Assembly: GCA_965223265.1 (NCBI GenBank)
Contig: OZ244999.1
Span: forward strand, 3,968,001-4,032,000
Source of the DNA: Planctomycetota bacterium
Lineage (GTDB): Bacteria; Planctomycetota; UBA8108; SXIK01
Length of the DNA stretch: 64,000 nt
Direction of reading: 5' to 3'
The notes beneath the pieces were generated by a model. That model did not search any database and was not told where the DNA came from. It worked only from the letters and a program-made list of their open reading frames with translations. Positions within the stretch are counted from its first letter, which is position 1, and each line of letters begins with the position of its first letter. The translations under genes were made by a program, and so were the position numbers. Positions 1 to 64,000 of this stretch are shown piece after piece.

Positions 1-1081
1 TTTCGCCGAGTGCGAGGAACCCCTCACCGTCCAGCTCCGAGTGTAAAAACTTGCCGCGCCGTGTGACAAAGTCGACGCCGCCGCGAACAAACGGCAGGTT
101 CGGATTGGCAATTACGAGGTCGGGATCGACCGCATCCACCCACCCGAGTCCTTCGCAGAGATCGCACATACCGTGTGGTGAGTTGAACGAAAAGAGGCGA
201 GGCTCCAGGCTCGGCTGTGCTGTTCGGCATCGAGGACACGATGCAAGACTGGAGAACGTGTCGAGCGCGCTCACATTCTTCTGTTCACTTCGACCGTGGG
301 CGACACGCTCTTGGTCGGCTGAACCAGTCTCCCACGTCACTAGCTCAACGACTCCCGAGGCAATCTCCAGGCACTTCTCGATCGATTCAGTGAGTCGACT
401 GCGCGCAGCGGGGGCGACGCGCAGGCGATCAAAAACAATGCTCACGTCACCCGTCGTGCCCTGCAGCGGCGAATGATTGTCGCTGTCCAGTCGTACGAGT
501 TGACCATCGATGATGAGCCGTCGAAAACCGGCGCTCCGGAGCTCTTCGAGCTGACCTGCACGCAAGTCTGCGGACGTTCGACCCGGCGCTTCTGACACCG
601 GCGCGCAGACCATCACACTCTCACCTTCGTACAGGCGCAGGATCTTCGAGGTGATCTCCTCCGCACTTCTCGTGTCGAGTGCGATTCCGCACTCTGCGCA
701 GTGTGGCTGCCCCAACCGCGCGAAGAGCAAGCGCAAGTGGTCGTGGATCTCGGTCATCGTGCCGACCGTCGAGCGCGGATTGCGACTTATCGTCCTCTGG
801 TCGATCGCAATCGCCGGTGACAAGCCTTCGATATGCTCTAGGTCTGGCTTGTCGACACCGCCGAGAAAACGACGGGCGTACGCCGGTAGCGATTCGAGAA
901 AACGGCGCTGGCCTTCGCGAAATATGGAATCGAACGCCAGACTCGACTTCCCCGAACCACTGACACCGGTGATCACAGTCAGAGCGCTGCGCGGGATGTC
1001 CACGGAGACGTGTCGAAGGTTGTGCTCAGAACAGCCTCGGATCCGAATCCAGCTCGTCGTTCTCTTGCGCTGCTCGTTCAC
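1..1081 (-). CDS. uvrA: Excinuclease ABC subunit A (5' part; runs off the window edge)
   Basis: Manual minus-strand translation from GTG at 1081 gives IRIRGCSEHNLRHVSVDIPRSALTVITGVSGSGKSSLAFDSIFREGQRRFLES (UvrA Walker A block) and later CPRC...LEPRLFSFNSPHGMCDLCEGLG (zinc finger). GAGGA SD upstream. Absent from the ORF track because there is no stop in the window. Confidence 0.96.
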   Translation of the reverse strand, partial: MNEQRKRTTSWIRIRGCSEHNLRHVSVDIPRSALTVITGVSGSGKSSLAFDSIFREGQRRFLESLPAYARRFLGGVDKPDLEHIEGLSPAIAIDQRTISRNPRSTVGTMTEIHDHLRLLFARLGQPHCAECGIALDTRSAEEITSKILRLYEGESVMVCAPVSEAPGRTSADLRAGQLEELRSAGFRRLIIDGQLVRLDSDNHSPLQGTTGDVSIVFDRLRVAPAARSRLTESIEKCLEIASGVVELVTWETGSADQERVAHGRSEQKNVSALDTFSSLASCPRCRTAQPSLEPRLFSFNSPHGMCDLCEGLGWVDAVDPDLVIANPNLPFVRGGVDFVTRRGKFLHSELDGEGFLALGE

Positions 1082-1097
1082 ACTTCCTCGACTCTCA

Positions 1098-1206
1098 GCC
1101 CACCGTGCGGGCCATCGTGCGGGCCATCGTGCGGGCCATCGTGCGGGCCATCGTGCGGGCCATCGTGCGGGCCATCGTGCGGGCCATCGTGTGGCCCATC
1201 GTGCGG
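1098..1206. repeat. 12-bp tandem repeat (CGTGCGGGCCAT) x7 perfect plus degenerate flanking units
   Basis: Read directly from the sequence; lies between the ddl stop and the uvrA start. Confidence 0.97.
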
Positions 1207-1261
1207 CGCGCTCGCACGAGTCGCGTCCGACCCACCATTCTATCGTCGAAAAAGCGCGATC

Positions 1262-2404
1262 TCATCTTCTTGCGAACGATCCGGGACCAGTGCCGACGAC
1301 GCCTGGTACCGGTGCCGCGCGTTTCCATCCGGCCTCAACGACCGAAGCCAGCAAATCGCCGAGGTCGATCCCGGCCCGACGGGCGGCGAGCGGTACGAGG
1401 GACGTTTCGGTCAGTCCCGGGAGCGTATTCACTTCGAGGACTTCAAGCTCACCGTCAGGTGTCAGGAAAAGATCGGTACGCGATAGCGGCGAACAACGAA
1501 ACAGCCTGTGGACGCAGCGAGCCACGTCTTCTACGCGCCGACGCTCTGGTGCAGAAATCGGTGCGGGACAGATCTCATCCGTGGCGCCGGCGGTGTACTT
1601 TGAGGCGTAATCGAAGAAGTGGCTACGTCGAGGTCGAATCTCAATCGGCGGGAGAGCGCGGTCTTCATCACCGTCGTCGAGCACCGCGCAGCTCAGTTCA
1701 CGCCCCGCGATCGCGGTCTCAAACAAAACGTCCTCGCGGTGCGCGGCGTCGGGCCACGCGGCCAAAGCGGCGCCTGCGGACTCGACCAATTCCGCAGCGT
1801 TTTTCAGCCACGTCACGCCGACGCTGGAGCCGAGACGATTCGGCTTCATGACCCACGGGAATGGTACAGAGGCGTCGAACTCCGCCGCAAGGTCGCTCCA
1901 GGCGCGGCGCTGGAGCCGGTCGCCGAGCAGTCGTGCGGCGGGCACGGTAAACGAGCGCGGCGTTCGAATCCCGGCAGCTCGTAGGACTTCCTTCGTCAAC
2001 CGCTTGTCCATGGTGACCGCCGCCGCGGTCGTCTCCGGGCCAGTGAAGGGGATACCATGCAGCTGCAGAAAGCCCTGGATCGTTCCGTCTTCGCCGAGCG
2101 GGCCGTGCAGCGCGTTGAACACCATCACTGGCTCGCTGGTCAAGCGGCGTATCGCATCGTGCGCCATCACGGGTTCGACGTTGTCGAACCAGCGACCGTC
2201 GACGTCGAGCTCTTCACCCACGGTACCCGTTGGTACGCGCCATGAGCCGTCGGCGACCAACTCGACCGGCGTGACGCGGTATCGCGGGGCAAGATGCCTG
2301 ACGACGGTTCGTCCGCTCTGCAGCGACACGTCGCGCTCGCCCTCGGCTCCCCCCATCAGTACACAAAGACGCGGAGACGCTCCGCGCTCCTTGAAGTAAC
2401 TCAT
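1262..2404 (-). CDS. ddl: D-alanine--D-alanine ligase
   Basis: Motifs LMGGAEGERDVSLQSG, FNALHGPLGEDGTIQG, MDKRLTK, KPNRLGSSVG, FDYASKY, LEVNTLPGLTETS; start trimmed to ATG 2404. Confidence 0.95.
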   Translation of the reverse strand: MSYFKERGASPRLCVLMGGAEGERDVSLQSGRTVVRHLAPRYRVTPVELVADGSWRVPTGTVGEELDVDGRWFDNVEPVMAHDAIRRLTSEPVMVFNALHGPLGEDGTIQGFLQLHGIPFTGPETTAAAVTMDKRLTKEVLRAAGIRTPRSFTVPAARLLGDRLQRRAWSDLAAEFDASVPFPWVMKPNRLGSSVGVTWLKNAAELVESAGAALAAWPDAAHREDVLFETAIAGRELSCAVLDDGDEDRALPPIEIRPRRSHFFDYASKYTAGATDEICPAPISAPERRRVEDVARCVHRLFRCSPLSRTDLFLTPDGELEVLEVNTLPGLTETSLVPLAARRAGIDLGDLLASVVEAGWKRAAPVPGVVGTGPGSFARR

Positions 2405-2568
2405 CGCTTCTCTTCCTTCTTCTTCCTTTCCTCTTCTTCCTCGACCGCCGCTTGCCCGATCATGCCGAAAGCGTGCGCCGCGAAAGACGCCAGCCCCTCG
2501 GAAAAATCCCCTGGCGAGGGGCAGCAAGACGCCACATCACCACAGAGACGTTCACGCATCAACCGTCG

Positions 2569-3567
2569 TCAGCTTTTGCGCTGGACGACGAAATCACTGA
2601 TGGCGTGAAAGAGCTCGCGTTTCTCAGCGCTGATCGGCAGAGAGTCGACGAGATCGTGCGCTCGTGCAAGCAAGCGTTCGGCCTCCGCCTCCGCGAACGC
2701 CAGCGCGCCGACGCGGCGAAAGAAATCGATCGCCCAGACCACATCCTTGGCCTCTGTCTCATCCCTGGCACTCGCCATCACCCGGCGCAGTCGATCACGC
2801 TCCTCGTCGCTTCCAAGTTGCTGCTCAAGCACCTGAGCGTACAAGATGCTCGGTTTGCCCTCCTTCAGATCGCAGCCGACCTCTCCACCGCGGCCCTTGC
2901 CCTGCGTCAAGTCCAGCAAGTCGTCGCGAATCTGGAATGCCGGCCCAAGGCAGCGGCCAAGTTCCAGGAGGGTGTCTCTTGCCCCTGGGTCCGCGCCAGC
3001 GATCATCGCGCCGCCGACCCAAGGCAGGGCCAGGTAGAACGCAGTTTTGAGGTTGACGATCCGGTAGTAGGTCTGGAGATCGACATCCGCGCCGCGCAGA
3101 TTGATATCGAGAGCCTGCCCCTCGACGGTACGCTCAAATGTCTCTGTGAAAATCTGCACCAACTCGAGCTTCGTCGCCGCCTGGACGGGGCTTTTGAGGA
3201 TCAACTGGTAGGCTTTCGCGATGAGGAAATCCCCGACGTTGATCGCATTGGCGACACCGACCTCGGTCCAAAGGGTGGGACGGTCCCGCCGCATCGTGTC
3301 ACCGTCCTCGATATCGTCGTGAACGAGGAAGAAATTGTGCAGCGCCTCGGTCGCAAGTGCAAAGTGCAGAGCCTCTTGCGTCGACCCGCCGAACGCCTCA
3401 CAGGCGATCAGGCAAAGCGCAGGGCGGATCCGCTTGCCACCACTATCGAACTGGTACCAAACGCTGCCGGAGAGGTACGGCAGCTGTTCGGGAGGGAGCT
3501 CTGCAGCGAGGAGGCCCTCAATCTGCTCGGCGTGCTGCTGAAAAACTGCAGTGAGGTCTTGGCTCAT
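2569..3567 (-). CDS. Polyprenyl diphosphate synthase (GGPP synthase-like)
   Basis: GGKRIRP, FARM HDDIEDGDTMRR, KTA, SARM FQIRDDLLD, GCDLKEGK; ATG 3567 chosen because the -10 box overlaps the upstream ATG at 3579. Confidence 0.93.
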   Translation of the reverse strand: MSQDLTAVFQQHAEQIEGLLAAELPPEQLPYLSGSVWYQFDSGGKRIRPALCLIACEAFGGSTQEALHFALATEALHNFFLVHDDIEDGDTMRRDRPTLWTEVGVANAINVGDFLIAKAYQLILKSPVQAATKLELVQIFTETFERTVEGQALDINLRGADVDLQTYYRIVNLKTAFYLALPWVGGAMIAGADPGARDTLLELGRCLGPAFQIRDDLLDLTQGKGRGGEVGCDLKEGKPSILYAQVLEQQLGSDEERDRLRRVMASARDETEAKDVVWAIDFFRRVGALAFAEAEAERLLARAHDLVDSLPISAEKRELFHAISDFVVQRKS

Positions 3568-3577
3568 GGCGACGCGC

Positions 3578-3605
3578 ATTGTAGGGGTCCGTGGGGCCGT
3601 GTCAA
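3578..3605 (-). promoter_or_regulatory. sigma70 promoter for the polyprenyl synthase (near-leaderless)
   Basis: TTGACA-N16-TACAAT on the minus strand, ending 10 nt before ATG 3567. Confidence 0.7.
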
Positions 3606-3622
3606 TGTGAGCTTACCTGAGA

Positions 3623-3650
3623 TTGACACCGTCCCGAAAACCCTTAGAAT
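3623..3650 (+). promoter_or_regulatory. sigma70 promoter, divergent, upstream of the cohesin/dockerin-like gene
   Basis: TTGACA-N16-TAGAAT. Confidence 0.7.
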
Positions 3651-3842
3651 GAAAGGCTAAAGTAAGATGACAGTTGATCAGCACGCCGGTACCCTTCACA
3701 TCATGGTTTTTCACCGCCGTGCACGCCCTAAAGCAAGGCCCCACATGGCCTAAAGCGCAGGCGCATTCGAGGTGCGTTGAATTGAGTGCGTTAGAATGGA
3801 CATGTAGATGTCGTTGACCGTGTTGGCGCGCTGAGCGTAGGA

Positions 3843-5258
3843 GTGGCTGAGCTAGAAGTGTCTGTGGCGGGGATTCCGGACAGGTCGCGTCCTAAGGAGA
3901 CGCCGTTGTTCAAACCGCGCGTACCATTTGAAGGCGGACGGGCAATACGGCTCTGTCTTTGTGCCCTGGTGTCGCTCGTCGCGTTCTCGGTAGCCGCTCC
4001 TTCCACGAGCGCCGAGCCGCCCACAGTTGGCGCACCGTCTTCGAGCGTCGGGCCAGCGCTCCTCCTCGGGGACGTTCACGCGGCCAACCGCGGCGGCGTC
4101 GACGCCGGCTCAATCGTCGAGATCCCGATCTACGGATTGCATCTGACAGGGCTCGACGGAGCGCTGTTGACCGTTGACTATGACGAGTTATTCCTGTCCG
4201 CGTCGGGTGTCGAAGCGTCGCCTGGTTGGGTGATCCACGACGTAGACTTGAGTTCCCCGAACAGTATCGTGGTGGACTTAAGAGCGACGTCACCGCTAAC
4301 CGGCGAGTCCACGGACGCGGCCACCGAGACGGTCTTGGCGCACCTTCAGTTCGTGACGCGAGAGATTCCGCAAGAGCTGCGCGAGGAGCAACGGGTTCGG
4401 GTCCCCATCAGGATCCGGCATGATCAACAAGCCCGCTCCTCCGTCTATCGACTCGTCGGCGGTGACGATGTCGAATCGGTTCTCACGGAGCGCGCCGACG
4501 GGCAGCTCATCCTCCACCTTGCGGACCACGTCGAACTCGGCTCGGCGCTTGTCAGTCCGACGGCTCAAACGTTCGAGCTACCGCTTCACGTGACGGCGCT
4601 CAACTCGCCGGACGTCGAGTGGATGCTACTGACGGTCGACTACGACGAGCTGTTCCTCACCGCTCTCGACCTCGACGACGTGCAGCCAGAAATCACAACC
4701 ACCGAAAATGTCCACACCGGCGAGGTGCACACGCGCGCCCACTACCGAATCCCCTTCGATGCAACGGAATCGCTACTGAATTCGCCGCTACTGGCGCTGC
4801 CGCTGCGCTACCACGGGGGCGCGGCGGAAGGATCAACCCTGTCGATGCGCGTCGAGGCAGTCTTTGGCACGGCGGATAGCGACGGCAATGACCAGACGGT
4901 CAGTGTCACGCAAAGCTACGCCTCCTCCGTGACGATAAGCTCTCCCGCGTTCATGCGCGGTAATGCGAACGCTAGCAACGAAGATCAGCCTCTTGACCTT
5001 GCGGACGCAACGTCGATCCTGCTCTTCGTATTCGGCGGACTCGATGATCTCGCGTGCCGAGCGGCCGCGGACTTCAACAGCGACGACTCGGTCGACGTCA
5101 GCGACGGCATTGCCTTGCTCAACTTCCTGTTCATGGCCGGCGCGCCTCCCGAGGCGCCTTACGAACGTCCAGGCTGGCTGAACACCGCCGGTGCCGACCA
5201 GGAACTAGGCTGCGACCAATCGCTACCGCTGTTTGAGGCGAACGCGCCGCCGGAGTAG
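3843..5258 (+). CDS. Secreted protein with two cohesin-like repeats and a C-terminal planctomycete-type dockerin-like domain
   Basis: Hydrophobic signal peptide (LCLCALVSLVAFSVAA); internal repeat LLTVDYDELFL x2; C-terminal FMRGNAN...DLADA...L.F.F...AADFNSDDSVDVSDGIALLNFLF duplicated Ca-binding motif; start uncertain. Confidence 0.75.
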   Translation: MAELEVSVAGIPDRSRPKETPLFKPRVPFEGGRAIRLCLCALVSLVAFSVAAPSTSAEPPTVGAPSSSVGPALLLGDVHAANRGGVDAGSIVEIPIYGLHLTGLDGALLTVDYDELFLSASGVEASPGWVIHDVDLSSPNSIVVDLRATSPLTGESTDAATETVLAHLQFVTREIPQELREEQRVRVPIRIRHDQQARSSVYRLVGGDDVESVLTERADGQLILHLADHVELGSALVSPTAQTFELPLHVTALNSPDVEWMLLTVDYDELFLTALDLDDVQPEITTTENVHTGEVHTRAHYRIPFDATESLLNSPLLALPLRYHGGAAEGSTLSMRVEAVFGTADSDGNDQTVSVTQSYASSVTISSPAFMRGNANASNEDQPLDLADATSILLFVFGGLDDLACRAAADFNSDDSVDVSDGIALLNFLFMAGAPPEAPYERPGWLNTAGADQELGCDQSLPLFEANAPPE

Positions 5259-5346
5259 GATCTCGCACCGCTTCGCAGCCGAGCGCGCAACACTCGCAGC
5301 GCCGAGAGCGGCGAAAAACCGCAACTCGCTGCAGTTACCCTAGCTG

Positions 5347-6090
5347 TTACCCTAAGAGTGTCTCAAGGCCATACTCGATGCGCTTGAGCTCCGGCACACG
5401 CCGGGCGGCAAGCAACACGCCGGGCATGAAGGATTCGCGGCTGATCGAGTCGTGTCGAATCGAAAGGATCTGGCCGGAACCGCCGAAGAGCACCTCCTCG
5501 TGCGCTACGAATCCGGGCAGCCGCACACTGTGAATCGGTACTCCTAGGAGGCGTCCGCCGCGCGCGCCGGCGACGGTCTCTTTCTCATCGGGATGAGCAC
5601 TCCACTCCTGCGGCGCGGCCGCGCGAATCATTTCGACCGTCTTGACGGCCGTTCCCGACGGAGCATCGAGCTTTTGGTCGTGGTGCATCTCGATCACCTC
5701 GACGGCCGGAAGGTGGCGAGCCGCCTCGGCCGCAAATCTCATCAGCAGGACAGCACCAATGGCAAAATTGGGCGCGATCAGACCGCCACGCTGTAGCGCA
5801 GCCGACTGAGATTGAAGCCGCTCGATATCACCGGGCGAGAATCCCGTCGTGCCGATGACAGGGTGGGCCCCGGCCTCCAGAATCTTCTCGACGTTCTCGA
5901 CACAGCTGTCGGGCTGGGTGAAATCGACAACGACAGTGGCGGCGTTGCCGCTCAATGCGGCGACCAGGTCGTCGCCCAGATCCGTCGTACCGACAAGTTC
6001 CATGTCGTCGGCGCCGCTGACCGCAGCGACGACATGCGTTCCCATGCGACCAGCCGCGCCGTTGACATGCACTCGGAGTTTTTGGGTCAT
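5347..6090 (-). CDS. dapB: 4-hydroxy-tetrahydrodipicolinate reductase
   Basis: GAAGRMG, VDFTQP, VIGTTG, APNFAIG, EMHHDQKLDAPSGTA, HSVRLPG. Confidence 0.97.
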   Translation of the reverse strand: MTQKLRVHVNGAAGRMGTHVVAAVSGADDMELVGTTDLGDDLVAALSGNAATVVVDFTQPDSCVENVEKILEAGAHPVIGTTGFSPGDIERLQSQSAALQRGGLIAPNFAIGAVLLMRFAAEAARHLPAVEVIEMHHDQKLDAPSGTAVKTVEMIRAAAPQEWSAHPDEKETVAGARGGRLLGVPIHSVRLPGFVAHEEVLFGGSGQILSIRHDSISRESFMPGVLLAARRVPELKRIEYGLETLLG

Positions 6091-6405
6091 GATCGTGACT
6101 CTCGGTTATCTCGAGTTTGGCCGTTTCGTGTCGAGCCTGGGATCGCCAGCGTCGAGGCCAAGGAGCGACTCGGGCGCGATCCCGCTCGGGTCGTGGCGGG
6201 GGACGGGCGCAGGCATCGGCGTTCCTGGCGTTCCCCGAAGGGCCGGACAGAAGTTTTTGAACACGCCCAAGGCGATTAGGGTAGAAAAAAGTCGAAAAGG
6301 CCTGTGAACCCCGGCAAGCTCGTCCGGCCAGGCGGCGCGACATGGCCAAGCTCGAGGTTATGTGCCGCAACTGTTGTAGCGACACTCGCCCAGCGGTACA
6401 AGGGG

Positions 6406-6461
6406 AACAGGCTGCTCAAAAGACGCTGCGAACGGAAAACGGCGTTTTTGGCGTCCGGATC
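6406..6461. mobile_element. Decayed remnant of the MITE family
   Basis: AACAGGCTGCTCAAAAGACGCTGCGAACGGAAAAC..GCGTCCGGATC aligns loosely by eye to the reverse-complement end of the 54739-54904 element. Confidence 0.4.
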
Positions 6462-6799
6462 CCCGGCACGAAGTCACGAGAAATCGCCACGCCTGACGGC
6501 CATTCTGAGTACAGAGTTGTCGTCTCGTCGTCTCGTCGTCGAGCAGCCGGTTTCTCGCTGGAGAGTCGCTCTGTAGAACAGACGGAACAAAAAGGGCTCC
6601 GACGACGGACAGGAGACACCCTGCCTCAACACTCACCGCAACGACCGCCAGTCCTTTGTGGATAAGATGCCGCCGAAGCCCTATCTCGTTGTCCGCCCAC
6701 GCGCACACGGTATCGTCACCACCGAAAGCCGCCGTGGGCGAAGAATCGCTCGCCCACCTCCTCCGAATTGCGCCAGGCTCTTCCACCGGTGTGCAAACG

Positions 6800-7003
6800 C
6801 ACGAAGACTGATCTTCTCGCCGACGCACGGCGTCCGACGAGAAGATCAGCTCAAGCCGGATTCGGTCTTCACCTACTCGCTATCGATGGTCAGTAGACAT
6901 CACCTCCTTCCTTGCTGTGAGAACGCGGTGTTTGTTCGCCGGAGATGTCACGTCGACCACGCCGCACAGCGTTCGACGGCGAATCGAGCCCGATTCGCCC
7001 CGC
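6800..7003 (-). ncRNA. Candidate sigma54-dependent small RNA / micro-ORF transcript
   Basis: Starts ~12 nt after a -24/-12 motif; 5' hairpin GGCGAATCG/CGATTCGCC (6978-6999); core CACAGCAAGGAAGGAGGTGATG; 6-codon ORF MSTDHR (6900-6880); 12-bp terminator-like stem at 6808-6849. Confidence 0.6.
6808..6849 (-). terminator. Terminator-like hairpin ending the candidate sRNA
   Basis: CTGATCTTCTCG...CGAGAAGATCAG perfect 12-bp stem plus inner stem, followed by UCUUCGU on the minus strand. Confidence 0.6.
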
Positions 7004-7013
7004 GGTTGGATAC

Positions 7014-7030
7014 AGCAAACGGAGGACCAA
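7014..7030 (-). promoter_or_regulatory. sigma54 (-24/-12) promoter
   Basis: TTGGTCCTCCGTTTGCT, i.e. TGG-N10-GC with TTGCT, matching TGGCACN5TTGCW spacing; upstream palindrome TGCGA-N7-TCGCA (7136-7152) is a candidate enhancer. Confidence 0.65.
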
Positions 7031-7315
7031 GGGGCGACAATTACGACGTTCCACGACAAAGCTCCTATGTTTTGCCTCGTTCTGGCGCCTACGCCCCGCG
7101 CGAGACTCTCCCCTGCACTCAAGTGTCCGCTCCGATGCGAACAGTTGTCGCAAAAGTGATTCACGCTCGCGCGCCTCGCCGTCATATCCCTCGGCGCTTT
7201 CACGACAAAGCGTCCAAGCGGCGACACGTCGAAAGGAGCACGAGACACGAAGAACTTCTTTCTCTGCGCGCCGGTGTGCTTTCAAGACGTCGAGGCGACT
7301 GCTAAAATCTCCCGC

Positions 7316-8227
7316 ATGGAACGAAAGCTCGAGAGTCTCAAGAGCCTGATCGAAATCGTCGAACGTCTGCGCGGCCCTGGTGGTTGCCCCTGGGACCAGA
7401 AGCAGACGCTACGGGACATGGGTCGCTACTTGATGGAGGAAGTCGGCGAAGTCGGCGACGCGCTCCACGAAGATGGCGGGCAGCCGTCGCGCCATCTCTG
7501 CGAAGAACTCGGCGACGTTCTGATGAATCTCTTTCTCGCCGCGAGGATCGCTGAAGAGGCTGACGGGTTTTCGCTTGTCGAGGTAGCCGACACGATCAGC
7601 GAAAAGCTAGTGCGGCGACACCCGCACGTCTTCGGTGACGCTCAGGTGGAAAGCGTCGACGAAGTACTGGCGAATTGGGAGCGCATCAAGGCCACCGAGA
7701 CGCAGCACCACAGCGAGTCGTCGCCACGGCCGTCAACGTTGGACGGCGTACCGCGCAGCCTGCCGCCGCTGACTCGAAGCTACGAGCTGGGAAAGAAAGC
7801 GGCGAAGGTTGGGTTCGACTGGGCGAACGCCCAAGGTGCACTCGACAAAGTTCGGGAGGAAACCGAGGAGGTCAGAGCGATCCTGGGCGAGACCCAGGAG
7901 ACGCCATCGGACGAACTCGTGTCGGAACTTGGCGATTTGCTCTTCGCCGTTGTCAATCTTTGCCGCAAGTCGCACGTTCACCCGGACGACGCCTTGCGTA
8001 GTACGATGACAAAGTTCGAACGTCGGTTTCGGGCGGTCGAGTCTCGCTTTTCGGACATGAGTGGCGAACCGCTCGAACGCTTGGAGTCCGCGTGGCAGCA
8101 GGTGAAACGAGGCGAACGGCAAGGCGACGGGATTGCGTGCGGCGCCCCGCGGCAGAATTCGGCTAAGCAGAGACCATCCTCGAAACGCTCAAGCCCAACT
8201 TCCCCCGAAGTCGAAGAGGAGTCATGA
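7316..8227 (+). CDS. mazG: Nucleoside triphosphate pyrophosphohydrolase MazG
   Basis: LRGPGGCPWDQKQT, EELGDVL, KLVRRHPHVFG, KAAKVGFDW, ELGDLLFAVVN; ATG 7316 lies 7 nt after TGcTAAAAT (likely leaderless). Confidence 0.95.
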   Translation: MERKLESLKSLIEIVERLRGPGGCPWDQKQTLRDMGRYLMEEVGEVGDALHEDGGQPSRHLCEELGDVLMNLFLAARIAEEADGFSLVEVADTISEKLVRRHPHVFGDAQVESVDEVLANWERIKATETQHHSESSPRPSTLDGVPRSLPPLTRSYELGKKAAKVGFDWANAQGALDKVREETEEVRAILGETQETPSDELVSELGDLLFAVVNLCRKSHVHPDDALRSTMTKFERRFRAVESRFSDMSGEPLERLESAWQQVKRGERQGDGIACGAPRQNSAKQRPSSKRSSPTSPEVEEES

Positions 8228-9300
8228 GTACGAACGGCCATAGCGAGACCAGTCCCCCACCGAGCGCTCAGGAAGTCGAAGAGATCGTCAATGCGGCCGC
8301 GGCGGTGAGAGATCTCCGTACACAGTTAGCGCGGCGTATCGTCGGCCAACAGGGTGTGGTCACCGAGGTACTCGCGGCACTTCTCAGCGAAGGCCACTGC
8401 CTGATGGTGGGAGTCCCTGGTCTTGCGAAGACGCTCCTGATCAGCTCCATCGGCGAGTTGCTCAGCCTCAAATTCAACCGCATTCAGTTCACCCCCGACC
8501 TGATGCCATCCGACGTCACGGGCTCGACAATGATCGCAGCCGACGCCACCGGTCGTCGCTCGTTCCAGTTCGTCCGAGGACCGATCTTCGCCAATCTGAT
8601 TCTCGCGGATGAAATCAACCGCACGCCGCCGAAGACACAGGCAGCGCTCATGGAGGCGATGGAAGAAAGACAGGTCTCAAGCGGGGGCGAACACATGAAG
8701 CTCGAGCGGCCCTTTTTCGTCTTGGCGACGCAGAACCCGATCGAGCAGCAGGGCACGTACCCCTTGCCTGTTTCCCAGCTTGACCGCTTTCTCTTCAATG
8801 TGACGATCGACTATCCGCACGTTGACGAAGAGTTCCACATTGTCCTCAGAACGACATCGACCTACGCCGCCGCGATCAACCGATCGTTCGCAGCTGACGA
8901 CGTGCGGAGCTGGATCCGGCTGACCCGCCGGATCGAAGTACCTCAAGAGGTGGTAGCGTACGCCTCGCAGATCACGCGAGCAACACGCCCCGACGATGAG
9001 GCGGCGCCGGCGTTCGTGCGCGAACACGTCAGATTCGGCGCAGGGCCGCGCGGCACACAGTCGCTTCTCTCTGGTGCCCGAGCCCTCGCGCTCATGGAAG
9101 GTCGGCCGATTGTCCACTTCCGTGACGTGGATGCCGTCGCCTTGCCCACCCTTCGCCACCGCCTCATCCTCAGCTACCACGCTCGTGCCGAAGGAATCGC
9201 CCCGGATGATGCGGTCCGCAGCGTGCTTGCTTCCTTAGCGACACGTTACGCAGAGATCGTCCCAGCAGCGCCGGTGGGAGCGCGCGCCGAGCGCTCCTAA
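8224..9300 (+). CDS. MoxR family AAA+ ATPase
   Basis: GVPGLAKT, RIQFTPDLMPSD, LADEINRTPPKTQAALMEAMEE, ATQNPIEQQGTYPLP..QLDRF; ATGA overlap with mazG. Confidence 0.96.
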   Translation: MSTNGHSETSPPPSAQEVEEIVNAAAAVRDLRTQLARRIVGQQGVVTEVLAALLSEGHCLMVGVPGLAKTLLISSIGELLSLKFNRIQFTPDLMPSDVTGSTMIAADATGRRSFQFVRGPIFANLILADEINRTPPKTQAALMEAMEERQVSSGGEHMKLERPFFVLATQNPIEQQGTYPLPVSQLDRFLFNVTIDYPHVDEEFHIVLRTTSTYAAAINRSFAADDVRSWIRLTRRIEVPQEVVAYASQITRATRPDDEAAPAFVREHVRFGAGPRGTQSLLSGARALALMEGRPIVHFRDVDAVALPTLRHRLILSYHARAEGIAPDDAVRSVLASLATRYAEIVPAAPVGARAERS

Positions 9301-9331
9301 CCTCGAGTTTGACGGCTGCTAAGACACACTG

Positions 9332-11665
9332 CTACGACTTCGTGCCGATCGTGGTCGGGTCAACCGTTTCGGTCTCCGTGCCGCTAGCAGACTCTTCGCT
9401 CGTGGCGCTCTCCGGCCGATAGCGCAGCACGAACGCAATGACATCGCGCGCACACGCCTCGCAGTAGCCGTAGTTTTCGTTCATGTTGCAAAGAGCGTGC
9501 TCGACTTGGCGTTTGTCCTGGTCCGACAGGAGTTCAAACTCGTCGGTGCCAAACTTCAGGATGTCTTCCTCGATCAACGTCAGCAGACGATTGCGCTCCT
9601 TGTAGAAATTGTCACGCAGCGCCGAATGGATCTCAGGGAACAGCGCCTGATAGTCGATCGCGTCCTTCGGATGGTCCAAAGACCACGCAGCGATGCGCGT
9701 GATGACCTGCGACCGGAACTTGTCCTTCGACTCCTTCAAATCGAGCAGTTTCTCGATCGATCCCATGAGCTCCTCATTGGGGGAGTCGTAACTATCCGTC
9801 GTCGAGTTAAAGACCTTCTCGCCAGTGTGAAAAGCCTTCACGTGACGGAAATACTCGAGGAAGACCCGGGTATACTCTTTGACGTCTATGAGTTCGATCG
9901 ACTCGTAGACCTCCTTGGTCACTGAGCCGAGATACTCTTCGCGCACGTCCTGCAAAAACTTGTGGACGTCGTGATAACCGCCGTCGGGCGGCAAACGGAG
10001 AAAGTCGTACAGGCTTGAGTCTTTCAGTAGTTCCTCTAGCGCTTCGAACACAGCCATCGGGGTCAAGCACTTGAACTTTGGACTCTCCGCCGCGCGTGAA
10101 AGAATCGTGATCATCTCACGCGGCGACGCGCCGCGGCGACCTTCGTACTCAGGTCCGACGATGCCCTCGAACTCCCCCTCCACATCCTCGTACTCCTGAC
10201 GGACATTGATCACACCGCCGCGAAGAATCTGGCGCTCACTCTCACTGAGCCGTGTGGGCGCTTCCCCAGAGTCATATAGCCGCGCTTTTTCAAACGGTGT
10301 GAGGGAGGCCACGATTTGGCCCAAAGGACCGTCGTACCGTTCCGAATTGGGCCGACAAAGCCTCGTAAGCACCGCCCACATCGCAGCGACTTCAGCGGTG
10401 TGGGGAGTGACGTGGCGCTCACGTGCGCAGAGTTGGATCTGACGCTCGTAGAGACGCTGCTCGGCGCTGTACCTCAGCAGATAGGGTACGGCCACAAGTT
10501 CGATGCGAGCTTTGAAGCTTGAAAAGTCGGGGCTTCGTTTGAACAGATTGAGTTGTTTCTCGTTCGACGTACCGACGATGACGAGATCCAGGTAGGCGAT
10601 ACAGTTCGGAAGGCTCACGGTGCCGCGTTCGCACGTCGTCAGCAAATACTTGTTGGCCTCCATCGGCCGCTTCAGAAAATCGCTGTACTCCAGAATACCG
10701 CGATTGGCATCGACGATATCGCCGAGCGGTTCGTAGAGGCTGATGTTCTTCAGAAGCCCGGGGATACTCCATGCGTTGTCGCCCTGAATGGAGCGGACGT
10801 TGGCGTCAACATTTCCTTGAGGTTCGATGCTCGCGGCGCCTTGCCGGTATCGCTTGGAGATGAAGAATCGCTCGACCTGGACGTGGCGCACAACCTTGCG
10901 CCAATCGCCTTGATACGCCATCAAAAGCGCGTCGTAGATTCGTCGGCACTTCTGACAGAGCTCGTTTTCGAGATAGTGGTCATAATTGTATTTGGGCTTG
11001 AACTCGGGAGCGCAGCCGTCGACTGCACTGCGGATCAGGTCAGCGCGAATCGCCGTCGGGATGAGAAAAATCGGTGAATCGCAAAGTTCACACGGAATCT
11101 TCGAGCTAACGTCCTTCTCGTCGAGATGGGCGTACGACTGAGCACCCTCGAGGTCGTCGTCGAGCCCGGTCTGCGCCTCGAACCCTATGCGTCCGAGACG
11201 GTTCTCGCGCTCGGTGAAAACCCATGCAAATTTAACGAGAGCACCAGCTTCGCTCTTCGAATACTCCTCGAGTCCGCGAATGAGGCATTCGACGACCGTC
11301 GTCTTCCCCGATCCGTTCGGGCCACGCAGGAGCAGCATTTTGCCTGCCTTGCCGCGCTTCGCCGCCGCCAACAGGTTCCGATAGATCTCCTGCTGGACAC
11401 GCTCCTGCCCCACCAGCTCGATATCGGAACCCGTAGTGGCGTCGAAAACGCGGTAGCGCACGGCCTCCTGGCCAACGCGCTGTGCGTCACGAGTACCGAA
11501 CGACTCCATCATGTCCAGGAGATACTGCGGCGACGTGCGCAAGTACAGCCCGGGCGCACGCATGAAATCCTCGAGAAACTCCGCGAACGACCGCACGCGG
11601 TCAGCGCTCTGGAAGCGCCCACTCACCTGCTCATGAATCTCATCGATGAGCTGATCGACATTCAT
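9332..11665 (-). CDS. prkA: PrkA/YeaG family serine protein kinase (AAA-type)
   Basis: LLRGPNGSGKTT, ANRGILEYSDFLKRP, RIELVAVPYLL, EGRRGASPRE, YGYCEACA; start trimmed to ATG 11665. Confidence 0.88.
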   Translation of the reverse strand: MNVDQLIDEIHEQVSGRFQSADRVRSFAEFLEDFMRAPGLYLRTSPQYLLDMMESFGTRDAQRVGQEAVRYRVFDATTGSDIELVGQERVQQEIYRNLLAAAKRGKAGKMLLLRGPNGSGKTTVVECLIRGLEEYSKSEAGALVKFAWVFTERENRLGRIGFEAQTGLDDDLEGAQSYAHLDEKDVSSKIPCELCDSPIFLIPTAIRADLIRSAVDGCAPEFKPKYNYDHYLENELCQKCRRIYDALLMAYQGDWRKVVRHVQVERFFISKRYRQGAASIEPQGNVDANVRSIQGDNAWSIPGLLKNISLYEPLGDIVDANRGILEYSDFLKRPMEANKYLLTTCERGTVSLPNCIAYLDLVIVGTSNEKQLNLFKRSPDFSSFKARIELVAVPYLLRYSAEQRLYERQIQLCARERHVTPHTAEVAAMWAVLTRLCRPNSERYDGPLGQIVASLTPFEKARLYDSGEAPTRLSESERQILRGGVINVRQEYEDVEGEFEGIVGPEYEGRRGASPREMITILSRAAESPKFKCLTPMAVFEALEELLKDSSLYDFLRLPPDGGYHDVHKFLQDVREEYLGSVTKEVYESIELIDVKEYTRVFLEYFRHVKAFHTGEKVFNSTTDSYDSPNEELMGSIEKLLDLKESKDKFRSQVITRIAAWSLDHPKDAIDYQALFPEIHSALRDNFYKERNRLLTLIEEDILKFGTDEFELLSDQDKRQVEHALCNMNENYGYCEACARDVIAFVLRYRPESATSEESASGTETETVDPTTIGTKS

Positions 11666-11758
11666 AAGATCACTTCGAACTGGTTGGGCTCGGACGACGG
11701 GACGCGGGCAACGGTACGACTCGGAGTGTCTTCGGAACGCAGCGCGCACGAGTCAATG

Positions 11759-11810
11759 CCGAAATCATCGTCCGAAATCATCGTCCGAAATCACGCTCCG
11801 AAACTTCAGC
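11759..11810. repeat. 13-bp periodic repeat CCGAAATCATCGT (2 perfect plus 2 degenerate)
   Basis: Read directly upstream of prkA; the same word recurs at 42428-42442. Confidence 0.85.
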
Positions 11811-12052
11811 GACCGGCGATGCGTCCGTCGCTCCCCTCACCGCCAGACGAGCGGACAGGCTCTCTTCATTCTTCATCTTCGTCAATTCATCTTACTGCCC
11901 ACAACAGCTCATGCGTGAAAAACGGTTCCCAAAAACACGCAGGCTCTCACACTGGCCTCCAACGTGACTAAGTCTCCTCTCGGCGCGCCCCAGCAGGACG
12001 TCGCCAGCGTCATCGGCGGTGCATGAATCGAAGCGCCGCCCAACGCCGCCGG

Positions 12053-13954
12053 TCAAGACTCCGACCCCTCTTCCTTGGCGTAAATTCGGAGCTTTTGGTA
12101 GAGGGTCTCGCGCGAAATTCCAAGAATCGTCGCAGCCTTCGCCTTGTTGCCGTCCACCTCGTCGAGGACGCGTCGAATGTACTGCTTCTCGACTTCTGCG
12201 ATCGTCTTGAGGCGGAAGATCATCTTGCCCCGTCCCTTCTTGCGGACGTGCGGCGGCAGGTCGGAGGGCGTGATCCTTTTGCCATCGCCAAGCACGATCG
12301 CCTGCTCCAAAACGTTCCGAAGCTCACGGACGTTGCCAGGCCAATGATAGGTTCGTAGACATTCCTTAGCTGCCTTTGTGAGGGTGATCGCCTGCGGCCC
12401 TTCGCCGAGAAAATGGCCGGCAATTTCGATGACGTCGTCACCCCGCTCACGAAGTGGTGGCACCTCAATCGTCACCACGGCAAGACGGAAAAAGAGGTCT
12501 TCTCGGAACGAGCCATCTTCGATCGAACGCTGAAGGTCACGGTTCGTTGCCGAGACGACTCGAATGTCGACGGACACTTCGTTTTGGCCGCCAACACGGT
12601 AGAAACACCTCTCTTGCAGGGCGCGGAGAATCTTCACCTGCATGTCCAGCGGCATGTCGCCTATTTCATCGAGAAACAGCGTGCCACCACTCGCCATGTC
12701 GAACTTCCCGACGGCCGACTGCACTGCCCCCGTAAACGCACCCTTCTCGTGACCGAAGAGTTCACTCTCGACGAGATGGTGGGGAATCGCGGCACAGTTC
12801 ACGGCGACGAACGGTTGATCCTTCCGCGCCGAACGGTTGTGGATGGCACGCGCGACGAGCTCTTTGCCGGTGCCATTCTCGCCGGTAATCAATACCGATG
12901 CATCACGCGGCGCGACCTTCTCGACGAGCTCCAGTACGCCTCGCATCCGCTCACCCGAACCGATCAGCTCCTGGCGTCCACCGACGAGGCTCCTGAGTTG
13001 CTCGTTCTCACGTCTGAGACGAAAACTGTTGGCGAGGCTCTCGAGGCTGACGCCACCAATTCGCCCGACAGCACTGACGAACTCAAGGTCGCCACGGTCA
13101 AGCTGTGGGCCACGAATGCCGCGCGTGTCGACGTAGATCAAGCCGAGGACCCGATCCAGTCGTGCGATGGGGACGCAGACGAATGACCGGATGTTGAGGT
13201 CGATCACACTGGCGCCGAAGTCGTTGTGATCGGGTACGTCACGAACGAGGACGGCGTGTCGCTCCCGTTGAATGTGGCGCAGGATACTCTCGCTCATCTC
13301 GAGCGTCGTCGCTTCCTTTCCCTGCTCGGGGTCCCAGAATCGAATCACATTCAACGACTCTGGGTCAAAACCCTCGCTCGCGAGCGTCGCCACAAACCCG
13401 CGCTCGGCGCCCGTCCCGTCCATGGCCGTCGCCAAAAGGGCGTCATACACGTCTTCTGCGTCCGCAGCGCTGAGGAGGCTCTCGGAGAGCGAATAGAGAC
13501 CTGACAGTCGGTCGTAATACCTCTCAGCCGCCTCGAGGTTGCGAAAGTCTGGCTTCTCAACCCTAACAGTGGCAGCCTCGAGACTGATCGCCCCGGTATC
13601 AGAGTCGAAACTCGGCGACTCGCCTGGCACAACGCGCACAGCCGCCGTCTCGGCGACGTCGTTTTCGAACACCATCTCGGTCTGACCAATCGAGATGTGG
13701 TCGCCAAAGGTCAGCGTCTTTCCTCCCCTGACCTCCTCGCCGTTGATGCGGATGGGGTTTTTTCCGCCGACATCGCGAATCGTTGCGATCTTGCCGTCGG
13801 TCTCAATCAACGCGTGGTGACGGGATACCAGCGAATCGTGCAGCACGATGGCATTGTCAACGCTGCGCCCGATGCCTAGCTGCCCTTTAGCGAGGGGATA
13901 GACACCGGCGCTGGAGCCGCTGCCCTTGCTGGTGAGAATCCGAATTCTTGGCAT
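12053..13954 (-). CDS. FHA-GAF-AAA+-Fis sigma54-dependent transcriptional activator
   Basis: N-terminal FHA (IGRS..N...VSRHHA), GAF (IRSFVCVPI...GLIYVD), [37 protein letters not shown]-terminal [21 protein letters not shown]. Confidence 0.95.
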
Positions 13955-14120
13955 AACAGCCCGCCTGAAAAAGTCATTCGGCCGAGAAACTGGCCTCTTC
14001 ACGCCCAGCTCGACCGACGTCAATACTCGATAATCCCGAAGATTGCCTGCGTTTGCCGCGGCCGATCTGGAAGCGAAGCGACCAGTTTTCGACTCGAAGC
14101 ACTATTTCAACAGGCTGATA
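13954..14120. mobile_element. MITE-like palindromic element, copy 1
   Basis: TAACAGCCCGCCTGAAAAAGT...ACTATTTCAACAGGCTGATA; closely similar to 54739-54904; left end overlaps the activator ATG. Confidence 0.85.
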
Positions 14121-14448
14121 AACGTTCGAGTCCACTGGTGTCCCGAGAGTCAGGCATCTGTTTCACGAGACGCGGACGGGACAGCGACAACGATCGCCGC
14201 GGTGGCGACAAATCGCCAGGTCGTACGAATTCATCACGGCTGGAGTTGAGACCAGGGCCCCAGCGGAGATCCGCATCCCCCACTGGCGTATTATTTTACA
14301 ACCGCACGTCGGGAAGTCAAAAGGCTCTGCGGCGGGACTTCCTCGAGGGCGCGTGTTAGGCTCTCTTAGGCGCTTCGCCCGCCCTGATTCTTGCGGCAGG
14401 CGACCGGCCGCCGGTCGTCCCGACTTTCTCAGCCCAGCCGGAGGACGC

Positions 14449-15795
14449 ATGACGCCCGCTACGCTCGAGCAGCTCCCAGCCCCTCACTCTGTTCACAAGC
14501 TGATTCGTCAACACATGATCGGCGACGGCTTCCCGATCGTTTTCGACCTCGAGCGCTCGCACGGAGCATGGATCGTCGACGGCGAGACCGGCGACGAGTT
14601 CCTCGATTTCTACAGTTTCTTTGCGAGTCTGCCGCTCGGGTTTCATCACGAAGCATTCTACGCGCCAAAGAACCGTGAACGTCTCTTCGCAGCGGCGCTC
14701 CACAAGACGGCAAATTCAGACGCGCACAGCGCTGAGCTGGCCGCGTTCTTGGACTGCTTCGCACGCGAAGCGATGCCCACTCCCATGCGGCACCTCTTCT
14801 TCATCGAAGGCGGGGCTCTGGCAGTGGAAAACGCGCTCAAAACTGCGTTCGACTGGAAGGTTCGCCGCAATCTCGCAGCCGGCCGAGGCGAGCTCGGTCG
14901 CCAGATCGCCCACTTCCGTCAGGCTTTTCACGGCCGCAGCGGGTACACACTCTCGCTGACCAACACGGACCCCGTGAAAACGCAGCACTTTCCTAAATTC
15001 GATTGGCCGCGAATTCATAACCCGCATCTAAAGTTTCCGATCGACGCCGCGGAAGTCGAGCGCGTTTCGGCCGACGAGGATCGCGCCGTAGCCGAGCTGC
15101 GAGAGGCGTTTTCGACCCATCGCCACGACATCGCAGCGATCATCATCGAACCGATTCAGGGTGAAGGCGGCGACCACCACTTTCGAGCCGAGTTCTTCGC
15201 CAAGCTGCGTCAGATCGCGGACGAGGAGGAGGCGCTTCTCATCTTTGACGAAGTCCAAAGCGGCTTCGGCATCACCGGCCAGTTCTGGGCTTACCAGCAC
15301 TTTGGTGTCACGCCCGACATCCTCTGTTTTGGAAAGAAGAGCCAGGTTTGCGGCATTATGGCCGGCCCACGCGTTGACGAGGTTCCCGACAATGTCTTCG
15401 CGGTCTCGTCGCGGATCAACTCGACGTGGGGCGGCGGCCTCGTCGATATGGTGCGATGTCAGATCATCCTCGACGTCATGCGCCGTGAGCGATCGGTCGA
15501 GAACGCGGCGACAGTCGGCGACGAACTCGTCGCGGGTCTCCGCGACCTGGAGGCGGAGTTCGCGGAGCTGGTGAGCAACAGTCGCGGCCGTGGTCTCTTT
15601 TGCGCCTTCGACCTACCCGACAGCGAGACGCGCGCCAAATTTCTTGCGGAGACGACCAAACAACGATTGCTGATCCTTCCTTGCGGCGTTTCGGCGGTGC
15701 GCGTGCGCCCGCCGCTGACTTTGACGAGCGAGGAGGCCGTGATAGGACTCCAGCGCATTCGCACGGCACTGGAGACGGTCGCCGCCACTCAATGA
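14449..15795 (+). CDS. lat: L-lysine 6-transaminase (class III aminotransferase)
   Basis: FDLERSHGAW, FFIEGGALAVENALKTAFDWK, FHGRSGYTLSLTNT, EPIQGEGGD, FDEVQSG, FGKKSQVCG, SSRINSTWGG; GGAGG SD. Confidence 0.93.
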   Translation: MTPATLEQLPAPHSVHKLIRQHMIGDGFPIVFDLERSHGAWIVDGETGDEFLDFYSFFASLPLGFHHEAFYAPKNRERLFAAALHKTANSDAHSAELAAFLDCFAREAMPTPMRHLFFIEGGALAVENALKTAFDWKVRRNLAAGRGELGRQIAHFRQAFHGRSGYTLSLTNTDPVKTQHFPKFDWPRIHNPHLKFPIDAAEVERVSADEDRAVAELREAFSTHRHDIAAIIIEPIQGEGGDHHFRAEFFAKLRQIADEEEALLIFDEVQSGFGITGQFWAYQHFGVTPDILCFGKKSQVCGIMAGPRVDEVPDNVFAVSSRINSTWGGGLVDMVRCQIILDVMRRERSVENAATVGDELVAGLRDLEAEFAELVSNSRGRGLFCAFDLPDSETRAKFLAETTKQRLLILPCGVSAVRVRPPLTLTSEEAVIGLQRIRTALETVAATQ

Positions 15796-15855
15796 CTCTG
15801 CGCGCGCTGCGCCATGCGCAGCTCTTGCAGATGTCGCTTCCCGTCGCAGCAGAAT

Positions 15856-17025
15856 TCAGCTAAACGCAGACTCGCCGGTGATGTCGGCTCCCATGACGAG
15901 CGTATGGATGTCGTGCGTCCCTTCGTACGTCTTCACTGTCTCAAGATTCATCAGGTGGCGCCCCACTTGATATTCGAGCGTGATTCCATTCGCCCCGAGG
16001 ATGTCGCGGGCCTGCCGCGCGATGTCGAGCGCAACCGCGACGTTGTTCCTCTTCGCCATGGACACCATCTGATGCCGGTCGCGGCCCGACTCCTTGAGAC
16101 GGGAGAGACGATAGGCAAGCAGCTGCGCCTTCGTGATCTCCGTCAGCATGTCGACCAGTTTTGCTTGCACGAGCTGAAATGATGCGATGGGACGATCGAA
16201 CTGGATCCGCTCCTTCGCATAGTTTAACGCCTCCGTGTAACAAGCCACGGCGGCGCCGATGGCTCCCCAGGCGATCCCAGCTCGGGCCTGATTAAGGCAG
16301 GCGAGCGCCGACTTCAGTCCTTGCACGTTCGGCAGGCGGTCGGAGGCCGCAATGCGACAGTCGTCGAAATGCAGCTCCGATGTGATCGACGCGCACAGGC
16401 TCCACTTGCGTTTTTGCTGCGTCGTCGAGAATCCCGGCGCGCCTTTAGGGACCAGGAACCCAGCCACCTCGTCCTCGAGACGCGCCCACACGATCGCCAC
16501 ATCCGCGACCGAGCCGTTCGTGATCCACATCTTGTTGCCGCTGAGAACGTAGCTGTCGCCGTCGCGTTGAGCTCGCGTCTGCAAACCGGCGGGATTGGAG
16601 CCGAAGTCTGGTTCTGTCAGGCCAAAGCAGCCGATGGACTCCCCGCGCGCCATGGCTGGGAGCCAACGCTCCTTTTGCTCATCAGAGCCAAAGGCATGGA
16701 TCGCGTACATGGCGAGCGAGCCTTGGACGCTCACGAAACTTCGCAGCCCAGAGTCACCGCGCTCGAGTTCCTGCAACACGAGCCCGTACGCCACGGGTCC
16801 AAGTCCGGCACAGCCGTACCCGTCAAGCGAGGCGCCAAGAACTCCAAGCTGAGCTAAATCGGGAACGAGCTCACTGGGAAATCGCTCCTCCGCAAAACAA
16901 TCGCCAATCATCGGCAGGACCTTGTCGTCGACAAAATCACGCACCGATTGACGAATCAAGCGCTCCTCGTCAGAGAGAAGCTCATCGATCAACAAGTAGT
17001 CAGGAGGTTGAAACGGTGACGCCAC
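15856..17025 (-). CDS. gcdH: Glutaryl-CoA dehydrogenase family acyl-CoA dehydrogenase
   Basis: ELERGDSGLRSFVSVQGSL, GCFGLTEPDFGSNP, LNQARAGIAWGA, RHLMNLETVKTYEGTHDIH; GTG 17025 preceded by GAGGAG. Confidence 0.88.
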   Translation of the reverse strand: MASPFQPPDYLLIDELLSDEERLIRQSVRDFVDDKVLPMIGDCFAEERFPSELVPDLAQLGVLGASLDGYGCAGLGPVAYGLVLQELERGDSGLRSFVSVQGSLAMYAIHAFGSDEQKERWLPAMARGESIGCFGLTEPDFGSNPAGLQTRAQRDGDSYVLSGNKMWITNGSVADVAIVWARLEDEVAGFLVPKGAPGFSTTQQKRKWSLCASITSELHFDDCRIAASDRLPNVQGLKSALACLNQARAGIAWGAIGAAVACYTEALNYAKERIQFDRPIASFQLVQAKLVDMLTEITKAQLLAYRLSRLKESGRDRHQMVSMAKRNNVAVALDIARQARDILGANGITLEYQVGRHLMNLETVKTYEGTHDIHTLVMGADITGESAFS

Positions 17026-17193
17026 GCGGCTCCTCTCGGCGGCAGGGAGTAGTCGGCTGCGACAATGGGCTACGCTCGAAGACTCCGCGATCGGTCTGTG
17101 ATGTCCGGAGGTTTCCATTTCTGGCCTCCGAGCGAGCCCCCCTAACTGAGAGACTCTCAGCTCGCGGGCGGAATCGTGAGCCGTGAGAAAAAA

Positions 17194-17268
<75 letters not shown>

Positions 17269-17316
17269 ATTCTATCAAATGAGGACCGACTGCCGTCTGG
17301 TCGCTTTTCATCTTCG

Positions 17317-17389
17317 TGAGAGCTGAAGGACTCGAACCTTCGACCCACGCCTTAAAAGGGCGTTGCTCTACCGACTGAGCTAAGCTCCC
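17317..17389 (-). tRNA. tRNA-Lys(TTT)
   Basis: GGGAGCTTAGCTCAGTCGGTAGAGCAACGCCCTTTTAAGGCGTGGGTCGAAGGTTCGAGTCCTTCAGCTCTCA. Confidence 0.97.
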
Positions 17390-17404
17390 GAATCATGGTG
17401 CTAC

Positions 17405-17432
17405 ATGTTAGCTACGGCGCACGATTTGTCTA
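17405..17432 (-). promoter_or_regulatory. sigma70 promoter of the tRNA-Lys/Glu unit
   Basis: TAGACA-N16-TAACAT upstream of tRNA-Lys. Confidence 0.55.
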
Positions 17433-17542
17433 CAGAAAATCGCTGCCGCCGCTGGCTCGCCACACGCGTCGTGAAGAGGCCCCGGCCGAGCCGTCTGCAG
17501 CGTCACCGCGGACGCGTTCATACTCACGACGTTAGCGGCGGA

Positions 17543-18097
17543 TCAGAAGCTGGTGAGCTCGTCGGCCTTTTCTTTCAGCATCTGGTCGATCTTTTTTTCG
17601 TACGTCTTCACCAGGTCCTGCACTTCTTCCTTGAGCGCCTTGACGTCGTCTTCCGACATCGTCTTTGCGATCTCATCGGCGTTCTTGTTGGCGTCTCGGC
17701 GAATGTTCCGCACGGCGACGCGCGACTCTTCGGCGGTTTCCTTGGCGCGCTGTGCCAATTGTTTCCGCCGCTCCTGACTCAGTGGCGGCACCTGCAGCCG
17801 GATGACCTTGCCGTCGTTCGAGGGATGAATGCCGACGTCAGATTTCATGATCGACTTCTCGATCTCGCCGAGCGCGCCCGGATCGAACGGCTTGATCAGG
17901 ATCAGATCGGCCTCGGGAGCTGAGATGTTCGCAAGCTGCTTCAGTGGCGTGGGCGTCCCGTAGTAGTCGACGCGGACTCCCTCCACGAGACCAGGCGACG
18001 CGCGCCCGGTCCGCATGCTATGAAACTTGTCGCGCAACACGTCGCACGCTTTCTGCATGCGCTCGTCCGCGTCCAAAACGATGGTCTCATAGTCCAT
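17543..18097 (-). CDS. frr: Ribosome recycling factor
   Basis: RTGRASP..VDYYG, PSNDGKVIRL, PPLSQERRK, RNIRRDAN. Confidence 0.97.
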   Translation of the reverse strand: MDYETIVLDADERMQKACDVLRDKFHSMRTGRASPGLVEGVRVDYYGTPTPLKQLANISAPEADLILIKPFDPGALGEIEKSIMKSDVGIHPSNDGKVIRLQVPPLSQERRKQLAQRAKETAEESRVAVRNIRRDANKNADEIAKTMSEDDVKALKEEVQDLVKTYEKKIDQMLKEKADELTSF

Positions 18098-18101
18098 GGA
18101 T

Positions 18102-18827
18102 TTATCCGTCCCTCCCGTCACTCACCAGTGTACCTATGGTTTCACCTCGAAGCACGCGGCCAATATTTCCACGGGCGTACATGTCGAACACTCGAATCGG
18201 CAAGCGGTGCTCCTGGCACAAGCTGAAGGCCGTTCGATCCATGACCGCGAGCTCTTGGTCAAGCGCGTCGCTGTAGGTGAGCTGTTCATACAGCACCGCA
18301 TCGGATACGGCGTGGGGATCCGCCGAATAGACTCCGGCCACCTTCGTACCTTTGAGGACAACCGACGCTCCGATCTGAATCGCGCGCAACGCTGCCGTGG
18401 TGTCTGTCGTGAAGTAGGGATTGCCCGTGCCGCCGGCCAGAATGATCACTTCACCGGCACTCAAGCAGCGGATGGCGTTTACCGACGAATAAGCTTCCGT
18501 TCCTTCGCACGGCGGCAGCGCGGAAAAGATGCGCGTGGGCACCCCGCTACGGCGCAGCGCCGACGCGAGCGCCAGGGAGTTCATGACCGTCGCAAGCATT
18601 CCCATCGTGTCGGCGCTCAAGCGATCGACACCGCCCCCCTTGGATAGCTGAGCGCCCCGCAGGAGGTTTCCTCCGCCGACGATGATCGCGAGTTCAGCTT
18701 TCCCCGCCTTCAGCCCCGACTCAATCTGCGCGGCAAGTTCCCCGGCACACGACGCGTCGATGCCGGATTCTCCCTTGGGGCAGAGCGACTCACCCGACAG
18801 CTTGAGCAGGACGCGCTGCTTGACCAT
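18102..18827 (-). CDS. pyrH: UMP kinase
   Basis: RVLLKLSGE, VGGGN, DTMGMLATVMN, GGTGNPYFTTDTTAALRA. Confidence 0.97.
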   Translation of the reverse strand: MVKQRVLLKLSGESLCPKGESGIDASCAGELAAQIESGLKAGKAELAIIVGGGNLLRGAQLSKGGGVDRLSADTMGMLATVMNSLALASALRRSGVPTRIFSALPPCEGTEAYSSVNAIRCLSAGEVIILAGGTGNPYFTTDTTAALRAIQIGASVVLKGTKVAGVYSADPHAVSDAVLYEQLTYSDALDQELAVMDRTAFSLCQEHRLPIRVFDMYARGNIGRVLRGETIGTLVSDGRDG

Positions 18828-18904
18828 GAGCCGTTCTCCTCCTCAAGCCTCAGCAGCTCGTTAAAGCAGTTTCGAGCCGACGCGGCCTCTCTCCAAGCTC
18901 GCTC

Positions 18905-19843
18905 TCAAGCAGAGTCGGTAGATGCGCTCGCCTCGACCTTCGCAGCTGTTGCCTCCGGCGTCCCCGCCGCTTTTGACGCGTCGTCGACTGCCGGCGACTC
19001 CGTCGGCTTCCCTGACGCCGCGGCAGCTTGATCGGCTTCGCGTGCTGCGCGTATCTTCTCGGCAACCTGCCGCTTCTCTTCCTCTTCTTTGCGTTTCTCC
19101 GCTTCGGCGCGAGCCTCCTCCTCAAGACGGGCCTTCTCCGCCAGAGCCTGCTCCTCGTTGTACTTGTCACGCCCAGCGATAATGGCGTCGCCGAGAGTGC
19201 GCAGCACCTGCTGCACGGATCGGTAGGCGTCGTCGTTCGCCGGCACGACAATATCGATCGGCGAAGGATCACAGTCCGTGTCAACGATTCCCACCACCGG
19301 AATCCCGAGCTTCTTCGCCTCCAGGACAGCGATGTTCTCGCGCTTGACGTCGATGACCACCAAACATCCTGGCAAGGTCTTCAGATGGCGCAGACCTTCG
19401 AGGTTGCGACGGATTTTCTTGCGTTCACGTCGCAACGCGGAAACGCGCTTCTTCGAGTACTCTTCGATCGCGCCGGTTTCCTCAAGCGCTTCAAGTTCCT
19501 CAAGCCGTTTGAGTCGCGAGCGGATCGTGTGATAGTTCGTAAGGGTGCCTCCGAGCCAGCGTTCGCAAACGTAGTGCATGCCGGCGCGCTCCGCCTCGGA
19601 CTTCACGAGCGTCCTGGCTTGGCGTTTCGTCCCGACGTAGACGATCTGTTTGCCTTGACGAGCGATATTGCTCAGAAAATTCGAAGCTCGGACGAGTCCT
19701 TTGATGGTCTCCCGGATATCGATGATGTGAATCTGATTCCGCTTCCCGAAGATATACGGTGCCATCCGAGGGTGCCAGCGGCTGACCCTGTGACCGAAGT
19801 GGACACCAGCTTCGATCAGATTCTCAACTTGAACGATCGCCAA
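18905..19843 (-). CDS. rpsB: 30S ribosomal protein S2 with C-terminal extension
   Basis: LIEAGVHFGH..RW.P.M, VGTKRQA, ERWLGGTLTN, DTDCDP, PANDDA; TTG start with AAGGAG SD. Confidence 0.98.
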   Translation of the reverse strand: MAIVQVENLIEAGVHFGHRVSRWHPRMAPYIFGKRNQIHIIDIRETIKGLVRASNFLSNIARQGKQIVYVGTKRQARTLVKSEAERAGMHYVCERWLGGTLTNYHTIRSRLKRLEELEALEETGAIEEYSKKRVSALRRERKKIRRNLEGLRHLKTLPGCLVVIDVKRENIAVLEAKKLGIPVVGIVDTDCDPSPIDIVVPANDDAYRSVQQVLRTLGDAIIAGRDKYNEEQALAEKARLEEEARAEAEKRKEEEEKRQVAEKIRAAREADQAAAASGKPTESPAVDDASKAAGTPEATAAKVEASASTDSA

Positions 19844-20173
19844 AAGAGACTCCTTTTTTCAAAAGGCTCACGCGGATCCACTGTGGTCCTTTGACCACCT
19901 GACCTCTTATCCGGCCTCGTGATTTGTCTCTTGCAAGAGACCTCGCGGGGAGGGTGAGGCCCAAGGGCCGCGAAACCAGGGTAAACGCTGTACGCTACCA
20001 CCTCGAAGTACAGGTGTCAACGTTGTAGGTATCCGCCTCGTTTTCAGTTCCGAAATGGCGGCCCACCTCACCCCTGCGCCCAAAAGAGCGCTCGCACTTC
20101 GACGAAAACACGCCAAAACCACGGCCGTGACACGCCCCGAGTCGAGGAGCGAGGCCTGCTCCTCTTCTCCCCT

Positions 20174-21247
20174 TCACTGAGCTGCCGGCCGGTCCCCCTG
20201 CCAGCGCTCCTTCACGAGCTCCTGATTGCTCCGAATGCGTTCCTGGATCCGCACCGCAATGTCCATGGCCTGATAACCCTGCTCACCGGTCACCTCGGGC
20301 TGACGCCCCGTCCGCACCGCGAGCAAGAAGGCCTCCAGCTCAGCCTTCAGCGGCTCCTCATTCGAGACGTTGAGCTGCTCAATGTTGAAATACTGGGTGA
20401 ACAGGGGATAGGCGCCATAGGTCTCCTCGAGCGACGCCATCTTGGAAAAATCCATCTGGTCCAGCCCATAGCCCTCTTTGAGGCTGATCCGCATTCCGGT
20501 TTTGGCGACGAAATCGAGCGAGATGTATGAGTCGGCGCAAAAGACCCGCATCTTCCGATTCTTCTGTATGGCCACTCGACTCGCCTTGACGACCGCGGTG
20601 CAGCCATTGCGGAACGTAATGCGGGCGTACGACAAATCCTCGGTCTGTGAGAGCACGCGCGCCCCCACCGCGTCGAGGTGCTCAACCGGCTGCTTGACGA
20701 TGTTGAGGACGTTGTCGATGTCGTGGATCATGAGATCGAGAATGACGCTGGTCTCGACGGATCGAAAACTGAACGGATGAATCCGGTCACACTCGATGAA
20801 GACTGGATTCTCAATGTAGGGCTCAGCCGCCAGCACGACAGGATTGAACCTCTCGATGTGTCCGACCTGGAGCGTCACTTCCGCCTGGCGGCTCAAATCC
20901 AGCAGCTTACGCGCTTCGTCCAGCGTCGAAGTCATCGGTTTTTCGACGAGGACGGACAGTCCGAACTCAACCATGCGCGAGGTGACTTCGAAGTGCGCGG
21001 GAGTTGGGGTCACCACACTTGCCGCATGCACACTCGCCAGGAGTTCGGGCGTCAGCTCGTAGAAGTACGGCACCCCAAGCTGCTCACCGACTTGCCGGGC
21101 ATGATCGGCGTCGAGGTCGACGACACCGACCAACTCAACGCCTTCCAGCTCGTTGTAGACTCTCGCGTGCTGGCGTCCTAAGTGACCAACACCGACAACC
21201 AGTACACGCACTGGCTCAAAACTCTTCGGACGCCTCACAGTTTGCAT
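20174..21247 (-). CDS. Gfo/Idh/MocA oxidoreductase, GnnA-like (UDP-GlcNAc 3-dehydrogenase candidate)
   Basis: GVGHLGRQHAR, LVEKP, VGHIERFNP, DLMIHDID, ASRVA, EPLKAEL; directly downstream of lpxA. Confidence 0.85.
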   Translation of the reverse strand: MQTVRRPKSFEPVRVLVVGVGHLGRQHARVYNELEGVELVGVVDLDADHARQVGEQLGVPYFYELTPELLASVHAASVVTPTPAHFEVTSRMVEFGLSVLVEKPMTSTLDEARKLLDLSRQAEVTLQVGHIERFNPVVLAAEPYIENPVFIECDRIHPFSFRSVETSVILDLMIHDIDNVLNIVKQPVEHLDAVGARVLSQTEDLSYARITFRNGCTAVVKASRVAIQKNRKMRVFCADSYISLDFVAKTGMRISLKEGYGLDQMDFSKMASLEETYGAYPLFTQYFNIEQLNVSNEEPLKAELEAFLLAVRTGRQPEVTGEQGYQAMDIAVRIQERIRSNQELVKERWQGDRPAAQ

Positions 21248-21280
21248 GATCGCCGCGTTTCTCGCTTCCTCGCTTCGCAA

Positions 21281-22114
21281 TCAGCCACGCTTGGTCAACT
21301 GGCGCGCGCGACCCTGGTTTCCAGCTTCGGTATTCTTCAGAAAGTGAGTGAGGTGTGCAATCGTCTCTTCGTCCGGATACAGCGACAAGAGCTGTTCGAT
21401 CGCCTGCGTACGCGGCAGAGAAGTTCTGAACAAGACGCGAAACGCCTCCTTCAGCCCTGCAGCCTCGCGCTCAGAAAACCCACCTCGCTTCAAGCCGACG
21501 CGATTGACGGACCGTACGCGGCACGGGTTGCCTTCGGCAAGAAAAAACGGCGGAACGTCCTGCGTGACGCGGGCTAACCCGCCCACAAACGCGTACCGCC
21601 CAACCGAAACGTAGTGATGAAGGGCTGCGAGTCCTCCCAAGCTGGCGTGGTGCTCGATGCGGACATGCCCGCCGAGCAAAGCGTTGTTGGCGATCGTGAC
21701 GTGGTCTTCGACAACACAGTCGTGGGCGACGTGACAACTCGCCATCAGCAGGTTGTGGCTGCCGACTCGGGTGATCCCACCACCCTGCTGCGTGCCGCCA
21801 TGAATCGTGACACACTCGCGAATTCGGTTGTGGTCGCCGATGATGACCCAACTCTCCTCGCCGAAGTACTTCTTGTCCTGGGGCTCGGCGCCGATCACGG
21901 CGCCAGGGAAGACTTCGTTGTGCTCGCCGATCACGGTGTTCGCGGCCACTGTGACGTTGTTGTGGAGACGCGTGCCGCTGCCTATGCGGCAGTTCGGTCC
22001 GACGTAGCTAAACTGGCCGAGTTCTGCGTCCTCCGCCACCTCGGACGTCGGGTGGACGTAGACGTTGTCATACCGGAGCGAAACCTCAGTAGTCTTTCGT
22101 GATGACCAGAACAT
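21281..22114 (-). CDS. lpxA: Acyl-ACP--UDP-N-acetylglucosamine O-acyltransferase
   Basis: Hexapeptide repeats, PQDKKY.GE, RECVTIH.GT, HVAHDC, QDVPPF, VNRVGLKR. Confidence 0.95.
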   Translation of the reverse strand: MFWSSRKTTEVSLRYDNVYVHPTSEVAEDAELGQFSYVGPNCRIGSGTRLHNNVTVAANTVIGEHNEVFPGAVIGAEPQDKKYFGEESWVIIGDHNRIRECVTIHGGTQQGGGITRVGSHNLLMASCHVAHDCVVEDHVTIANNALLGGHVRIEHHASLGGLAALHHYVSVGRYAFVGGLARVTQDVPPFFLAEGNPCRVRSVNRVGLKRGGFSEREAAGLKEAFRVLFRTSLPRTQAIEQLLSLYPDEETIAHLTHFLKNTEAGNQGRARQLTKRG

Positions 22115-22168
22115 GGTCCCTCGTAGGTGTTTCAGTCGCGGCTGCCGTCAAGCGCGAGGACGCAGTGG

Positions 22169-22261
22169 GCAGCCTGTTGAAAAGGGCTCTGGAGCCGAAA
22201 TCCGATCTCTTCGCGACCAGATTGCCCGCGACCAACGCGAACAATCGTTGAGATTCTCGAA
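22169..22261. mobile_element. Decayed half-copy of the MITE family
   Basis: GCAGCCTGTTGAAAAGGGCTCTGGAGCCGAAATCCGATCTCTTCGCGACCAGAT aligns by eye to the reverse complement of 54739-54904. Confidence 0.65.
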
Positions 22262-22285
22262 CGGCTTCTTTTCATGTCGATCTCA

Positions 22286-23647
22286 TCATTTTTCTGCAGG
22301 CCCTTCGAAAAACACGAAACGGATCTTTGCTTCGGTGGCGACGCGGCCGTTGACGCGTGCGGAGGCGACGATCGAGGCGCCACGCCTGGAAAAACGAGTC
22401 GCAGTGGCTTCGAGGACGAGTTGATCGCCCGGAACGACCATGCGGCGAAACTTCACATCGTCAAGCGACGAAAGCAGTGCGATGTAACCGGCGGTCCCGA
22501 GTCGATGCGCCACGAAGACACCGCCCACCTGGGCCAACGCTTCGACCTGGAGGACACCCGGCATCACCGGGCGCTGCGGAAAGTGACCCTGAAAGAAGTA
22601 TTCATTCGCTGTCACATTCTTGATGCCGACGATTCTGTCTTCTCCCACCTCCAGGATCCGGTCGACGAGCAAGAACGGAAATCGATGCGGCAGGAGCTTC
22701 TGGATTGCATCAAGCTCCATGCCGCCTGTCGGCTCGGTCGCCGTCGTTGCGCCGTTTCCGGCTCGAGCGACACCTTTCGCCTCGTCCGGGCGGCCAGCTT
22801 CGATACACTGCTCTTGAATGCACTGTGCGAGCTGGACGTTCAACGCGTGCCCCGACTTCAAAGCCTGAACGTGTCCGCGGATCTGCCCTCCCATGAGGTA
22901 GAGGTCGCCGATGAGGTCGAGTACCTTATGGCGGACAAACTCGTCGGCGAAGCGCAGCTCGTTCTCGATCACGCCATCGGGACCAAGGACGATCGTGTTC
23001 TGCGTGGTCGCGCCGCGCCCGAGTCCTTCAGCGCGCAGCACTTCGACTTCCTCGCGCAGCACGAAGGTTCTCGCCGGCGCGATGTCGCGCGCGAAGGCCT
23101 CCTCATCAAGGGTCGCCTCGAAGTACTGGATCCCGACCTGCTGCGCCGACGGCAGCCCGGTCTGCCGGTAGTCGAGCGTGTAGCCGACGCGAAGGCCACC
23201 GTCGAACGGCATGGCCATGACGCTGGCTCCGTTCTGCTGCACGGCCAAAGGGGTCTTCAAGCGCCACTCGCGGCGTGGACGATCCTGCGCTACGACGCCT
23301 GCACTGCGGATCGCTTCGTAAAAGGGCAAGGCGCTGCCGTCAAGTCCGGGGAGCTCCGGTCCGTTGATGCGCACGACGACGTTGTCGACACCCGCTGCCC
23401 AGAGTGCCGCCATGAGGTGCTCGGTGGTGTGCACCTCTGCACGCCCGTCAGCCAGAGCGGTACGACGAGGCCGCTGCGCCAAATTGCTCACGGACGCTTT
23501 GACCGCAGGTTCGCCGTCGATGTCGACGCGCACGAACGAGACCCCGGTGTCAACGTCCGCGGGCACCAACTCAACGACGACTTCTTCACCCGTGTGCAGG
23601 CCGACGCCAGACAGGCGGGTCGAAGACGCTATGGTCCGTTGCTGCAC
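22286..23647 (-). CDS. lpxC: Bifunctional LpxC / FabZ
   Basis: GVGLHTG, TTEHLMAAL, DGSA, EFVRHKVLDLIGD, SGHALN (LpxC), then LPHRFPFLLVDRI, FFQGHFP..PVMPGVLQVEALAQ (FabZ). Confidence 0.96.
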   Translation of the reverse strand: MQQRTIASSTRLSGVGLHTGEEVVVELVPADVDTGVSFVRVDIDGEPAVKASVSNLAQRPRRTALADGRAEVHTTEHLMAALWAAGVDNVVVRINGPELPGLDGSALPFYEAIRSAGVVAQDRPRREWRLKTPLAVQQNGASVMAMPFDGGLRVGYTLDYRQTGLPSAQQVGIQYFEATLDEEAFARDIAPARTFVLREEVEVLRAEGLGRGATTQNTIVLGPDGVIENELRFADEFVRHKVLDLIGDLYLMGGQIRGHVQALKSGHALNVQLAQCIQEQCIEAGRPDEAKGVARAGNGATTATEPTGGMELDAIQKLLPHRFPFLLVDRILEVGEDRIVGIKNVTANEYFFQGHFPQRPVMPGVLQVEALAQVGGVFVAHRLGTAGYIALLSSLDDVKFRRMVVPGDQLVLEATATRFSRRGASIVASARVNGRVATEAKIRFVFFEGPAEK

Positions 23648-23686
23648 GTTGACGTAAACTCCGGCAAAAGCTTCGATGGGCGGCCT

Positions 23687-24247
23687 CTAACGCTGCCTGC
23701 GGTAGGCATCGTTGAGGCGGTCGATGAGCTGCTGAGTGACATCGAACTCCGGCCGATAGTAGTGCACGATCGGCCATTGAAACTCCGGCGTGCCTGCTTC
23801 ACTCGTGGTCACGGCGACCTGCACCACCATGTCGAGATCATTGGCTTCAGCGAACACCTTAATCTCGGCGTCGATCTCCTCACGCATGGCGCGCATGATG
23901 TCGAGTTTCTCCTTGTTCATCTCGGAGAACTTTTTGTTCTGCAGCGCCTTCAGATCGATCTTCCCCTTTTGCGTTCTGGTGATGAGCTCCGCTCGCTGCG
24001 GCCCCGCGGGGACCAGCTCGGCCTCATTCTGTAGCGCTATCAGCTCACGTCTCTTGGCCTCGAGCTCTTTCATGGCAGCTTCGGACTTAACCTCGAGCTC
24101 CGCCTCTTTGTCCTTCTTCTTGAGCAGGCCATCAAACACCAGCGAAATGTCGACCACCGCTGTGCGCGGCGGCGAGAAGCGCTTCCCGGGCCCAACGACG
24201 ACGCAGACGAGAAGGCCGACGACAACGAATGCGAAGGTCCGACGCAT
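23687..24247 (-). CDS. skp: Skp/OmpH family periplasmic chaperone
   Basis: Signal peptide, AVVD beta strand, coiled coil, C-terminal DVTQQLIDRLN; position upstream of the lpx genes. Confidence 0.8.
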   Translation of the reverse strand: MRRTFAFVVVGLLVCVVVGPGKRFSPPRTAVVDISLVFDGLLKKKDKEAELEVKSEAAMKELEAKRRELIALQNEAELVPAGPQRAELITRTQKGKIDLKALQNKKFSEMNKEKLDIMRAMREEIDAEIKVFAEANDLDMVVQVAVTTSEAGTPEFQWPIVHYYRPEFDVTQQLIDRLNDAYRRQR

Positions 24248-24557
24248 ATTGAACTCCTCACTGGACGCGGTCCGCGCCTAAGGTGCCGGTGCGAGGCGAC
24301 GAGGAACGTCGTAGCCATCATCACGGCCGAAAGGCGAGTCATTTTACCGCCCGCGGTGACGGATCGAAAGGAACAACTCCACCCACGTAAGGAATAAAAA
24401 GGATCAAACAAGATCAAACAGTATGTTACAACAAAATCCTCCGATACAGCGGTCAAGCGCGCCTCGTTGCCTCGAAAAAAGCCGAGCCAGGGCTCCGCCT
24501 AGCGTCGTCCCCACAAGGACTGCCGTCAACCAGCACGCGGACGGATTCATCCGGTCT

Positions 24558-25946
24558 CTACGCGATGAAGTCCGCCTCGTCGTCGTAACGCGAGAGATTC
24601 TCGAAGCGCATGATGTGGTTTCGGAAAACGAGCTGAACGCTTCCCGTGGGGCCGTTACGCTGCTTCGCCACGATCACCTCCGCTTTGCCGCGAGCCTCCT
24701 CCTTTTCTGGTTTGTAGTACTCCTCTCGATAGAGCAGAAGCACCAAGTCGGCGTCCTGCTCAATGGCGCCCGACTCACGCAGATCCGACAGACGGGGCCG
24801 GTGGGACTCCCGCGTCTCAACGCCGCGGCTCAACTGCGACAACGCGATCACCGGCACCTGTAGCTCACGGCCCAAGGCCTTCAGGCTCCGAGACACGGCC
24901 GCAATTTCCTGCTGGCGGCTCTCCGAACCGCCGCCAAGCTCCATGAGTTGTAGGTAGTCGATCACGATCATGTCGATCGGCGAGCGAGCGTGAAGACGCC
25001 GCGCTTTGGCCTTTAGGGAGAGCGGCGTCGTCCCGGCCGAGTCGTCGATATAGATCGGCAGGTCACGCAGCCCTGCCGCGCCGCTAATCAGCCCCTTCCA
25101 CTGATTGCTGTCGAGGCTCCGTTGGCGCGTCGCGTGCGCATCGACCTTGGAGTACGTGCAGAGAAGGTTCTGCACGAGCTGCTCTTTGCTGACTTCGAGG
25201 CTGAAGATCGCGACGCGCTTTCCTTCACGCGCCGCCGCTTCCACAAGGTTCATCGCGAAGCTGGTCTTCCCCATGCTGGGACGCCCCGCGACAATGATGA
25301 ACTCCGCCGGCCGAAAACCCGACGTCATGGTGTCCAGATCGTGGAAGCCCGACAGGATGCTGTCATTGTCAGGGCTCTTGCGGTCGAGGTGCTCGAAATA
25401 CTCGTCAACGAGACGACCGACGTCGATGAAATCGGGACCAACACCCGACTCGCCGATGCGAAAAATGACCTCTTCGGCCCGGTCCAACTGGTCACGCGGC
25501 GGGTGAGCCGACTCGTAGACGTCCTGAATCACGCCGCTACAGCTCGCGACCAAGGCGCGCAAGATCCCTTTGTCACGCACCACCCCAGCATAGTAGTCAA
25601 CGTTCGCGACCGTGGGAACGCGCTCAACGAGTTTGGCGAGCGTCTCCATTCCACCAAGACTCTCCGCCAGCCCACGCCGTTCCATCTCAGCGATGACCAT
25701 GACTTCATCGAGTGCGGCGTGATGATCATAGAGATCGCGAAACAGGCCGAAGAGCTGCGCGTGGCGCGGGCTATAGAAATCTTCGTCCCGCAGAATCTGG
25801 AGCGCACTTGCTGCAGCGTGCACATCAACCAAAAGCGCCCCGAGTACGCTCTCCTCCGCCTCGAGGTTGTGCGGCAACTGTCGTTCGCTCGGGACGGCGC
25901 CGGACGACGTCGGCCTAGCTCGCTTTTCGATCACCTGACTCTCCAC
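24558..25946 (-). CDS. dnaB: Replicative DNA helicase
   Basis: PHNLEAEESVLG, AGRPSMGKT, IDYLQLM, LSQLSR, RPRLSDLRESGAIEQDAD, AKQRNGPTG; no intein. Confidence 0.98.
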   Translation of the reverse strand: MESQVIEKRARPTSSGAVPSERQLPHNLEAEESVLGALLVDVHAAASALQILRDEDFYSPRHAQLFGLFRDLYDHHAALDEVMVIAEMERRGLAESLGGMETLAKLVERVPTVANVDYYAGVVRDKGILRALVASCSGVIQDVYESAHPPRDQLDRAEEVIFRIGESGVGPDFIDVGRLVDEYFEHLDRKSPDNDSILSGFHDLDTMTSGFRPAEFIIVAGRPSMGKTSFAMNLVEAAAREGKRVAIFSLEVSKEQLVQNLLCTYSKVDAHATRQRSLDSNQWKGLISGAAGLRDLPIYIDDSAGTTPLSLKAKARRLHARSPIDMIVIDYLQLMELGGGSESRQQEIAAVSRSLKALGRELQVPVIALSQLSRGVETRESHRPRLSDLRESGAIEQDADLVLLLYREEYYKPEKEEARGKAEVIVAKQRNGPTGSVQLVFRNHIMRFENLSRYDDEADFIA

Positions 25947-26164
25947 CTCTCGTCACGGTACCGGTCGAGACCGCTCGGCGTCACTCGCGGCGCGTCAATT
26001 CATCCAGCAACCGCGCGTTACTGCGCTCGCCGGCCAGAAATCGCGCGGCTGACGACAAGGCTCGCTCCCTTGAAGTCAGTCACTCGCGGTCATATGGCAA
26101 ACGCCGTAGCGGTCAGCCCTCCTCAGCAGACGTTCGTTCGGCCGGCACTGCCCACGCAGTGCCG

Positions 26165-26692
26165 TCACTCATCGTCGATCTCGTCCGTCGTCTCGCCTTC
26201 GGCAGCATCAGCCTCCTCGAACGCACGACGACGACTCTCATCACTGTCGTCCCCTTTGACGACCCACACCTTGGCCTCGCACTCGACTTCTGAATGTAGC
26301 CGGACACGAACCTTGTAGATTCCAAGCCGCTTGATCGGTTCGTCAAGGAGGATACAACGAGGGTCGACTTCCAGGTTTTCGTTCAAGAAATTCTGCGCGA
26401 TGTCGCGCGCGGTCACCGAGCCGTACAGGTGGCCTTCTTCCGTTGAGTTCGCGATGATCGTGCAAGAGGCCTTTTCGAGCTCTTCCGCCAAAAGCTGCAG
26501 TTTCTGAATCGTCTCTTGCTCTTCGGCAATCAAACGCCGCTTCATGACCTCGAAGCGGTGGAGGTTGTCTTTCGTCACTTCGACAGCCAAGCCCTCGGGC
26601 AGCAGGTAGTTGCGGCCGTAGCCGTCGGCCACGTCAACGACCTCGCCCAGCTTGCCTAGGTGATCCACGTTGCGCTGTAAAAGTAGCTTCAT
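26165..26692 (-). CDS. rplI: 50S ribosomal protein L9
   Basis: LGKLGEVVDVADGYGRNYLLP, LYGSVT, PIKRLG. Confidence 0.97.
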   Translation of the reverse strand: MKLLLQRNVDHLGKLGEVVDVADGYGRNYLLPEGLAVEVTKDNLHRFEVMKRRLIAEEQETIQKLQLLAEELEKASCTIIANSTEEGHLYGSVTARDIAQNFLNENLEVDPRCILLDEPIKRLGIYKVRVRLHSEVECEAKVWVVKGDDSDESRRRAFEEADAAEGETTDEIDDE

Positions 26693-26789
26693 CCTGCGAC
26701 GACTCCTGTGGTGCTGAAACCCGGGATTTTAGCGCTGGAAGTCACAAAAAGAAACCTCCCTGTCGGCCTGGGAACGCCCACTCGAGACG

Positions 26790-27254
26790 TTAGAACGGTA
26801 TGTCGCTGTCGTCGATTCCGACCGGACCCGGAGCTGGTTCGGACACGCTGCGGGTGACCCCGCCGTGCGAAGGCTCAGGTTGAGGGTACTCGCTGCCGTA
26901 GTCTCGATCGCCGCCTGCGCGCCCACCGGAACGCTCGCCAAGAAATTGAAAATTGTCCCCGACGACCTTCAGCCGTGAACGCTTCTGGCCGTCCTGCTCC
27001 CACGTGTCGAGAGTCAGGCGCCCCTCGACAAACAGCGGCGAACCTTTCTTCAAATACTCACAGAGCACCTCCGCCTGGCGGCGCCAAAACGTCACGTCGA
27101 CGAAGGTCGTGTCCTTCCGGCGTTCGTTGTTGACGCTGTACTCGCGATTCACGGCCAGACCGACGTCCGTCACCGCGGTTCCCTGTGGCGTGTAGCGCAG
27201 CTCCGGATCGCGCGTCAACCGGCCCATCAGCATCACTTTGTTGAAATTCGACAT
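26790..27254 (-). CDS. ssb: Single-stranded DNA-binding protein
   Basis: NKVMLMGRLTRDPELRYT, YLKKGS..FVEGRL, C-terminal DDSDIPF. Confidence 0.97.
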   Translation of the reverse strand: MSNFNKVMLMGRLTRDPELRYTPQGTAVTDVGLAVNREYSVNNERRKDTTFVDVTFWRRQAEVLCEYLKKGSPLFVEGRLTLDTWEQDGQKRSRLKVVGDNFQFLGERSGGRAGGDRDYGSEYPQPEPSHGGVTRSVSEPAPGPVGIDDSDIPF

Positions 27255-27602
27255 ATCGATACCTCCTCCGAGTCTCTTCCATATCCTTCGAGCGCCACAA
27301 CTTCGCCACCCCTCCCGAGCATCTCGCCGGAGCACCGTTGAGGCAAAGCCCTCGAGTGCAGCGCCGTGCAAGTCAACACGGCTTGATCGGCCGGCCAGAA
27401 ATCATTTCGCGGGGGCCCCCATCGACCCGCGCGAACGCCTGCCACTGAGCATAGCAGTCTCGGCGCCAACTTCCACTGTCGATTCGCTGCGTCGTGCGCA
27501 TCGGCACACGTGCCGTGCACAGCTCAGCGCAAAGTGCCTCGGCGGCCGTCAGTCGGTCGAATGGACGCTCTTTCCCCAGACCCGCTTCTCACGTAGGGGA
27601 TA

Positions 27603-28139
27603 TTAGGAGCCGACGGTGTTCTCCGGCGCCGCAGCCGCTGGCTCGGTCGCCGTCAGATCGCCGCTGGCTCGGTCGCCGGCCGGCACCGCCGCCGCGGTCG
27701 ACTCACCGGTCGGAACCGCAGCCGCATCCGTCGTCGCAGCGCCCGTTGCAGAGGCGGTCGTCGCGGCTTCCGTCGTCGTAGCGGCCGACTCAGAAGCCTC
27801 CGCGCTCGCCGCGGCCTCGGCATCCTGTCGCCGCTCGCACTCCTCGGCGAGTGCCTCGTCGAAAACGATCAGCACACGCATGACGCGATCTGAAAGCGTG
27901 CAGTCACGCTTGAGCGGCTCGATCGATTCCGGTGGCGCATTGAAATAGGTCAGGTAATAGGAGCCCTTACGGCACCCACGGATCTCATAGGAAAGACGTC
28001 GGTCGGGCCACCGCTCAGAGTAGACCAACTCAGCTTGGTGGCGCTCAAGGAGCTCTTGAACATGCCGCTCGAGCCCCGGCCAGTCACGACTCGCCAGGTT
28101 GGCGTCGAACAGAAAAAGTCCTTCGTAAAGCCTCGTCAA
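27603..28139 (-). CDS. rpsF: 30S ribosomal protein S6 with Ala/Thr-rich tail
   Basis: YEGLFLFD, W.DRRLSYEI, GSYYLTYF, VMRVLI; TTG start with GGAGG SD. Confidence 0.93.
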   Translation of the reverse strand: MTRLYEGLFLFDANLASRDWPGLERHVQELLERHQAELVYSERWPDRRLSYEIRGCRKGSYYLTYFNAPPESIEPLKRDCTLSDRVMRVLIVFDEALAEECERRQDAEAAASAEASESAATTTEAATTASATGAATTDAAAVPTGESTAAAVPAGDRASGDLTATEPAAAAPENTVGS

Positions 28140-28274
28140 CGACTGCGTCCTCCATCTGAAATCGCGTAAACCGCGCTGGAGACCCCCACCTGATGAGCTC
28201 CAGGCTTTGACCGTAGAGGCCACTACCATAGCTCGCAGAGCGCGGCGCTTCAACCGGGAACCAAAATTCCGTCA

Positions 28275-28898
28275 CTATTCTTCGTCCACGGCCGGCCCGC
28301 CGGCTGGAGGCGGCGCGTTGTATCGGTTGGCGCAGGCTGCAACGCCCTCCGCAACCCACGTCTCCACGCTCTCGGCGGCGATCTCCGCGATGTCCGCCAA
28401 GGCGGTTTTCTCGTCTTGCGACAGCGACTCGAGAACGTAATCCGCCGCTTCGTGCCGCTCGTCGCGCCCGATGCCGACCTTGAGACGGCTAAATCGCTCG
28501 CAATTGAGCTCTTGAATGATCGACGCCACTCCCCGATGGCCGCCCGCCGAGCCGCGCTGCCGATAGCGCAGCCTCCCGGTCGGCAGATCCAGATCGTCGT
28601 AGATCACCAGAAGCTGGTCGGTCAAATCCGGCTTTGCCTCGTCGCGCGGCACGAGGCGGTGAAAGTGGACGAGATCGCGGACAGCATGACCGCTGAGATT
28701 CATGTACGTTTGCGGCTTGAGCAACAAAACACGCGTCCCGCCGACATTGACCTGGCGCAGCTCACTGCGGAATTTTTTCCGCCCGCGCTCGGCACCGACG
28801 CGTCGCGCATAGGCGTCCACGACCATGAATCCGAGATTGTGACGCGTCGGTGCGTACTTGGGGCCTGGATTTCCCAGGCCCACGATCACCTTCAACAC
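28275..28898 (-). CDS. pth: Peptidyl-tRNA hydrolase
   Basis: VGLGNPG..Y..TRHNLGF, KPQTYMNLSG, DDLDLP.G..R, GSAGGHRG. Confidence 0.97.
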   Translation of the reverse strand: MLKVIVGLGNPGPKYAPTRHNLGFMVVDAYARRVGAERGRKKFRSELRQVNVGGTRVLLLKPQTYMNLSGHAVRDLVHFHRLVPRDEAKPDLTDQLLVIYDDLDLPTGRLRYRQRGSAGGHRGVASIIQELNCERFSRLKVGIGRDERHEAADYVLESLSQDEKTALADIAEIAAESVETWVAEGVAACANRYNAPPPAGGPAVDEE

Positions 28899-28927
28899 TC
28901 AACGACTCGCGTGAATCAGCCTCAAGC

Positions 28928-29569
28928 TCAGCTGCTACCGTCGGCCTCGTCGTCAGCAGCCTTCTTGCGGATCACCTCCGGCTCGGTCGGCGATGGCTCC
29001 TCGCCTTCCGTCGGTTCAGCTTCCGCATGCGGCTCAGAAATCGACAGGACGACCAGCTCAGGATCTTCGACGTACTCGCACTCCGGGACGGGCGGCAGGT
29101 CGCCGATGCGAAAAATCGCCCCCAAATCGAGAGGCTCGATATTGACCTGAACCGACTCCGGCACCTTGTCGGGCAGCCCCCGCACCAGGACCTCCTTACG
29201 CGGAAAGTCCATGACACCACCCGAGCTCACGCCTTTAGCCACACCGATCAAATCGATGGAGACCTCCATCTGAATTTGCTCATCGGCGCTGATGCGGGCG
29301 AAGTCGACGTGGATAATGTTGGAGCCAAAAGCGTCGTACTGAACGTCCTTGACGAGGCTCTTCTCCGAAACACCGTCGACCTTGACGGAAAGCACCCGGT
29401 GCCCGGCCTCCAGAAAACGCGTGAACTCTTTCGTGTCGAGCGTTAGATGCGCGTTCTCCTCCTTGTGCCCATAGAGAACCGCCGGCAGTTTACCGCGACT
29501 CCGCAAGCGCTTCGTGGAGCGTGAACCAAACTCGCTCCGCACCTCAGCTTCGAGAACAAACTCTTCCAT
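28928..29569 (-). CDS. rplY: 50S ribosomal protein L25 (Ctc form)
   Basis: RLR..GKLPAVLYG, KDVQYD, HVDF, GVSSGG, EPEVI. Confidence 0.96.
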   Translation of the reverse strand: MEEFVLEAEVRSEFGSRSTKRLRSRGKLPAVLYGHKEENAHLTLDTKEFTRFLEAGHRVLSVKVDGVSEKSLVKDVQYDAFGSNIIHVDFARISADEQIQMEVSIDLIGVAKGVSSGGVMDFPRKEVLVRGLPDKVPESVQVNIEPLDLGAIFRIGDLPPVPECEYVEDPELVVLSISEPHAEAEPTEGEEPSPTEPEVIRKKAADDEADGSS

Positions 29570-29788
29570 CGTCAGCGACTCCTGAACGTCGTGTTCCGCC
29601 GCGTGCGCAGTGTCGCGGCGGAGGGACTCATGTCACGCAGATCGGTTGTGCCTCTGGCCTTCGCGGTTCACGCACGCGGGGCCACCGCAGGTCGCCACGA
29701 GCGATCTCGCGGCGCCGACTGCGAAGCCGCCTATCTTACGGCGCGGGCGCCGACGTCTCAACGCCTGCGATGAAGAATTCTCCGCCCG

Positions 29789-31108
29789 TCACTCCGCGCT
29801 CTTGTCATGAGCACGGCTGGGCGCCGCCTCGGTCTCTGGCGCTGGCTTGATCGCGCGCGCGGGGACGCCAACAACGACACCGCCGTCCGCGACATCTCGG
29901 CCGCGCAGAACCACGGCGCCGGCACCCGTCGCCGCCGCTTCCCCTACCACGACGGGTGCCACCAGGATCGTCCCACTACCGATGAACGCGCGGTCCCTCA
30001 CGGTCGTGGCGCTCTTCGTCTTGCCGTCGTAATTGGCGAAGATGGTTCCCGCGCCTATGTTGACGCCGTCGCCGACGGCTGCGTCGCCAACATAGGTGAG
30101 GTGAGGCACCTTGCTCCCCTCCCCGACCGTCGACTTCTTGATCTCAACAAAATTCCCCACCTTGACCGCGGCGGCGAGTTCCGTGCCGGGTCGCAGATGG
30201 CAGAAGGGCCCGATCTGGCACCGAGGCCCGATCTCGACGCCACGTTCGATATGGGTCATCGGATGAATCGTCGTGTCACGGCCGATTTGAACGTCCACTT
30301 CGATGTAGGTGGTCGCGGGATCAACGATCGTCACTCCCGCCTCCATGTACGCGGTCGCCAGACGTTCCCGGAGAATCGCCGCGGCGGCTGCGAGCTCAAC
30401 TCGGCTGTTCACCTGGGCGATCTCAGCCGTGTCGGAGACCTCGTGAGTCGCGACCCGACGACCGGCGGCCGCAGCTTTGCTGACGACGTCAGTGAGGTAA
30501 AATTCGTCCTGGGCGTTCTCGCGATCTAGCTGCGCGTAGAACTCGTCGAAGACCGCGGCGCGAATGAGGTACGTGCCCACGTTGATCTCACGACTCGCTC
30601 GCGTCGCGTCATCAGCGTCTCGCTCCTCGACAATGCCTGCGAACCGACCCGATCCGTCACGCACGATGCGGCCGTAGCCGGAGGGATCCTCCTTGTCGCA
30701 CGTCAGGAGTGCTAGATCCGCCTGGTCGCGCTCAAATCTCGCCACCAGCCCGCGCACCGTGTCGACTCTCAGCAGCGGCAAATCGCCGTTGAGAATGAGC
30801 AAAGCCGCGTCGTCGCTGATCTTTTCGCGACAGGCCTCTAGACCAACCGACGCGGCGTGTCCGGTCCCCAGTTGCGGCTCCTGAACGGCCCACGTTACCT
30901 GCTCCTGCTCAAACGCAGCCTCGATCGCCTCGCGGCCATAACCGACGACGACAACTTGGTGCTGCTCGACGCCGTCCAGCGCCGCACGGCTGGTACGGAG
31001 GACGTGCTCCAAGAGCGGCGCGCCAAGAAGCGGATGGAGAACTTTAGGGACATCCGAAGACATGCGGGTGCCTTTGCCCGCAGCCAGGATGATCGACACA
31101 ATCTTCAT
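29789..31108 (-). CDS. glmU: Bifunctional GlcNAc-1-P uridyltransferase/acetyltransferase
   Basis: ILAAGKGTRM.S..PKVLH, QLGTGHA, GYGRIVR, EFYLTD, GNFVEIK, HLTYVGDA, NIGAGTI.ANYDG. Confidence 0.95.
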   Translation of the reverse strand: MKIVSIILAAGKGTRMSSDVPKVLHPLLGAPLLEHVLRTSRAALDGVEQHQVVVVGYGREAIEAAFEQEQVTWAVQEPQLGTGHAASVGLEACREKISDDAALLILNGDLPLLRVDTVRGLVARFERDQADLALLTCDKEDPSGYGRIVRDGSGRFAGIVEERDADDATRASREINVGTYLIRAAVFDEFYAQLDRENAQDEFYLTDVVSKAAAAGRRVATHEVSDTAEIAQVNSRVELAAAAAILRERLATAYMEAGVTIVDPATTYIEVDVQIGRDTTIHPMTHIERGVEIGPRCQIGPFCHLRPGTELAAAVKVGNFVEIKKSTVGEGSKVPHLTYVGDAAVGDGVNIGAGTIFANYDGKTKSATTVRDRAFIGSGTILVAPVVVGEAAATGAGAVVLRGRDVADGGVVVGVPARAIKPAPETEAAPSRAHDKSAE

Positions 31109-31256
31109 ACTGTGACTCCGTGTCGTCGGTGAGCAGACCCCTCGAAGACGACTTCGGTCGATGGTCAGCGAGTTCTGCAGTGAAAGGCAGTCGTCAGACT
31201 CTCGAAGTCGGCGCGGTGGAGCGATTGCCCACACTCTTCGGGCAGCGCGATAAAAA

Positions 31257-31331
31257 TGGTTACCCGGTGAGGACTCGAACCTCAAATAGGTGGACCAAAA
31301 CCACCTGTGTTGCCAATTACACCACCGGGTA
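31257..31331 (-). tRNA. tRNA-Gln(TTG)
   Basis: TACCCGGTGGTGTAATTGGCAACACAGGTGGTTTTGGTCCACCTATTTGAGGTTCGAGTCCTCACCGGGTAACCA, CCA encoded. Confidence 0.97.
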
Positions 31332-31438
31332 ACTTCGGAGCTCCACGCTGCGGCGCAGTATAACCGAACGCAGCGCCGATGGGGCGTTCGAAAAACGAAG
31401 CCACTGCCGTGACTCAAGCGATCTCGGCAGCGGTCGAC

Positions 31439-32056
31439 TCAAGAAAGCAGTTGTTCGACGACGAGACGCGACCACGTCTCAAGTTGTCCTCCCAGCCCCT
31501 GCAGATCCGAACGGGGGACGAAGCTTCCCTCGAGAACCTCCGTCTCAGCGACTCGCACGGTAGGATGTGCCAACAGCAGCCGGTAGACGACACCAAGATG
31601 CACCCGGCCAACGGCATTCGAATCGTCATTGAGCACGCCGATCCGCTGACGCTCGAACGTGCCTTGAATGCAAACCTCTTCGCGGAGCTCGCGGGTCAGC
31701 CCGAGCTCCACGGCTGCAGTCAGGTCCTCGCCCGGGGCGTGGTCCTGAGGCTCGACATGTCCGCCAACACCGATCGAATACAAACCGTGGAGGCGCTGCT
31801 CGCCGCCAGCACGTCGCCGCTGCATCAAGAACACCTCGTCGCCAAAGGCGACGATGCAATAAGGAATGATCTGCTTGAAATCGGGGTCGTCCTCTGCGGA
31901 TTCTCGGTCCATGAAGAATCCGAACTCATCGATCACCTGAAAGAACTCGTCCAGCGTGTCGACGCGGAGCCCCGACGGCAGCGAGCCGACCCGTTCGAGG
32001 AGACGCTTTCTTGGCACGACGAGAACCTTCTGGGCATTCTTGTCCTCGGCTGTCAT
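31439..32056 (-). CDS. NUDIX-family predicted phosphoesterase
   Basis: AEDDPDFKQIIPY, GEQRLH..YSIGVGGHV, RELREEV, NDDSNAVGRVHLG. Confidence 0.85.
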   Translation of the reverse strand: MTAEDKNAQKVLVVPRKRLLERVGSLPSGLRVDTLDEFFQVIDEFGFFMDRESAEDDPDFKQIIPYCIVAFGDEVFLMQRRRAGGEQRLHGLYSIGVGGHVEPQDHAPGEDLTAAVELGLTRELREEVCIQGTFERQRIGVLNDDSNAVGRVHLGVVYRLLLAHPTVRVAETEVLEGSFVPRSDLQGLGGQLETWSRLVVEQLLS

Positions 32057-32455
32057 CTCTTCCTCCTTCCCTGCCTGCATGAACCTTCTGCCGCACCCGC
32101 CCTCCGATAACGAACAGGCGCAGGGTGCCGCGAGCACTGGGAGCACCGCATCCGAAAACTCTCGCGCCGCGCTCTGAGGGCGGGGTCGAAGGCTCGCTCG
32201 ACGCCCCCAGCCAGATGGAACCTCCAATCTCGAAAGGGCTTACAAACAATCGCTGCGTCCCGGACTCGCGAGCGCGTCATCTCGTCTGGCGCTGGGGCAG
32301 GCGCCGGCCGGCAGGGCGAGGTTGCCGTCCCGTCGCCCCCGGTGCAGGTGCACTGGACGCTCGCCCGGCGGCATCCTACTCTTCCGTGACGACAGGAGCT
32401 ACGACGACGTACCTGATAAGCACCCGCAGCCCAAACGGAGAAGCCAGGAACGATC

Positions 32456-32800
32456 ATGGTTGAAGGAGTGACGGACACCAGCCAGCAGACGGTCGCCAGC
32501 CGGGACCAACTCGCCGAAGTGGTTCATGCGGTCGTTTTCGAGAGCGGCCTCTTAACGCGGCAGATCCAGAGCCAGTTAGAAACGAGCCTCAAGTCCGTCG
32601 TCAGCGAATACGTCAAGAACGATCTTTCGAAGGCAATGGGCGACACGGTGCAAAAGGCCGTGACGGACCTGCTCAACAGCGAAGAGATCAAGATGCTGAT
32701 CGACAGCAAGTTTAGGGCAATCAATCTCTACCTGAAGACCGACGTGATTCCAAAGGTCGTCAAGCAGTGCCTCGCGCAGGAGGCCAAAAGAAAGAGCTGA
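32456..32800 (+). CDS. Hypothetical alpha-helical protein (114 aa)
   Basis: Coding-like codon usage, AGGA SD, downstream terminator; no family recognised. Confidence 0.75.
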   Translation: MVEGVTDTSQQTVASRDQLAEVVHAVVFESGLLTRQIQSQLETSLKSVVSEYVKNDLSKAMGDTVQKAVTDLLNSEEIKMLIDSKFRAINLYLKTDVIPKVVKQCLAQEAKRKS

Positions 32801-32879
32801 GAGCGCCCAATGGGCGCTCGCGCGGCGGGCAGGCCGCTGGGTCGACCAACCGAAACAAGGGGCACGAGCGAGGAGAAGG

Positions 32880-32905
32880 ACCAGTCGAACGACTGGTTTT
32901 TTTTT
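32880..32905 (+). terminator. Rho-independent terminator
   Basis: ACCAGTC-GAAC-GACTGG followed by a T9 run. Confidence 0.85.
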
Positions 32906-32986
32906 GCACACGTCACGTCACGCGAGTGGGCGTTCGGCACGCGTCGAGGGCCCGGCGCCGCTTGACTGACCATCTGCCCGCCCGGC

Positions 32987-33883
32987 TCAATCGCGGGGGA
33001 CGTCACGCAGCGCCCGCGTAAGGCCGCGACGCCAGTGCGGCATCTCGAGTCCAAGCCGCGCGAGGCGGCTGTTTTCGAGCACCGAATGCTCTGGGCGCCG
33101 CGCCCACTCGTCACGTTGCCGCGCTTCGTAGTAGGCCTCGGTCGTCGTCGGTCGGACTTCGACGTCCCACTCAAGCTGCGTGAAGATCTCGCGCGTGAAC
33201 CCATACCACGTCGTGGAGCCCTCACAACTTGCGTGGAATAGGCCTTCGATGTCCGGCTGATCGTTGACAATCCGCTCGACGAGCGTCGCCAAACTGAAAC
33301 AGTCGGTTGGCGTCCCTGTCTGATCATCGACGACGCTGAGCGGATCACCACCGCCGCGCCGCGAACGACCGAGCCTGGCCATCGTCGCGAGAAAGTTTCC
33401 CGTCTCGCCGCCGTAGAGCCATGCCGTGCGCAAAATGATCGATCGCACGGGATGAGCGAGAAGCCGCGCCTCGCCAGCGAGTTTCGAAGCCCCGTAGACG
33501 CTGACAGGGCCGGGATCGTCTTCTTCGACGTACGACCGCCGCGCTTCGACCGAAGCGAACGTTCCAGAGAAGACGTAGTCGGTGCTGAAGTGCACCATGC
33601 GAGCGCCGACTGCATGCGACGCATCAGCGACGAAGCCGACCGCAGCGTCATTGACTCGGTACGCGTTCTCCGAAGCTGTCTCCGCCTTGTCCACAGCCGT
33701 GTATGCAGCGCAGTTGAGCACCCATTCGGGGCGCGAATTGCGGACCGCTGCGTCGACGTGTCGGGCGTCGGTGATGTCAAGGTCCTCGAGACGCAGCGCA
33801 GCGACGTCATGACCACCTGCCACAAACTGCGCCGCCAGCACTTGCCCAAGCTGCCCACAGGCGCCCGTGATCAACACAGTCAC
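32987..33883 (-). CDS. rfbD: dTDP-4-dehydrorhamnose reductase
   Basis: ITGACGQLG, NCAAYTAVDKAE, STDYVF, YGASKLAGE, VVDDQ.GTPT, ARRP..SVL. Confidence 0.95.
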   Translation of the reverse strand: MTVLITGACGQLGQVLAAQFVAGGHDVAALRLEDLDITDARHVDAAVRNSRPEWVLNCAAYTAVDKAETASENAYRVNDAAVGFVADASHAVGARMVHFSTDYVFSGTFASVEARRSYVEEDDPGPVSVYGASKLAGEARLLAHPVRSIILRTAWLYGGETGNFLATMARLGRSRRGGGDPLSVVDDQTGTPTDCFSLATLVERIVNDQPDIEGLFHASCEGSTTWYGFTREIFTQLEWDVEVRPTTTEAYYEARQRDEWARRPEHSVLENSRLARLGLEMPHWRRGLTRALRDVPRD

Positions 33884-34129
33884 GACACTCTAACCTCCTC
33901 ATGCGTACACGAAAGAGAGATCGTACACGACGCCGGATCAATTGCGCGCAAAAACGCTGCGGCGTTTGGCAAAATCTCACTTGCCTGCTCGTTGACGCGC
34001 GAACTCGCGTCGATGTTCGGGCGCCGCCCGCACATTGGCGCGTGGACTTGTAGAAATCACACCAAGTCGGCACCTAAAATACAGCATCATGCGCACGACG
34101 ATTTCTGTCCCTCGCGAGTTGCGACGTCT

Positions 34130-36826
34130 ATGAGTCTTCGAGACAGCCAAGCTCCCCAGGCGAGTCGGCAAATCCGCCGGACCCGACGTTGCCTCTCGTG
34201 TGTTCTCTTCATTCCGCTCGCCGTGTCCGCGACGCGACTCGCTGCTTCGCCGCCGCCAAGTGCGCGGGCAGAGGACGACGCTCGCAAGACCGAACGGGTC
34301 GACTTTCACACCGACGTTCTCCCAATCCTCAACCGCCACTGTGTGCGCTGCCACGCGGGTGGCACGGCGCGCGGCGGTTTGAGCATGGAGACTCGGGAGC
34401 GCCTGCTGGCGGGAGGTGACTCAGGTGCGGCGGTCATCGTCGGACGCAGCCAGGAGTCCGTACTGATTGCGCGCGTCACAAGCGACGAAGAGGCGGACCG
34501 AATGCCGGCGGAAGGGGCCCGCCTGGCCGCGGCAGAGATCGCCGTGCTCAAAGCCTGGATCGATGAAGGACTTGTCTGGGAGGCCGGCATCAAGCTGAGC
34601 CGGCGGACCAAGCGCCGACCGCTACGACTTCAACCGCCGAAGCTGCCGCCGACGGTACAATCAGGAGCAACCCATCCGATCGACTGGCTGCTCGCGCCGT
34701 ACTTCGAGGCCCACGGAATCAGCCCCTCCGGTACGATCGACGACGGGGCGTTTGTTCGGCGCGTGATGCTCGATCTTCACGGCCTTCTACCCGACCCGGA
34801 AGCCGTCGACGCTTTTGCAGCAGACCTCGGTGCCAACAAACACGCGCGTCTGGTCGACGAGCTTCTTTCCAACTCCGAGCGCTACGCTGATCACTGGTTG
34901 ACGTTTTGGAGCGACGCTCTGCGCAACAGCTACCGCGGCACCGGGTTCATCGATCGCGGCCGCCTTCAGATCACTCGCTGGTTGTACGTAGCTCTTTTCA
35001 CCAACAAACCCTACGACCAGCTGGTTCGTGAACTCCTCGTCGCGGCGCCTGGCGCCGAAGGGTTCCTGCACGGAATCAAGTGGCGTGGAGTCGTGAACGC
35101 CAGTCAACGGCGCGAGATGCAGACGGTGCAGACGGTCAGCCAGGTATTTCTCGGTACAAACCTCAAGTGTGCTTCGTGCCACGACAGCTTCATCAATGAC
35201 TGGAAACTCTCAGACGCTTACGGTTTCGCAAACATTTTTGCCGCCGAGCGCCTTGAGACCCACCGCTGTGACAAACCGACCGGCGCGTCTGTGTCGCCGC
35301 GCTTCATCTTTCCAGAGCTCGGCGACATCGAAGCGGATGCTCCACGCACCCAGCGGATCCAGCAGCTCGCGGACCTCATCACCGACCAGCGTAACGGTCG
35401 GCTGGCGCGGACGATCGTCAACCGCCTATGGGGCATTTTCTTCGGTCGCGCCATCGTCGCGTCCGTGGACGACGTCGACGCGGAACCGTTCCACCCACCG
35501 CTTCTCGAGTGGCTCGCGGCAGACTTCGTCGAACATGGGTACGATCTCAAACACACCATGCGACGCATTTGCACGTCGCGCATCTACCGCCAGGTGGCAG
35601 CAGGATTTCCGCGGCCCGACGCAGCCCGCGGCGCGTTTCGCGGCCCGCTCGTCAAACGCATGCACGCCGAAGTGTTCGTTGACGCAGTGTCGATGCTAAC
35701 GGGCGCTTGGCAAGAGGAGACGACGGAGACGCTACTCGTCGACGGCCGCGGACAGGGTGGGCAAGCCGCCGCGATCTTCGACGTTCGGCGCCAACACGCA
35801 CCGCCAACGACCGAGGCACCCACCTTCGTCGCGGGACAGGTTGGGAGCGCGTTGGAGCTCGACGGAGCGTCGTTGAACGTCCTACGAGCGGCGCACGACG
35901 AGAGGCTGACGCCGAGCGCCGCTCTGACGATCGCCCTGTGGGTGCGGGCAGATGCGGCACCGCCGTGGGTAGAACTTTATCGCAAGCCGGATGCCGGCGG
36001 CGGCCATCTGATAGCGCTCGGCGACAGCCGAAACGTCTACGGCCTTCACGTGCATCTCGGAATCGATGGTCGTGCGCGGTCTAAGAATGCGCCTGTAAAG
36101 AAAGAGCTCATCACCGACGGTGCGTTTCATCACATCGGCGTGACCTACGACGGCGAGGTCATGAGACTCTTTTTCGATGGCAAGGAGGTCGGCACTAGGG
36201 AGGTGAAAGGCTCACTCCAGCAGCGCGAGTCGCATCCGGCGACAATCGGTTCGCTACTCGACGGCGCCGTCGATGACGTGCGCATCTATGACGTGGCGCT
36301 CAATCACGATCAGATGCAAGAACTGGCTGCGGTGGACACGACAGACGTGGCGCCAAGTCCCAAAGCGAGTCAGCCGCTACCGCGCGCTCACTGGCGACTC
36401 GATGGCAGCATCGATTGCGACCCTCGAGACGTGGTCACGACCGCGGTCGGGGCGGGAGTGAAACGGCCAAACCTGCGCGCCGCTCACGTCGATGCCGACG
36501 CGCTCATGCGCAGCCTCGGGCGCCCCCACCGCGAACAAGTCGTCACGCGGCGCGAACCGCTGGCTACGACGCTGCAGGCCATCGAACTCACGAACGGCGA
36601 GATTCTCGATCAGATGCTTCGGCGCGGCGGCACCCACTGGGCAGAGCGCAAGCTCGAGCGCGGAGATCTTCTCCGCGACCTCTATCGACATGCGCTGGGG
36701 CGTGTCCCAACCGCCGACGAGGTGCAGGTCGCGAGCGACATTCTCGACGCGAGCTCAGCGGCCGATGGCATCGCAGATTTACTTTGGATCCTTGTGATGT
36801 TGCCGGAGTTTCAGTTAGTGAATTGA
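34130..36826 (+). CDS. Planctomycete cytochrome c (PSCyt1)-DUF1549-DUF1553 protein with LamG insert
   Basis: DF..DV.PIL..HCVRCH..RMP...WIDEG; HPID..RR..LDL.GL.P; CASCHD; ARTIVNRLW..FFG; LamG-like FHHIGVTYDG..GAVDDVRIYD.AL; C-terminal PEFQL; start approximate. Confidence 0.9.
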   Translation: MSLRDSQAPQASRQIRRTRRCLSCVLFIPLAVSATRLAASPPPSARAEDDARKTERVDFHTDVLPILNRHCVRCHAGGTARGGLSMETRERLLAGGDSGAAVIVGRSQESVLIARVTSDEEADRMPAEGARLAAAEIAVLKAWIDEGLVWEAGIKLSRRTKRRPLRLQPPKLPPTVQSGATHPIDWLLAPYFEAHGISPSGTIDDGAFVRRVMLDLHGLLPDPEAVDAFAADLGANKHARLVDELLSNSERYADHWLTFWSDALRNSYRGTGFIDRGRLQITRWLYVALFTNKPYDQLVRELLVAAPGAEGFLHGIKWRGVVNASQRREMQTVQTVSQVFLGTNLKCASCHDSFINDWKLSDAYGFANIFAAERLETHRCDKPTGASVSPRFIFPELGDIEADAPRTQRIQQLADLITDQRNGRLARTIVNRLWGIFFGRAIVASVDDVDAEPFHPPLLEWLAADFVEHGYDLKHTMRRICTSRIYRQVAAGFPRPDAARGAFRGPLVKRMHAEVFVDAVSMLTGAWQEETTETLLVDGRGQGGQAAAIFDVRRQHAPPTTEAPTFVAGQVGSALELDGASLNVLRAAHDERLTPSAALTIALWVRADAAPPWVELYRKPDAGGGHLIALGDSRNVYGLHVHLGIDGRARSKNAPVKKELITDGAFHHIGVTYDGEVMRLFFDGKEVGTREVKGSLQQRESHPATIGSLLDGAVDDVRIYDVALNHDQMQELAAVDTTDVAPSPKASQPLPRAHWRLDGSIDCDPRDVVTTAVGAGVKRPNLRAAHVDADALMRSLGRPHREQVVTRREPLATTLQAIELTNGEILDQMLRRGGTHWAERKLERGDLLRDLYRHALGRVPTADEVQVASDILDASSAADGIADLLWILVMLPEFQLVN

Positions 36827-36893
36827 CACTCTCAAGACTATATCGTGCAGTGGTGCGCGAGTAGATCAGCAAAGCCGAATCCCAAAAGAAGAG

Positions 36894-38351
36894 ATGAACG
36901 ACGACAGAGCAGACCGCAGCGAGCCAACCAGTCGACGAGGCTTTCTCAAGTCCATGAGCGCCGCGGCGCTGGCGGCTCTGGCAACCGACGGCGGCCGGGC
37001 TCCTCAAGCCTTTGAGTCGCGAGCCACGAAGTCGACACGCCCCGAGCCCGCCGCTGACACCATCATCCTGCTGTGGATGGCAGGAGGAATGTGTCACACC
37101 GAGACCTTCGACCCAAAGCGCTACACGCCGTTCAGACGCGGAATGAGAGCGGCGGACGTCTGTAGCACGTTTCCCGCAATCGACACTGTCGTCGACGACA
37201 TCAAGTTGAGCGAGGGCTTGGAAGAGATCGCGAGCGTGGCCGACCGGATCACACTGGTGCGCTCCCACGTGCTCGGAGACCTCGGCACGATCCTTCACAG
37301 TCGCCACCAGTATCATTGGCATACCGGATACGAACCTCCTCTGACAGTCGCCGCGCCGCACATCGGAGCCTGGGTCGCACGCCTTCTTGGTCCACGCGAT
37401 GCTGCAGTCCCGCCTTTCATCGAAATCGGTCAGCCCCTCGCTGGAAACGGCGAAGCAGAAGAGCTCAAGGCGTTTCTGACGGCGGGGTTCCTCGGCGGCG
37501 AGTTCGGTCCGTTTCGTGTACCGCGGCCACTGGACGCAGTCCAGGCCGTCCGCCCTCCGCCCGGCATGGACGTCAAGCGCTTTCGGGCACGCCAGCAAGC
37601 ATACAAGCGTGCACTTGAGGCAAGCCCAGCGTTCGCAGCAGCGAGCGACTACCAGCGAGAATCCCTACTGCGCGCTACCGATAACGCCTATCGACTCCTG
37701 AGCTCACCCGCTGCGAAGGCATTCGATCTAACGCTGGAACCTGAAGCCTCGTTGAGCCGATACAACACCGGCCACTTCGGACTCGGATGTCTTCTCGCGC
37801 GTCGACTCACTGAAGTGGGGGCACGGTTCATCGAAGTCTCCAGCGAGTACGTACCGTTTCTCGGGTGGGATCAACACGACAACGGCCACACCCGCCTGCG
37901 GCAGATGAAACGTGTCATCGACGCGCCGATCGCGCAGTTGATCCGCGACCTCGAGAGCCGCGGCCTTCTCGATCGCACGCTCATCGTGCTCGCCAGCGAA
38001 TTCAGCCGCAGCGTCCTCGTCGAGGGCAAGGCCGAACGACCGGTCGATAACGCCGTGACGCAGGCCCCCGTGATCGAAGAGCTGGCACAGTTCGGCATGC
38101 ACCGCCATTTCACCGGTGCCAGCAGCGTTCTCCTCGCCGGTGGCGGAGTCAAGCGCGGGTTTCTGTACGGGCGAACGAGCGACGAGCAGCCGGCGACAAC
38201 GCTGGAGAACCCGATCTCGGTGTCAGACCTCCACGCGACGATCTTCAAGGCCGTCGGCATCAGCGCTAACACGAGCCTCGAGATCGAGCAGCGCCCCTTT
38301 TACGTCACAAAGGATGGCAAGGGCGAACCACGCGACGCGCTGTTCGCATGA
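36894..38351 (+). CDS. DUF1501 domain protein, Tat-exported
   Basis: SRRGFLK Tat motif; LWMAGG..H.ETFDPK; FGLGCLLARRL.E.G.RFIEV; WD.H; LIRDLE.RGLLD.TL...SEF.R; DLHATI. Confidence 0.93.
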   Translation: MNDDRADRSEPTSRRGFLKSMSAAALAALATDGGRAPQAFESRATKSTRPEPAADTIILLWMAGGMCHTETFDPKRYTPFRRGMRAADVCSTFPAIDTVVDDIKLSEGLEEIASVADRITLVRSHVLGDLGTILHSRHQYHWHTGYEPPLTVAAPHIGAWVARLLGPRDAAVPPFIEIGQPLAGNGEAEELKAFLTAGFLGGEFGPFRVPRPLDAVQAVRPPPGMDVKRFRARQQAYKRALEASPAFAAASDYQRESLLRATDNAYRLLSSPAAKAFDLTLEPEASLSRYNTGHFGLGCLLARRLTEVGARFIEVSSEYVPFLGWDQHDNGHTRLRQMKRVIDAPIAQLIRDLESRGLLDRTLIVLASEFSRSVLVEGKAERPVDNAVTQAPVIEELAQFGMHRHFTGASSVLLAGGGVKRGFLYGRTSDEQPATTLENPISVSDLHATIFKAVGISANTSLEIEQRPFYVTKDGKGEPRDALFA

Positions 38352-38376
38352 CACTCTCTCTTGCGCGCGACGGCCG

Positions 38377-39003
38377 TCACTTCCGAGTGCGGCGTGCGAG
38401 CAGCTGCTCCAGCTTGGTGTGTCGTTGCGGCTGCCACGCAAGTCCAAGCTTGGCGAACGTTGCCTGCAGCTGAGCCGCGACGCTCGCAGCCTCCAGGCTC
38501 GACGAGACCTCCACTTCGAGCTCGAAAATCTCGCCGTTCTCAGCGAATGAAACGCGATCGAACTCTAGTCGTAGCCCGCCCATGAGCTTCTCCGTGCGCG
38601 CGGTCGTCATGCTACCGATCTCTTCGACGCTCAGTCGCTCGTAGCGCTCTTTGAGCAGCTGGACAGCGGGCACCTGAAGTGAATAGAGCAGCGACGGTGT
38701 CGCGCGGAGGGACTCCGCTCTCTGGGCGTCCAACTCGCTCTCGAGCTCGATCGAGTCGAAGAAACCTGCCGCGGCCTCACGCCCGACCTTGACGCACAGA
38801 ACCGCGGCCGCCCGCCCCACCTCGCTGCGTAACCGAACCACCGCGCGATCTCGCGCCAGCCGTAGATCTGACGTATCGAAGTAGGTGCTGGTGAATTCTC
38901 GCCGGCGGCAAAACTCTCCAAGCTCCGGCGCCGACAATGCACGCGCGAAAGCTCGCTGATCGGGAAAGAACACCTTGAGCTCTCGTTCTCGAGGCAGGCT
39001 CAA
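38377..39003 (-). CDS. CYTH (triphosphate tunnel metalloenzyme) domain protein
   Basis: ERELK (ExExK), YFDT.D.RL, RLR, ELE, FELEVE, TKLEQ. Confidence 0.88.
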   Translation of the reverse strand: MSLPRERELKVFFPDQRAFARALSAPELGEFCRRREFTSTYFDTSDLRLARDRAVVRLRSEVGRAAAVLCVKVGREAAAGFFDSIELESELDAQRAESLRATPSLLYSLQVPAVQLLKERYERLSVEEIGSMTTARTEKLMGGLRLEFDRVSFAENGEIFELEVEVSSSLEAASVAAQLQATFAKLGLAWQPQRHTKLEQLLARRTRK

Positions 39004-39404
39004 CGTGCCGCCTCCTGCCGCTCGGCAAAACGCTGGATCAACTCGCGGTTCGCCTCAGGTGTGGACATTTCAAGAAGATCGCTCCAGCGCACCCAGAGAA
39101 TCTCCTGCCCCTCTACCCCGCGAGGCTCGCCACGCGCAGCCGTGACGCGAAAGAAGTGCAGGCGCACAGATCGCGCTTCGTACGCGAACTCAACCACCCC
39201 AATCTCGGCGCACTCGCCCGCTTCCACCGCCACCTCCTCCCACAGTTCCCGGCGCAGAGCGTGCTCGGCGGGCTCTCCCGGGCGCAGCTTGCCACCGGGA
39301 AACTCCCACACGCCTTCGAGGTGTCCTTTTGGAGGACGCCGAGCGACCAGGACCTTTCCGTCTCGCTCAAGTATCGCAACTGCGACCTCAACTGGTTGCT
39401 GCAT
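39000..39404 (-). CDS. MutT/NudG-like NUDIX hydrolase
   Basis: WEFPGGKL.PGE..EHALRRELWEEV Nudix box; AGGAG SD. Confidence 0.92.
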   Translation of the reverse strand: MQQPVEVAVAILERDGKVLVARRPPKGHLEGVWEFPGGKLRPGEPAEHALRRELWEEVAVEAGECAEIGVVEFAYEARSVRLHFFRVTAARGEPRGVEGQEILWVRWSDLLEMSTPEANRELIQRFAERQEAAR

Positions 39405-39539
39405 TCTCCTGTCACTCTTTGGAGGGGACCGAGTGCGGTTTCTTGAATCGCCCGACAACGACGAACCAATGAATTCAGCAGGCGATAGCGAAGAGCCCTG
39501 CCATATAGGCTCCGTCAGCTGCCGGCGCCGCCGGACTGT

Positions 39540-40115
39540 TCAGCTTCGCCGAATCAAGCCCATGACCTCGTTGCGCGTCGCGATGTTGCGTCGGAAGAGT
39601 CCACGCATGGCTGAGGTGATCACGCAACTTCCCGGCTTCTTGACGCCGCGAATGGTCATGCACGAGTGCGACGCCTCGAGGATGACCGCGACTCCCCGCG
39701 GCTCGGCAACCGACTCGATCAAGTCGGCAACTTGATTCGTCAAACGTTCCTGAACTTGCGGGCGCTTGGCAAACGCGTCAACGGCTCGCGCGAGCTTGGA
39801 GATGCCAAGAACCTTGCCAGTGGGCATATAGGCGGTGTGCGCTACGCCGGAGAACGGCAAGAGATGGTGCTCGCACATTGACGAAAACGGAATGTCTTTG
39901 ACGAGGACGACCTCGTCGTAGTCTTCCGTGAAAATCGTCTTGATCTCACTGCTAGGATCGCGGTGCAGGCCGGCGAACACCTCCTCGTACATGCGCGCGA
40001 TCCGCGCGGGAGTTTCGGCAAGCCCCTCGCGGTCTGGGTCTTCGCCGATGGCCTCGAGGATCATCCGAGCGGCGTGTTCGAGTTTGTCGCGATCAAATCG
40101 CGATGCGTCACTCAT
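39540..40115 (-). CDS. folE: GTP cyclohydrolase I
   Basis: [48 protein letters not shown]. Confidence 0.97.
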
Positions 40116-40915
40116 GATGCGTCCAGCTCGAGGCGACCTGACTGTTTGAAGAAAGTGACTGGGTTACTCCACACAACCTTGCTAATTTCGTCGTCGCTGA
40201 AGCCGCGGCGGCGCATCTCCAGAACGGTCTTCGGGACCATGAGCGGATCACTGGGCCCCCAGTCACATGAGCTATTGATGAGCATCTTTTCGAGACCGTG
40301 CTTCTCGAGAATATTCACCGCACGTTCAGGCGACAGTTTGGTGACCGGGTAGACCGTGTGTCCCGACCAGCAGCCAGACTCGCGCGAATACTTGATGGTC
40401 TCCTCCGTGTTGTGATCGATGATCACCTTCTCCGGTGGAAAACCTACCGCATTCATGATCTCAAGCGTACGGAGGGTGCCTTTCAGTTTTTCCACGTGCG
40501 GCGTGTGCACGATCACGGGCAGATCAGCTTCGCGTGCGATCTCAAACTGCCGACGAATCGACTCCGCTTCTTCATCGGTGATCTGATCGAAGCCGATTTC
40601 GCCAACGGCGACGACGCTGCTTCGATCGAGCCAACTGGGCATCTCTTTGAGCACTTCGTCACGCAGCGCGACGTTGTTCGACTCGCTGGGATTCACGGCG
40701 ATCGCGCAGTAGTGATCGATGAGATAGTTCGCCGCACGATCACGCTCGAAATTCGAAATGTGGTCGAAGTAGTCGTAAAAGGTACCCGCCCGCTTGCGGG
40801 GTTCCCCTAACCAAAACGCGGGCTCGACGACCGCGCGAACGCCGCACAGGGCCATCTTCTCATAGTCGTCGGTAACCCGCGAGATCATGTGGCAGTGCGG
40901 GTCAAAAATCTTCAT
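40112..40915 (-). CDS. TatD-related amidohydrolase (EboB-like subfamily)
   Basis: DPHCHM.SR.TDDY..M...G...[42 protein letters not shown]. Confidence 0.85.
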
Positions 40916-41247
40916 GCATGCCTCTCAAATCAAAACGGCCGCCGCGAGGCCTGTTTGGGCGCTAGATGCGTCGCATGAGGCGCAGGTTCCAGCCCGCGCG
41001 TCAACTCTCAACAGAACTCGCAACAGAAAAACTTGTAACGGTGACTCGCAAGGGAGACTCGCGCGGTGGTTCTCGAAAAGAGGAGGTCCAACGGCGACTC
41101 CGACGATCACTTTCGGCGGCGCGGATGGATGAACGCGGTGTAGAAGAACACTGTAAGAATCACCGCACCGCACGCTCGCTTTCTCCAAGTGTGCCGCGGT
41201 TTTCACCTCGCCGCAACGCACAATCTGTCGTCCTCCCGACCATCCAC

Positions 41248-41796
41248 CTACGAGAACTTCTCCAGCCAAGAGCGCCGAGGTTTCTTGTACTTCTCCTCGA
41301 GGCCAAGATAGAACCCTCGGTGCGCATTGTTCTGTGGGAAGCCCCGGTAGATCGACTGACACAGGTAGCAGACGGTCACGTTCCGCAGGCACCGATAAAT
41401 CACCCAATCAACGGCGGCCACAGCGAGCAGGAGCACCACGCCCAAACGGTGATCCTGCGTCAGCAACATGACGAGAAAAATGAAACCCGCCGACAGCAGC
41501 ACGATGAAGAGGCCCAGCTGGCGGTTGAAATCCTTTTGAATATAGAACTCGTCAGCGCCGCAGACCCAGCATTGGCTGACAACAGCGTCATGACGAGGCC
41601 GGTGGGTAACGCCGTCGCTCTGAGCTCCGCAGTGAAGGCATCGCCAAGTGTCAGCTTCGTCGCCGGGGTCTCCCGTCGCCTTCGATGCAAACCGGATCCG
41701 GTCGTCGCCGCCGACCACGGCAAACGACTCTCGTTCACATCGCGGGCAGCTGACCTGAATCGAGGCACAAGTGGGCGTGGTCGCGGTTTTGCTCAT
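41248..41796 (-). CDS. Membrane protein with multiple CxxC zinc-ribbon motifs
   Basis: CPRC, CLHC, CWVC, two TM helices, CYLC. Confidence 0.75.
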   Translation of the reverse strand: MSKTATTPTCASIQVSCPRCERESFAVVGGDDRIRFASKATGDPGDEADTWRCLHCGAQSDGVTHRPRHDAVVSQCWVCGADEFYIQKDFNRQLGLFIVLLSAGFIFLVMLLTQDHRLGVVLLLAVAAVDWVIYRCLRNVTVCYLCQSIYRGFPQNNAHRGFYLGLEEKYKKPRRSWLEKFS

Positions 41797-42016
41797 GGTC
41801 GAGATTCCGGGGTCGTCAGACGTCTCTCTAACTCATACGGCGGGCGTGGCGGATGGCAGCATCGACTCTCCGTATGTATGTACGTATCGGCGCGCGGGAA
41901 TCTCTGCCTCTGTCGCCGTCTCCGTGCCTTGGCTCAGAATTCCGCTGGAATTCTCCTGCCCGTCTTTGTGTGAGGCTACCTTTTGCGGTTGTTTTTGATC
42001 TCTGCGGGCTGAGCCA

Positions 42017-42208
42017 GCGTTTGCGTGAGCGTTTGCGTGAGCGTGAGCGTTTGCGTGAGCGTGAGCGTGAGCGTTTGCGTTTGCGTTTGCGTTTGCGTTT
42101 GCGTTTGCGTTTGCGTTTGCGTTTGCGTTTGCGTTTGCGTTTGCGTGAGCGTTTGCGTGAGCGTTTGCGTGAGCGTTTGCGTGAGCGTTTGCGTGAGCGT
42201 TTGCGTGA
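42017..42208. repeat. Hexamer tandem array GCGTTT/GCGTGA (32 units)
   Basis: Direct reading; includes a run of 12 consecutive GCGTTT. Confidence 0.97.
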
Positions 42209-42214
42209 GCGCTA

Positions 42215-42406
42215 TCTGAGTCTGCCTCTGCCTCCGTCTCTGTCTCCGACTCTGCCTCCGACTCTGCCTCCGACTCTGTCTCCGACTCTGCCTCCGACTC
42301 TGTCTCCGACTCTGCCTCCGTCTCTGTCTCCGACTCTGCCTCCGTCTCTGTCTCCGACTCTGCCTCTGCCTCTGCCTCCGTCTCTGTCTCTGCCTCCGTC
42401 TCTTCC
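42215..42406. repeat. Hexamer tandem array TCYGNC (~31 units)
   Basis: TCTGCC/TCCGAC/TCTGTC/TCCGTC units immediately adjacent to the first array. Confidence 0.95.
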
Positions 42407-42452
42407 GTCCCCGCCCGATCATCCGGCCCGAAATCATCGTCCCTCGGCGCGC

Positions 42453-43316
42453 CTAAAGCAAGAGCCGCTGCGACACGAGCAGATGCTTAGCGATGATTTC
42501 GCCGATCAACACAAACGCCACAACGACGTACAGAATCCCTGTTGCCGACTGATTCGACTCGATCTTGACGCATCGCCAGACCAAGATCATGAGCGCGAGC
42601 GGCAGCAGCAAGCCAAAGAGAAAACGCGCGCCGATGAACAGACCGGAGCGTAGGAAAAAATCGGTCCAGCCCCCTTGGTTCAGCATCTCCGACCAGAGCG
42701 AAGCCTGCGCCGAAACGCTCGCCCCGACGAGTACAAGCCTCGCCGCGAGAACGAAAAGCAGCACTGCGGTCACGCGCCGCAGGGGCGCGAACGACAGCTT
42801 GCGGGCGACGAGATACCAATGCCCGAGAACCATCGCCAGCACGACGCCACCAAGAAGCAATGACGAACTCAGAAAACTCAGCCCGACGAGTAGCTCGACG
42901 CTCTGCAGAGCCCCAAGCGTCGTCGCGTAGGCGCGGGCATCGAGACACAATCCGAGAAGACCCACGGCAGTGGCGGCGAGGAGCGAACCGAAGGCCAAAC
43001 TGCGCTGCCACTTCGACGCGCCACCTTCGAGGCGCTCACGTCGCTCACTCCAGTCGACACCGCTCTGCCGTGGCAACGACAGGTTGTAGACGATCAACAG
43101 CCCGCCGAAGAGCAGGTAGCACCAGGGCAATCGAATGCCAGCAGCACCAACGGCGAGCGCGACGAAGACGATCGCAATCAGCGTGATCAGGAGAAAAAAC
43201 CGTCGACCGATCTGCCCGACGGGGACGAGCGGCAGAAGTGCCGGCAAACCGACAGCGAGCGCTGTGGCGAAAAGAAAAAACGTGCTGAAGGGGCTCGCCG
43301 AGGCATTGACCGGCAT
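42453..43316 (-). CDS. Polytopic membrane protein (distant DmsC/NrfD-like?)
   Basis: About 8 hydrophobic segments; AMVLGHWYLV and QSATGILYV motifs. Confidence 0.75.
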   Translation of the reverse strand: MPVNASASPFSTFFLFATALAVGLPALLPLVPVGQIGRRFFLLITLIAIVFVALAVGAAGIRLPWCYLLFGGLLIVYNLSLPRQSGVDWSERRERLEGGASKWQRSLAFGSLLAATAVGLLGLCLDARAYATTLGALQSVELLVGLSFLSSSLLLGGVVLAMVLGHWYLVARKLSFAPLRRVTAVLLFVLAARLVLVGASVSAQASLWSEMLNQGGWTDFFLRSGLFIGARFLFGLLLPLALMILVWRCVKIESNQSATGILYVVVAFVLIGEIIAKHLLVSQRLLL

Positions 43317-43371
43317 CGAGCGCGATCCTCACTCGCAAAGTCCCGTCTCCGCGACAAGCTTCCCGAGAAGC

Positions 43372-43827
43372 TCACTCGCGCTCGGGAGAATCCATGGCCG
43401 CGGCACGCGGGCCCGGAGGCTCGACCGGCAAGCTGTCGGAGTACGTCTCGCCGAGCTCATGCCACGAAACGATTTGTGGATGGCTCGCGTCCCAAACCAA
43501 GTAGATTCGCCGGCCATCGCGCTCGGAATTGAAGTAGATCAAGCCGCGCTCGCGATCACGAAGCACGCCGTCCAGCGCCAGGATCTCCTTCTCGAGCGAC
43601 TCGAGCTCACGACCTGCCTCGGCCACTTCGCGGCGCAGACGATTCGCGGTCTCCTCGATTTCAGGCGAGTTGAACTTCCGCTGAATGACGGCGAGCTCGT
43701 CGAGAAACTCACGGTTCTTCTTCAAACTCTGCTGACAGGAGAAGAAGTCGCGAACGATGCGCTGAAGGAGGGGAGCTCGCTTGAGCACTTCATCGGCGCA
43801 AAGCTTTTCCTTCAGTCGCGAGGTCAT
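43372..43827 (-). CDS. DUF2203 family protein
   Basis: Coiled coil then G..LRD...GLIYF....GR.IYLVW.......WH. Confidence 0.8.
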   Translation of the reverse strand: MTSRLKEKLCADEVLKRAPLLQRIVRDFFSCQQSLKKNREFLDELAVIQRKFNSPEIEETANRLRREVAEAGRELESLEKEILALDGVLRDRERGLIYFNSERDGRRIYLVWDASHPQIVSWHELGETYSDSLPVEPPGPRAAAMDSPERE

Positions 43828-44164
43828 CGAATCGTCTCTGGATGTCTTGCAGTGTTTGCAATCTTTCGCCTTCGTCGTTTCGAAGGAGTCCGTCAACAGA
43901 CCCGTCCGAAAAATCGACCTGCTCAACAGCATGGACCCGAACGCGCAGAACTCGTCCCGACGGTCACTCAGGAGGTCGATTGCTATTGGCGCTGTATTGT
44001 AAGCCCGTACAGCAAGCGATGCAATGGCTTTTCATCGCGCGCGATGTGCACACGCTAACGACGTCAGCTGCGAATTATAGGCTGTCGTCGCAACCGTGCT
44101 TCACTCTATCGGAACTCACCGAAGCTCGCGTCGGCGTGCACGAACAATGACCAGGAGCGACAAT

Positions 44165-44413
44165 TCACGGCGATTTCGATTCTGTAGACGTCGATGCCCG
44201 GCTCTCTAGTTCGTCGACGCGCCGTGCCAAAACGCGGATCTGTGCCACACTCCAAATCGTAAAGAACAGAAGCAGCAGACAAGCAAGTCCGTAGGCCCAG
44301 AAGATGTAACTTTGAAAGTCAACCTGCGATGACTGCTCCGCGGCGTCGAACACCTGCGGGTTCGCCTGCGCCCACCAAGAGACAACATGCGTGAACTTTT
44401 CGAACTCGAGCAT
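44165..44413 (-). CDS. CcmD-like small membrane protein
   Basis: YIFWAYG..LLL.F..W single TM followed by a charged tail, directly after ccmC. Confidence 0.7.
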   Translation of the reverse strand: MLEFEKFTHVVSWWAQANPQVFDAAEQSSQVDFQSYIFWAYGLACLLLLFFTIWSVAQIRVLARRVDELESRASTSTESKSP

Positions 44414-44523
44414 TGCGATCCACTTTCTTTCTGTCAGTCGGCCGACTCACTCGCCGCCCGCGTCGAGTCGCATCAAGAAGGCGCCGACAGGCCGACGCCG
44501 CCAACGTGGACACCGAGAACGCG

Positions 44524-45210
44524 CTACATTCCTGCATCGATCATGCGCACCTCGGTTCGCTCCGTCGTCATCCGGTACTTGGCGACCAGGTAACGTAGAC
44601 GCCAAAACGCACAATAAAGCACGAAAAACGCAAAAGCGCCGTACCAACGCGTCACGACCATCTCAGTGTTGCGCAGAGTGATTTCCATCGGGTGATGATC
44701 CGGACCGCCAAACCAGCGGATCGAAAAATAGACCAGCGGCACGTTGATCATCAGCAACACTCCGTAGACGGCACAGAAGTTGGCACGCTTCTCCGGTTCT
44801 TCGATCGTCGCTCGCAGCGCCAGGTAGCTCAGATAAAGGAGCCACATCACCGCGACGCTCATGAGCCGCGGGTCCGTCACCACCCAAAACGCTCCCCACG
44901 CGGCTTTGGCCCAAATGCTCCCGGTGACGAGGGTCACGGTGCAGGCGAGTACTCCGACCTCGATCGCAGCACTCCCTAGGTGATCCCAACGGGAATGTTT
45001 TCGCCAAAGATAAATCCCACTCATGACGCCGCCAAAGATGAAAAAGTTCAAGCAGTTGATCGCTGACGGAAAGTGAAAGTAAAAGATCAGATAGCTCGAT
45101 CCGATCTGACGATCTACCCCCGGGACGTAATGCCCGACGAGATAGAGAAGCGCAATCACCATCACCCACGCGATCGCAAAGTGCAGCCCAAGTCCACGTA
45201 GTGCGTTCAT
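44524..45210 (-). CDS. ccmC: Heme exporter CcmC
   Basis: FYFHFPSA, TGSIWAKAAWGAFW..DPRL (WWD domain), SIRW...HHP. Confidence 0.93.
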   Translation of the reverse strand: MNALRGLGLHFAIAWVMVIALLYLVGHYVPGVDRQIGSSYLIFYFHFPSAINCLNFFIFGGVMSGIYLWRKHSRWDHLGSAAIEVGVLACTVTLVTGSIWAKAAWGAFWVVTDPRLMSVAVMWLLYLSYLALRATIEEPEKRANFCAVYGVLLMINVPLVYFSIRWFGGPDHHPMEITLRNTEMVVTRWYGAFAFFVLYCAFWRLRYLVAKYRMTTERTEVRMIDAGM

Positions 45211-45250
45211 GACGGTTCTCCGTTCTGACTGCAGAGTCTGAGCTTCGGCA

Positions 45251-46033
45251 TCATTCCTCGAGCACCTTCGGAAAGAGAACGTAGCCGGCGCACAGATAGA
45301 TAGCGCTGAACGCCAGAGTCACCAGCAAGAATTGAAACGGCGAAAAATCGCCGAGGATGGGCGGCCCGTCGGCGGCGAATCCGAAGAGCTGCGCGCTCAC
45401 CTCGAGCGTCAGACTAATGAGTGGAATCATGAGCACAAGAAGGAGGATTCTGAGCACGACCTCGCCGGCGCCGCGAAGCGACGTCGTCATAGCCGCCAAA
45501 ACAACGCCGGGAGCCGTGTAGGCTAGTGTGAAGCCGGCAACTGCAGGAAGCAAAACGGGCCACGCTTTCAGAAGTCTCAGGTCATTGAACAAGAAGACAT
45601 ACGCCGCGAGGAGCACCACGGTCATGGCAGAGACGTAGGTCCACGTCGCCACGACTTTGACGAGATAAAACGTACCAGGGTCAACGGGCGAGGTGACGAT
45701 AGCGCCCAGATTTTGCCCTTCGCGCTCGGCAGCGAAGCTCTGATTCAGGCCGACGGTGCCGGCAAAGAGAACCGCGATCCAGAAAAAAATCGGTCCCAAA
45801 TTATGTTTCGCCAGCTCCATCGCGATCGCTTGCTGGCGAAAGAGTTCATCGCCGGTGAGCGTCACCGGTGTGATCGCGACGACGAAATGGCGCGCAAAAA
45901 TCTCCACTCCGAGCTCACCGGTGAAGAGGATCAAGACGGCGAAGAGTGTCATGTTGAAGAGGCTCTCGCGGCGCCGCAACTCGCGCAAGAGGTCCCAGCG
46001 CAGAAGCGAAAAAAACTGGGAGACTGCGTTCAT
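45251..46033 (-). CDS. ccmB: Heme exporter CcmB
   Basis: DL.RELR, FWIA.LFAG..GL..SF..ERE, multiple TMs, between ccmA and ccmC. Confidence 0.9.
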   Translation of the reverse strand: MNAVSQFFSLLRWDLLRELRRRESLFNMTLFAVLILFTGELGVEIFARHFVVAITPVTLTGDELFRQQAIAMELAKHNLGPIFFWIAVLFAGTVGLNQSFAAEREGQNLGAIVTSPVDPGTFYLVKVVATWTYVSAMTVVLLAAYVFLFNDLRLLKAWPVLLPAVAGFTLAYTAPGVVLAAMTTSLRGAGEVVLRILLLVLMIPLISLTLEVSAQLFGFAADGPPILGDFSPFQFLLVTLAFSAIYLCAGYVLFPKVLEE

Positions 46034-46770
46034 GACCCCGTCCCGTCCTTCGCTAACCGTGCGAGCTCGCGGGCGGCGGCCGGATCGCCCTGCAGATCGA
46101 GCTCGCGCGCGACTTGCCCGGCGACCAGTAGAAGGCCGCGACTTGCGAGCCGCGCTCCGATCTCCGCGTTGTGCGTCACCAGGAGCACCGTCCGGCCGGC
46201 CGCCACGTAATCTTCAATCATGCCCTCGAGCAGCTCGCGCCCCTGTGCGTCGAGACCGGAAAAAGGCTCATCGAGAATCCACAGCGAGGGTTCATGCACC
46301 AGGCTGCGGACAAGGCCGGCGCGCTTGGTCATGCCCTGCGAGTAGGTGCGCACCTGATCCCCACGTCGCCGCTCCAGGCCGAAGCGTTCGAGGAGCTCCA
46401 TCGCTCGCGAGCGTACGCTCTTCCACTGCTGGCGATAGAGCGCGCACGCGTAGCGCAGATTCTCTTCCAGCGTGAGCTCGCGGCGAAGAAAGCTTTCGTG
46501 AAACACAGCACCGAGCATGGCGCGCACACGTGCTGCATGCTTTCTGACGTCGTACCCTGCAACCTCCACGACGCCACTGCACGTCCATTGCGTCGAGACG
46601 ATGCGTAGAAGGGTGGACTTGCCAACACCGTTACCACCAAAGAGCCCAAAGCACGAAGCCGCCGGCACGTCAAACGTCACGCCGCGCAAGACCTCTCGGT
46701 GTCCGAAGCGCTTACGGACGCCGCGCAGGCGCACAGCCGGCGCCCCGACGTCGGCGGCGTCGCCGCTCAT
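46030..46770 (-). CDS. ccmA: Heme exporter ATP-binding protein CcmA
   Basis: GGNGVGKST, YSQGM.KR, ILDEPFSGLD, VTH. Confidence 0.9.
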   Translation of the reverse strand: MSGDAADVGAPAVRLRGVRKRFGHREVLRGVTFDVPAASCFGLFGGNGVGKSTLLRIVSTQWTCSGVVEVAGYDVRKHAARVRAMLGAVFHESFLRRELTLEENLRYACALYRQQWKSVRSRAMELLERFGLERRRGDQVRTYSQGMTKRAGLVRSLVHEPSLWILDEPFSGLDAQGRELLEGMIEDYVAAGRTVLLVTHNAEIGARLASRGLLLVAGQVARELDLQGDPAAARELARLAKDGTGS

Positions 46771-48581
46771 CGGTTTTTGACCTCCCGCGCCAGCGCCTCG
46801 ACCAGCTGCTCGAGAAGTCGCGCCCGTTCCTCGCCGGCGTTCGGTTGTTCGCGCAGGTCGTCGATGCGCGCGACCAGCTTTCTCGTCTCCGCCGGCAGCA
46901 GGACCGCGCCTCCTCCCGCTGCCTCCGTCACCGTCTCCGCTGCCCCCATCTCCTCGGCTGCAAGCTGCACGAGAACGTCGCGGTGATAGCGGTAGTCGCG
47001 CTCTTTGATCTTTTTCGCCTCGAACGTTTTATCAAGTTCGACGATGCGGTCGAGGATCTCCTCGCCGCTCAGGTCGCCATAGAGCACTTCCGCTGGCGGG
47101 GACTTCTTACCAAACAGAACGCCGGCAAAAATGGCACAGAGAAAGGCCAGAACGAAGCCTCCCACCCAACGCAGCGCGCCACGCGAGACCTGACCGATGG
47201 CGGCGTTGTCGACGGTGAGCTGCACCGGCACGCGCTCCCCGGCAGGAAGATCCATCGGCAGCATGAAAGTGTCGAATGACTTACTCGTGTGCACCGGCGC
47301 ACCCGACGGTGGCGGCCCGACAAACGGCTGCTCCGGCAAACGCTCCGACTTGATCGCCATATCCTCGTGGACGCAGCTCACCGCGAGACGCCCTTTCTCG
47401 AACGGAAAAGGGAAGTGAAGCAGCTGCACGAAACTCTGACGCGCTGGCACGTCGTACGTCAAGCGCCAGGCACCGTAGCTCTCCCCGAAGCTGTCGAAAA
47501 ACCCTGGAATCGGCGTATCGATGACAGCAGCTCGACCATCCGCAGAGAGCACCCAGCCACCACCGTCGAGCTGCGGGCCCGAGTTGTCGACGACGACAGC
47601 GTCCTCCGGAAGCTCGATGCGCACAATCTCACGAGCTCCTGAGGCATTCTTCTTGCCGATGTACATGGTCGGATCACGATAGCGCAGGGAAAGCTCGACG
47701 CGAATGCGGAGGGCATGCTGCTCGCCGCTTCGCGTGTAGTCGTAGACGACGTTGGCGTGCGGCACGAGAGGCTCGCTTTGGCCCGACGGACGATAGAGCA
47801 TCGACGTGATTGGCTGCAGGCCGGGGCGAAAAAACGGTGTGAACGTGCGCACGCCGTTGATCTCGGCGGTGGCGACGAACATGGTGTCCGGCGGCAGGCC
47901 GTCCAGGCCAGTGTCCAGCGCAATGCGGCCATCGCTGTCGGTCGTGACGATCCACTCGCGCAGCGGCTTGCCGCGATCGCTTGCCCCAGCGCCAACTTCG
48001 AAGAGCTCGATCTTCAGCGCTCCGCCCGCGTAGGGCACGCGGTTCTTCTCGTCCGAGAGCTCGTTCAAGTCGCCCGTCTTCGTGTACGCATCGACAACGA
48101 TTGGGTGGCTGGCCGAGGCATCGAAGAAGCGCGCCTTGAGCTCGACTCCCGCCTCTGCGCGGCTACCGGCAGCGAAAGCTAGTAGCACCCACGTCGCGGC
48201 TGCCACGAACTGCGTGCTCGAGCGCCGCTCGCGGACGAGCGCCTCGATCTGTTTTTGGTGCTTCTTCGCCACCTCGCCAACACGTGAGGAAATTTGCCGA
48301 AACCGCGAGCTGCGCAGACGATCGAGATCCTTCGAAACCTGGATAGCTTCCTTTTTGTACATGCGACGCAAGCCGTTGAACTCCTCCTCCGAAAGTGCTC
48401 CCGAGTCGCGTTCGACTTCGAGGTCCTTGATGCGCCGCAGCAATCGATCGCGCCTCTTCTTGAGGCGTGACAAGCGCCCGACACCCTGGTCGAGATCCCA
48501 CACTTCTCGCTGCCCGAGAAAGCCGTAGACGATGACCACGAGCACAGCGAGCGCTACGAGGCATGTCATCGCGATCACCAT
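46767..48581 (-). CDS. ccm-associated membrane protein (CcmI-like N-terminus plus large periplasmic beta domain)
   Basis: N-terminal TM plus IKDLE.E..SG.LS.EEF..LR (CcmI-like), second TM, periplasmic region, C-terminal TM with a second IVELD..FE..KI...DY repeat; translationally coupled in the ccm operon. Confidence 0.7.
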   Translation of the reverse strand: MVIAMTCLVALAVLVVIVYGFLGQREVWDLDQGVGRLSRLKKRRDRLLRRIKDLEVERDSGALSEEEFNGLRRMYKKEAIQVSKDLDRLRSSRFRQISSRVGEVAKKHQKQIEALVRERRSSTQFVAAATWVLLAFAAGSRAEAGVELKARFFDASASHPIVVDAYTKTGDLNELSDEKNRVPYAGGALKIELFEVGAGASDRGKPLREWIVTTDSDGRIALDTGLDGLPPDTMFVATAEINGVRTFTPFFRPGLQPITSMLYRPSGQSEPLVPHANVVYDYTRSGEQHALRIRVELSLRYRDPTMYIGKKNASGAREIVRIELPEDAVVVDNSGPQLDGGGWVLSADGRAAVIDTPIPGFFDSFGESYGAWRLTYDVPARQSFVQLLHFPFPFEKGRLAVSCVHEDMAIKSERLPEQPFVGPPPSGAPVHTSKSFDTFMLPMDLPAGERVPVQLTVDNAAIGQVSRGALRWVGGFVLAFLCAIFAGVLFGKKSPPAEVLYGDLSGEEILDRIVELDKTFEAKKIKERDYRYHRDVLVQLAAEEMGAAETVTEAAGGGAVLLPAETRKLVARIDDLREQPNAGEERARLLEQLVEALAREVKNR

Positions 48582-49486
48582 CAGTCTTCCATCTCCTTGA
48601 GCTTGCGTTCGATCTCATCGTCCCACGCCTCGTCACCTGCAGCGCCCCGCCCTGTGCGCATACTCGACGCCTGCAGTTCCCGTCCGCCCCCTGGCCGCTT
48701 CGCACGCTGCAGAAATGCGAGCAGAACAAACGTCGCAATGATCAGAAACAGGGCCGGAAGTGCATAGGAGAGGAGGTTGAAACTTTCCGGCTTGAGATAG
48801 CCGCGCACCTTCTCGCTCCCCTTGTCGTGCGCCACCATGCGCTCGACGATCTCAGCGTTCGTGAGCCCCGCCGTGAGCCAATCTTCGATCAGGTGTTTCT
48901 GCTCTTCGGCGCAGCCGTCAGGGCAACCACTCAGCGTCCGCGTGAAATTCTCCTTCGGGCACCAGCACATGAGTGAGCCCCAAAGCGCGCCACGGCGCAT
49001 GGCGCGGTGCTCCTCGAAGGTCGCATCGAAGAATTCGCCCAGCCGCTCTTTCGCCTCGGGCGTCGTCCCGGTCTCGACGAGTGCTGCACGCAGACGCTTG
49101 AACGCCGCCTCGATCGCCACGCCGCGCTCGGGAGCTTCATCGGAAACGACCGCCGCAGCAAGTCGCGACTCGATGTCGCGGGCCACTGCACGCAGCAAAC
49201 TCGCGAGTGACCGCAGTCCGCTGCCGGCTTCAAGTTGGCTGCGGTGACGAGTGACGAACGGCGTGATCACAGGCGACTCGAGCTCACTCGCGAACGCCTC
49301 GCCCCTGGCTCTTGCCTCGGGCGACACATGCCGTGGAGCCACGGGGGCATGCGCATGGTCGTGGTGCGCGTGCGGATCTTCCTGCGCAGCCAGCGGCACC
49401 GCCGCCGCGAGCAGAAGCACGACGAACGCGTCAAGAAGTCGGTCGCACCGTCGCTCTCTCATTCTCTTCACACGTCGTTTTCTCAC
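48581..49486 (-). CDS. CcmH-like protein
   Basis: Signal peptide, His-rich N-terminus, LMCWC...TLSGC..GCA...I...L..G....EI, single C-terminal TM; start could be ATG 49462. Confidence 0.7.
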   Translation of the reverse strand: MRKRRVKRMRERRCDRLLDAFVVLLLAAAVPLAAQEDPHAHHDHAHAPVAPRHVSPEARARGEAFASELESPVITPFVTRHRSQLEAGSGLRSLASLLRAVARDIESRLAAAVVSDEAPERGVAIEAAFKRLRAALVETGTTPEAKERLGEFFDATFEEHRAMRRGALWGSLMCWCPKENFTRTLSGCPDGCAEEQKHLIEDWLTAGLTNAEIVERMVAHDKGSEKVRGYLKPESFNLLSYALPALFLIIATFVLLAFLQRAKRPGGGRELQASSMRTGRGAAGDEAWDDEIERKLKEMED

Positions 49487-49489
49487 GTT

Positions 49490-51646
49490 TCACTCCGCCA
49501 GCCCAACGCGGCTACCCGGCACCGGCAGCGCTGCAAAGATGCCACCGCCGACCATGATGAACCAACCGAGGTAGATCAGCATCATGAGCGGATTGAGGTA
49601 GACGGTGAGCGAAAACCTGCCCTGACTCTCGCCGTTGAGATGGATGTAGATGTCACCGAGCAGCTGCCGCTCGATGCTCACTTCTTTGATCGACTCTTGC
49701 CTCTTCGGATAAAAGCGCACTTCGGGTCGCAAGATCGCGACCACGTCCTGCTCGCCCGAAGGCGTCTCTGCTGCGCCGTGCGCTTTCGGTAGCCCAGATT
49801 CGTCACCACCGCTGATGCGAAACGCCACTTCGGTCAACTCGTACGGCTGCCCCGGCTTAGGCGATTCGGTTTTGAGTTCGAAGGGAGTGAACGTGTACGG
49901 ACCGACTTGGGCTGACTCGTGAAGACCGAGGCTCAGATCCTTCTTCACCTGAAACATCGAGCTGATGATGATCCCGGCGGCCAAAACGGCCATGCCGACG
50001 TGCACCAGGTACCCACCCCAGCGCCGATTGTTCCGCACGACGATGTGAAAGCATGCGGACGCGAGGTCTTCGTGTCGCAGCCGCACACGCGCCCGCAAAG
50101 TGCGATAAAACTCAGCCCAAAGCGTCGCCAAGATGAAAAAGACAAGCCAAAGAAAGAGCCCGGTGGGATAGAGCGCCGTTGCGTGCTGCTCGGTCAACCG
50201 CGGTACCAGCACCTCGCTCCACGTTCCCAGCCGGTCGGTGAAATACCAGAGCGCGTAACACAAAAGGAGAAGCACAAACGACGCCAGCGCGGGTTTCAAA
50301 AAATTGCGTTTCAACGCCGCAGACGTGGTACGCACCCAGCCAAGGCCCGGCCCGATCGCCGTCAAAAAGAGAAGCAGGGCAAACAGCGGCGTCATGAGCA
50401 TGTTGTACTGCGCGGCGCCGAGCGTGCCTTTAGAGGCCAAGAAGTCATGCGTGATCTTGGTGAAGAACGAGAGGATCAGCACCACCGTCGCGATGACGAT
50501 CAGCACCATGTTGTTGAGGAGAAAGACGCTCTCGCGAGACAGCAACGAATCGATCGTGTTAGGGCTTGCTAGCTGGCGATGGCGGTAAAAAAGGAGGAAG
50601 AGACCAATGACCCCGAGCGCAAGCATGAAGAACTGAAACCAAAGGCCGATGTTTGATCCGGTCGTGAACGCGTGCACGCTGTCGACGACGCCGGAGCGCG
50701 TCATCCACGTCCCCCAGATCGTTAGGAAAAAAGTGAGCAGGATCAGAAACCCGTTCCAGGTCTTGAGCATGTCGCGTCGCTCTTGCACCATCACGGAGTG
50801 CAGAAACGCCGTGCCGGTACACCAAGGCAGGAATGAGGCATTCTCGACTGGGTCCCAAGCCCAGTAGCCACCCCAGCCGAGCTGGCGGTAGGCCCAAAGA
50901 CCTCCCAGGATGATCCCGGAGGTGAGAAACAGCCACGCGAACATGGTCCAGCGGCGTACCACACGCACCCAGTAGTCGCCGACCTCACCAGCGAGTAGCG
51001 CCGCGATGGCGAACGCGAACGGCACAGTGAAACCAATGAAGCCGATATAGAGGGACGGCGGGTGAATCACAAACCAGTAGTTCACGAGTTGCGGATTGAG
51101 CCCAGCTCCATCGAGCAAGTTGCCGGAAGCGTCGATGGCGTTTCTCTGCGACGCGGCAAGACGCACGCGCGTGTCGAGGTCCATGACGGAAAACGGATTC
51201 TCGTTCCAGCTGACGATGACAAAAAAGCCGAGGACGAAACTGAGCGCGACGTAGACGTACGGCTCGAGGCGCCGCCCCGTTGGATGCTGACTGCTCCAGC
51301 GATGCTGGAAACCAACGACCGCTGCGAAGATCGCCAGGATCATCGTCCAGAAGAGGAGTGAGCCGTCGAGACCGCCCCACAATCCGGCGACCTTGAAGAA
51401 GAACGGCAGATTCTTCTCGGAGTAGTTATAGATGTACTCGTTGTTGTATTCCCCGGCGACAAAACCGTAGACCAGGCAAGCAGCTGACGAAATGACCACC
51501 GCGGCGAGCACGTAGAGGCCGCTCCGAGCAGCGTGAACCAAGCGTCGCTCGCGGAAAAGGATGCCGCACAAGCTCAGGAGAAAGACGGCCCCAGTCAGGC
51601 ATCCGCCTACCAGCAGAAGAGCACGGCCAAACTCAAGCACGCCCAT
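49490..51646 (-). CDS. ccmF: Cytochrome c synthetase CcmF
   Basis: WGG..GSLLFW, GLNP.L, IHPP.LY.G, WGGYWAWDPVENAS, AFLHS, RSG...SVHAF, GGYLVH.G, NPL...W. Confidence 0.97.
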   Translation of the reverse strand: MGVLEFGRALLLVGGCLTGAVFLLSLCGILFRERRLVHAARSGLYVLAAVVISSAACLVYGFVAGEYNNEYIYNYSEKNLPFFFKVAGLWGGLDGSLLFWTMILAIFAAVVGFQHRWSSQHPTGRRLEPYVYVALSFVLGFFVIVSWNENPFSVMDLDTRVRLAASQRNAIDASGNLLDGAGLNPQLVNYWFVIHPPSLYIGFIGFTVPFAFAIAALLAGEVGDYWVRVVRRWTMFAWLFLTSGIILGGLWAYRQLGWGGYWAWDPVENASFLPWCTGTAFLHSVMVQERRDMLKTWNGFLILLTFFLTIWGTWMTRSGVVDSVHAFTTGSNIGLWFQFFMLALGVIGLFLLFYRHRQLASPNTIDSLLSRESVFLLNNMVLIVIATVVLILSFFTKITHDFLASKGTLGAAQYNMLMTPLFALLLFLTAIGPGLGWVRTTSAALKRNFLKPALASFVLLLLCYALWYFTDRLGTWSEVLVPRLTEQHATALYPTGLFLWLVFFILATLWAEFYRTLRARVRLRHEDLASACFHIVVRNNRRWGGYLVHVGMAVLAAGIIISSMFQVKKDLSLGLHESAQVGPYTFTPFELKTESPKPGQPYELTEVAFRISGGDESGLPKAHGAAETPSGEQDVVAILRPEVRFYPKRQESIKEVSIERQLLGDIYIHLNGESQGRFSLTVYLNPLMMLIYLGWFIMVGGGIFAALPVPGSRVGLAE

Positions 51647-51660
51647 GGATCACTCCGAGC

Positions 51661-51715
51661 TAAAGAGTCCGTTCAAAAGTTATTCGAGCCGAAGAAGGTT
51701 CTTCCCTTCACGTCG
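51661..51715. mobile_element. Possible decayed MITE end
   Basis: TAAAGAGTCCGTTCAAAAGTTATTCGAGCCGAA resembles TAACAGCCCGTTGAAAAAGT(C/G)..TCG(A)GCCGA. Confidence 0.4.
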
Positions 51716-51807
51716 GCAGCGGCAACACAGTGCGCTCTACACCGACGAGAACGGTAGCGAATCAAGCGCGTGCACGCAACCGCACTCGCGTGGACAATCT
51801 GCCGAAA

Positions 51808-52314
51808 TCAGTCGACGGGCGCTTTTGGAGTCACGGGAGGCAAGGGCAAAGCGTCAGCTGGTGCCGTAGCAGGCGGGGCAGATTCTGGCGCACCATACCC
51901 GCCAACTCGACCCGTGTCGTACTCCTTCGCCTCGGAAGACGCCTCATAGCGTGACGGACACTTCGTCGTCACGCGGTAGGCCGTGAACTCATTGGTTTTC
52001 GGGTCGTACGCGCCGCGCACGCTGACGGGAATCCCGACGCGAAAATTGTCGGGCATCACCTGAGGAGACACGACCGAGATCACTTGCGTCGGGTTTGACT
52101 CCGTGGCGATTTTGAAACGCAGCGGCGGCTCGGTGCTCTCGATTTCGACCACCTGGGCTCCGTCCGCTTGGACGTGGCGCTCAACCGTGCCCGGCTCGTA
52201 GTCGCCGCTGGTGAGTTGATCCACGGTCAACACCGGGATGCGAGCACCGAGCGCAACGCCGACCAGGACGCTGACAGCCACCACAAAAACCACTCCGACG
52301 ACAACGGGTTTCAT
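51808..52314 (-). CDS. ccmE: Heme chaperone CcmE (CxxxY variant)
   Basis: N-terminal TM, PDNF..G..V.V.G, F.A..V.TKCPSRY. Confidence 0.88.
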   Translation of the reverse strand: MKPVVVGVVFVVAVSVLVGVALGARIPVLTVDQLTSGDYEPGTVERHVQADGAQVVEIESTEPPLRFKIATESNPTQVISVVSPQVMPDNFRVGIPVSVRGAYDPKTNEFTAYRVTTKCPSRYEASSEAKEYDTGRVGGYGAPESAPPATAPADALPLPPVTPKAPVD

Positions 52315-52652
52315 AGTCCGGGTTCCTCTGGCACGGGCATGCGGAGCTCGGCGCCGGCCGCGGCCGCCCCACGATGGGCGGCCCAAGCATGGCTCAGCGC
52401 CGTCGCCAAGTCCGTAACTCAAATCTGCCCTTTGTGTAGCGACATCTGCTGGGTCAGTTTACCCTTCCTCAGGCTCGCCTTCAACGGTCAGCGCACTAAG
52501 GCCTCCAGGCAGCGAAGAAAGTACCCCGAAATCGGGGCGGTTCGCAGGAGAAATCGGCAGAATCTCAGAGCTCTGATTTTGTCGTCGCAAATCCGCCTCG
52601 GCCGCGGTAGCTTTCCAAAAAGGGGCGCGGCGCGGCGGCGCCAACGCTCGAC

Positions 52653-52680
52653 TTGACAAACCGCCACAAAGTTCGACAAT
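52653..52680 (+). promoter_or_regulatory. sigma70 promoter of the ferredoxin gene
   Basis: TTGACA-N16-GACAAT. Confidence 0.55.
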
Positions 52681-52758
52681 TACAGCCTTTCTGGGATTCC
52701 TCGCAAACGTTCAGGGCCGTTTTGAAGTCGATCGGTCCACATCCGGATATTCTTGAGC

Positions 52759-53085
52759 ATGCCGCAGACACAGCCCAAAACGAAAGCCGGCCGCCGCAAA
52801 AAGAAGCCCAAGGTGGTCGCCTACATCACAGAGAGTTGCACAGGGTGTGCCGGAGCGCCGGTATGCCAAAGTTACTGCCCGGTGGACGAGTGTATGGTGC
52901 TTGTCCAGAATCCCGGCGCGCCGACGTTCGGCGTCATCGAGGTCGACCCTCTCAAGTGCATCGGCTGCCGAAAGTGCACCACCAAAGGGCCGGCGGGAAC
53001 GTTTCTTGATGGCTGCCCATGGGACGCAATTGTGATGATGGACATCGCGGAATTCGAGGACAAGTACGGCGAGCTGCCTTACTAA
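52759..53085 (+). CDS. 2x[4Fe-4S] ferredoxin-like protein
   Basis: CTGC.....C...CP and CIGCRKC.....(insert).....CPWDAI. Confidence 0.88.
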   Translation: MPQTQPKTKAGRRKKKPKVVAYITESCTGCAGAPVCQSYCPVDECMVLVQNPGAPTFGVIEVDPLKCIGCRKCTTKGPAGTFLDGCPWDAIVMMDIAEFEDKYGELPY

Positions 53086-53313
53086 CGGGTGCCCCCACGC
53101 GTCAGCGTCGATGCTGGAGGCCCGGGCCGTTGACCCTGTTTCGTCGAAATGTTAAGATCGATGTTCCCATCTTCTGTTTTTACTGGACTTTGAGACCCGA
53201 CGACGCGGCCACTCGCGCGCTTCGCACGTGAGGATCGAGCCGTTTCGTTCGGAGTATTTGCTGCATGTCGTCATCGCCTGTTCAGCCGGCGATGTTCAGG
53301 AGGTTTTGGCGCC

Positions 53314-54741
53314 GTGAGTGCTTCGAAGGAATACTTTAAGAAGGCGGAACAGGCCGCAAAGAAGCAGAACTTTGAGTACGCGATCGAGCTCTACATGCAG
53401 GGCTTGATGATCGACCCGAAAGCGTCCGAACAGCGCCGACGCATGCATCAGGTCATGACGCTCGCGATTGAAGAGAAGGGCGGCAACCCGCAAGGCGGCA
53501 TGGGCGTGAAGCTGAAAGTGATGCCGCTCCTGGCGAACGCCAAGAAGCTCTCCCTGCAGAAGAAATGGGACGAAGCCATCATCGAGTTTGAGAAGGCCCT
53601 TCGGTTCCAGCCGCAGAACGTAGCGACGCTTTTCTCGCTCTCGCAAGCGCTGTCGACTAACGAATGCAGCGAGGGCGCCGTCACCATCCTCGAAGATGTC
53701 GTCGGCATCGAGAAAACCCACGTCGAAGCCTACCGCATGCTGGGAAAGCTGTGGGCAGAGAAGGACGACCCGGAAAAGGCGATCTCCTACTGGGAAAAGC
53801 TCAAACAGTACAAACCGGACGACAAAGAAGCCGGCAAAGCGATCCGCGACCTCTCAGCTGCGACGATGGTCCGCAAGGCCGAGGAGCGGAAGGCCCAAAC
53901 GGGGGACGAGTCCTTCAAGGCGATGCTGAAGGATGAGGACGAGTCGGCCGAGCTCGAGAAAAAAGCTAAGATCATCCGAACGGACGAGGATCGCATCGAG
54001 GCGATCAAGTTCAAGAAGGAAGAAATCAAAGCAGACATAAAGAACTCGAGGCTCTGGCGTGACCTCGGGAGTCTCTATCAAGACCTCAAGAAATGGGATC
54101 TAGCTGAGGCCGCTTACAAGAAGGCGATCGAAGTCAACCCGCACGACCTGTTCGCAGCTGAGAAAATCGGTAGCCTGACCGAAAACCGACTCGAACAACA
54201 GGTCGACGAGCTCCGTGCCAAGGTTTCCGCCTCTGAAAACGGTGGCGGCGAGCTCGCGAAGCAGCTTGAGGCCAAGGAGACCGAGTTCAAAGAGTTCAAG
54301 GTCGTCGAGTACGAGCGCCGCGTCAAAGCTCACCCGACCGACTACGAGCTCAAGATGCGCTATGGTCACGTACTGATGGACGTGGCGAAGTATGACGAAG
54401 CGATCCAGCAGTTTCAAAAAGCGGTCCAAGACCCTAAATTCAAGGTCCAGGGGCTCAACTGCAACGGCGCTTGCTTCCTCTACAAGGGTCTCTACGACCT
54501 GGCCGAAAACCAGTTCCAAAGGGCTCTCGAAGAGACCGCCGATCCCAACTCCGAAGTGGCGAAGGAAATCCGCTACAACCTCGGCACGGTGTTCGAAAAG
54601 AAGGCGGGGGCGACTTCCAGCCCGGACGACAAGAAGTTGCACGTCGAAAACGCGATCAAGTGGTTTCAGGAGATCATGGCCGTCGATATCGGCTACCGCG
54701 ACGTCTCGGCGCGCGTCTCCAACCTCATGAACGGCGGTTAA
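53314..54741 (+). CDS. Tetratricopeptide repeat protein
   Basis: Multiple TPR-like units (A...FEKAL...P, A...YKKAI...P, AI.QFQKA..DP); AGGAGG SD. Confidence 0.88.
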   Translation: MSASKEYFKKAEQAAKKQNFEYAIELYMQGLMIDPKASEQRRRMHQVMTLAIEEKGGNPQGGMGVKLKVMPLLANAKKLSLQKKWDEAIIEFEKALRFQPQNVATLFSLSQALSTNECSEGAVTILEDVVGIEKTHVEAYRMLGKLWAEKDDPEKAISYWEKLKQYKPDDKEAGKAIRDLSAATMVRKAEERKAQTGDESFKAMLKDEDESAELEKKAKIIRTDEDRIEAIKFKKEEIKADIKNSRLWRDLGSLYQDLKKWDLAEAAYKKAIEVNPHDLFAAEKIGSLTENRLEQQVDELRAKVSASENGGGELAKQLEAKETEFKEFKVVEYERRVKAHPTDYELKMRYGHVLMDVAKYDEAIQQFQKAVQDPKFKVQGLNCNGACFLYKGLYDLAENQFQRALEETADPNSEVAKEIRYNLGTVFEKKAGATSSPDDKKLHVENAIKWFQEIMAVDIGYRDVSARVSNLMNGG

Positions 54742-54904
54742 CAGCCCGTTGAAAAAGTCATTCGGCCGAGGAAACTGGTCTCTTCACGCCCAGCTCGACC
54801 GCGTCAATACTCGAAAATCCCGAAGATTGCCTACGTTTGCCGCGGCCGATCTGGACGCGAAGAGACCAGTTTTCGGCTCGAAGCACTTTTTCAACGGGCT
54901 GTTA
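54739..54904. mobile_element. MITE-like palindromic element, copy 2 (intact)
   Basis: Perfect 20-bp terminal inverted repeat TAACAGCCCGTTGAAAAAGT, internal imperfect palindrome; left end is the TAA stop of the TPR gene. Confidence 0.9.
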
Positions 54905-54958
54905 GTCGCCGCAGAGCCAGCTCGACTCCGCCCAGCGCAGCTCGCAGGCATTTTTGCC

Positions 54959-54986
54959 TTGTCATCTCAGGCGCCCAGAGTACGAT
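54959..54986 (+). promoter_or_regulatory. sigma70 promoter of rpsT
   Basis: TTGTCA-N16-TACGAT. Confidence 0.55.
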
Positions 54987-55111
54987 CTGACACTTCGTCT
55001 CGGTAGCTAGCTAGCCCTGAAGACGCGTGGTACAGCAACGCCGCATCGAACCGGCATCTGGGCGCTGCAGACAACGCTGCCGAGCAGTTCGAGACTTAGT
55101 GCGAGGTGCTC

Positions 55112-55381
55112 ATGGCGCACAGTGCGCAAGCAAAGAAACGAATCCGTCAGAACGAGCAGCGGCGCCTGCGAAACCGCAGTCGCAGGAGCGAAATCCGCAG
55201 CTTGACGAAGCGTCTGTCCGCTTACGTCGAAGGAGGCGATCTCAAGGCAGCACAGGAACTGCTGCCGCGGCTCGTCTCGTCACTCGACAAGGCCGCGAAG
55301 ACCAATCTTCTGCACCGCAACAAGGTGTCGCGGGAGAAGTCGAAGGCGGCGGTTCTCGTCAACCGACTCCAATCGTCCTGA
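55112..55381 (+). CDS. rpsT: 30S ribosomal protein S20
   Basis: MAHS.QAKKRIRQNE.RR..N, LDKAAK...LH.NK.SR.KS. Confidence 0.96.
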   Translation: MAHSAQAKKRIRQNEQRRLRNRSRRSEIRSLTKRLSAYVEGGDLKAAQELLPRLVSSLDKAAKTNLLHRNKVSREKSKAAVLVNRLQSS

Positions 55382-55488
55382 CGTCAACACAGCGACCTCG
55401 AGACAGCGACCTCGAGAAAAGACGTCGATAACGACGAGAGAGGAACGATCCAGCGGCCTGCGTGACGCAGAGCGCGTTCGGAGCGCTC

Positions 55489-55516
55489 TTGACATGCCTT
55501 GGAGCGGTTCCATAAT
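55489..55516 (+). promoter_or_regulatory. sigma70 promoter of tRNA-Phe
   Basis: TTGACA-N16-CATAAT followed by a GC-rich discriminator. Confidence 0.7.
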
Positions 55517-55552
55517 GGCGGCGCAACGCCGCAGTTGCTGCCGATCCCCTGC

Positions 55553-55625
55553 GGGCGGATAGCTCAGTTGGTAGAGCACTAGACTGAAAATCTAGGTGTC
55601 GCCAGTTCAATTCTGGCTCCGCCCA
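55553..55625 (+). tRNA. tRNA-Phe(GAA)
   Basis: GGGCGGATAGCTCAGTTGGTAGAGCACTAGACTGAAAATCTAGGTGTCGCCAGTTCAATTCTGGCTCCGCCCA. Confidence 0.97.
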
Positions 55626-55636
55626 CCTGAATCTGG

Positions 55637-55679
55637 GCCTCGTGAGCATCGAAGCGCTCGCGAGGCCTTCCTTTTTTCT
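55637..55679 (+). terminator. Terminator after tRNA-Phe
   Basis: GGCCTCGTGAGC...GCTCGCGAGGCC followed by TTCCTTTTTT. Confidence 0.75.
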
Positions 55680-55789
55680 CCGCCGCGCGGTGCGAGAGTG
55701 CACCGGAGTGCGCCGCCACGCGTTCTTTTGTTGTCCGCTACGATCGAAAGTGGGTCTGTGCTGGCGGCCCACGCGATGCGACAGGACCG

Positions 55790-55970
55790 ATAAGTGGCCC
55801 GCCCTCTCGTCCCAACAGACGATACCCGCCGTCTGACACCTCTTCCGACACAGTAAGTAAGGTGATCCATGTCGGACAATTCGTTCGCACGGTGAACCTG
55901 CTGTCGGGCGCGCCTCACGGCACACGGCCGCAGCCGGGGGCCAGGGCTGGCCTCCCTGGCCCCTCTTCTT
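55790..55970 (+). ncRNA. Candidate small RNA / micro-ORF transcript, related to 6800-7003
   Basis: GG-N10-GC motif at 55766-55779; hairpins CAGACG/CGTCTG and TCCGACA/TGTCGGA; core CACAGTAAGTAAGGTGATCCATG; ORF MSDNSFAR (55869-55895); terminator GGGGCCAGGG/CCCTGGCCCC-TCTTCTT (55937-55970). Confidence 0.5.
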
Positions 55971-56007
55971 GCGTGGACCTCTTCTTCCGGGGTCGCCTCA
56001 CGCCGCT

Positions 56008-56652
56008 TCAGGACGCTTCGACGAGCAAACACTCCAGGCGCAGCGGGCCATGGACCCCTTGGACGATTCGCTGCGCGATGTCGGCGGTACGGCTCGGGCC
56101 CGTGACGACAACAAGGTTCGCAGGTAGAGCGGATCCCCGTGAAGCCCGAAGGACGTCGAGCAGGTCGAGGACGATGTCCGAGCGCCGCAGTATTCCAATG
56201 TGAACGGCTGGTGCGATCGAAAACTGACGCCATCGCCCGGCGCCAGAGACAACGACCAAGCTGCCGGTCTCGGCAATGCCAAAATCGCAGAGCGTGACAC
56301 CGCAGCCCGCCGCAAAGAGCTGTTCATCGTCGGGAGCACTCACACCCAGCCCCTGCAGCCCAGGGTATCGATCCATGCACGCCGGCTCGATCAACGCGTC
56401 GCCACACGTCCCAGCGCGCTCGCGGACGATCGTCGCGACTTCGGCGGAGGCGCAGGGCGTCACCGTCACCCCGGCGGCCACGGCGCGTTCCACGAAAAGA
56501 CTCACGGCGTCGGCGTCCGCCGGTAGCGTCCGGATGACCGCCTCGTCGAGGTGCGGTAGGTCATGCCCGCGGCGGGCTCGCGTTGCCGCAGCGACGCTCC
56601 GCCGCAGCTCTTCTGCGCTCTTACTTTCGCTCCGCTCGATTGGGTCGGCCAT
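56008..56652 (-). CDS. lutC: Lactate utilization protein C (LUD domain)
   Basis: GIAETGSLV, P.VHI, VTGPSRTADI...VQGVHGP. Confidence 0.9.
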   Translation of the reverse strand: MADPIERSESKSAEELRRSVAAATRARRGHDLPHLDEAVIRTLPADADAVSLFVERAVAAGVTVTPCASAEVATIVRERAGTCGDALIEPACMDRYPGLQGLGVSAPDDEQLFAAGCGVTLCDFGIAETGSLVVVSGAGRWRQFSIAPAVHIGILRRSDIVLDLLDVLRASRGSALPANLVVVTGPSRTADIAQRIVQGVHGPLRLECLLVEAS

Positions 56653-58055
56653 CAGACGTTCTTCCTCCAGAGATCGCGAAACGACTCTCGTGCCGGCGCC
56701 TTGAAGTCGCGCTCGCCTGCAGTCCAAGCCCGCAGCGGCCCAACGCCGCGCCGAACCCAGCCGCGACGCGCCAGAAGACGGCAGCCGCGACGCAGCAGCC
56801 ACTGGGCGACTCGATAGCGGCGTGGGGAACGCAGCGCCCACAGTAGCGACTTCACAGCCAGACTTTTTCGGCGCTCGACGACACGGCGCGCGTGCGCCTC
56901 AACGCGCAGGTCGACGAGCAGTCGCGGGATATCGATCTTCACCGGGCAGGCTTCGAGGCAGGCACCGCACAGACTCGACGCCTCGGGCAAGTCGCGATGT
57001 TTTTCGAGCCCTTCGAGAAGCGGGGTGATCACCTTGCCGATCGGACCGGGGTAAACGCTCCCGTAGGCGTGTCCGCCGATTGAACGATACACCGGGCAGG
57101 CGTTAAGGCATGCGCCACAGCGAATACAGCGCAGCGCCTCACGGAACTTGGAGCTCAGGATGCGGCTCCGGCCGCGATCCATGATCACCACGTGCACCTC
57201 TTGCGGCCCATCCTCATCACCGGCGCGCCGCGGGCCCGAGACGACGTTGGTGTAAACAGTGATGGGCTGACCCGTGCCGCTCCTGCCCAGAAGCTTGACG
57301 AAGACGCTGAGGTCATCGAGGCGGGGTACCAGCTTCTCGATCCCCATGAGCGCCACGTGAACGCGCGGCCGCGTACTCGTGTAGCGCCCATTGCCTTCGT
57401 TCGTGACCAGCACGATGCTGCCGGTTTCCGCCACCGCGAAATTGACTCCCGTGATCCCAAGATCGCAGCGCCGAAAGAGAGGACGCAAGTGTTCGCGCGC
57501 GGCGCGTGTCAGCTGCTTCTCATCTTCGGTGTACGCGCCTCCAAGCCGCCGGTGCATGGCCGCAGCGACTTCAGGAACGCTCTTGTGAATAATTGGCAGC
57601 ACGATATGACTCGGGTGGTCATCTGCGATCTGAACGATGAACTCGCCAAGGTCGGTCTCGACAACTTCGAGTCCCGACTCTTCCAGCCAGCGATTGAGCT
57701 CTACCTCTTCGCTCGCCATGGACTTCCCCTTCGAGACCACCTTGCAGCCGCGGCTGGAGGCGATCTCGCGAACGATTTCGATCACGTCCGTCTGCGTCGC
57801 CGCCAGATGGATCTGCATCCCGTTCGCCGTCGCTTGCTGGATGAACTCTTGCAAGTAATCATCGAGCTGATCAAGGCAGTGATCCTTGATCGATGCGGCG
57901 AGGGAGCGTAGGCGCTCGACATCGGGTAACGAGGCCCACGCGGCACGACGCTTCGCGTCGACGGCCGCCGTCGCGTCGCGCACAAAGCCCTGTTGGTTGC
58001 GGTTCGCCAGAGCGGCGTCGACTCTGTCGCGAAACGATGGTGTCGGCAGGTTCAT
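56652..58055 (-). CDS. lutB: Lactate utilization protein B (Fe-S)
   Basis: KGKSM.SEE, ETDLGEFI, PSHIV.P..H, TNEGN, CIRCGACLNACPVY, SSLCGAC..ACPV.ID. Confidence 0.95.
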   Translation of the reverse strand: MNLPTPSFRDRVDAALANRNQQGFVRDATAAVDAKRRAAWASLPDVERLRSLAASIKDHCLDQLDDYLQEFIQQATANGMQIHLAATQTDVIEIVREIASSRGCKVVSKGKSMASEEVELNRWLEESGLEVVETDLGEFIVQIADDHPSHIVLPIIHKSVPEVAAAMHRRLGGAYTEDEKQLTRAAREHLRPLFRRCDLGITGVNFAVAETGSIVLVTNEGNGRYTSTRPRVHVALMGIEKLVPRLDDLSVFVKLLGRSGTGQPITVYTNVVSGPRRAGDEDGPQEVHVVIMDRGRSRILSSKFREALRCIRCGACLNACPVYRSIGGHAYGSVYPGPIGKVITPLLEGLEKHRDLPEASSLCGACLEACPVKIDIPRLLVDLRVEAHARRVVERRKSLAVKSLLWALRSPRRYRVAQWLLRRGCRLLARRGWVRRGVGPLRAWTAGERDFKAPARESFRDLWRKNV

Positions 58056-58804
58056 GCGTTCGCCTCCGGCGGCAATTGCCAACCTTGAGCCTCGGCGACC
58101 AACTCCGCGATATGTCGCATGCGCACGTCGCGACGCTGACGGTGCAGCCCACCCCCAATATTCAACCCGCATCCTCCTTCGTTACAAATCAGTGTCGTCG
58201 CACCCGAGGCGACGATGCACGCGACCTTGTCCTCAAGCATTCGCGCACTGATTTCAGGATAGCTCGTCGCGAACGTACCGCCGAAACCACAACAAGAATC
58301 GGCGCGCTCGAGCGGCACGAATCCACCACCCAGTCGCGCCGCCTCCGCCTCGGCCTGCAGCGGACTCGTCAGGCCGCGCAAGTGGCACGGATAGTGAAAG
58401 GTGAACTTGTCCGTCAAGCGGACGCCAAGGTCTGCCCAATCGACTCCCAGGATCGAGGTGACGAACGATGAGAACTCGTGCGTCTTCGCAGCAAGCGCCT
58501 CGACTTTGCGGCACCGGTCGCTCCCACGCTCGAAGAGGTGAATCGCGTGAAGCTTCACCATGGCTGCGCAGCTGCCGCTCGGCGTCACCACATACTCAAA
58601 CTCGTCGAATAGATCTGCGAGCTGCACGACCAGATCGGCGGCTTCGCGATGGCACCCGCTGTTGTAGCCGGGTTGACCACAGCAGGTTTGCGCTTCCGGG
58701 AACACAACCTCGCAGCCCAGATGTTCCAACGTCCTGGCGACGGCTAGACCGACGCGTGGAAAGAAGTTGTCCGTCAGGCAAGTCACGAAAAGAGCGAGGC
58801 GCAC
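58052..58804 (-). CDS. lutA: Lactate utilization protein A (CCG domains)
   Basis: LFVTCL.D, QTCCGQP.YNSG, SGSC, HYPCH, CCGFGGTF, HIAE; start approximate. Confidence 0.92.
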   Translation of the reverse strand: MRLALFVTCLTDNFFPRVGLAVARTLEHLGCEVVFPEAQTCCGQPGYNSGCHREAADLVVQLADLFDEFEYVVTPSGSCAAMVKLHAIHLFERGSDRCRKVEALAAKTHEFSSFVTSILGVDWADLGVRLTDKFTFHYPCHLRGLTSPLQAEAEAARLGGGFVPLERADSCCGFGGTFATSYPEISARMLEDKVACIVASGATTLICNEGGCGLNIGGGLHRQRRDVRMRHIAELVAEAQGWQLPPEANA

Positions 58805-59008
58805 GGAAGATTTCCCCGAAGTCGTTGAACGCGAAAATGCAGGAGCGTACTGACTGCGCCGGGTCACAATAATGGCTCAGCGCCTTGGTGTAAAACGTTC
58901 GCATGCCTTCACCCGGCCGAACGACTTGTCCATGCGCGTTGTTGAGCTTTTGGGTGGCTGCCATTATCCTTGCGAACTCTTCTGCTTGCACTTCCGGAGG
59001 TTGGCAGC

Positions 59009-60106
59009 TTGCGCGTTCTCGGCATTGAAACCACTTGCGATGAAACCGGCGTGGCGATCGTCGAGGACGGCTATCGCATCGTCGCCAATGTCGTCAATTC
59101 TCAGATCCCGCTGCACGAGCGTTTCGGGGGCGTCGTACCCGAGATCGCCAGTAGAGCGCACACCGAGACGATCACGCGGCTGGTCGAGAAGGCCATCGCC
59201 GAGGCTGGTCTTGATCTTTTCGGTGCACGTCCTCCCGTCGACGTGGTCGCCGTGGCGAATCGCCCCGGGCTCATCGGCGCGCTCCTTGTCGGCGCCACGG
59301 CGGCAAAGAGCCTCGCTCTTGCGTGGGATGTGCCGCTCATCGGCGTCGACCACGTCCACGCCCACATCTACTCGGCCCTGTTGCGCTCCGAAGCGCCCCC
59401 AGAGCGGCCAAGCATGACGGACTACTTTCCCGCGGTTTCGCTTGTGGTGTCAGGCGGTCACACGACTCTGTACTCGAGTCGAAACTCGTGCCATCACGAG
59501 CTGATTGGCCAGACGACAGACGACGCCGCCGGTGAAGCTTTTGACAAAGTCGCGTCGCTGCTGAACCTCGGATATCCGGGCGGACCGGCGATTTCGAAGG
59601 CAGCACTGAGCGGCGACGCGAAAGCGATTCGTTTCCCGCGTACGCTTTTACAGAAAGACTCGCTCGATTTTAGTTTCTCCGGTATCAAGACGGCGGTTCG
59701 CTACCACACCCGGGGCCAAGACGCGTCGCGCTCGGCACCGCTCAAAGCCGGCATCTGCGTCCCTGACGTCGCGGCTTCGTTCGAAGAAGCAGTCGTCGAC
59801 GTCCTGGTGGAAAAACTGCGCCGCGCGCTCAAGCGCGAAGGAGCCACGGCCGCGATCGTCTCCGGCGGCGTGGCCGCCAACCAAAGACTTCGGCGACGCC
59901 TGCAGGAGTTCACCGCCGCGGACGACAAGGTGCGATTGCACATACCCGAGCTAAAGTTCTGCACGGACAACGCAGCTATGATCGCGGCCTTGGCCCATGA
60001 GCTCTGGACTGGCGGCGCGCGCCACGACCTCGACCTCGCCGTGTCGACGACCGCGACTCCGTCCGCGGAACTGCTGCGTCCCTCTCCCGCTCCCAGCAGC
60101 CAGTGA
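59009..60106 (+). CDS. tsaD: tRNA N6-adenosine threonylcarbamoyltransferase
   Basis: LGIETTCDET, GGVVPEIASRAH, PGLIGAL.VG, H..AH, VSGGHT, DDAAGEAFDK, FSFSGIKT, GGVAAN, CTDNAAMIA; TTG start after GGAGG. Confidence 0.96.
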   Translation: MRVLGIETTCDETGVAIVEDGYRIVANVVNSQIPLHERFGGVVPEIASRAHTETITRLVEKAIAEAGLDLFGARPPVDVVAVANRPGLIGALLVGATAAKSLALAWDVPLIGVDHVHAHIYSALLRSEAPPERPSMTDYFPAVSLVVSGGHTTLYSSRNSCHHELIGQTTDDAAGEAFDKVASLLNLGYPGGPAISKAALSGDAKAIRFPRTLLQKDSLDFSFSGIKTAVRYHTRGQDASRSAPLKAGICVPDVAASFEEAVVDVLVEKLRRALKREGATAAIVSGGVAANQRLRRRLQEFTAADDKVRLHIPELKFCTDNAAMIAALAHELWTGGARHDLDLAVSTTATPSAELLRPSPAPSSQ

Positions 60107-60133
60107 GCGGCGAGATCGAGCGAAAGGAAACCG

Positions 60134-60892
60134 ATGACCCAAGACGATCTCCGCAAACTACTGAAGAAAGTTTGGTCGCAGCGAGTCTCCGTTGAAGACG
60201 CTCTCAGAGAACTTCGAGCCCCACCCGTCGAAGATTTCGAGAACGCCCGCGTGGATCACCACCGCGCCATTCGCTGCGGTTTTCCAGAAGTAATCTACTG
60301 CGAGGGAAAAGAACTCGCCGATATCGCCGAAATCGCGCAGAGCATTCTCAAACACTCCCCGCTACTACTCGCCACGCGCGCTTCCGCGGACGTCTATCAG
60401 ACGATCCATAAAGTCGAACGCACGGCGACTTACTACGAACGTGCGCGCTGCGTAACTGTGGTGAAGAAAGACCCCGAACCGCAGCAGGCCCGCATCCTCG
60501 TCGTTTGCGCGGGCACCGCCGACCTGCCCGTCGCCGAAGAGGCGCGGGTGACAGCGGAGCTCGGCGGCTTTACAGTCGAGACCGTCTACGATGCCGGGGT
60601 GGCTGGAATCCATCGGCTCCTCGGCGAGTCACAGAAAATCCAAACCGCAGACGTGATCATCGTCGTGGCCGGTATGGAGGGCGCACTGGCGAGCGTCGTC
60701 GGCGGCCTCACCGACGTACCCGTGATCGCGGTGCCGACGAGCGTCGGCTACGGTGCCAGCTTCGGTGGCATCGCGCCGCTCCTCACGATGCTGAACAGTT
60801 GCGCGGCGGGCGTCGCGGTCGTCAATATCGACAACGGCTTTGGCGCCGGCTATCTCGCCGCCCAGATCGGCCGGCGACGAGTGGTCGAGTAG
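60134..60892 (+). CDS. larB: Nickel-pincer cofactor biosynthesis protein LarB
   Basis: ARVDHHR..R.GFPEVIYCEGK, AGTADLPVAEEA, DAGVAGIHRL, AGMEGAL.SVV, VPTSVGYGA, MLNSCA.GV.VVNIDNGFGA. Confidence 0.94.
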   Translation: MTQDDLRKLLKKVWSQRVSVEDALRELRAPPVEDFENARVDHHRAIRCGFPEVIYCEGKELADIAEIAQSILKHSPLLLATRASADVYQTIHKVERTATYYERARCVTVVKKDPEPQQARILVVCAGTADLPVAEEARVTAELGGFTVETVYDAGVAGIHRLLGESQKIQTADVIIVVAGMEGALASVVGGLTDVPVIAVPTSVGYGASFGGIAPLLTMLNSCAAGVAVVNIDNGFGAGYLAAQIGRRRVVE

Positions 60893-60910
60893 CCGAGAGA
60901 GGTCAACCAC

Positions 60911-61780
60911 GTGGACGGGCAAGAGATCAAAGAACTGCCGCGCATCGCATTGCGTGCTGCCGAGGCGCACAAAGGAAACTTCGGTCGCGTCCTGATCGTC
61001 GCCGGCAGCGACTTGATGCCGGGGGCGGCGATCCTTTGCAGCCGCGCCGCACTGAGATCCGGCGCAGGGCTCGTCACCGCGGCGGTGCCCGAGACAATTG
61101 CACCTGCTGTTGCGGCCGCGGTGCCCGAGGCGACGCAAGTCCACTACGATGCCCGCGACCAAGGGACTTCGGTTGCGACGCTCGAGGCGGCGATAGGGAG
61201 TACTCAGTTCTCTGCCGTCGCGGTCGGGCCCGGGCTCGGCGTGTCGGCGGTTTCGAGCGCTGTCGTGACGTCAATGCTGACAAATGCCGCCTGTCCTCAA
61301 GTCGTCGATGCCGACGCGGTGAACATCGTGGCCGCTAGCGGCCAAACGCCGCCAGCACGTCGACCTGACCGAGTTTGGACACCCCACCCGGGGGAGTTCT
61401 CGCGGTTGACCGGCGAGCAGCCTCACACCGACGATGAACGACGTCGCAGCGCCGTGGACGCCGCCACACGCTTTGGCGGCGTCATGCTCCTCAAGGGCCA
61501 CGGCAGCGTGATCGCCACGCAAGACTCCTACGCCCTCAACCTTACGGGCAACCCCGGCATGGCGACCGCAGGCAGCGGTGACGTGCTCACCGGAATTGTC
61601 GCCGGGCTCCTGGCCCAAGGCTATCCCCCGTTCGATGCAGCGCGGCTGGCGGCTCACCTCCACGGCAAAGCGGGCGACCTCGCACGCCGACTGGTCGGTG
61701 AGCTCGGCCTCATCGCCAGCGATCTGATCGAAGCCCTGCCGTCGGCCATCGTCGAGCACCAGAAAGAAACCGGGCCATGA
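60911..61780 (+). CDS. nnrD: ADP-dependent NAD(P)HX dehydratase (stand-alone)
   Basis: HKG.FGRVL..AGS..MPGAA, GAGLV, VGPGLG, VVDADA, TPHPGEF.RL, LKG, GNPGMATAGSGDVL.G. Confidence 0.94.
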   Translation: MDGQEIKELPRIALRAAEAHKGNFGRVLIVAGSDLMPGAAILCSRAALRSGAGLVTAAVPETIAPAVAAAVPEATQVHYDARDQGTSVATLEAAIGSTQFSAVAVGPGLGVSAVSSAVVTSMLTNAACPQVVDADAVNIVAASGQTPPARRPDRVWTPHPGEFSRLTGEQPHTDDERRRSAVDAATRFGGVMLLKGHGSVIATQDSYALNLTGNPGMATAGSGDVLTGIVAGLLAQGYPPFDAARLAAHLHGKAGDLARRLVGELGLIASDLIEALPSAIVEHQKETGP

Positions 61781-62754
61781 CCGTGAGGATTGCGCACTTC
61801 TCGGACGTTCACATCACGCAGCAACCGTCCGAAATCGCGTGGCGCGATCTGCTGTCAAAACGCTTCGTCGGCTGGGCGAACCTGCGATTCTTCGGTCGCT
61901 ACGCAGCACTCGCGGACGCGGAGACGGTCGCCGCCGCTCTCGTCGACGATCTCGACGAGCTGAAACCTGACCACGTCCTGTCGACTGGCGACTTAACGGG
62001 TCTGTCGCTGCCGAGCGAGTTCGCCGCGGCGCGGCGCGCTCTGGCTCCGCTTCTCGAACGAGCCAATGTCACCTCAATCCCTGGGAATCACGACGTCTAC
62101 GTCCGCAGTGCGGCCGCGAGCGGACTCTACGACGAGGCGTTCGGCACCTGGACGCGTACGGAAGTTTCTCACGAGGAGATGCCGGCGGATGTTGCCCACG
62201 ACTACCCCTACCCTCTGCTCCGCTACATCGAAAACGACATCGTTCTCTGTTGCCTTCGCGACGTGCGCCCGGCGCCGCTGCACGACTCATCTGGATTGGT
62301 ACCGGCGGCTCAGCTGCGAGCCCTCGACCACCTGCTCGGCTCGCAGGCGGTAGCGCCGCGTCGCAAGATTCTGGCGCTCCACTACGGCCTGTGCCGGCAC
62401 GACGGCTCGCCCGACACGCGGCTGCATGGGCTACGAAACGCCAAAGATGTGTGGGATATCGCAGAGCGGCACGGCGTCACGCTTGTCGTTCACGGCCACC
62501 TCCACCACCGATTCGTCCACGCCCAAGGCGCGGTCGCTCCGTTCGCGATCGCTAATCCGGGCGCGCTCGCCTACAGCCGCGGCGATCGCACCTATCACGT
62601 GTATCACTTCGACACGGACTCGGTCCGCCTGGAGGTGCGACGCTTCAACGCCGAGCAGCAGCGCTTCAACGAGTGGAGCGCTGCGCCGGGAAGTGGCTGC
62701 ATCTGGTCCGCTGCGACCGCAGCCGACGCTGCGCGCGCTGACGCGCAGCCGTGA
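61777..62754 (+). CDS. Calcineurin-like metallophosphoesterase
   Basis: SDVH, TGDLT, PGNHD, H, HGHLH motifs. Confidence 0.9.
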   Translation: MTVRIAHFSDVHITQQPSEIAWRDLLSKRFVGWANLRFFGRYAALADAETVAAALVDDLDELKPDHVLSTGDLTGLSLPSEFAAARRALAPLLERANVTSIPGNHDVYVRSAAASGLYDEAFGTWTRTEVSHEEMPADVAHDYPYPLLRYIENDIVLCCLRDVRPAPLHDSSGLVPAAQLRALDHLLGSQAVAPRRKILALHYGLCRHDGSPDTRLHGLRNAKDVWDIAERHGVTLVVHGHLHHRFVHAQGAVAPFAIANPGALAYSRGDRTYHVYHFDTDSVRLEVRRFNAEQQRFNEWSAAPGSGCIWSAATAADAARADAQP

Positions 62755-63003
62755 CATTGGCACCCGTGCAGCTGATTCCCCGGCGCGACGTGTTGGGCAT
62801 CACCGCAGAGCGGCTTCTCTTCGATCTGAATCACCCGTCGACGTAACGCGGCGCGCCTGTCACGAATCGCTCGCCGCAGCTCTGGCGACAGCAGCGAAAT
62901 CGACTGGACAGCGCCGCGGCTTTCGCGATCATCGACCGTCGCTCGTCCGGCTGATGCGGGAGTCCCTCTCCGTGACCTGGCCCTCACCTACTAGGAGTCA
63001 AGA

Positions 63004-64000
63004 ATGCGTACTCTGAACAGACTCAGCCGCACGCCACACGCTCGTCACTGGCGTTTTTTCTCCGTCGCATTGGCACTTCTCTTCGGCTGCTCGAGTGACG
63101 CCACTCGGAGTGGAGACGCATCCACGGGCGGCAGGAGCGACGCGCAGAGCTTCTGGCTCGAAAACATGGTTCTGTTTCATGGCTACACAACTGAAGAAGT
63201 CGCGGCAGCCACGGGACACGGCGTCGAAGAGATCGCGACCAAGGTCGCCGCAGTTCGAAGCGACGAGCAGGCAGGGAGAAACACGCTCACGCCGCCCGCC
63301 GACCGGCTCCTCATTCTTCCCTACCCTGGCGGACGCCACCCACGCATCGGATTTCTCGACGGAGCGATCGATCCGTGGCGCGAGACGAAGTTGAGTGTGT
63401 TCTTGCCGTGGAAGGACGCAGGCTACGTCGTCGTCGACTTACCCGAAGCGCTGTGGAGAAACCGCGAGCTCCCCGACGACCGTCGACTCATGTTTCTCGC
63501 CCACACGCACATCCCAACGATTTGGGATGACGCAGGGGTCACTCTGGAGCGGCGAGACTGGTCGCGCGGTGCCGATGGGACTCTCGAGAACACGTTCAGC
63601 ATGCCGAACGGAGTGATCATCGGCGCCAAGGCGACGCCGCAGCGAGAGTGGGTCGATCTCGAGTTGACGCTCGACAACGGTAGCCCCGAAAGACTCGCCG
63701 GTTTGCGCACCCAGATCTGTGTCATGCTCAAGGGCGCACCGCAGTTCAACGCGCAAACGAACGGCAACAAGCAGCTGGAGGACGATGATCGCACGTTTCG
63801 CACGCGCTACGCCGCCGTCCGCGCCGCGGGTGCCGAACGCTGGGTCGTGACGCTGTGGACACGTTCAGACAGGCCGTGGGGAAACGAAAGTTGCCCGTGC
63901 ATTCACGCCGATCCATGGTTTCCCGATCTCCACCCCGGAGAAAGTGCGACGCTTCGCGGCCGGCTCTTCTTTCATGAAGGAGACGGACTCGATGCCGCGA
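63004..64000 (+). CDS. Probable lipoprotein of unknown function (partial, runs off the window edge)
   Basis: AGGAG SD; manual translation MRTLNR...VALALLFGC (lipobox) ...FWLENMV.FHGY...LPYPGGRHPRIGFLDGAIDP.RETK.SVF.PW...GYVVVDLPEALW; no stop noticed. Confidence 0.75.
   Translation, partial: MRTLNRLSRTPHARHWRFFSVALALLFGCSSDATRSGDASTGGRSDAQSFWLENMVLFHGYTTEEVAAATGHGVEEIATKVAAVRSDEQAGRNTLTPPADRLLILPYPGGRHPRIGFLDGAIDPWRETKLSVFLPWKDAGYVVVDLPEALWRNRELPDDRRLMFLAHTHIPTIWDDAGVTLERRDWSRGADGTLENTFSMPNGVIIGAKATPQREWVDLELTLDNGSPERLAGLRTQICVMLKGAPQFNAQTNGNKQLEDDDRTFRTRYAAVRAAGAERWVVTLWTRSDRPWGNESCPCIHADPWFPDLHPGESATLRGRLFFHEGDGLDAA

Follow-up and report, generated by a model that had tools for sequence, protein, structure and literature searches.

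Sigma54-dependent small RNAs have been described in several bacteria, among them Qrr1-5 of Vibrio, GlmY of the enterobacteria, CrcZ and NrsZ of Pseudomonas and Pxr of Myxococcus. Their genes have a -24/-12 promoter preceded by an activator site and encode a structured noncoding RNA that ends in a terminator, and a dedicated bEBP gene is found close by. Other small RNAs are derived from 5' UTRs or attenuators, as are the riboswitch-derived SreA and SreB of Listeria. In Bacillus thuringiensis, the STAB-SD of cry3A is a Shine-Dalgarno (SD)-like 5' mRNA stabiliser that initiates no translation itself, for which binding of 30S subunits was proposed and which lies near the mRNA 5' end and blocks RNase J1 (PMC4113751).

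Between dapB and mazG lies what appears to be an undescribed, conserved intergenic gene for a structured noncoding RNA, putatively activated by sigma54. It was found in a stretch of 64,000 nucleotides of planctomycetotal DNA, the whole of which is called the window here. The gene is read on the same strand as dapB and lies upstream of mazG, from which it diverges, and both a pattern search and a model search of the genome found it as a single copy. Its best explanation, towards which we lean with some confidence, is a stand-alone sigma54-dependent RNA that would bind 30S subunits by means of an SD mimic. In such an RNA a 5' hairpin would be followed by the SD mimic, a 3' domain and an intrinsic terminator. 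The features of the locus are the following.

7123-7143, minus strand: predicted enhancer-like site with the inverted half-sites TGTTCG (7143-7138) and CGGACAC (7129-7123)
7015-7029, minus strand: sigma54-type -24/-12 promoter, TGGTCC-N5-TTTGC, from the sequence read and a 16-locus alignment
6586-7003, minus strand: predicted noncoding transcript of 418 nt, with its start at ~7003 from promoter geometry and its end after the U-run
6978-6999, minus strand: 9-bp hairpin near the 5' end, from about +5, arms 6978-6986 and 6991-6999
6899-6909, minus strand: Shine-Dalgarno mimic AAGGAGGTGAT, an 11-nt perfect complement of the organism's own 16S rRNA 3' tail
6808-6849, minus strand: internal hairpin of 12-15 bp, arms 6808-6822 and 6835-6849, from a repeat search and a fold
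6670-6681, minus strand: 5' arm of P1, the long-range closing helix of the 3' domain, paired to 6608-6594 in both MFE and centroid folds
6586-6608, minus strand: 3' arm of P1 (6608-6594) and U-run TTTTTGTT (6593-6586), predicted intrinsic terminator
12053-14023, minus strand: candidate cognate bEBP with FHA, GAF, sigma54-interaction AAA+ and Fis-type HTH domains (Pfam)

Reading the minus strand together with a repeat search recovered in place all sequence features that an earlier note on this DNA had listed. That note had proposed a minus-strand RNA of ~200 nt. The RNA locus itself is upheld by conserved, ordered blocks; the length is not, as the predicted transcript measures ~418 nt and ends at a conserved terminator (6608-6586). 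The transcript boundaries were set by the conserved promoter, from which we infer the transcription start, and by the conserved terminal helix and U-run.

Compared with the known sigma54-dependent small RNAs, the locus has the same arrangement of a -24/-12 promoter, an upstream activator site and a structured, terminator-ended RNA, here as a prediction, with a bEBP gene close by that is here a candidate. Unlike them, it shows no relationship to them in sequence or in Rfam, is longer (orthologous RNAs of 188-418 nt in 16 genomes), has as its conserved, candidate single-stranded element an SD-like purine tract instead of an anti-SD-like or A-rich seed, and closes in a terminator stem that is a long-range helix around a whole domain. 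It also resembles sigma54 stress mRNAs of the phylum (hsp20, prepilin-like), which use this promoter type too and carry the identical extended SD (GAAAGGAGGTG) 50-170 nt downstream of it. In those messages, however, an ATG, GTG or TTG follows GGAGG at 7-12 nt and opens an ORF of at least 140 codons, whereas here there is none, and ~200-320 nt of structured RNA close in a terminator. With STAB-SD (PMC4113751) the locus shares an SD-like complement of the 16S 3' end that lies far from any start codon and is predicted, here from sequence, to be non-initiating. The mimic differs from the 5'-terminal STAB-SD in its position, 50-155 nt from the predicted start across orthologues, and in being followed by a terminator. 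TIGR00649 found no RNase J at E<=1e-5 in this genome, which is 92% complete, so that the classical rationale of STAB-SD, a block to a 5'-3' exonuclease, is not directly transferable.

Sigma54 promoters were scored against the consensus TGGCACG-N4-TTGCW, and a sigma54 start is expected ~12 nt downstream of the GC. At 7030-7014, TTGGTCCTCCGTTTGCT has the exact GG-N10-GC spacing, and the promoter agrees with the consensus at 9 of the 12 specified positions. Sites as good or better number 4097 in the genome, ~0.45 per kb, so in a single genome the match is at chance level, and the statistical significance of the locus comes from its conservation in relatives only. Eight sigma54-like sites occur between 5000 and 17500 of the window, and the one at 7029 is the only one outside an ORF. 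When 16 orthologous loci were aligned, GG and TTGC were each invariant (16/16), the T before GG was present in 13 and the T before TTGC in 14, with unconserved flanks. The element that the earlier note had proposed as a -24/-12 promoter is thus a conserved one of sigma54 type. Combining promoter and mimic in the pattern TGG-N7-TTTGC-N50-170-AAGGAGGTG gave one match in the genome, this locus, and none with the reversed control; the promoter-plus-mimic pattern likewise gave one match per genome in seven of nine sampled genomes of the order, again with a control of 0.

Upstream of the promoter, the half-sites stand at -140 (TGTTCG) and -126 (CGGACAC) from the predicted start. At least one half-site (CGRACA or TGTYCG) is present between -150 and -90 in 13 of the 16 loci, and the genome background is 1.25 per kb, or ~0.07 per 60-nt window. 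The N8 spacing of the two half-sites is, by eye, exact in G014 and has one mismatch in G003, G012 and G017. Searched genome-wide, a half-site upstream of sigma54-like sites was found for 133 of the 4097, which is noise level. A palindrome, TGCGA-N7-TCGCA (7136-7152), and a direct repeat of 11-14 bp (7049-7062 and 7198-7211, by repeat search) had earlier been put forward as enhancer-like elements; both exist, but by eye they were not seen in the upstream regions of relatives, where the neighbouring half-sites (7143-7123) are conserved instead. The genome does contain rpoN, in two copies (PF04552 matches in open frames of 496 and 487 aa), and has 41 bEBP matches, 33 of them strong. An orthologue of the FHA-GAF bEBP lies a few kb away on the mazG side in all ten relatives examined, in keeping with the earlier statement that the promoter needs an upstream-bound bEBP. 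Dependence on sigma54 and a bEBP is what we infer from this, and the FHA-GAF bEBP, 5 kb away, is probably the cognate activator. It would bind ~100-140 bp upstream, after which the sigma54 promoter would fire.

In 16 genomes from four families these blocks are found again in unchanged order, half-site, promoter, mimic and terminal helix with U-run, and the DNA flanking them is unalignable; these genomes are relatives and not independent samples. Conservation thus extends to the promoter, the mimic, the helix with its U-run and the synteny. BLASTN of the spacer against 40 relatives returned nothing but an unrelated repeat. MAFFT, applied across genera to 15 of the 16 sequences (without G006), could not align the 3' domains, and the sequence of this domain is conserved within a genus only. 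Covariance modelling was therefore restricted to genus g5, where model R1 found seven of the ten genomes and nothing else among 59, and an nhmmer profile from the same six g5 sequences as R1 likewise found genus g5 only. Some observations were made alongside: a repeat at 6108-6309 has high depth in metagenome DNA contigs; a contig of a relative links dapB and mazG with 1366 letters between them; and a MazG-based search of genome contigs yielded MazG loci of other phyla only, all of them distant.

Helix P1, the arms and boundaries of which were picked by eye ahead of testing, is present in all 16 orthologues with 9-16 pairs, its sequence changing between genera. The six P1 sequences of genus g5 are alike or identical, and nine of 14 pairs are changed on both sides within this genus, i.e. 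in a compensatory manner. Over the orthologues P1 comprises 208 pairs, of which 20 are G-U and would become A-C mismatches if read on the other strand, an argument for the strand that folding energy does not give: relative to shuffles this is low for either strand (z -2.6 and -4.1), so the strands are not told apart by it. The mean duplex energy of P1 is -23.4 kcal/mol, against -11.7 +/- 3.4 at 4800 random places, and within its own locus each real P1 ranks in the top 1% or higher. In the window, P1 is a GC-rich stem of 11-12 bp directly joined to TTTTTGTT; at least three consecutive U within 8 nt after P1 are present, by our own reading, in 12 of the 16 orthologues, with weak U-runs in G003, G012, G014 and G016. 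Helix and U-run together are predicted to be the intrinsic terminator of the RNA, with a stem that is atypical in enclosing a 3' domain of 60-135 nt. The stem at 6808-6849, previously read as terminator-like, is not the 3' end, since ~220 nt of further conserved architecture follow it. It is an internal hairpin, and in the corresponding position orthologues have a hairpin that varies and frequently contains the motif ACCGGC. Most orthologues also have a hairpin in their first 10-40 nt, of different sequence.

The best-conserved element of the transcript is the anti-SD complement, which in 15 of the 16 orthologues matches the 16S 3' tail over 9-13 contiguous nt. The 10-mer AAGGAGGTGA occurs 23 times in the 9.2 Mb genome, against ~14 expected. 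By prediction the mimic is no more accessible than the RNA elsewhere (unpaired probability 0.29 vs 0.35), and no conserved intramolecular partner was predicted for it, the partners differing in every genome. An invariant mimic with variable intramolecular partners points to an invariant partner in trans. We suggest that the mimic would pair with 30S subunits at their anti-SD tail but initiate no translation, in the manner of STAB-SD, and that this pairing would protect the RNA or a read-through message, or occupy ribosomes when the activator is on.

A strong SD could as well serve translation, and the earlier note had considered a micro-peptide or leader peptide MSTDHR, for which the window indeed offers a strong SD, an ATG (the last letters of AAGGAAGGAGGTGATG, 6900-6898) and an ORF of six codons with its stop at 6882-6880; the same promoter and SD, moreover, precede real genes elsewhere in the phylum (four hsp20, two prepilin-like). 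The ATG, however, stands only 2 nt past GGAGG, where the real genes start 7-12 nt after it, and no start codon is conserved at a usable distance. By our own reading an ATG is present in just seven of the 16 orthologues, the ORFs downstream range from 6 to >100 codons with unrelated sequences, and within genus g5 a 1-nt indel, as well as others that are not multiples of three, breaks the frame. Pfam matched none of the ORFs of the predicted transcript, and tblastx against syntenic relatives gave no protein conservation below E 1e-4, so that we regard a translated MSTDHR as hardly credible. Equally little speaks for a locus of no function, a long divergent promoter region in which the motifs arose by chance: the promoter is indeed at chance by single-genome statistics and GC-rich sequence folds well on both strands, but the same ordered blocks stand in 16 genomes without alignable flanks, P1 has compensatory changes, the pattern occurs once per genome in most of the sampled genomes of the order with a control of 0, and the divergence of the loci excludes recent mutual copying. 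Somewhat less remote, yet still very unlikely, is that the purine-rich motif is the site of an RNA-binding protein, CsrA-like or other, and the RNA a protein sponge. The motif is invariant, a second conserved G-rich stretch sits within the 3' domain, and AAGGAAGGAGG is GGA-rich, which we take to resemble CsrA sites. Against this, each RNA has one conserved motif, where CsrB and RsmZ have many, and conservation follows the complement of the 16S tail exactly, over as many as 13 nt (GAAAGGAGGTGAT), an extent not needed by a protein that binds GGA. A six-frame search of the 92%-complete genome with PF02599 (E<=0.01) found no CsrA gene, which removes the basis of the CsrA decoy that had been suggested earlier. 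Rfam 15, searched with the whole window at the gathering threshold, returned only four tRNAs; at E<=10, positions 5900-7500 gave only sub-threshold miRNA and snoRNA noise, and at E<=1 the loci of eight relatives gave nothing relevant. In these searches no lysine riboswitch (Lysine, RF00168), Pxr or CsrB/RsmZ matched at the locus, which accordingly matches no Rfam family. 6S RNA was considered as well and rejected, since a genome-wide search with RF00013 (E<=1) found nothing.

The main rival, possible in our view though unlikely, is that the RNA acts in cis, as a 5' leader or attenuator of dapB alone or of dapB together with geneX, a downstream gene for a secreted protein. The sigma54 promoter would then drive the downstream genes, the U-run of P1 would be a conditional terminator, and the mimic would stabilise the downstream message like STAB-SD or take part in ribosome-dependent antitermination. 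In all 16 loci the next gene, geneX or dapB, is indeed co-oriented and directly adjacent to the RNA; the spacers from the RNA end to geneX (31-115 nt, seven genomes) are too short for much of a promoter of its own; the weak U-runs are confined to geneX-bearing genomes (four of seven); and STAB-SD lies far upstream of the start codon in a 5' UTR (PMC4113751). The dapB side of the argument points the other way. GeneX is absent from nine of the 16 genomes, the source genome included, and there the element is fully kept with strong U-runs and dapB follows at 119-496 nt. All six g5 genomes have a conserved sigma70-like promoter, TTGCGR-N17-TATGCT, between the RNA terminator and dapB, and in the window the RNA and dapB are separated by an inserted MITE of 257 bp. 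Furthermore, an activator-dependent promoter would be unlikely to serve nothing but an essential lysine/diaminopimelate gene, neither a lysine riboswitch nor another Rfam family was matched, and the 3' domain is too variable across genera for a metabolite aptamer. Judged by this layout, the RNA would be a separate transcription unit in the genomes without geneX, and in those with geneX read-through probably lets it act as a geneX leader as well. The latter would fit the precedent of SreA and SreB, where a terminated leader can be a stable RNA and read-through expresses the next gene; unlike these, the RNA has no recognisable ligand-binding aptamer and persists without geneX in nine of the 16 genomes.

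If the RNA is confirmed, it would represent a new RNA family outside Rfam 15, none such having been found in a literature search; the part of PMC12316311 that was available mentions neither dapB and mazG nor small RNAs. It would come with a complete conserved regulatory module, made up of the enhancer site, the sigma54 promoter and the FHA-GAF activator in synteny. What such an RNA would do for the cell is a more speculative matter, and we put forward with considerable doubt that it is an activator-induced ribosome decoy competing for the 16S anti-SD tail. Long SDs are rare in this genome, to judge from the 10-mer count, and mark sigma54 stress genes such as hsp20 elsewhere in the phylum, so that a decoy would dampen translation of the sigma54 stress regulon or set its timing, or keep 30S subunits parked under stress. 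It would then be an RNA regulator that targets the anti-SD of the ribosome itself instead of single mRNAs. The locus would further allow a clean test of whether an SD mimic that lacks a start codon serves to bind ribosomes beyond the Firmicutes, and in an organism in which no RNase J was found. Moreover, it illustrates how a promoter match without any statistical value in a single genome can be validated once relatives are compared by synteny, even where their DNA does not align. For this poorly studied clade, known mainly from metagenome-assembled genomes, the locus may offer a handle on sigma54 signalling.

On a single contig of 9.18 Mb (GC 0.61), of which the window covers positions 3968001-4032000, dapB and mazG are divergent and separated by a spacer of about 1.2 kb:

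5347-6090, minus strand: dapB (Pfam)
7274/7316-8227, plus strand: mazG (Pfam)
6909-6899, minus strand: Shine-Dalgarno (SD) mimic, 11 nt complementary to the 16S rRNA tail

The elements described in the earlier note are present in this spacer, namely, on the minus strand, a GG-N10-GC element (7030-7014), a 9-bp hairpin (6978-6999), AAGGAAGGAGGTGATG plus a 6-codon ORF and a stem of 12-15 bp (6808-6849), and further a palindrome (7136-7152) and a direct repeat (7049-7062 / 7198-7211). Relative to the predicted start, the two copies of the direct repeat (14 nt, 13/14 identical, 149 bp apart) are placed near -50 and -200; the repeat was not seen in the upstream regions of relatives. The Rfam search proposed in that note was run and matched no family of Rfam 15 in the region. 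Folding energy is low on both strands; the minus strand was assigned because promoter orientation, U-runs and G-U pairs all indicate it.

With 9 of the 12 positions of the sigma54 consensus matched, the promoter is unremarkable when taken alone, 4097 sites genome-wide being as good or better (about 0.45 per kb). The genome does possess rpoN, a point the earlier note wanted confirmed, in two paralogues:

genome 7158881-7159357, plus strand: rpoN, open frame of 496 aa
genome 5073831-5074307, minus strand: rpoN, open frame of 487 aa

A BLASTN search of 40 relatives with the spacer as query returned nothing but a repeat unrelated to the finding, and the closest MazG is only 59% identical, which indicates that these genomes are distant. 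Of 10 upstream regions retrieved, 9 still have dapB and mazG divergent and syntenic (spacers 552-2010 nt). On the dapB-sense strand of these spacers, AAGGAGGTG-like motifs occur in the window and in 8 of 9 relatives, at a distance of 236-425 nt from the start of mazG. When 30 mazG loci were scanned for a sigma54-like site at most 260 nt upstream of the motif, 15 possessed one; in the sixteenth locus, that of genome G007, the promoter is a canonical one of TGGCAC type and the motif is degenerate. The -24/-12 motif, whose conservation the earlier note had made decisive, has GG and TTGC invariant in 16/16 aligned loci, with a T before GG in 13/16 and before TTGC in 14/16 and neighbouring columns unconserved. 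By family, the element was found in 4/4 genomes of f1, in all 10 f2 genomes with a mazG locus, in the one f4 genome examined, in 1/3 of f3 (none in G005; contig cut in G009) and in 0/12 of f6, one of them doubtful. Metagenome contigs of about 9.5 kb from two runs, with about 80% identity to dapB and mazG (at window 5417-5573 and 7350-7410) and 1366 letters between these matches versus 1776 in the window, come from a related organism that is present in the same samples and shares the synteny. We consider it very probable that a conserved functional sigma54-linked element resides here.

With the start placed 12 nt downstream of the -12 C, and the U-run behind a conserved closing helix taken as the end, the orthologous predicted RNAs are 188-418 nt long, and that of the window would span 7003 to 6586 instead of the approximately 200 nt suggested earlier. 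A hairpin lies near the predicted 5' end, and 3' of the SD mimic follows a variable hairpin, often with an ACCGGC motif; the 6808-6849 stem, previously taken as terminator-like, belongs to this hairpin, between the mimic and the 3' domain. The 3' domain is closed by P1, a long-range helix of 9-16 pairs, the 3' arm of which abuts the U-run. P1 changes in sequence from genus to genus (208 pairs overall, 20 of them G-U), and its duplex energy averages -23.4 kcal/mol versus -11.7 +/- 3.4 at 4800 places drawn at random from these loci; within its own locus each real value ranks among the best 1% or better, the arms having been picked by eye beforehand. In g5, a genus with several genomes, 9 of the 14 P1 pairs are changed on both sides with 100% pairing (covariance-model alignment, 7 sequences), and the covariation score was reached by 0/500 shuffles, the alignment itself being fitted to the model. 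The inner 3' domain is almost invariant inside g5 and unrecognisable in other genera; R1, the covariance model built from g5 sequences, detects 7/10 g5 genomes with one copy each, and no others among 59 genomes of the class. Just downstream of the predicted terminator, the minus strand carries a short tandem GACGACGAGAC-like repeat (window 6520-6545).

The 6-codon ORF had been put forward as a possible micro-peptide gene, a reading we rejected. An ATG follows the motif in only 7/16 orthologues (by reading), and it does so 2 nt past GGAGG, whereas genuine genes of the same phylum start 7-12 nt after it; a 1-nt indel breaks the frame within g5, none of the ORFs of the region has a Pfam match, and tblastx of the window spacer against syntenic spacers gave nothing below E 1e-4.

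The RNA could alternatively act purely as a cis leader of downstream genes. The next same-strand gene is geneX in 7 genomes (start 31-115 nt past the RNA, with dapB beyond it) and dapB in 9 (119-496 nt). The geneX product, of about 245-280 aa, is a secreted protein whose middle part is rich in lysine and alanine; it has a signal peptide and belongs to no Pfam family:

L045:3110-3871, minus strand: geneX
L046:875-1723, plus strand: geneX
L047:3024-3812, minus strand: geneX
L052:837-1568, plus strand: geneX

The short spacers to geneX, together with weak U-runs in 4/7 geneX genomes, speak for transcription of geneX by read-through, and the RNA was probably ancestrally a leader of geneX. Against a present role as leader only, tblastn finds no geneX in this genome, and 8 others lack it as well, yet these genomes have kept the promoter, the mimic, the domain and strong U-runs. 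Moreover, in 6/6 g5 genomes a TTGCGR-N17-TATGCT element is conserved, its own spacer having diverged, from which we deduce that dapB has its own sigma70-type promoter there, and in the window a MITE is inserted before dapB:

G004, G006, G008, G010, G011 and G019, in the 119-139 nt between RNA end and dapB: TTGCGR-N17-TATGCT element
window 6104-6360, between RNA terminator and dapB: MITE-like repeat (about 257 bp; terminal inverted repeats)

A BLAST search of the genome with the MITE yields 67 hits, of which 48 span at least 230 nt at 71-100% identity; it also shows high depth among metagenome contigs. As the element survives geneX loss, dapB has its own promoter in g5 and the MITE is inserted before dapB, we favour, with some reserve, an RNA that is here a product of its own, and regard the pure cis leader as rather unlikely.

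At -150 to -90, 13/16 loci contain at least one half-site CGRACA or TGTYCG (background 1.25 per kb). In the window these half-sites overlap the palindrome that the earlier note had placed at enhancer-like distance, but the palindrome itself is not what is conserved. Beyond mazG follow, in this order, a moxR-like AAA+ gene, (prkA) and a convergent bEBP, an enhancer-binding activator as needed by sigma54, with FHA, GAF, sigma54-interaction and Fis-HTH domains:

7143-7138 and 7129-7123, minus strand: half-sites TGTTCG and CGGACAC
8224-9300: MoxR-like AAA+ gene
9332-11749, minus strand: PrkA serine kinase
12053-14023, minus strand: FHA-GAF-sigma54 bEBP
14353-15795: class-III aminotransferase, divergent from the bEBP

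Relatives examined have the bEBP and MoxR in 10/10 and PrkA in 6/10 cases, and of the 8 sites reaching 9/12 in window 5000-17500 only the one at 7029 lies outside any ORF, making this bEBP the natural candidate activator. Its action on this promoter stays a putative link, as 33 bEBP genes of this genome match strongly (PF00158, above 120 bits, among 41 matches). Several of the 41 sit in open frames of 1600-2079 aa. With an FHA domain beside a serine kinase, the activator may be under phospho-dependent control.

The 16S rRNA of this genome ends in ...GGATCACCTCCTTTCT, and in 15/16 RNAs the conserved motif is an unbroken complement of 9-13 nt to this tail. The mimic is invariant, while the segments predicted to pair with it inside the RNA are different in each genome; since a partner helix within the RNA would covary, an invariant 10-13-mer suggests that its partner is likewise invariant and lies in trans. 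The 16S tail fits base for base and is proposed as that partner. Predicted accessibility of the mimic is ordinary (0.29 vs 0.35). The closest precedent for such a start-less mimic is STAB-SD, an SD-like element which, according to PMC4113751, stabilises the mRNA of cry3A and is proposed to bind a 30S subunit while initiating no translation. RNase J was not found in this genome, which is 92% complete, so protection would here have to be directed against other nucleases, or the purpose differs. Neither was csrA found, which renders the earlier suggestion of a CsrA decoy unlikely.

In other parts of the phylum, 52/401 genomes matched the pattern TGG-N7-TTTGC-N50-170-AAGGAGGTG, versus 12 for the reversed control (own count of table rows). 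Of the 30 loci looked at, 11 carry, 5-15 nt past GGAGG, the start of an ORF of 100 codons or more; six of these were scanned with Pfam and assigned as follows:

L189:1591-2043; L193:1595-2023; L196:114-548; L197:1583-2017: Hsp20
L178; L180: prepilin-type N-methyl proteins, behind the same type of promoter and SD

Hsp20 genes of these other families have a canonical TGGCACG-N3-TTTGC promoter with GAAAGGAGGTG about 50 nt later, and a very strong SD appears to be a mark of sigma54-dependent genes in them. The RNA described here has the same promoter type and SD as these stress mRNAs but no coding part, which allows a bolder reading, improbable in our estimation, in which it would compete with them for ribosomes.

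The full statement, a sigma54-dependent stand-alone RNA with an SD mimic, we hold to be somewhat better than an even proposition. No such RNA surfaced in the literature searched, passages of PMC12316311 included. It would be a new RNA family of a known sort, that of activator-dependent, terminator-ended bacterial regulatory RNAs, with two unusual traits: a perfect SD mimic without a start, and an entire domain enclosed by the terminator stem.
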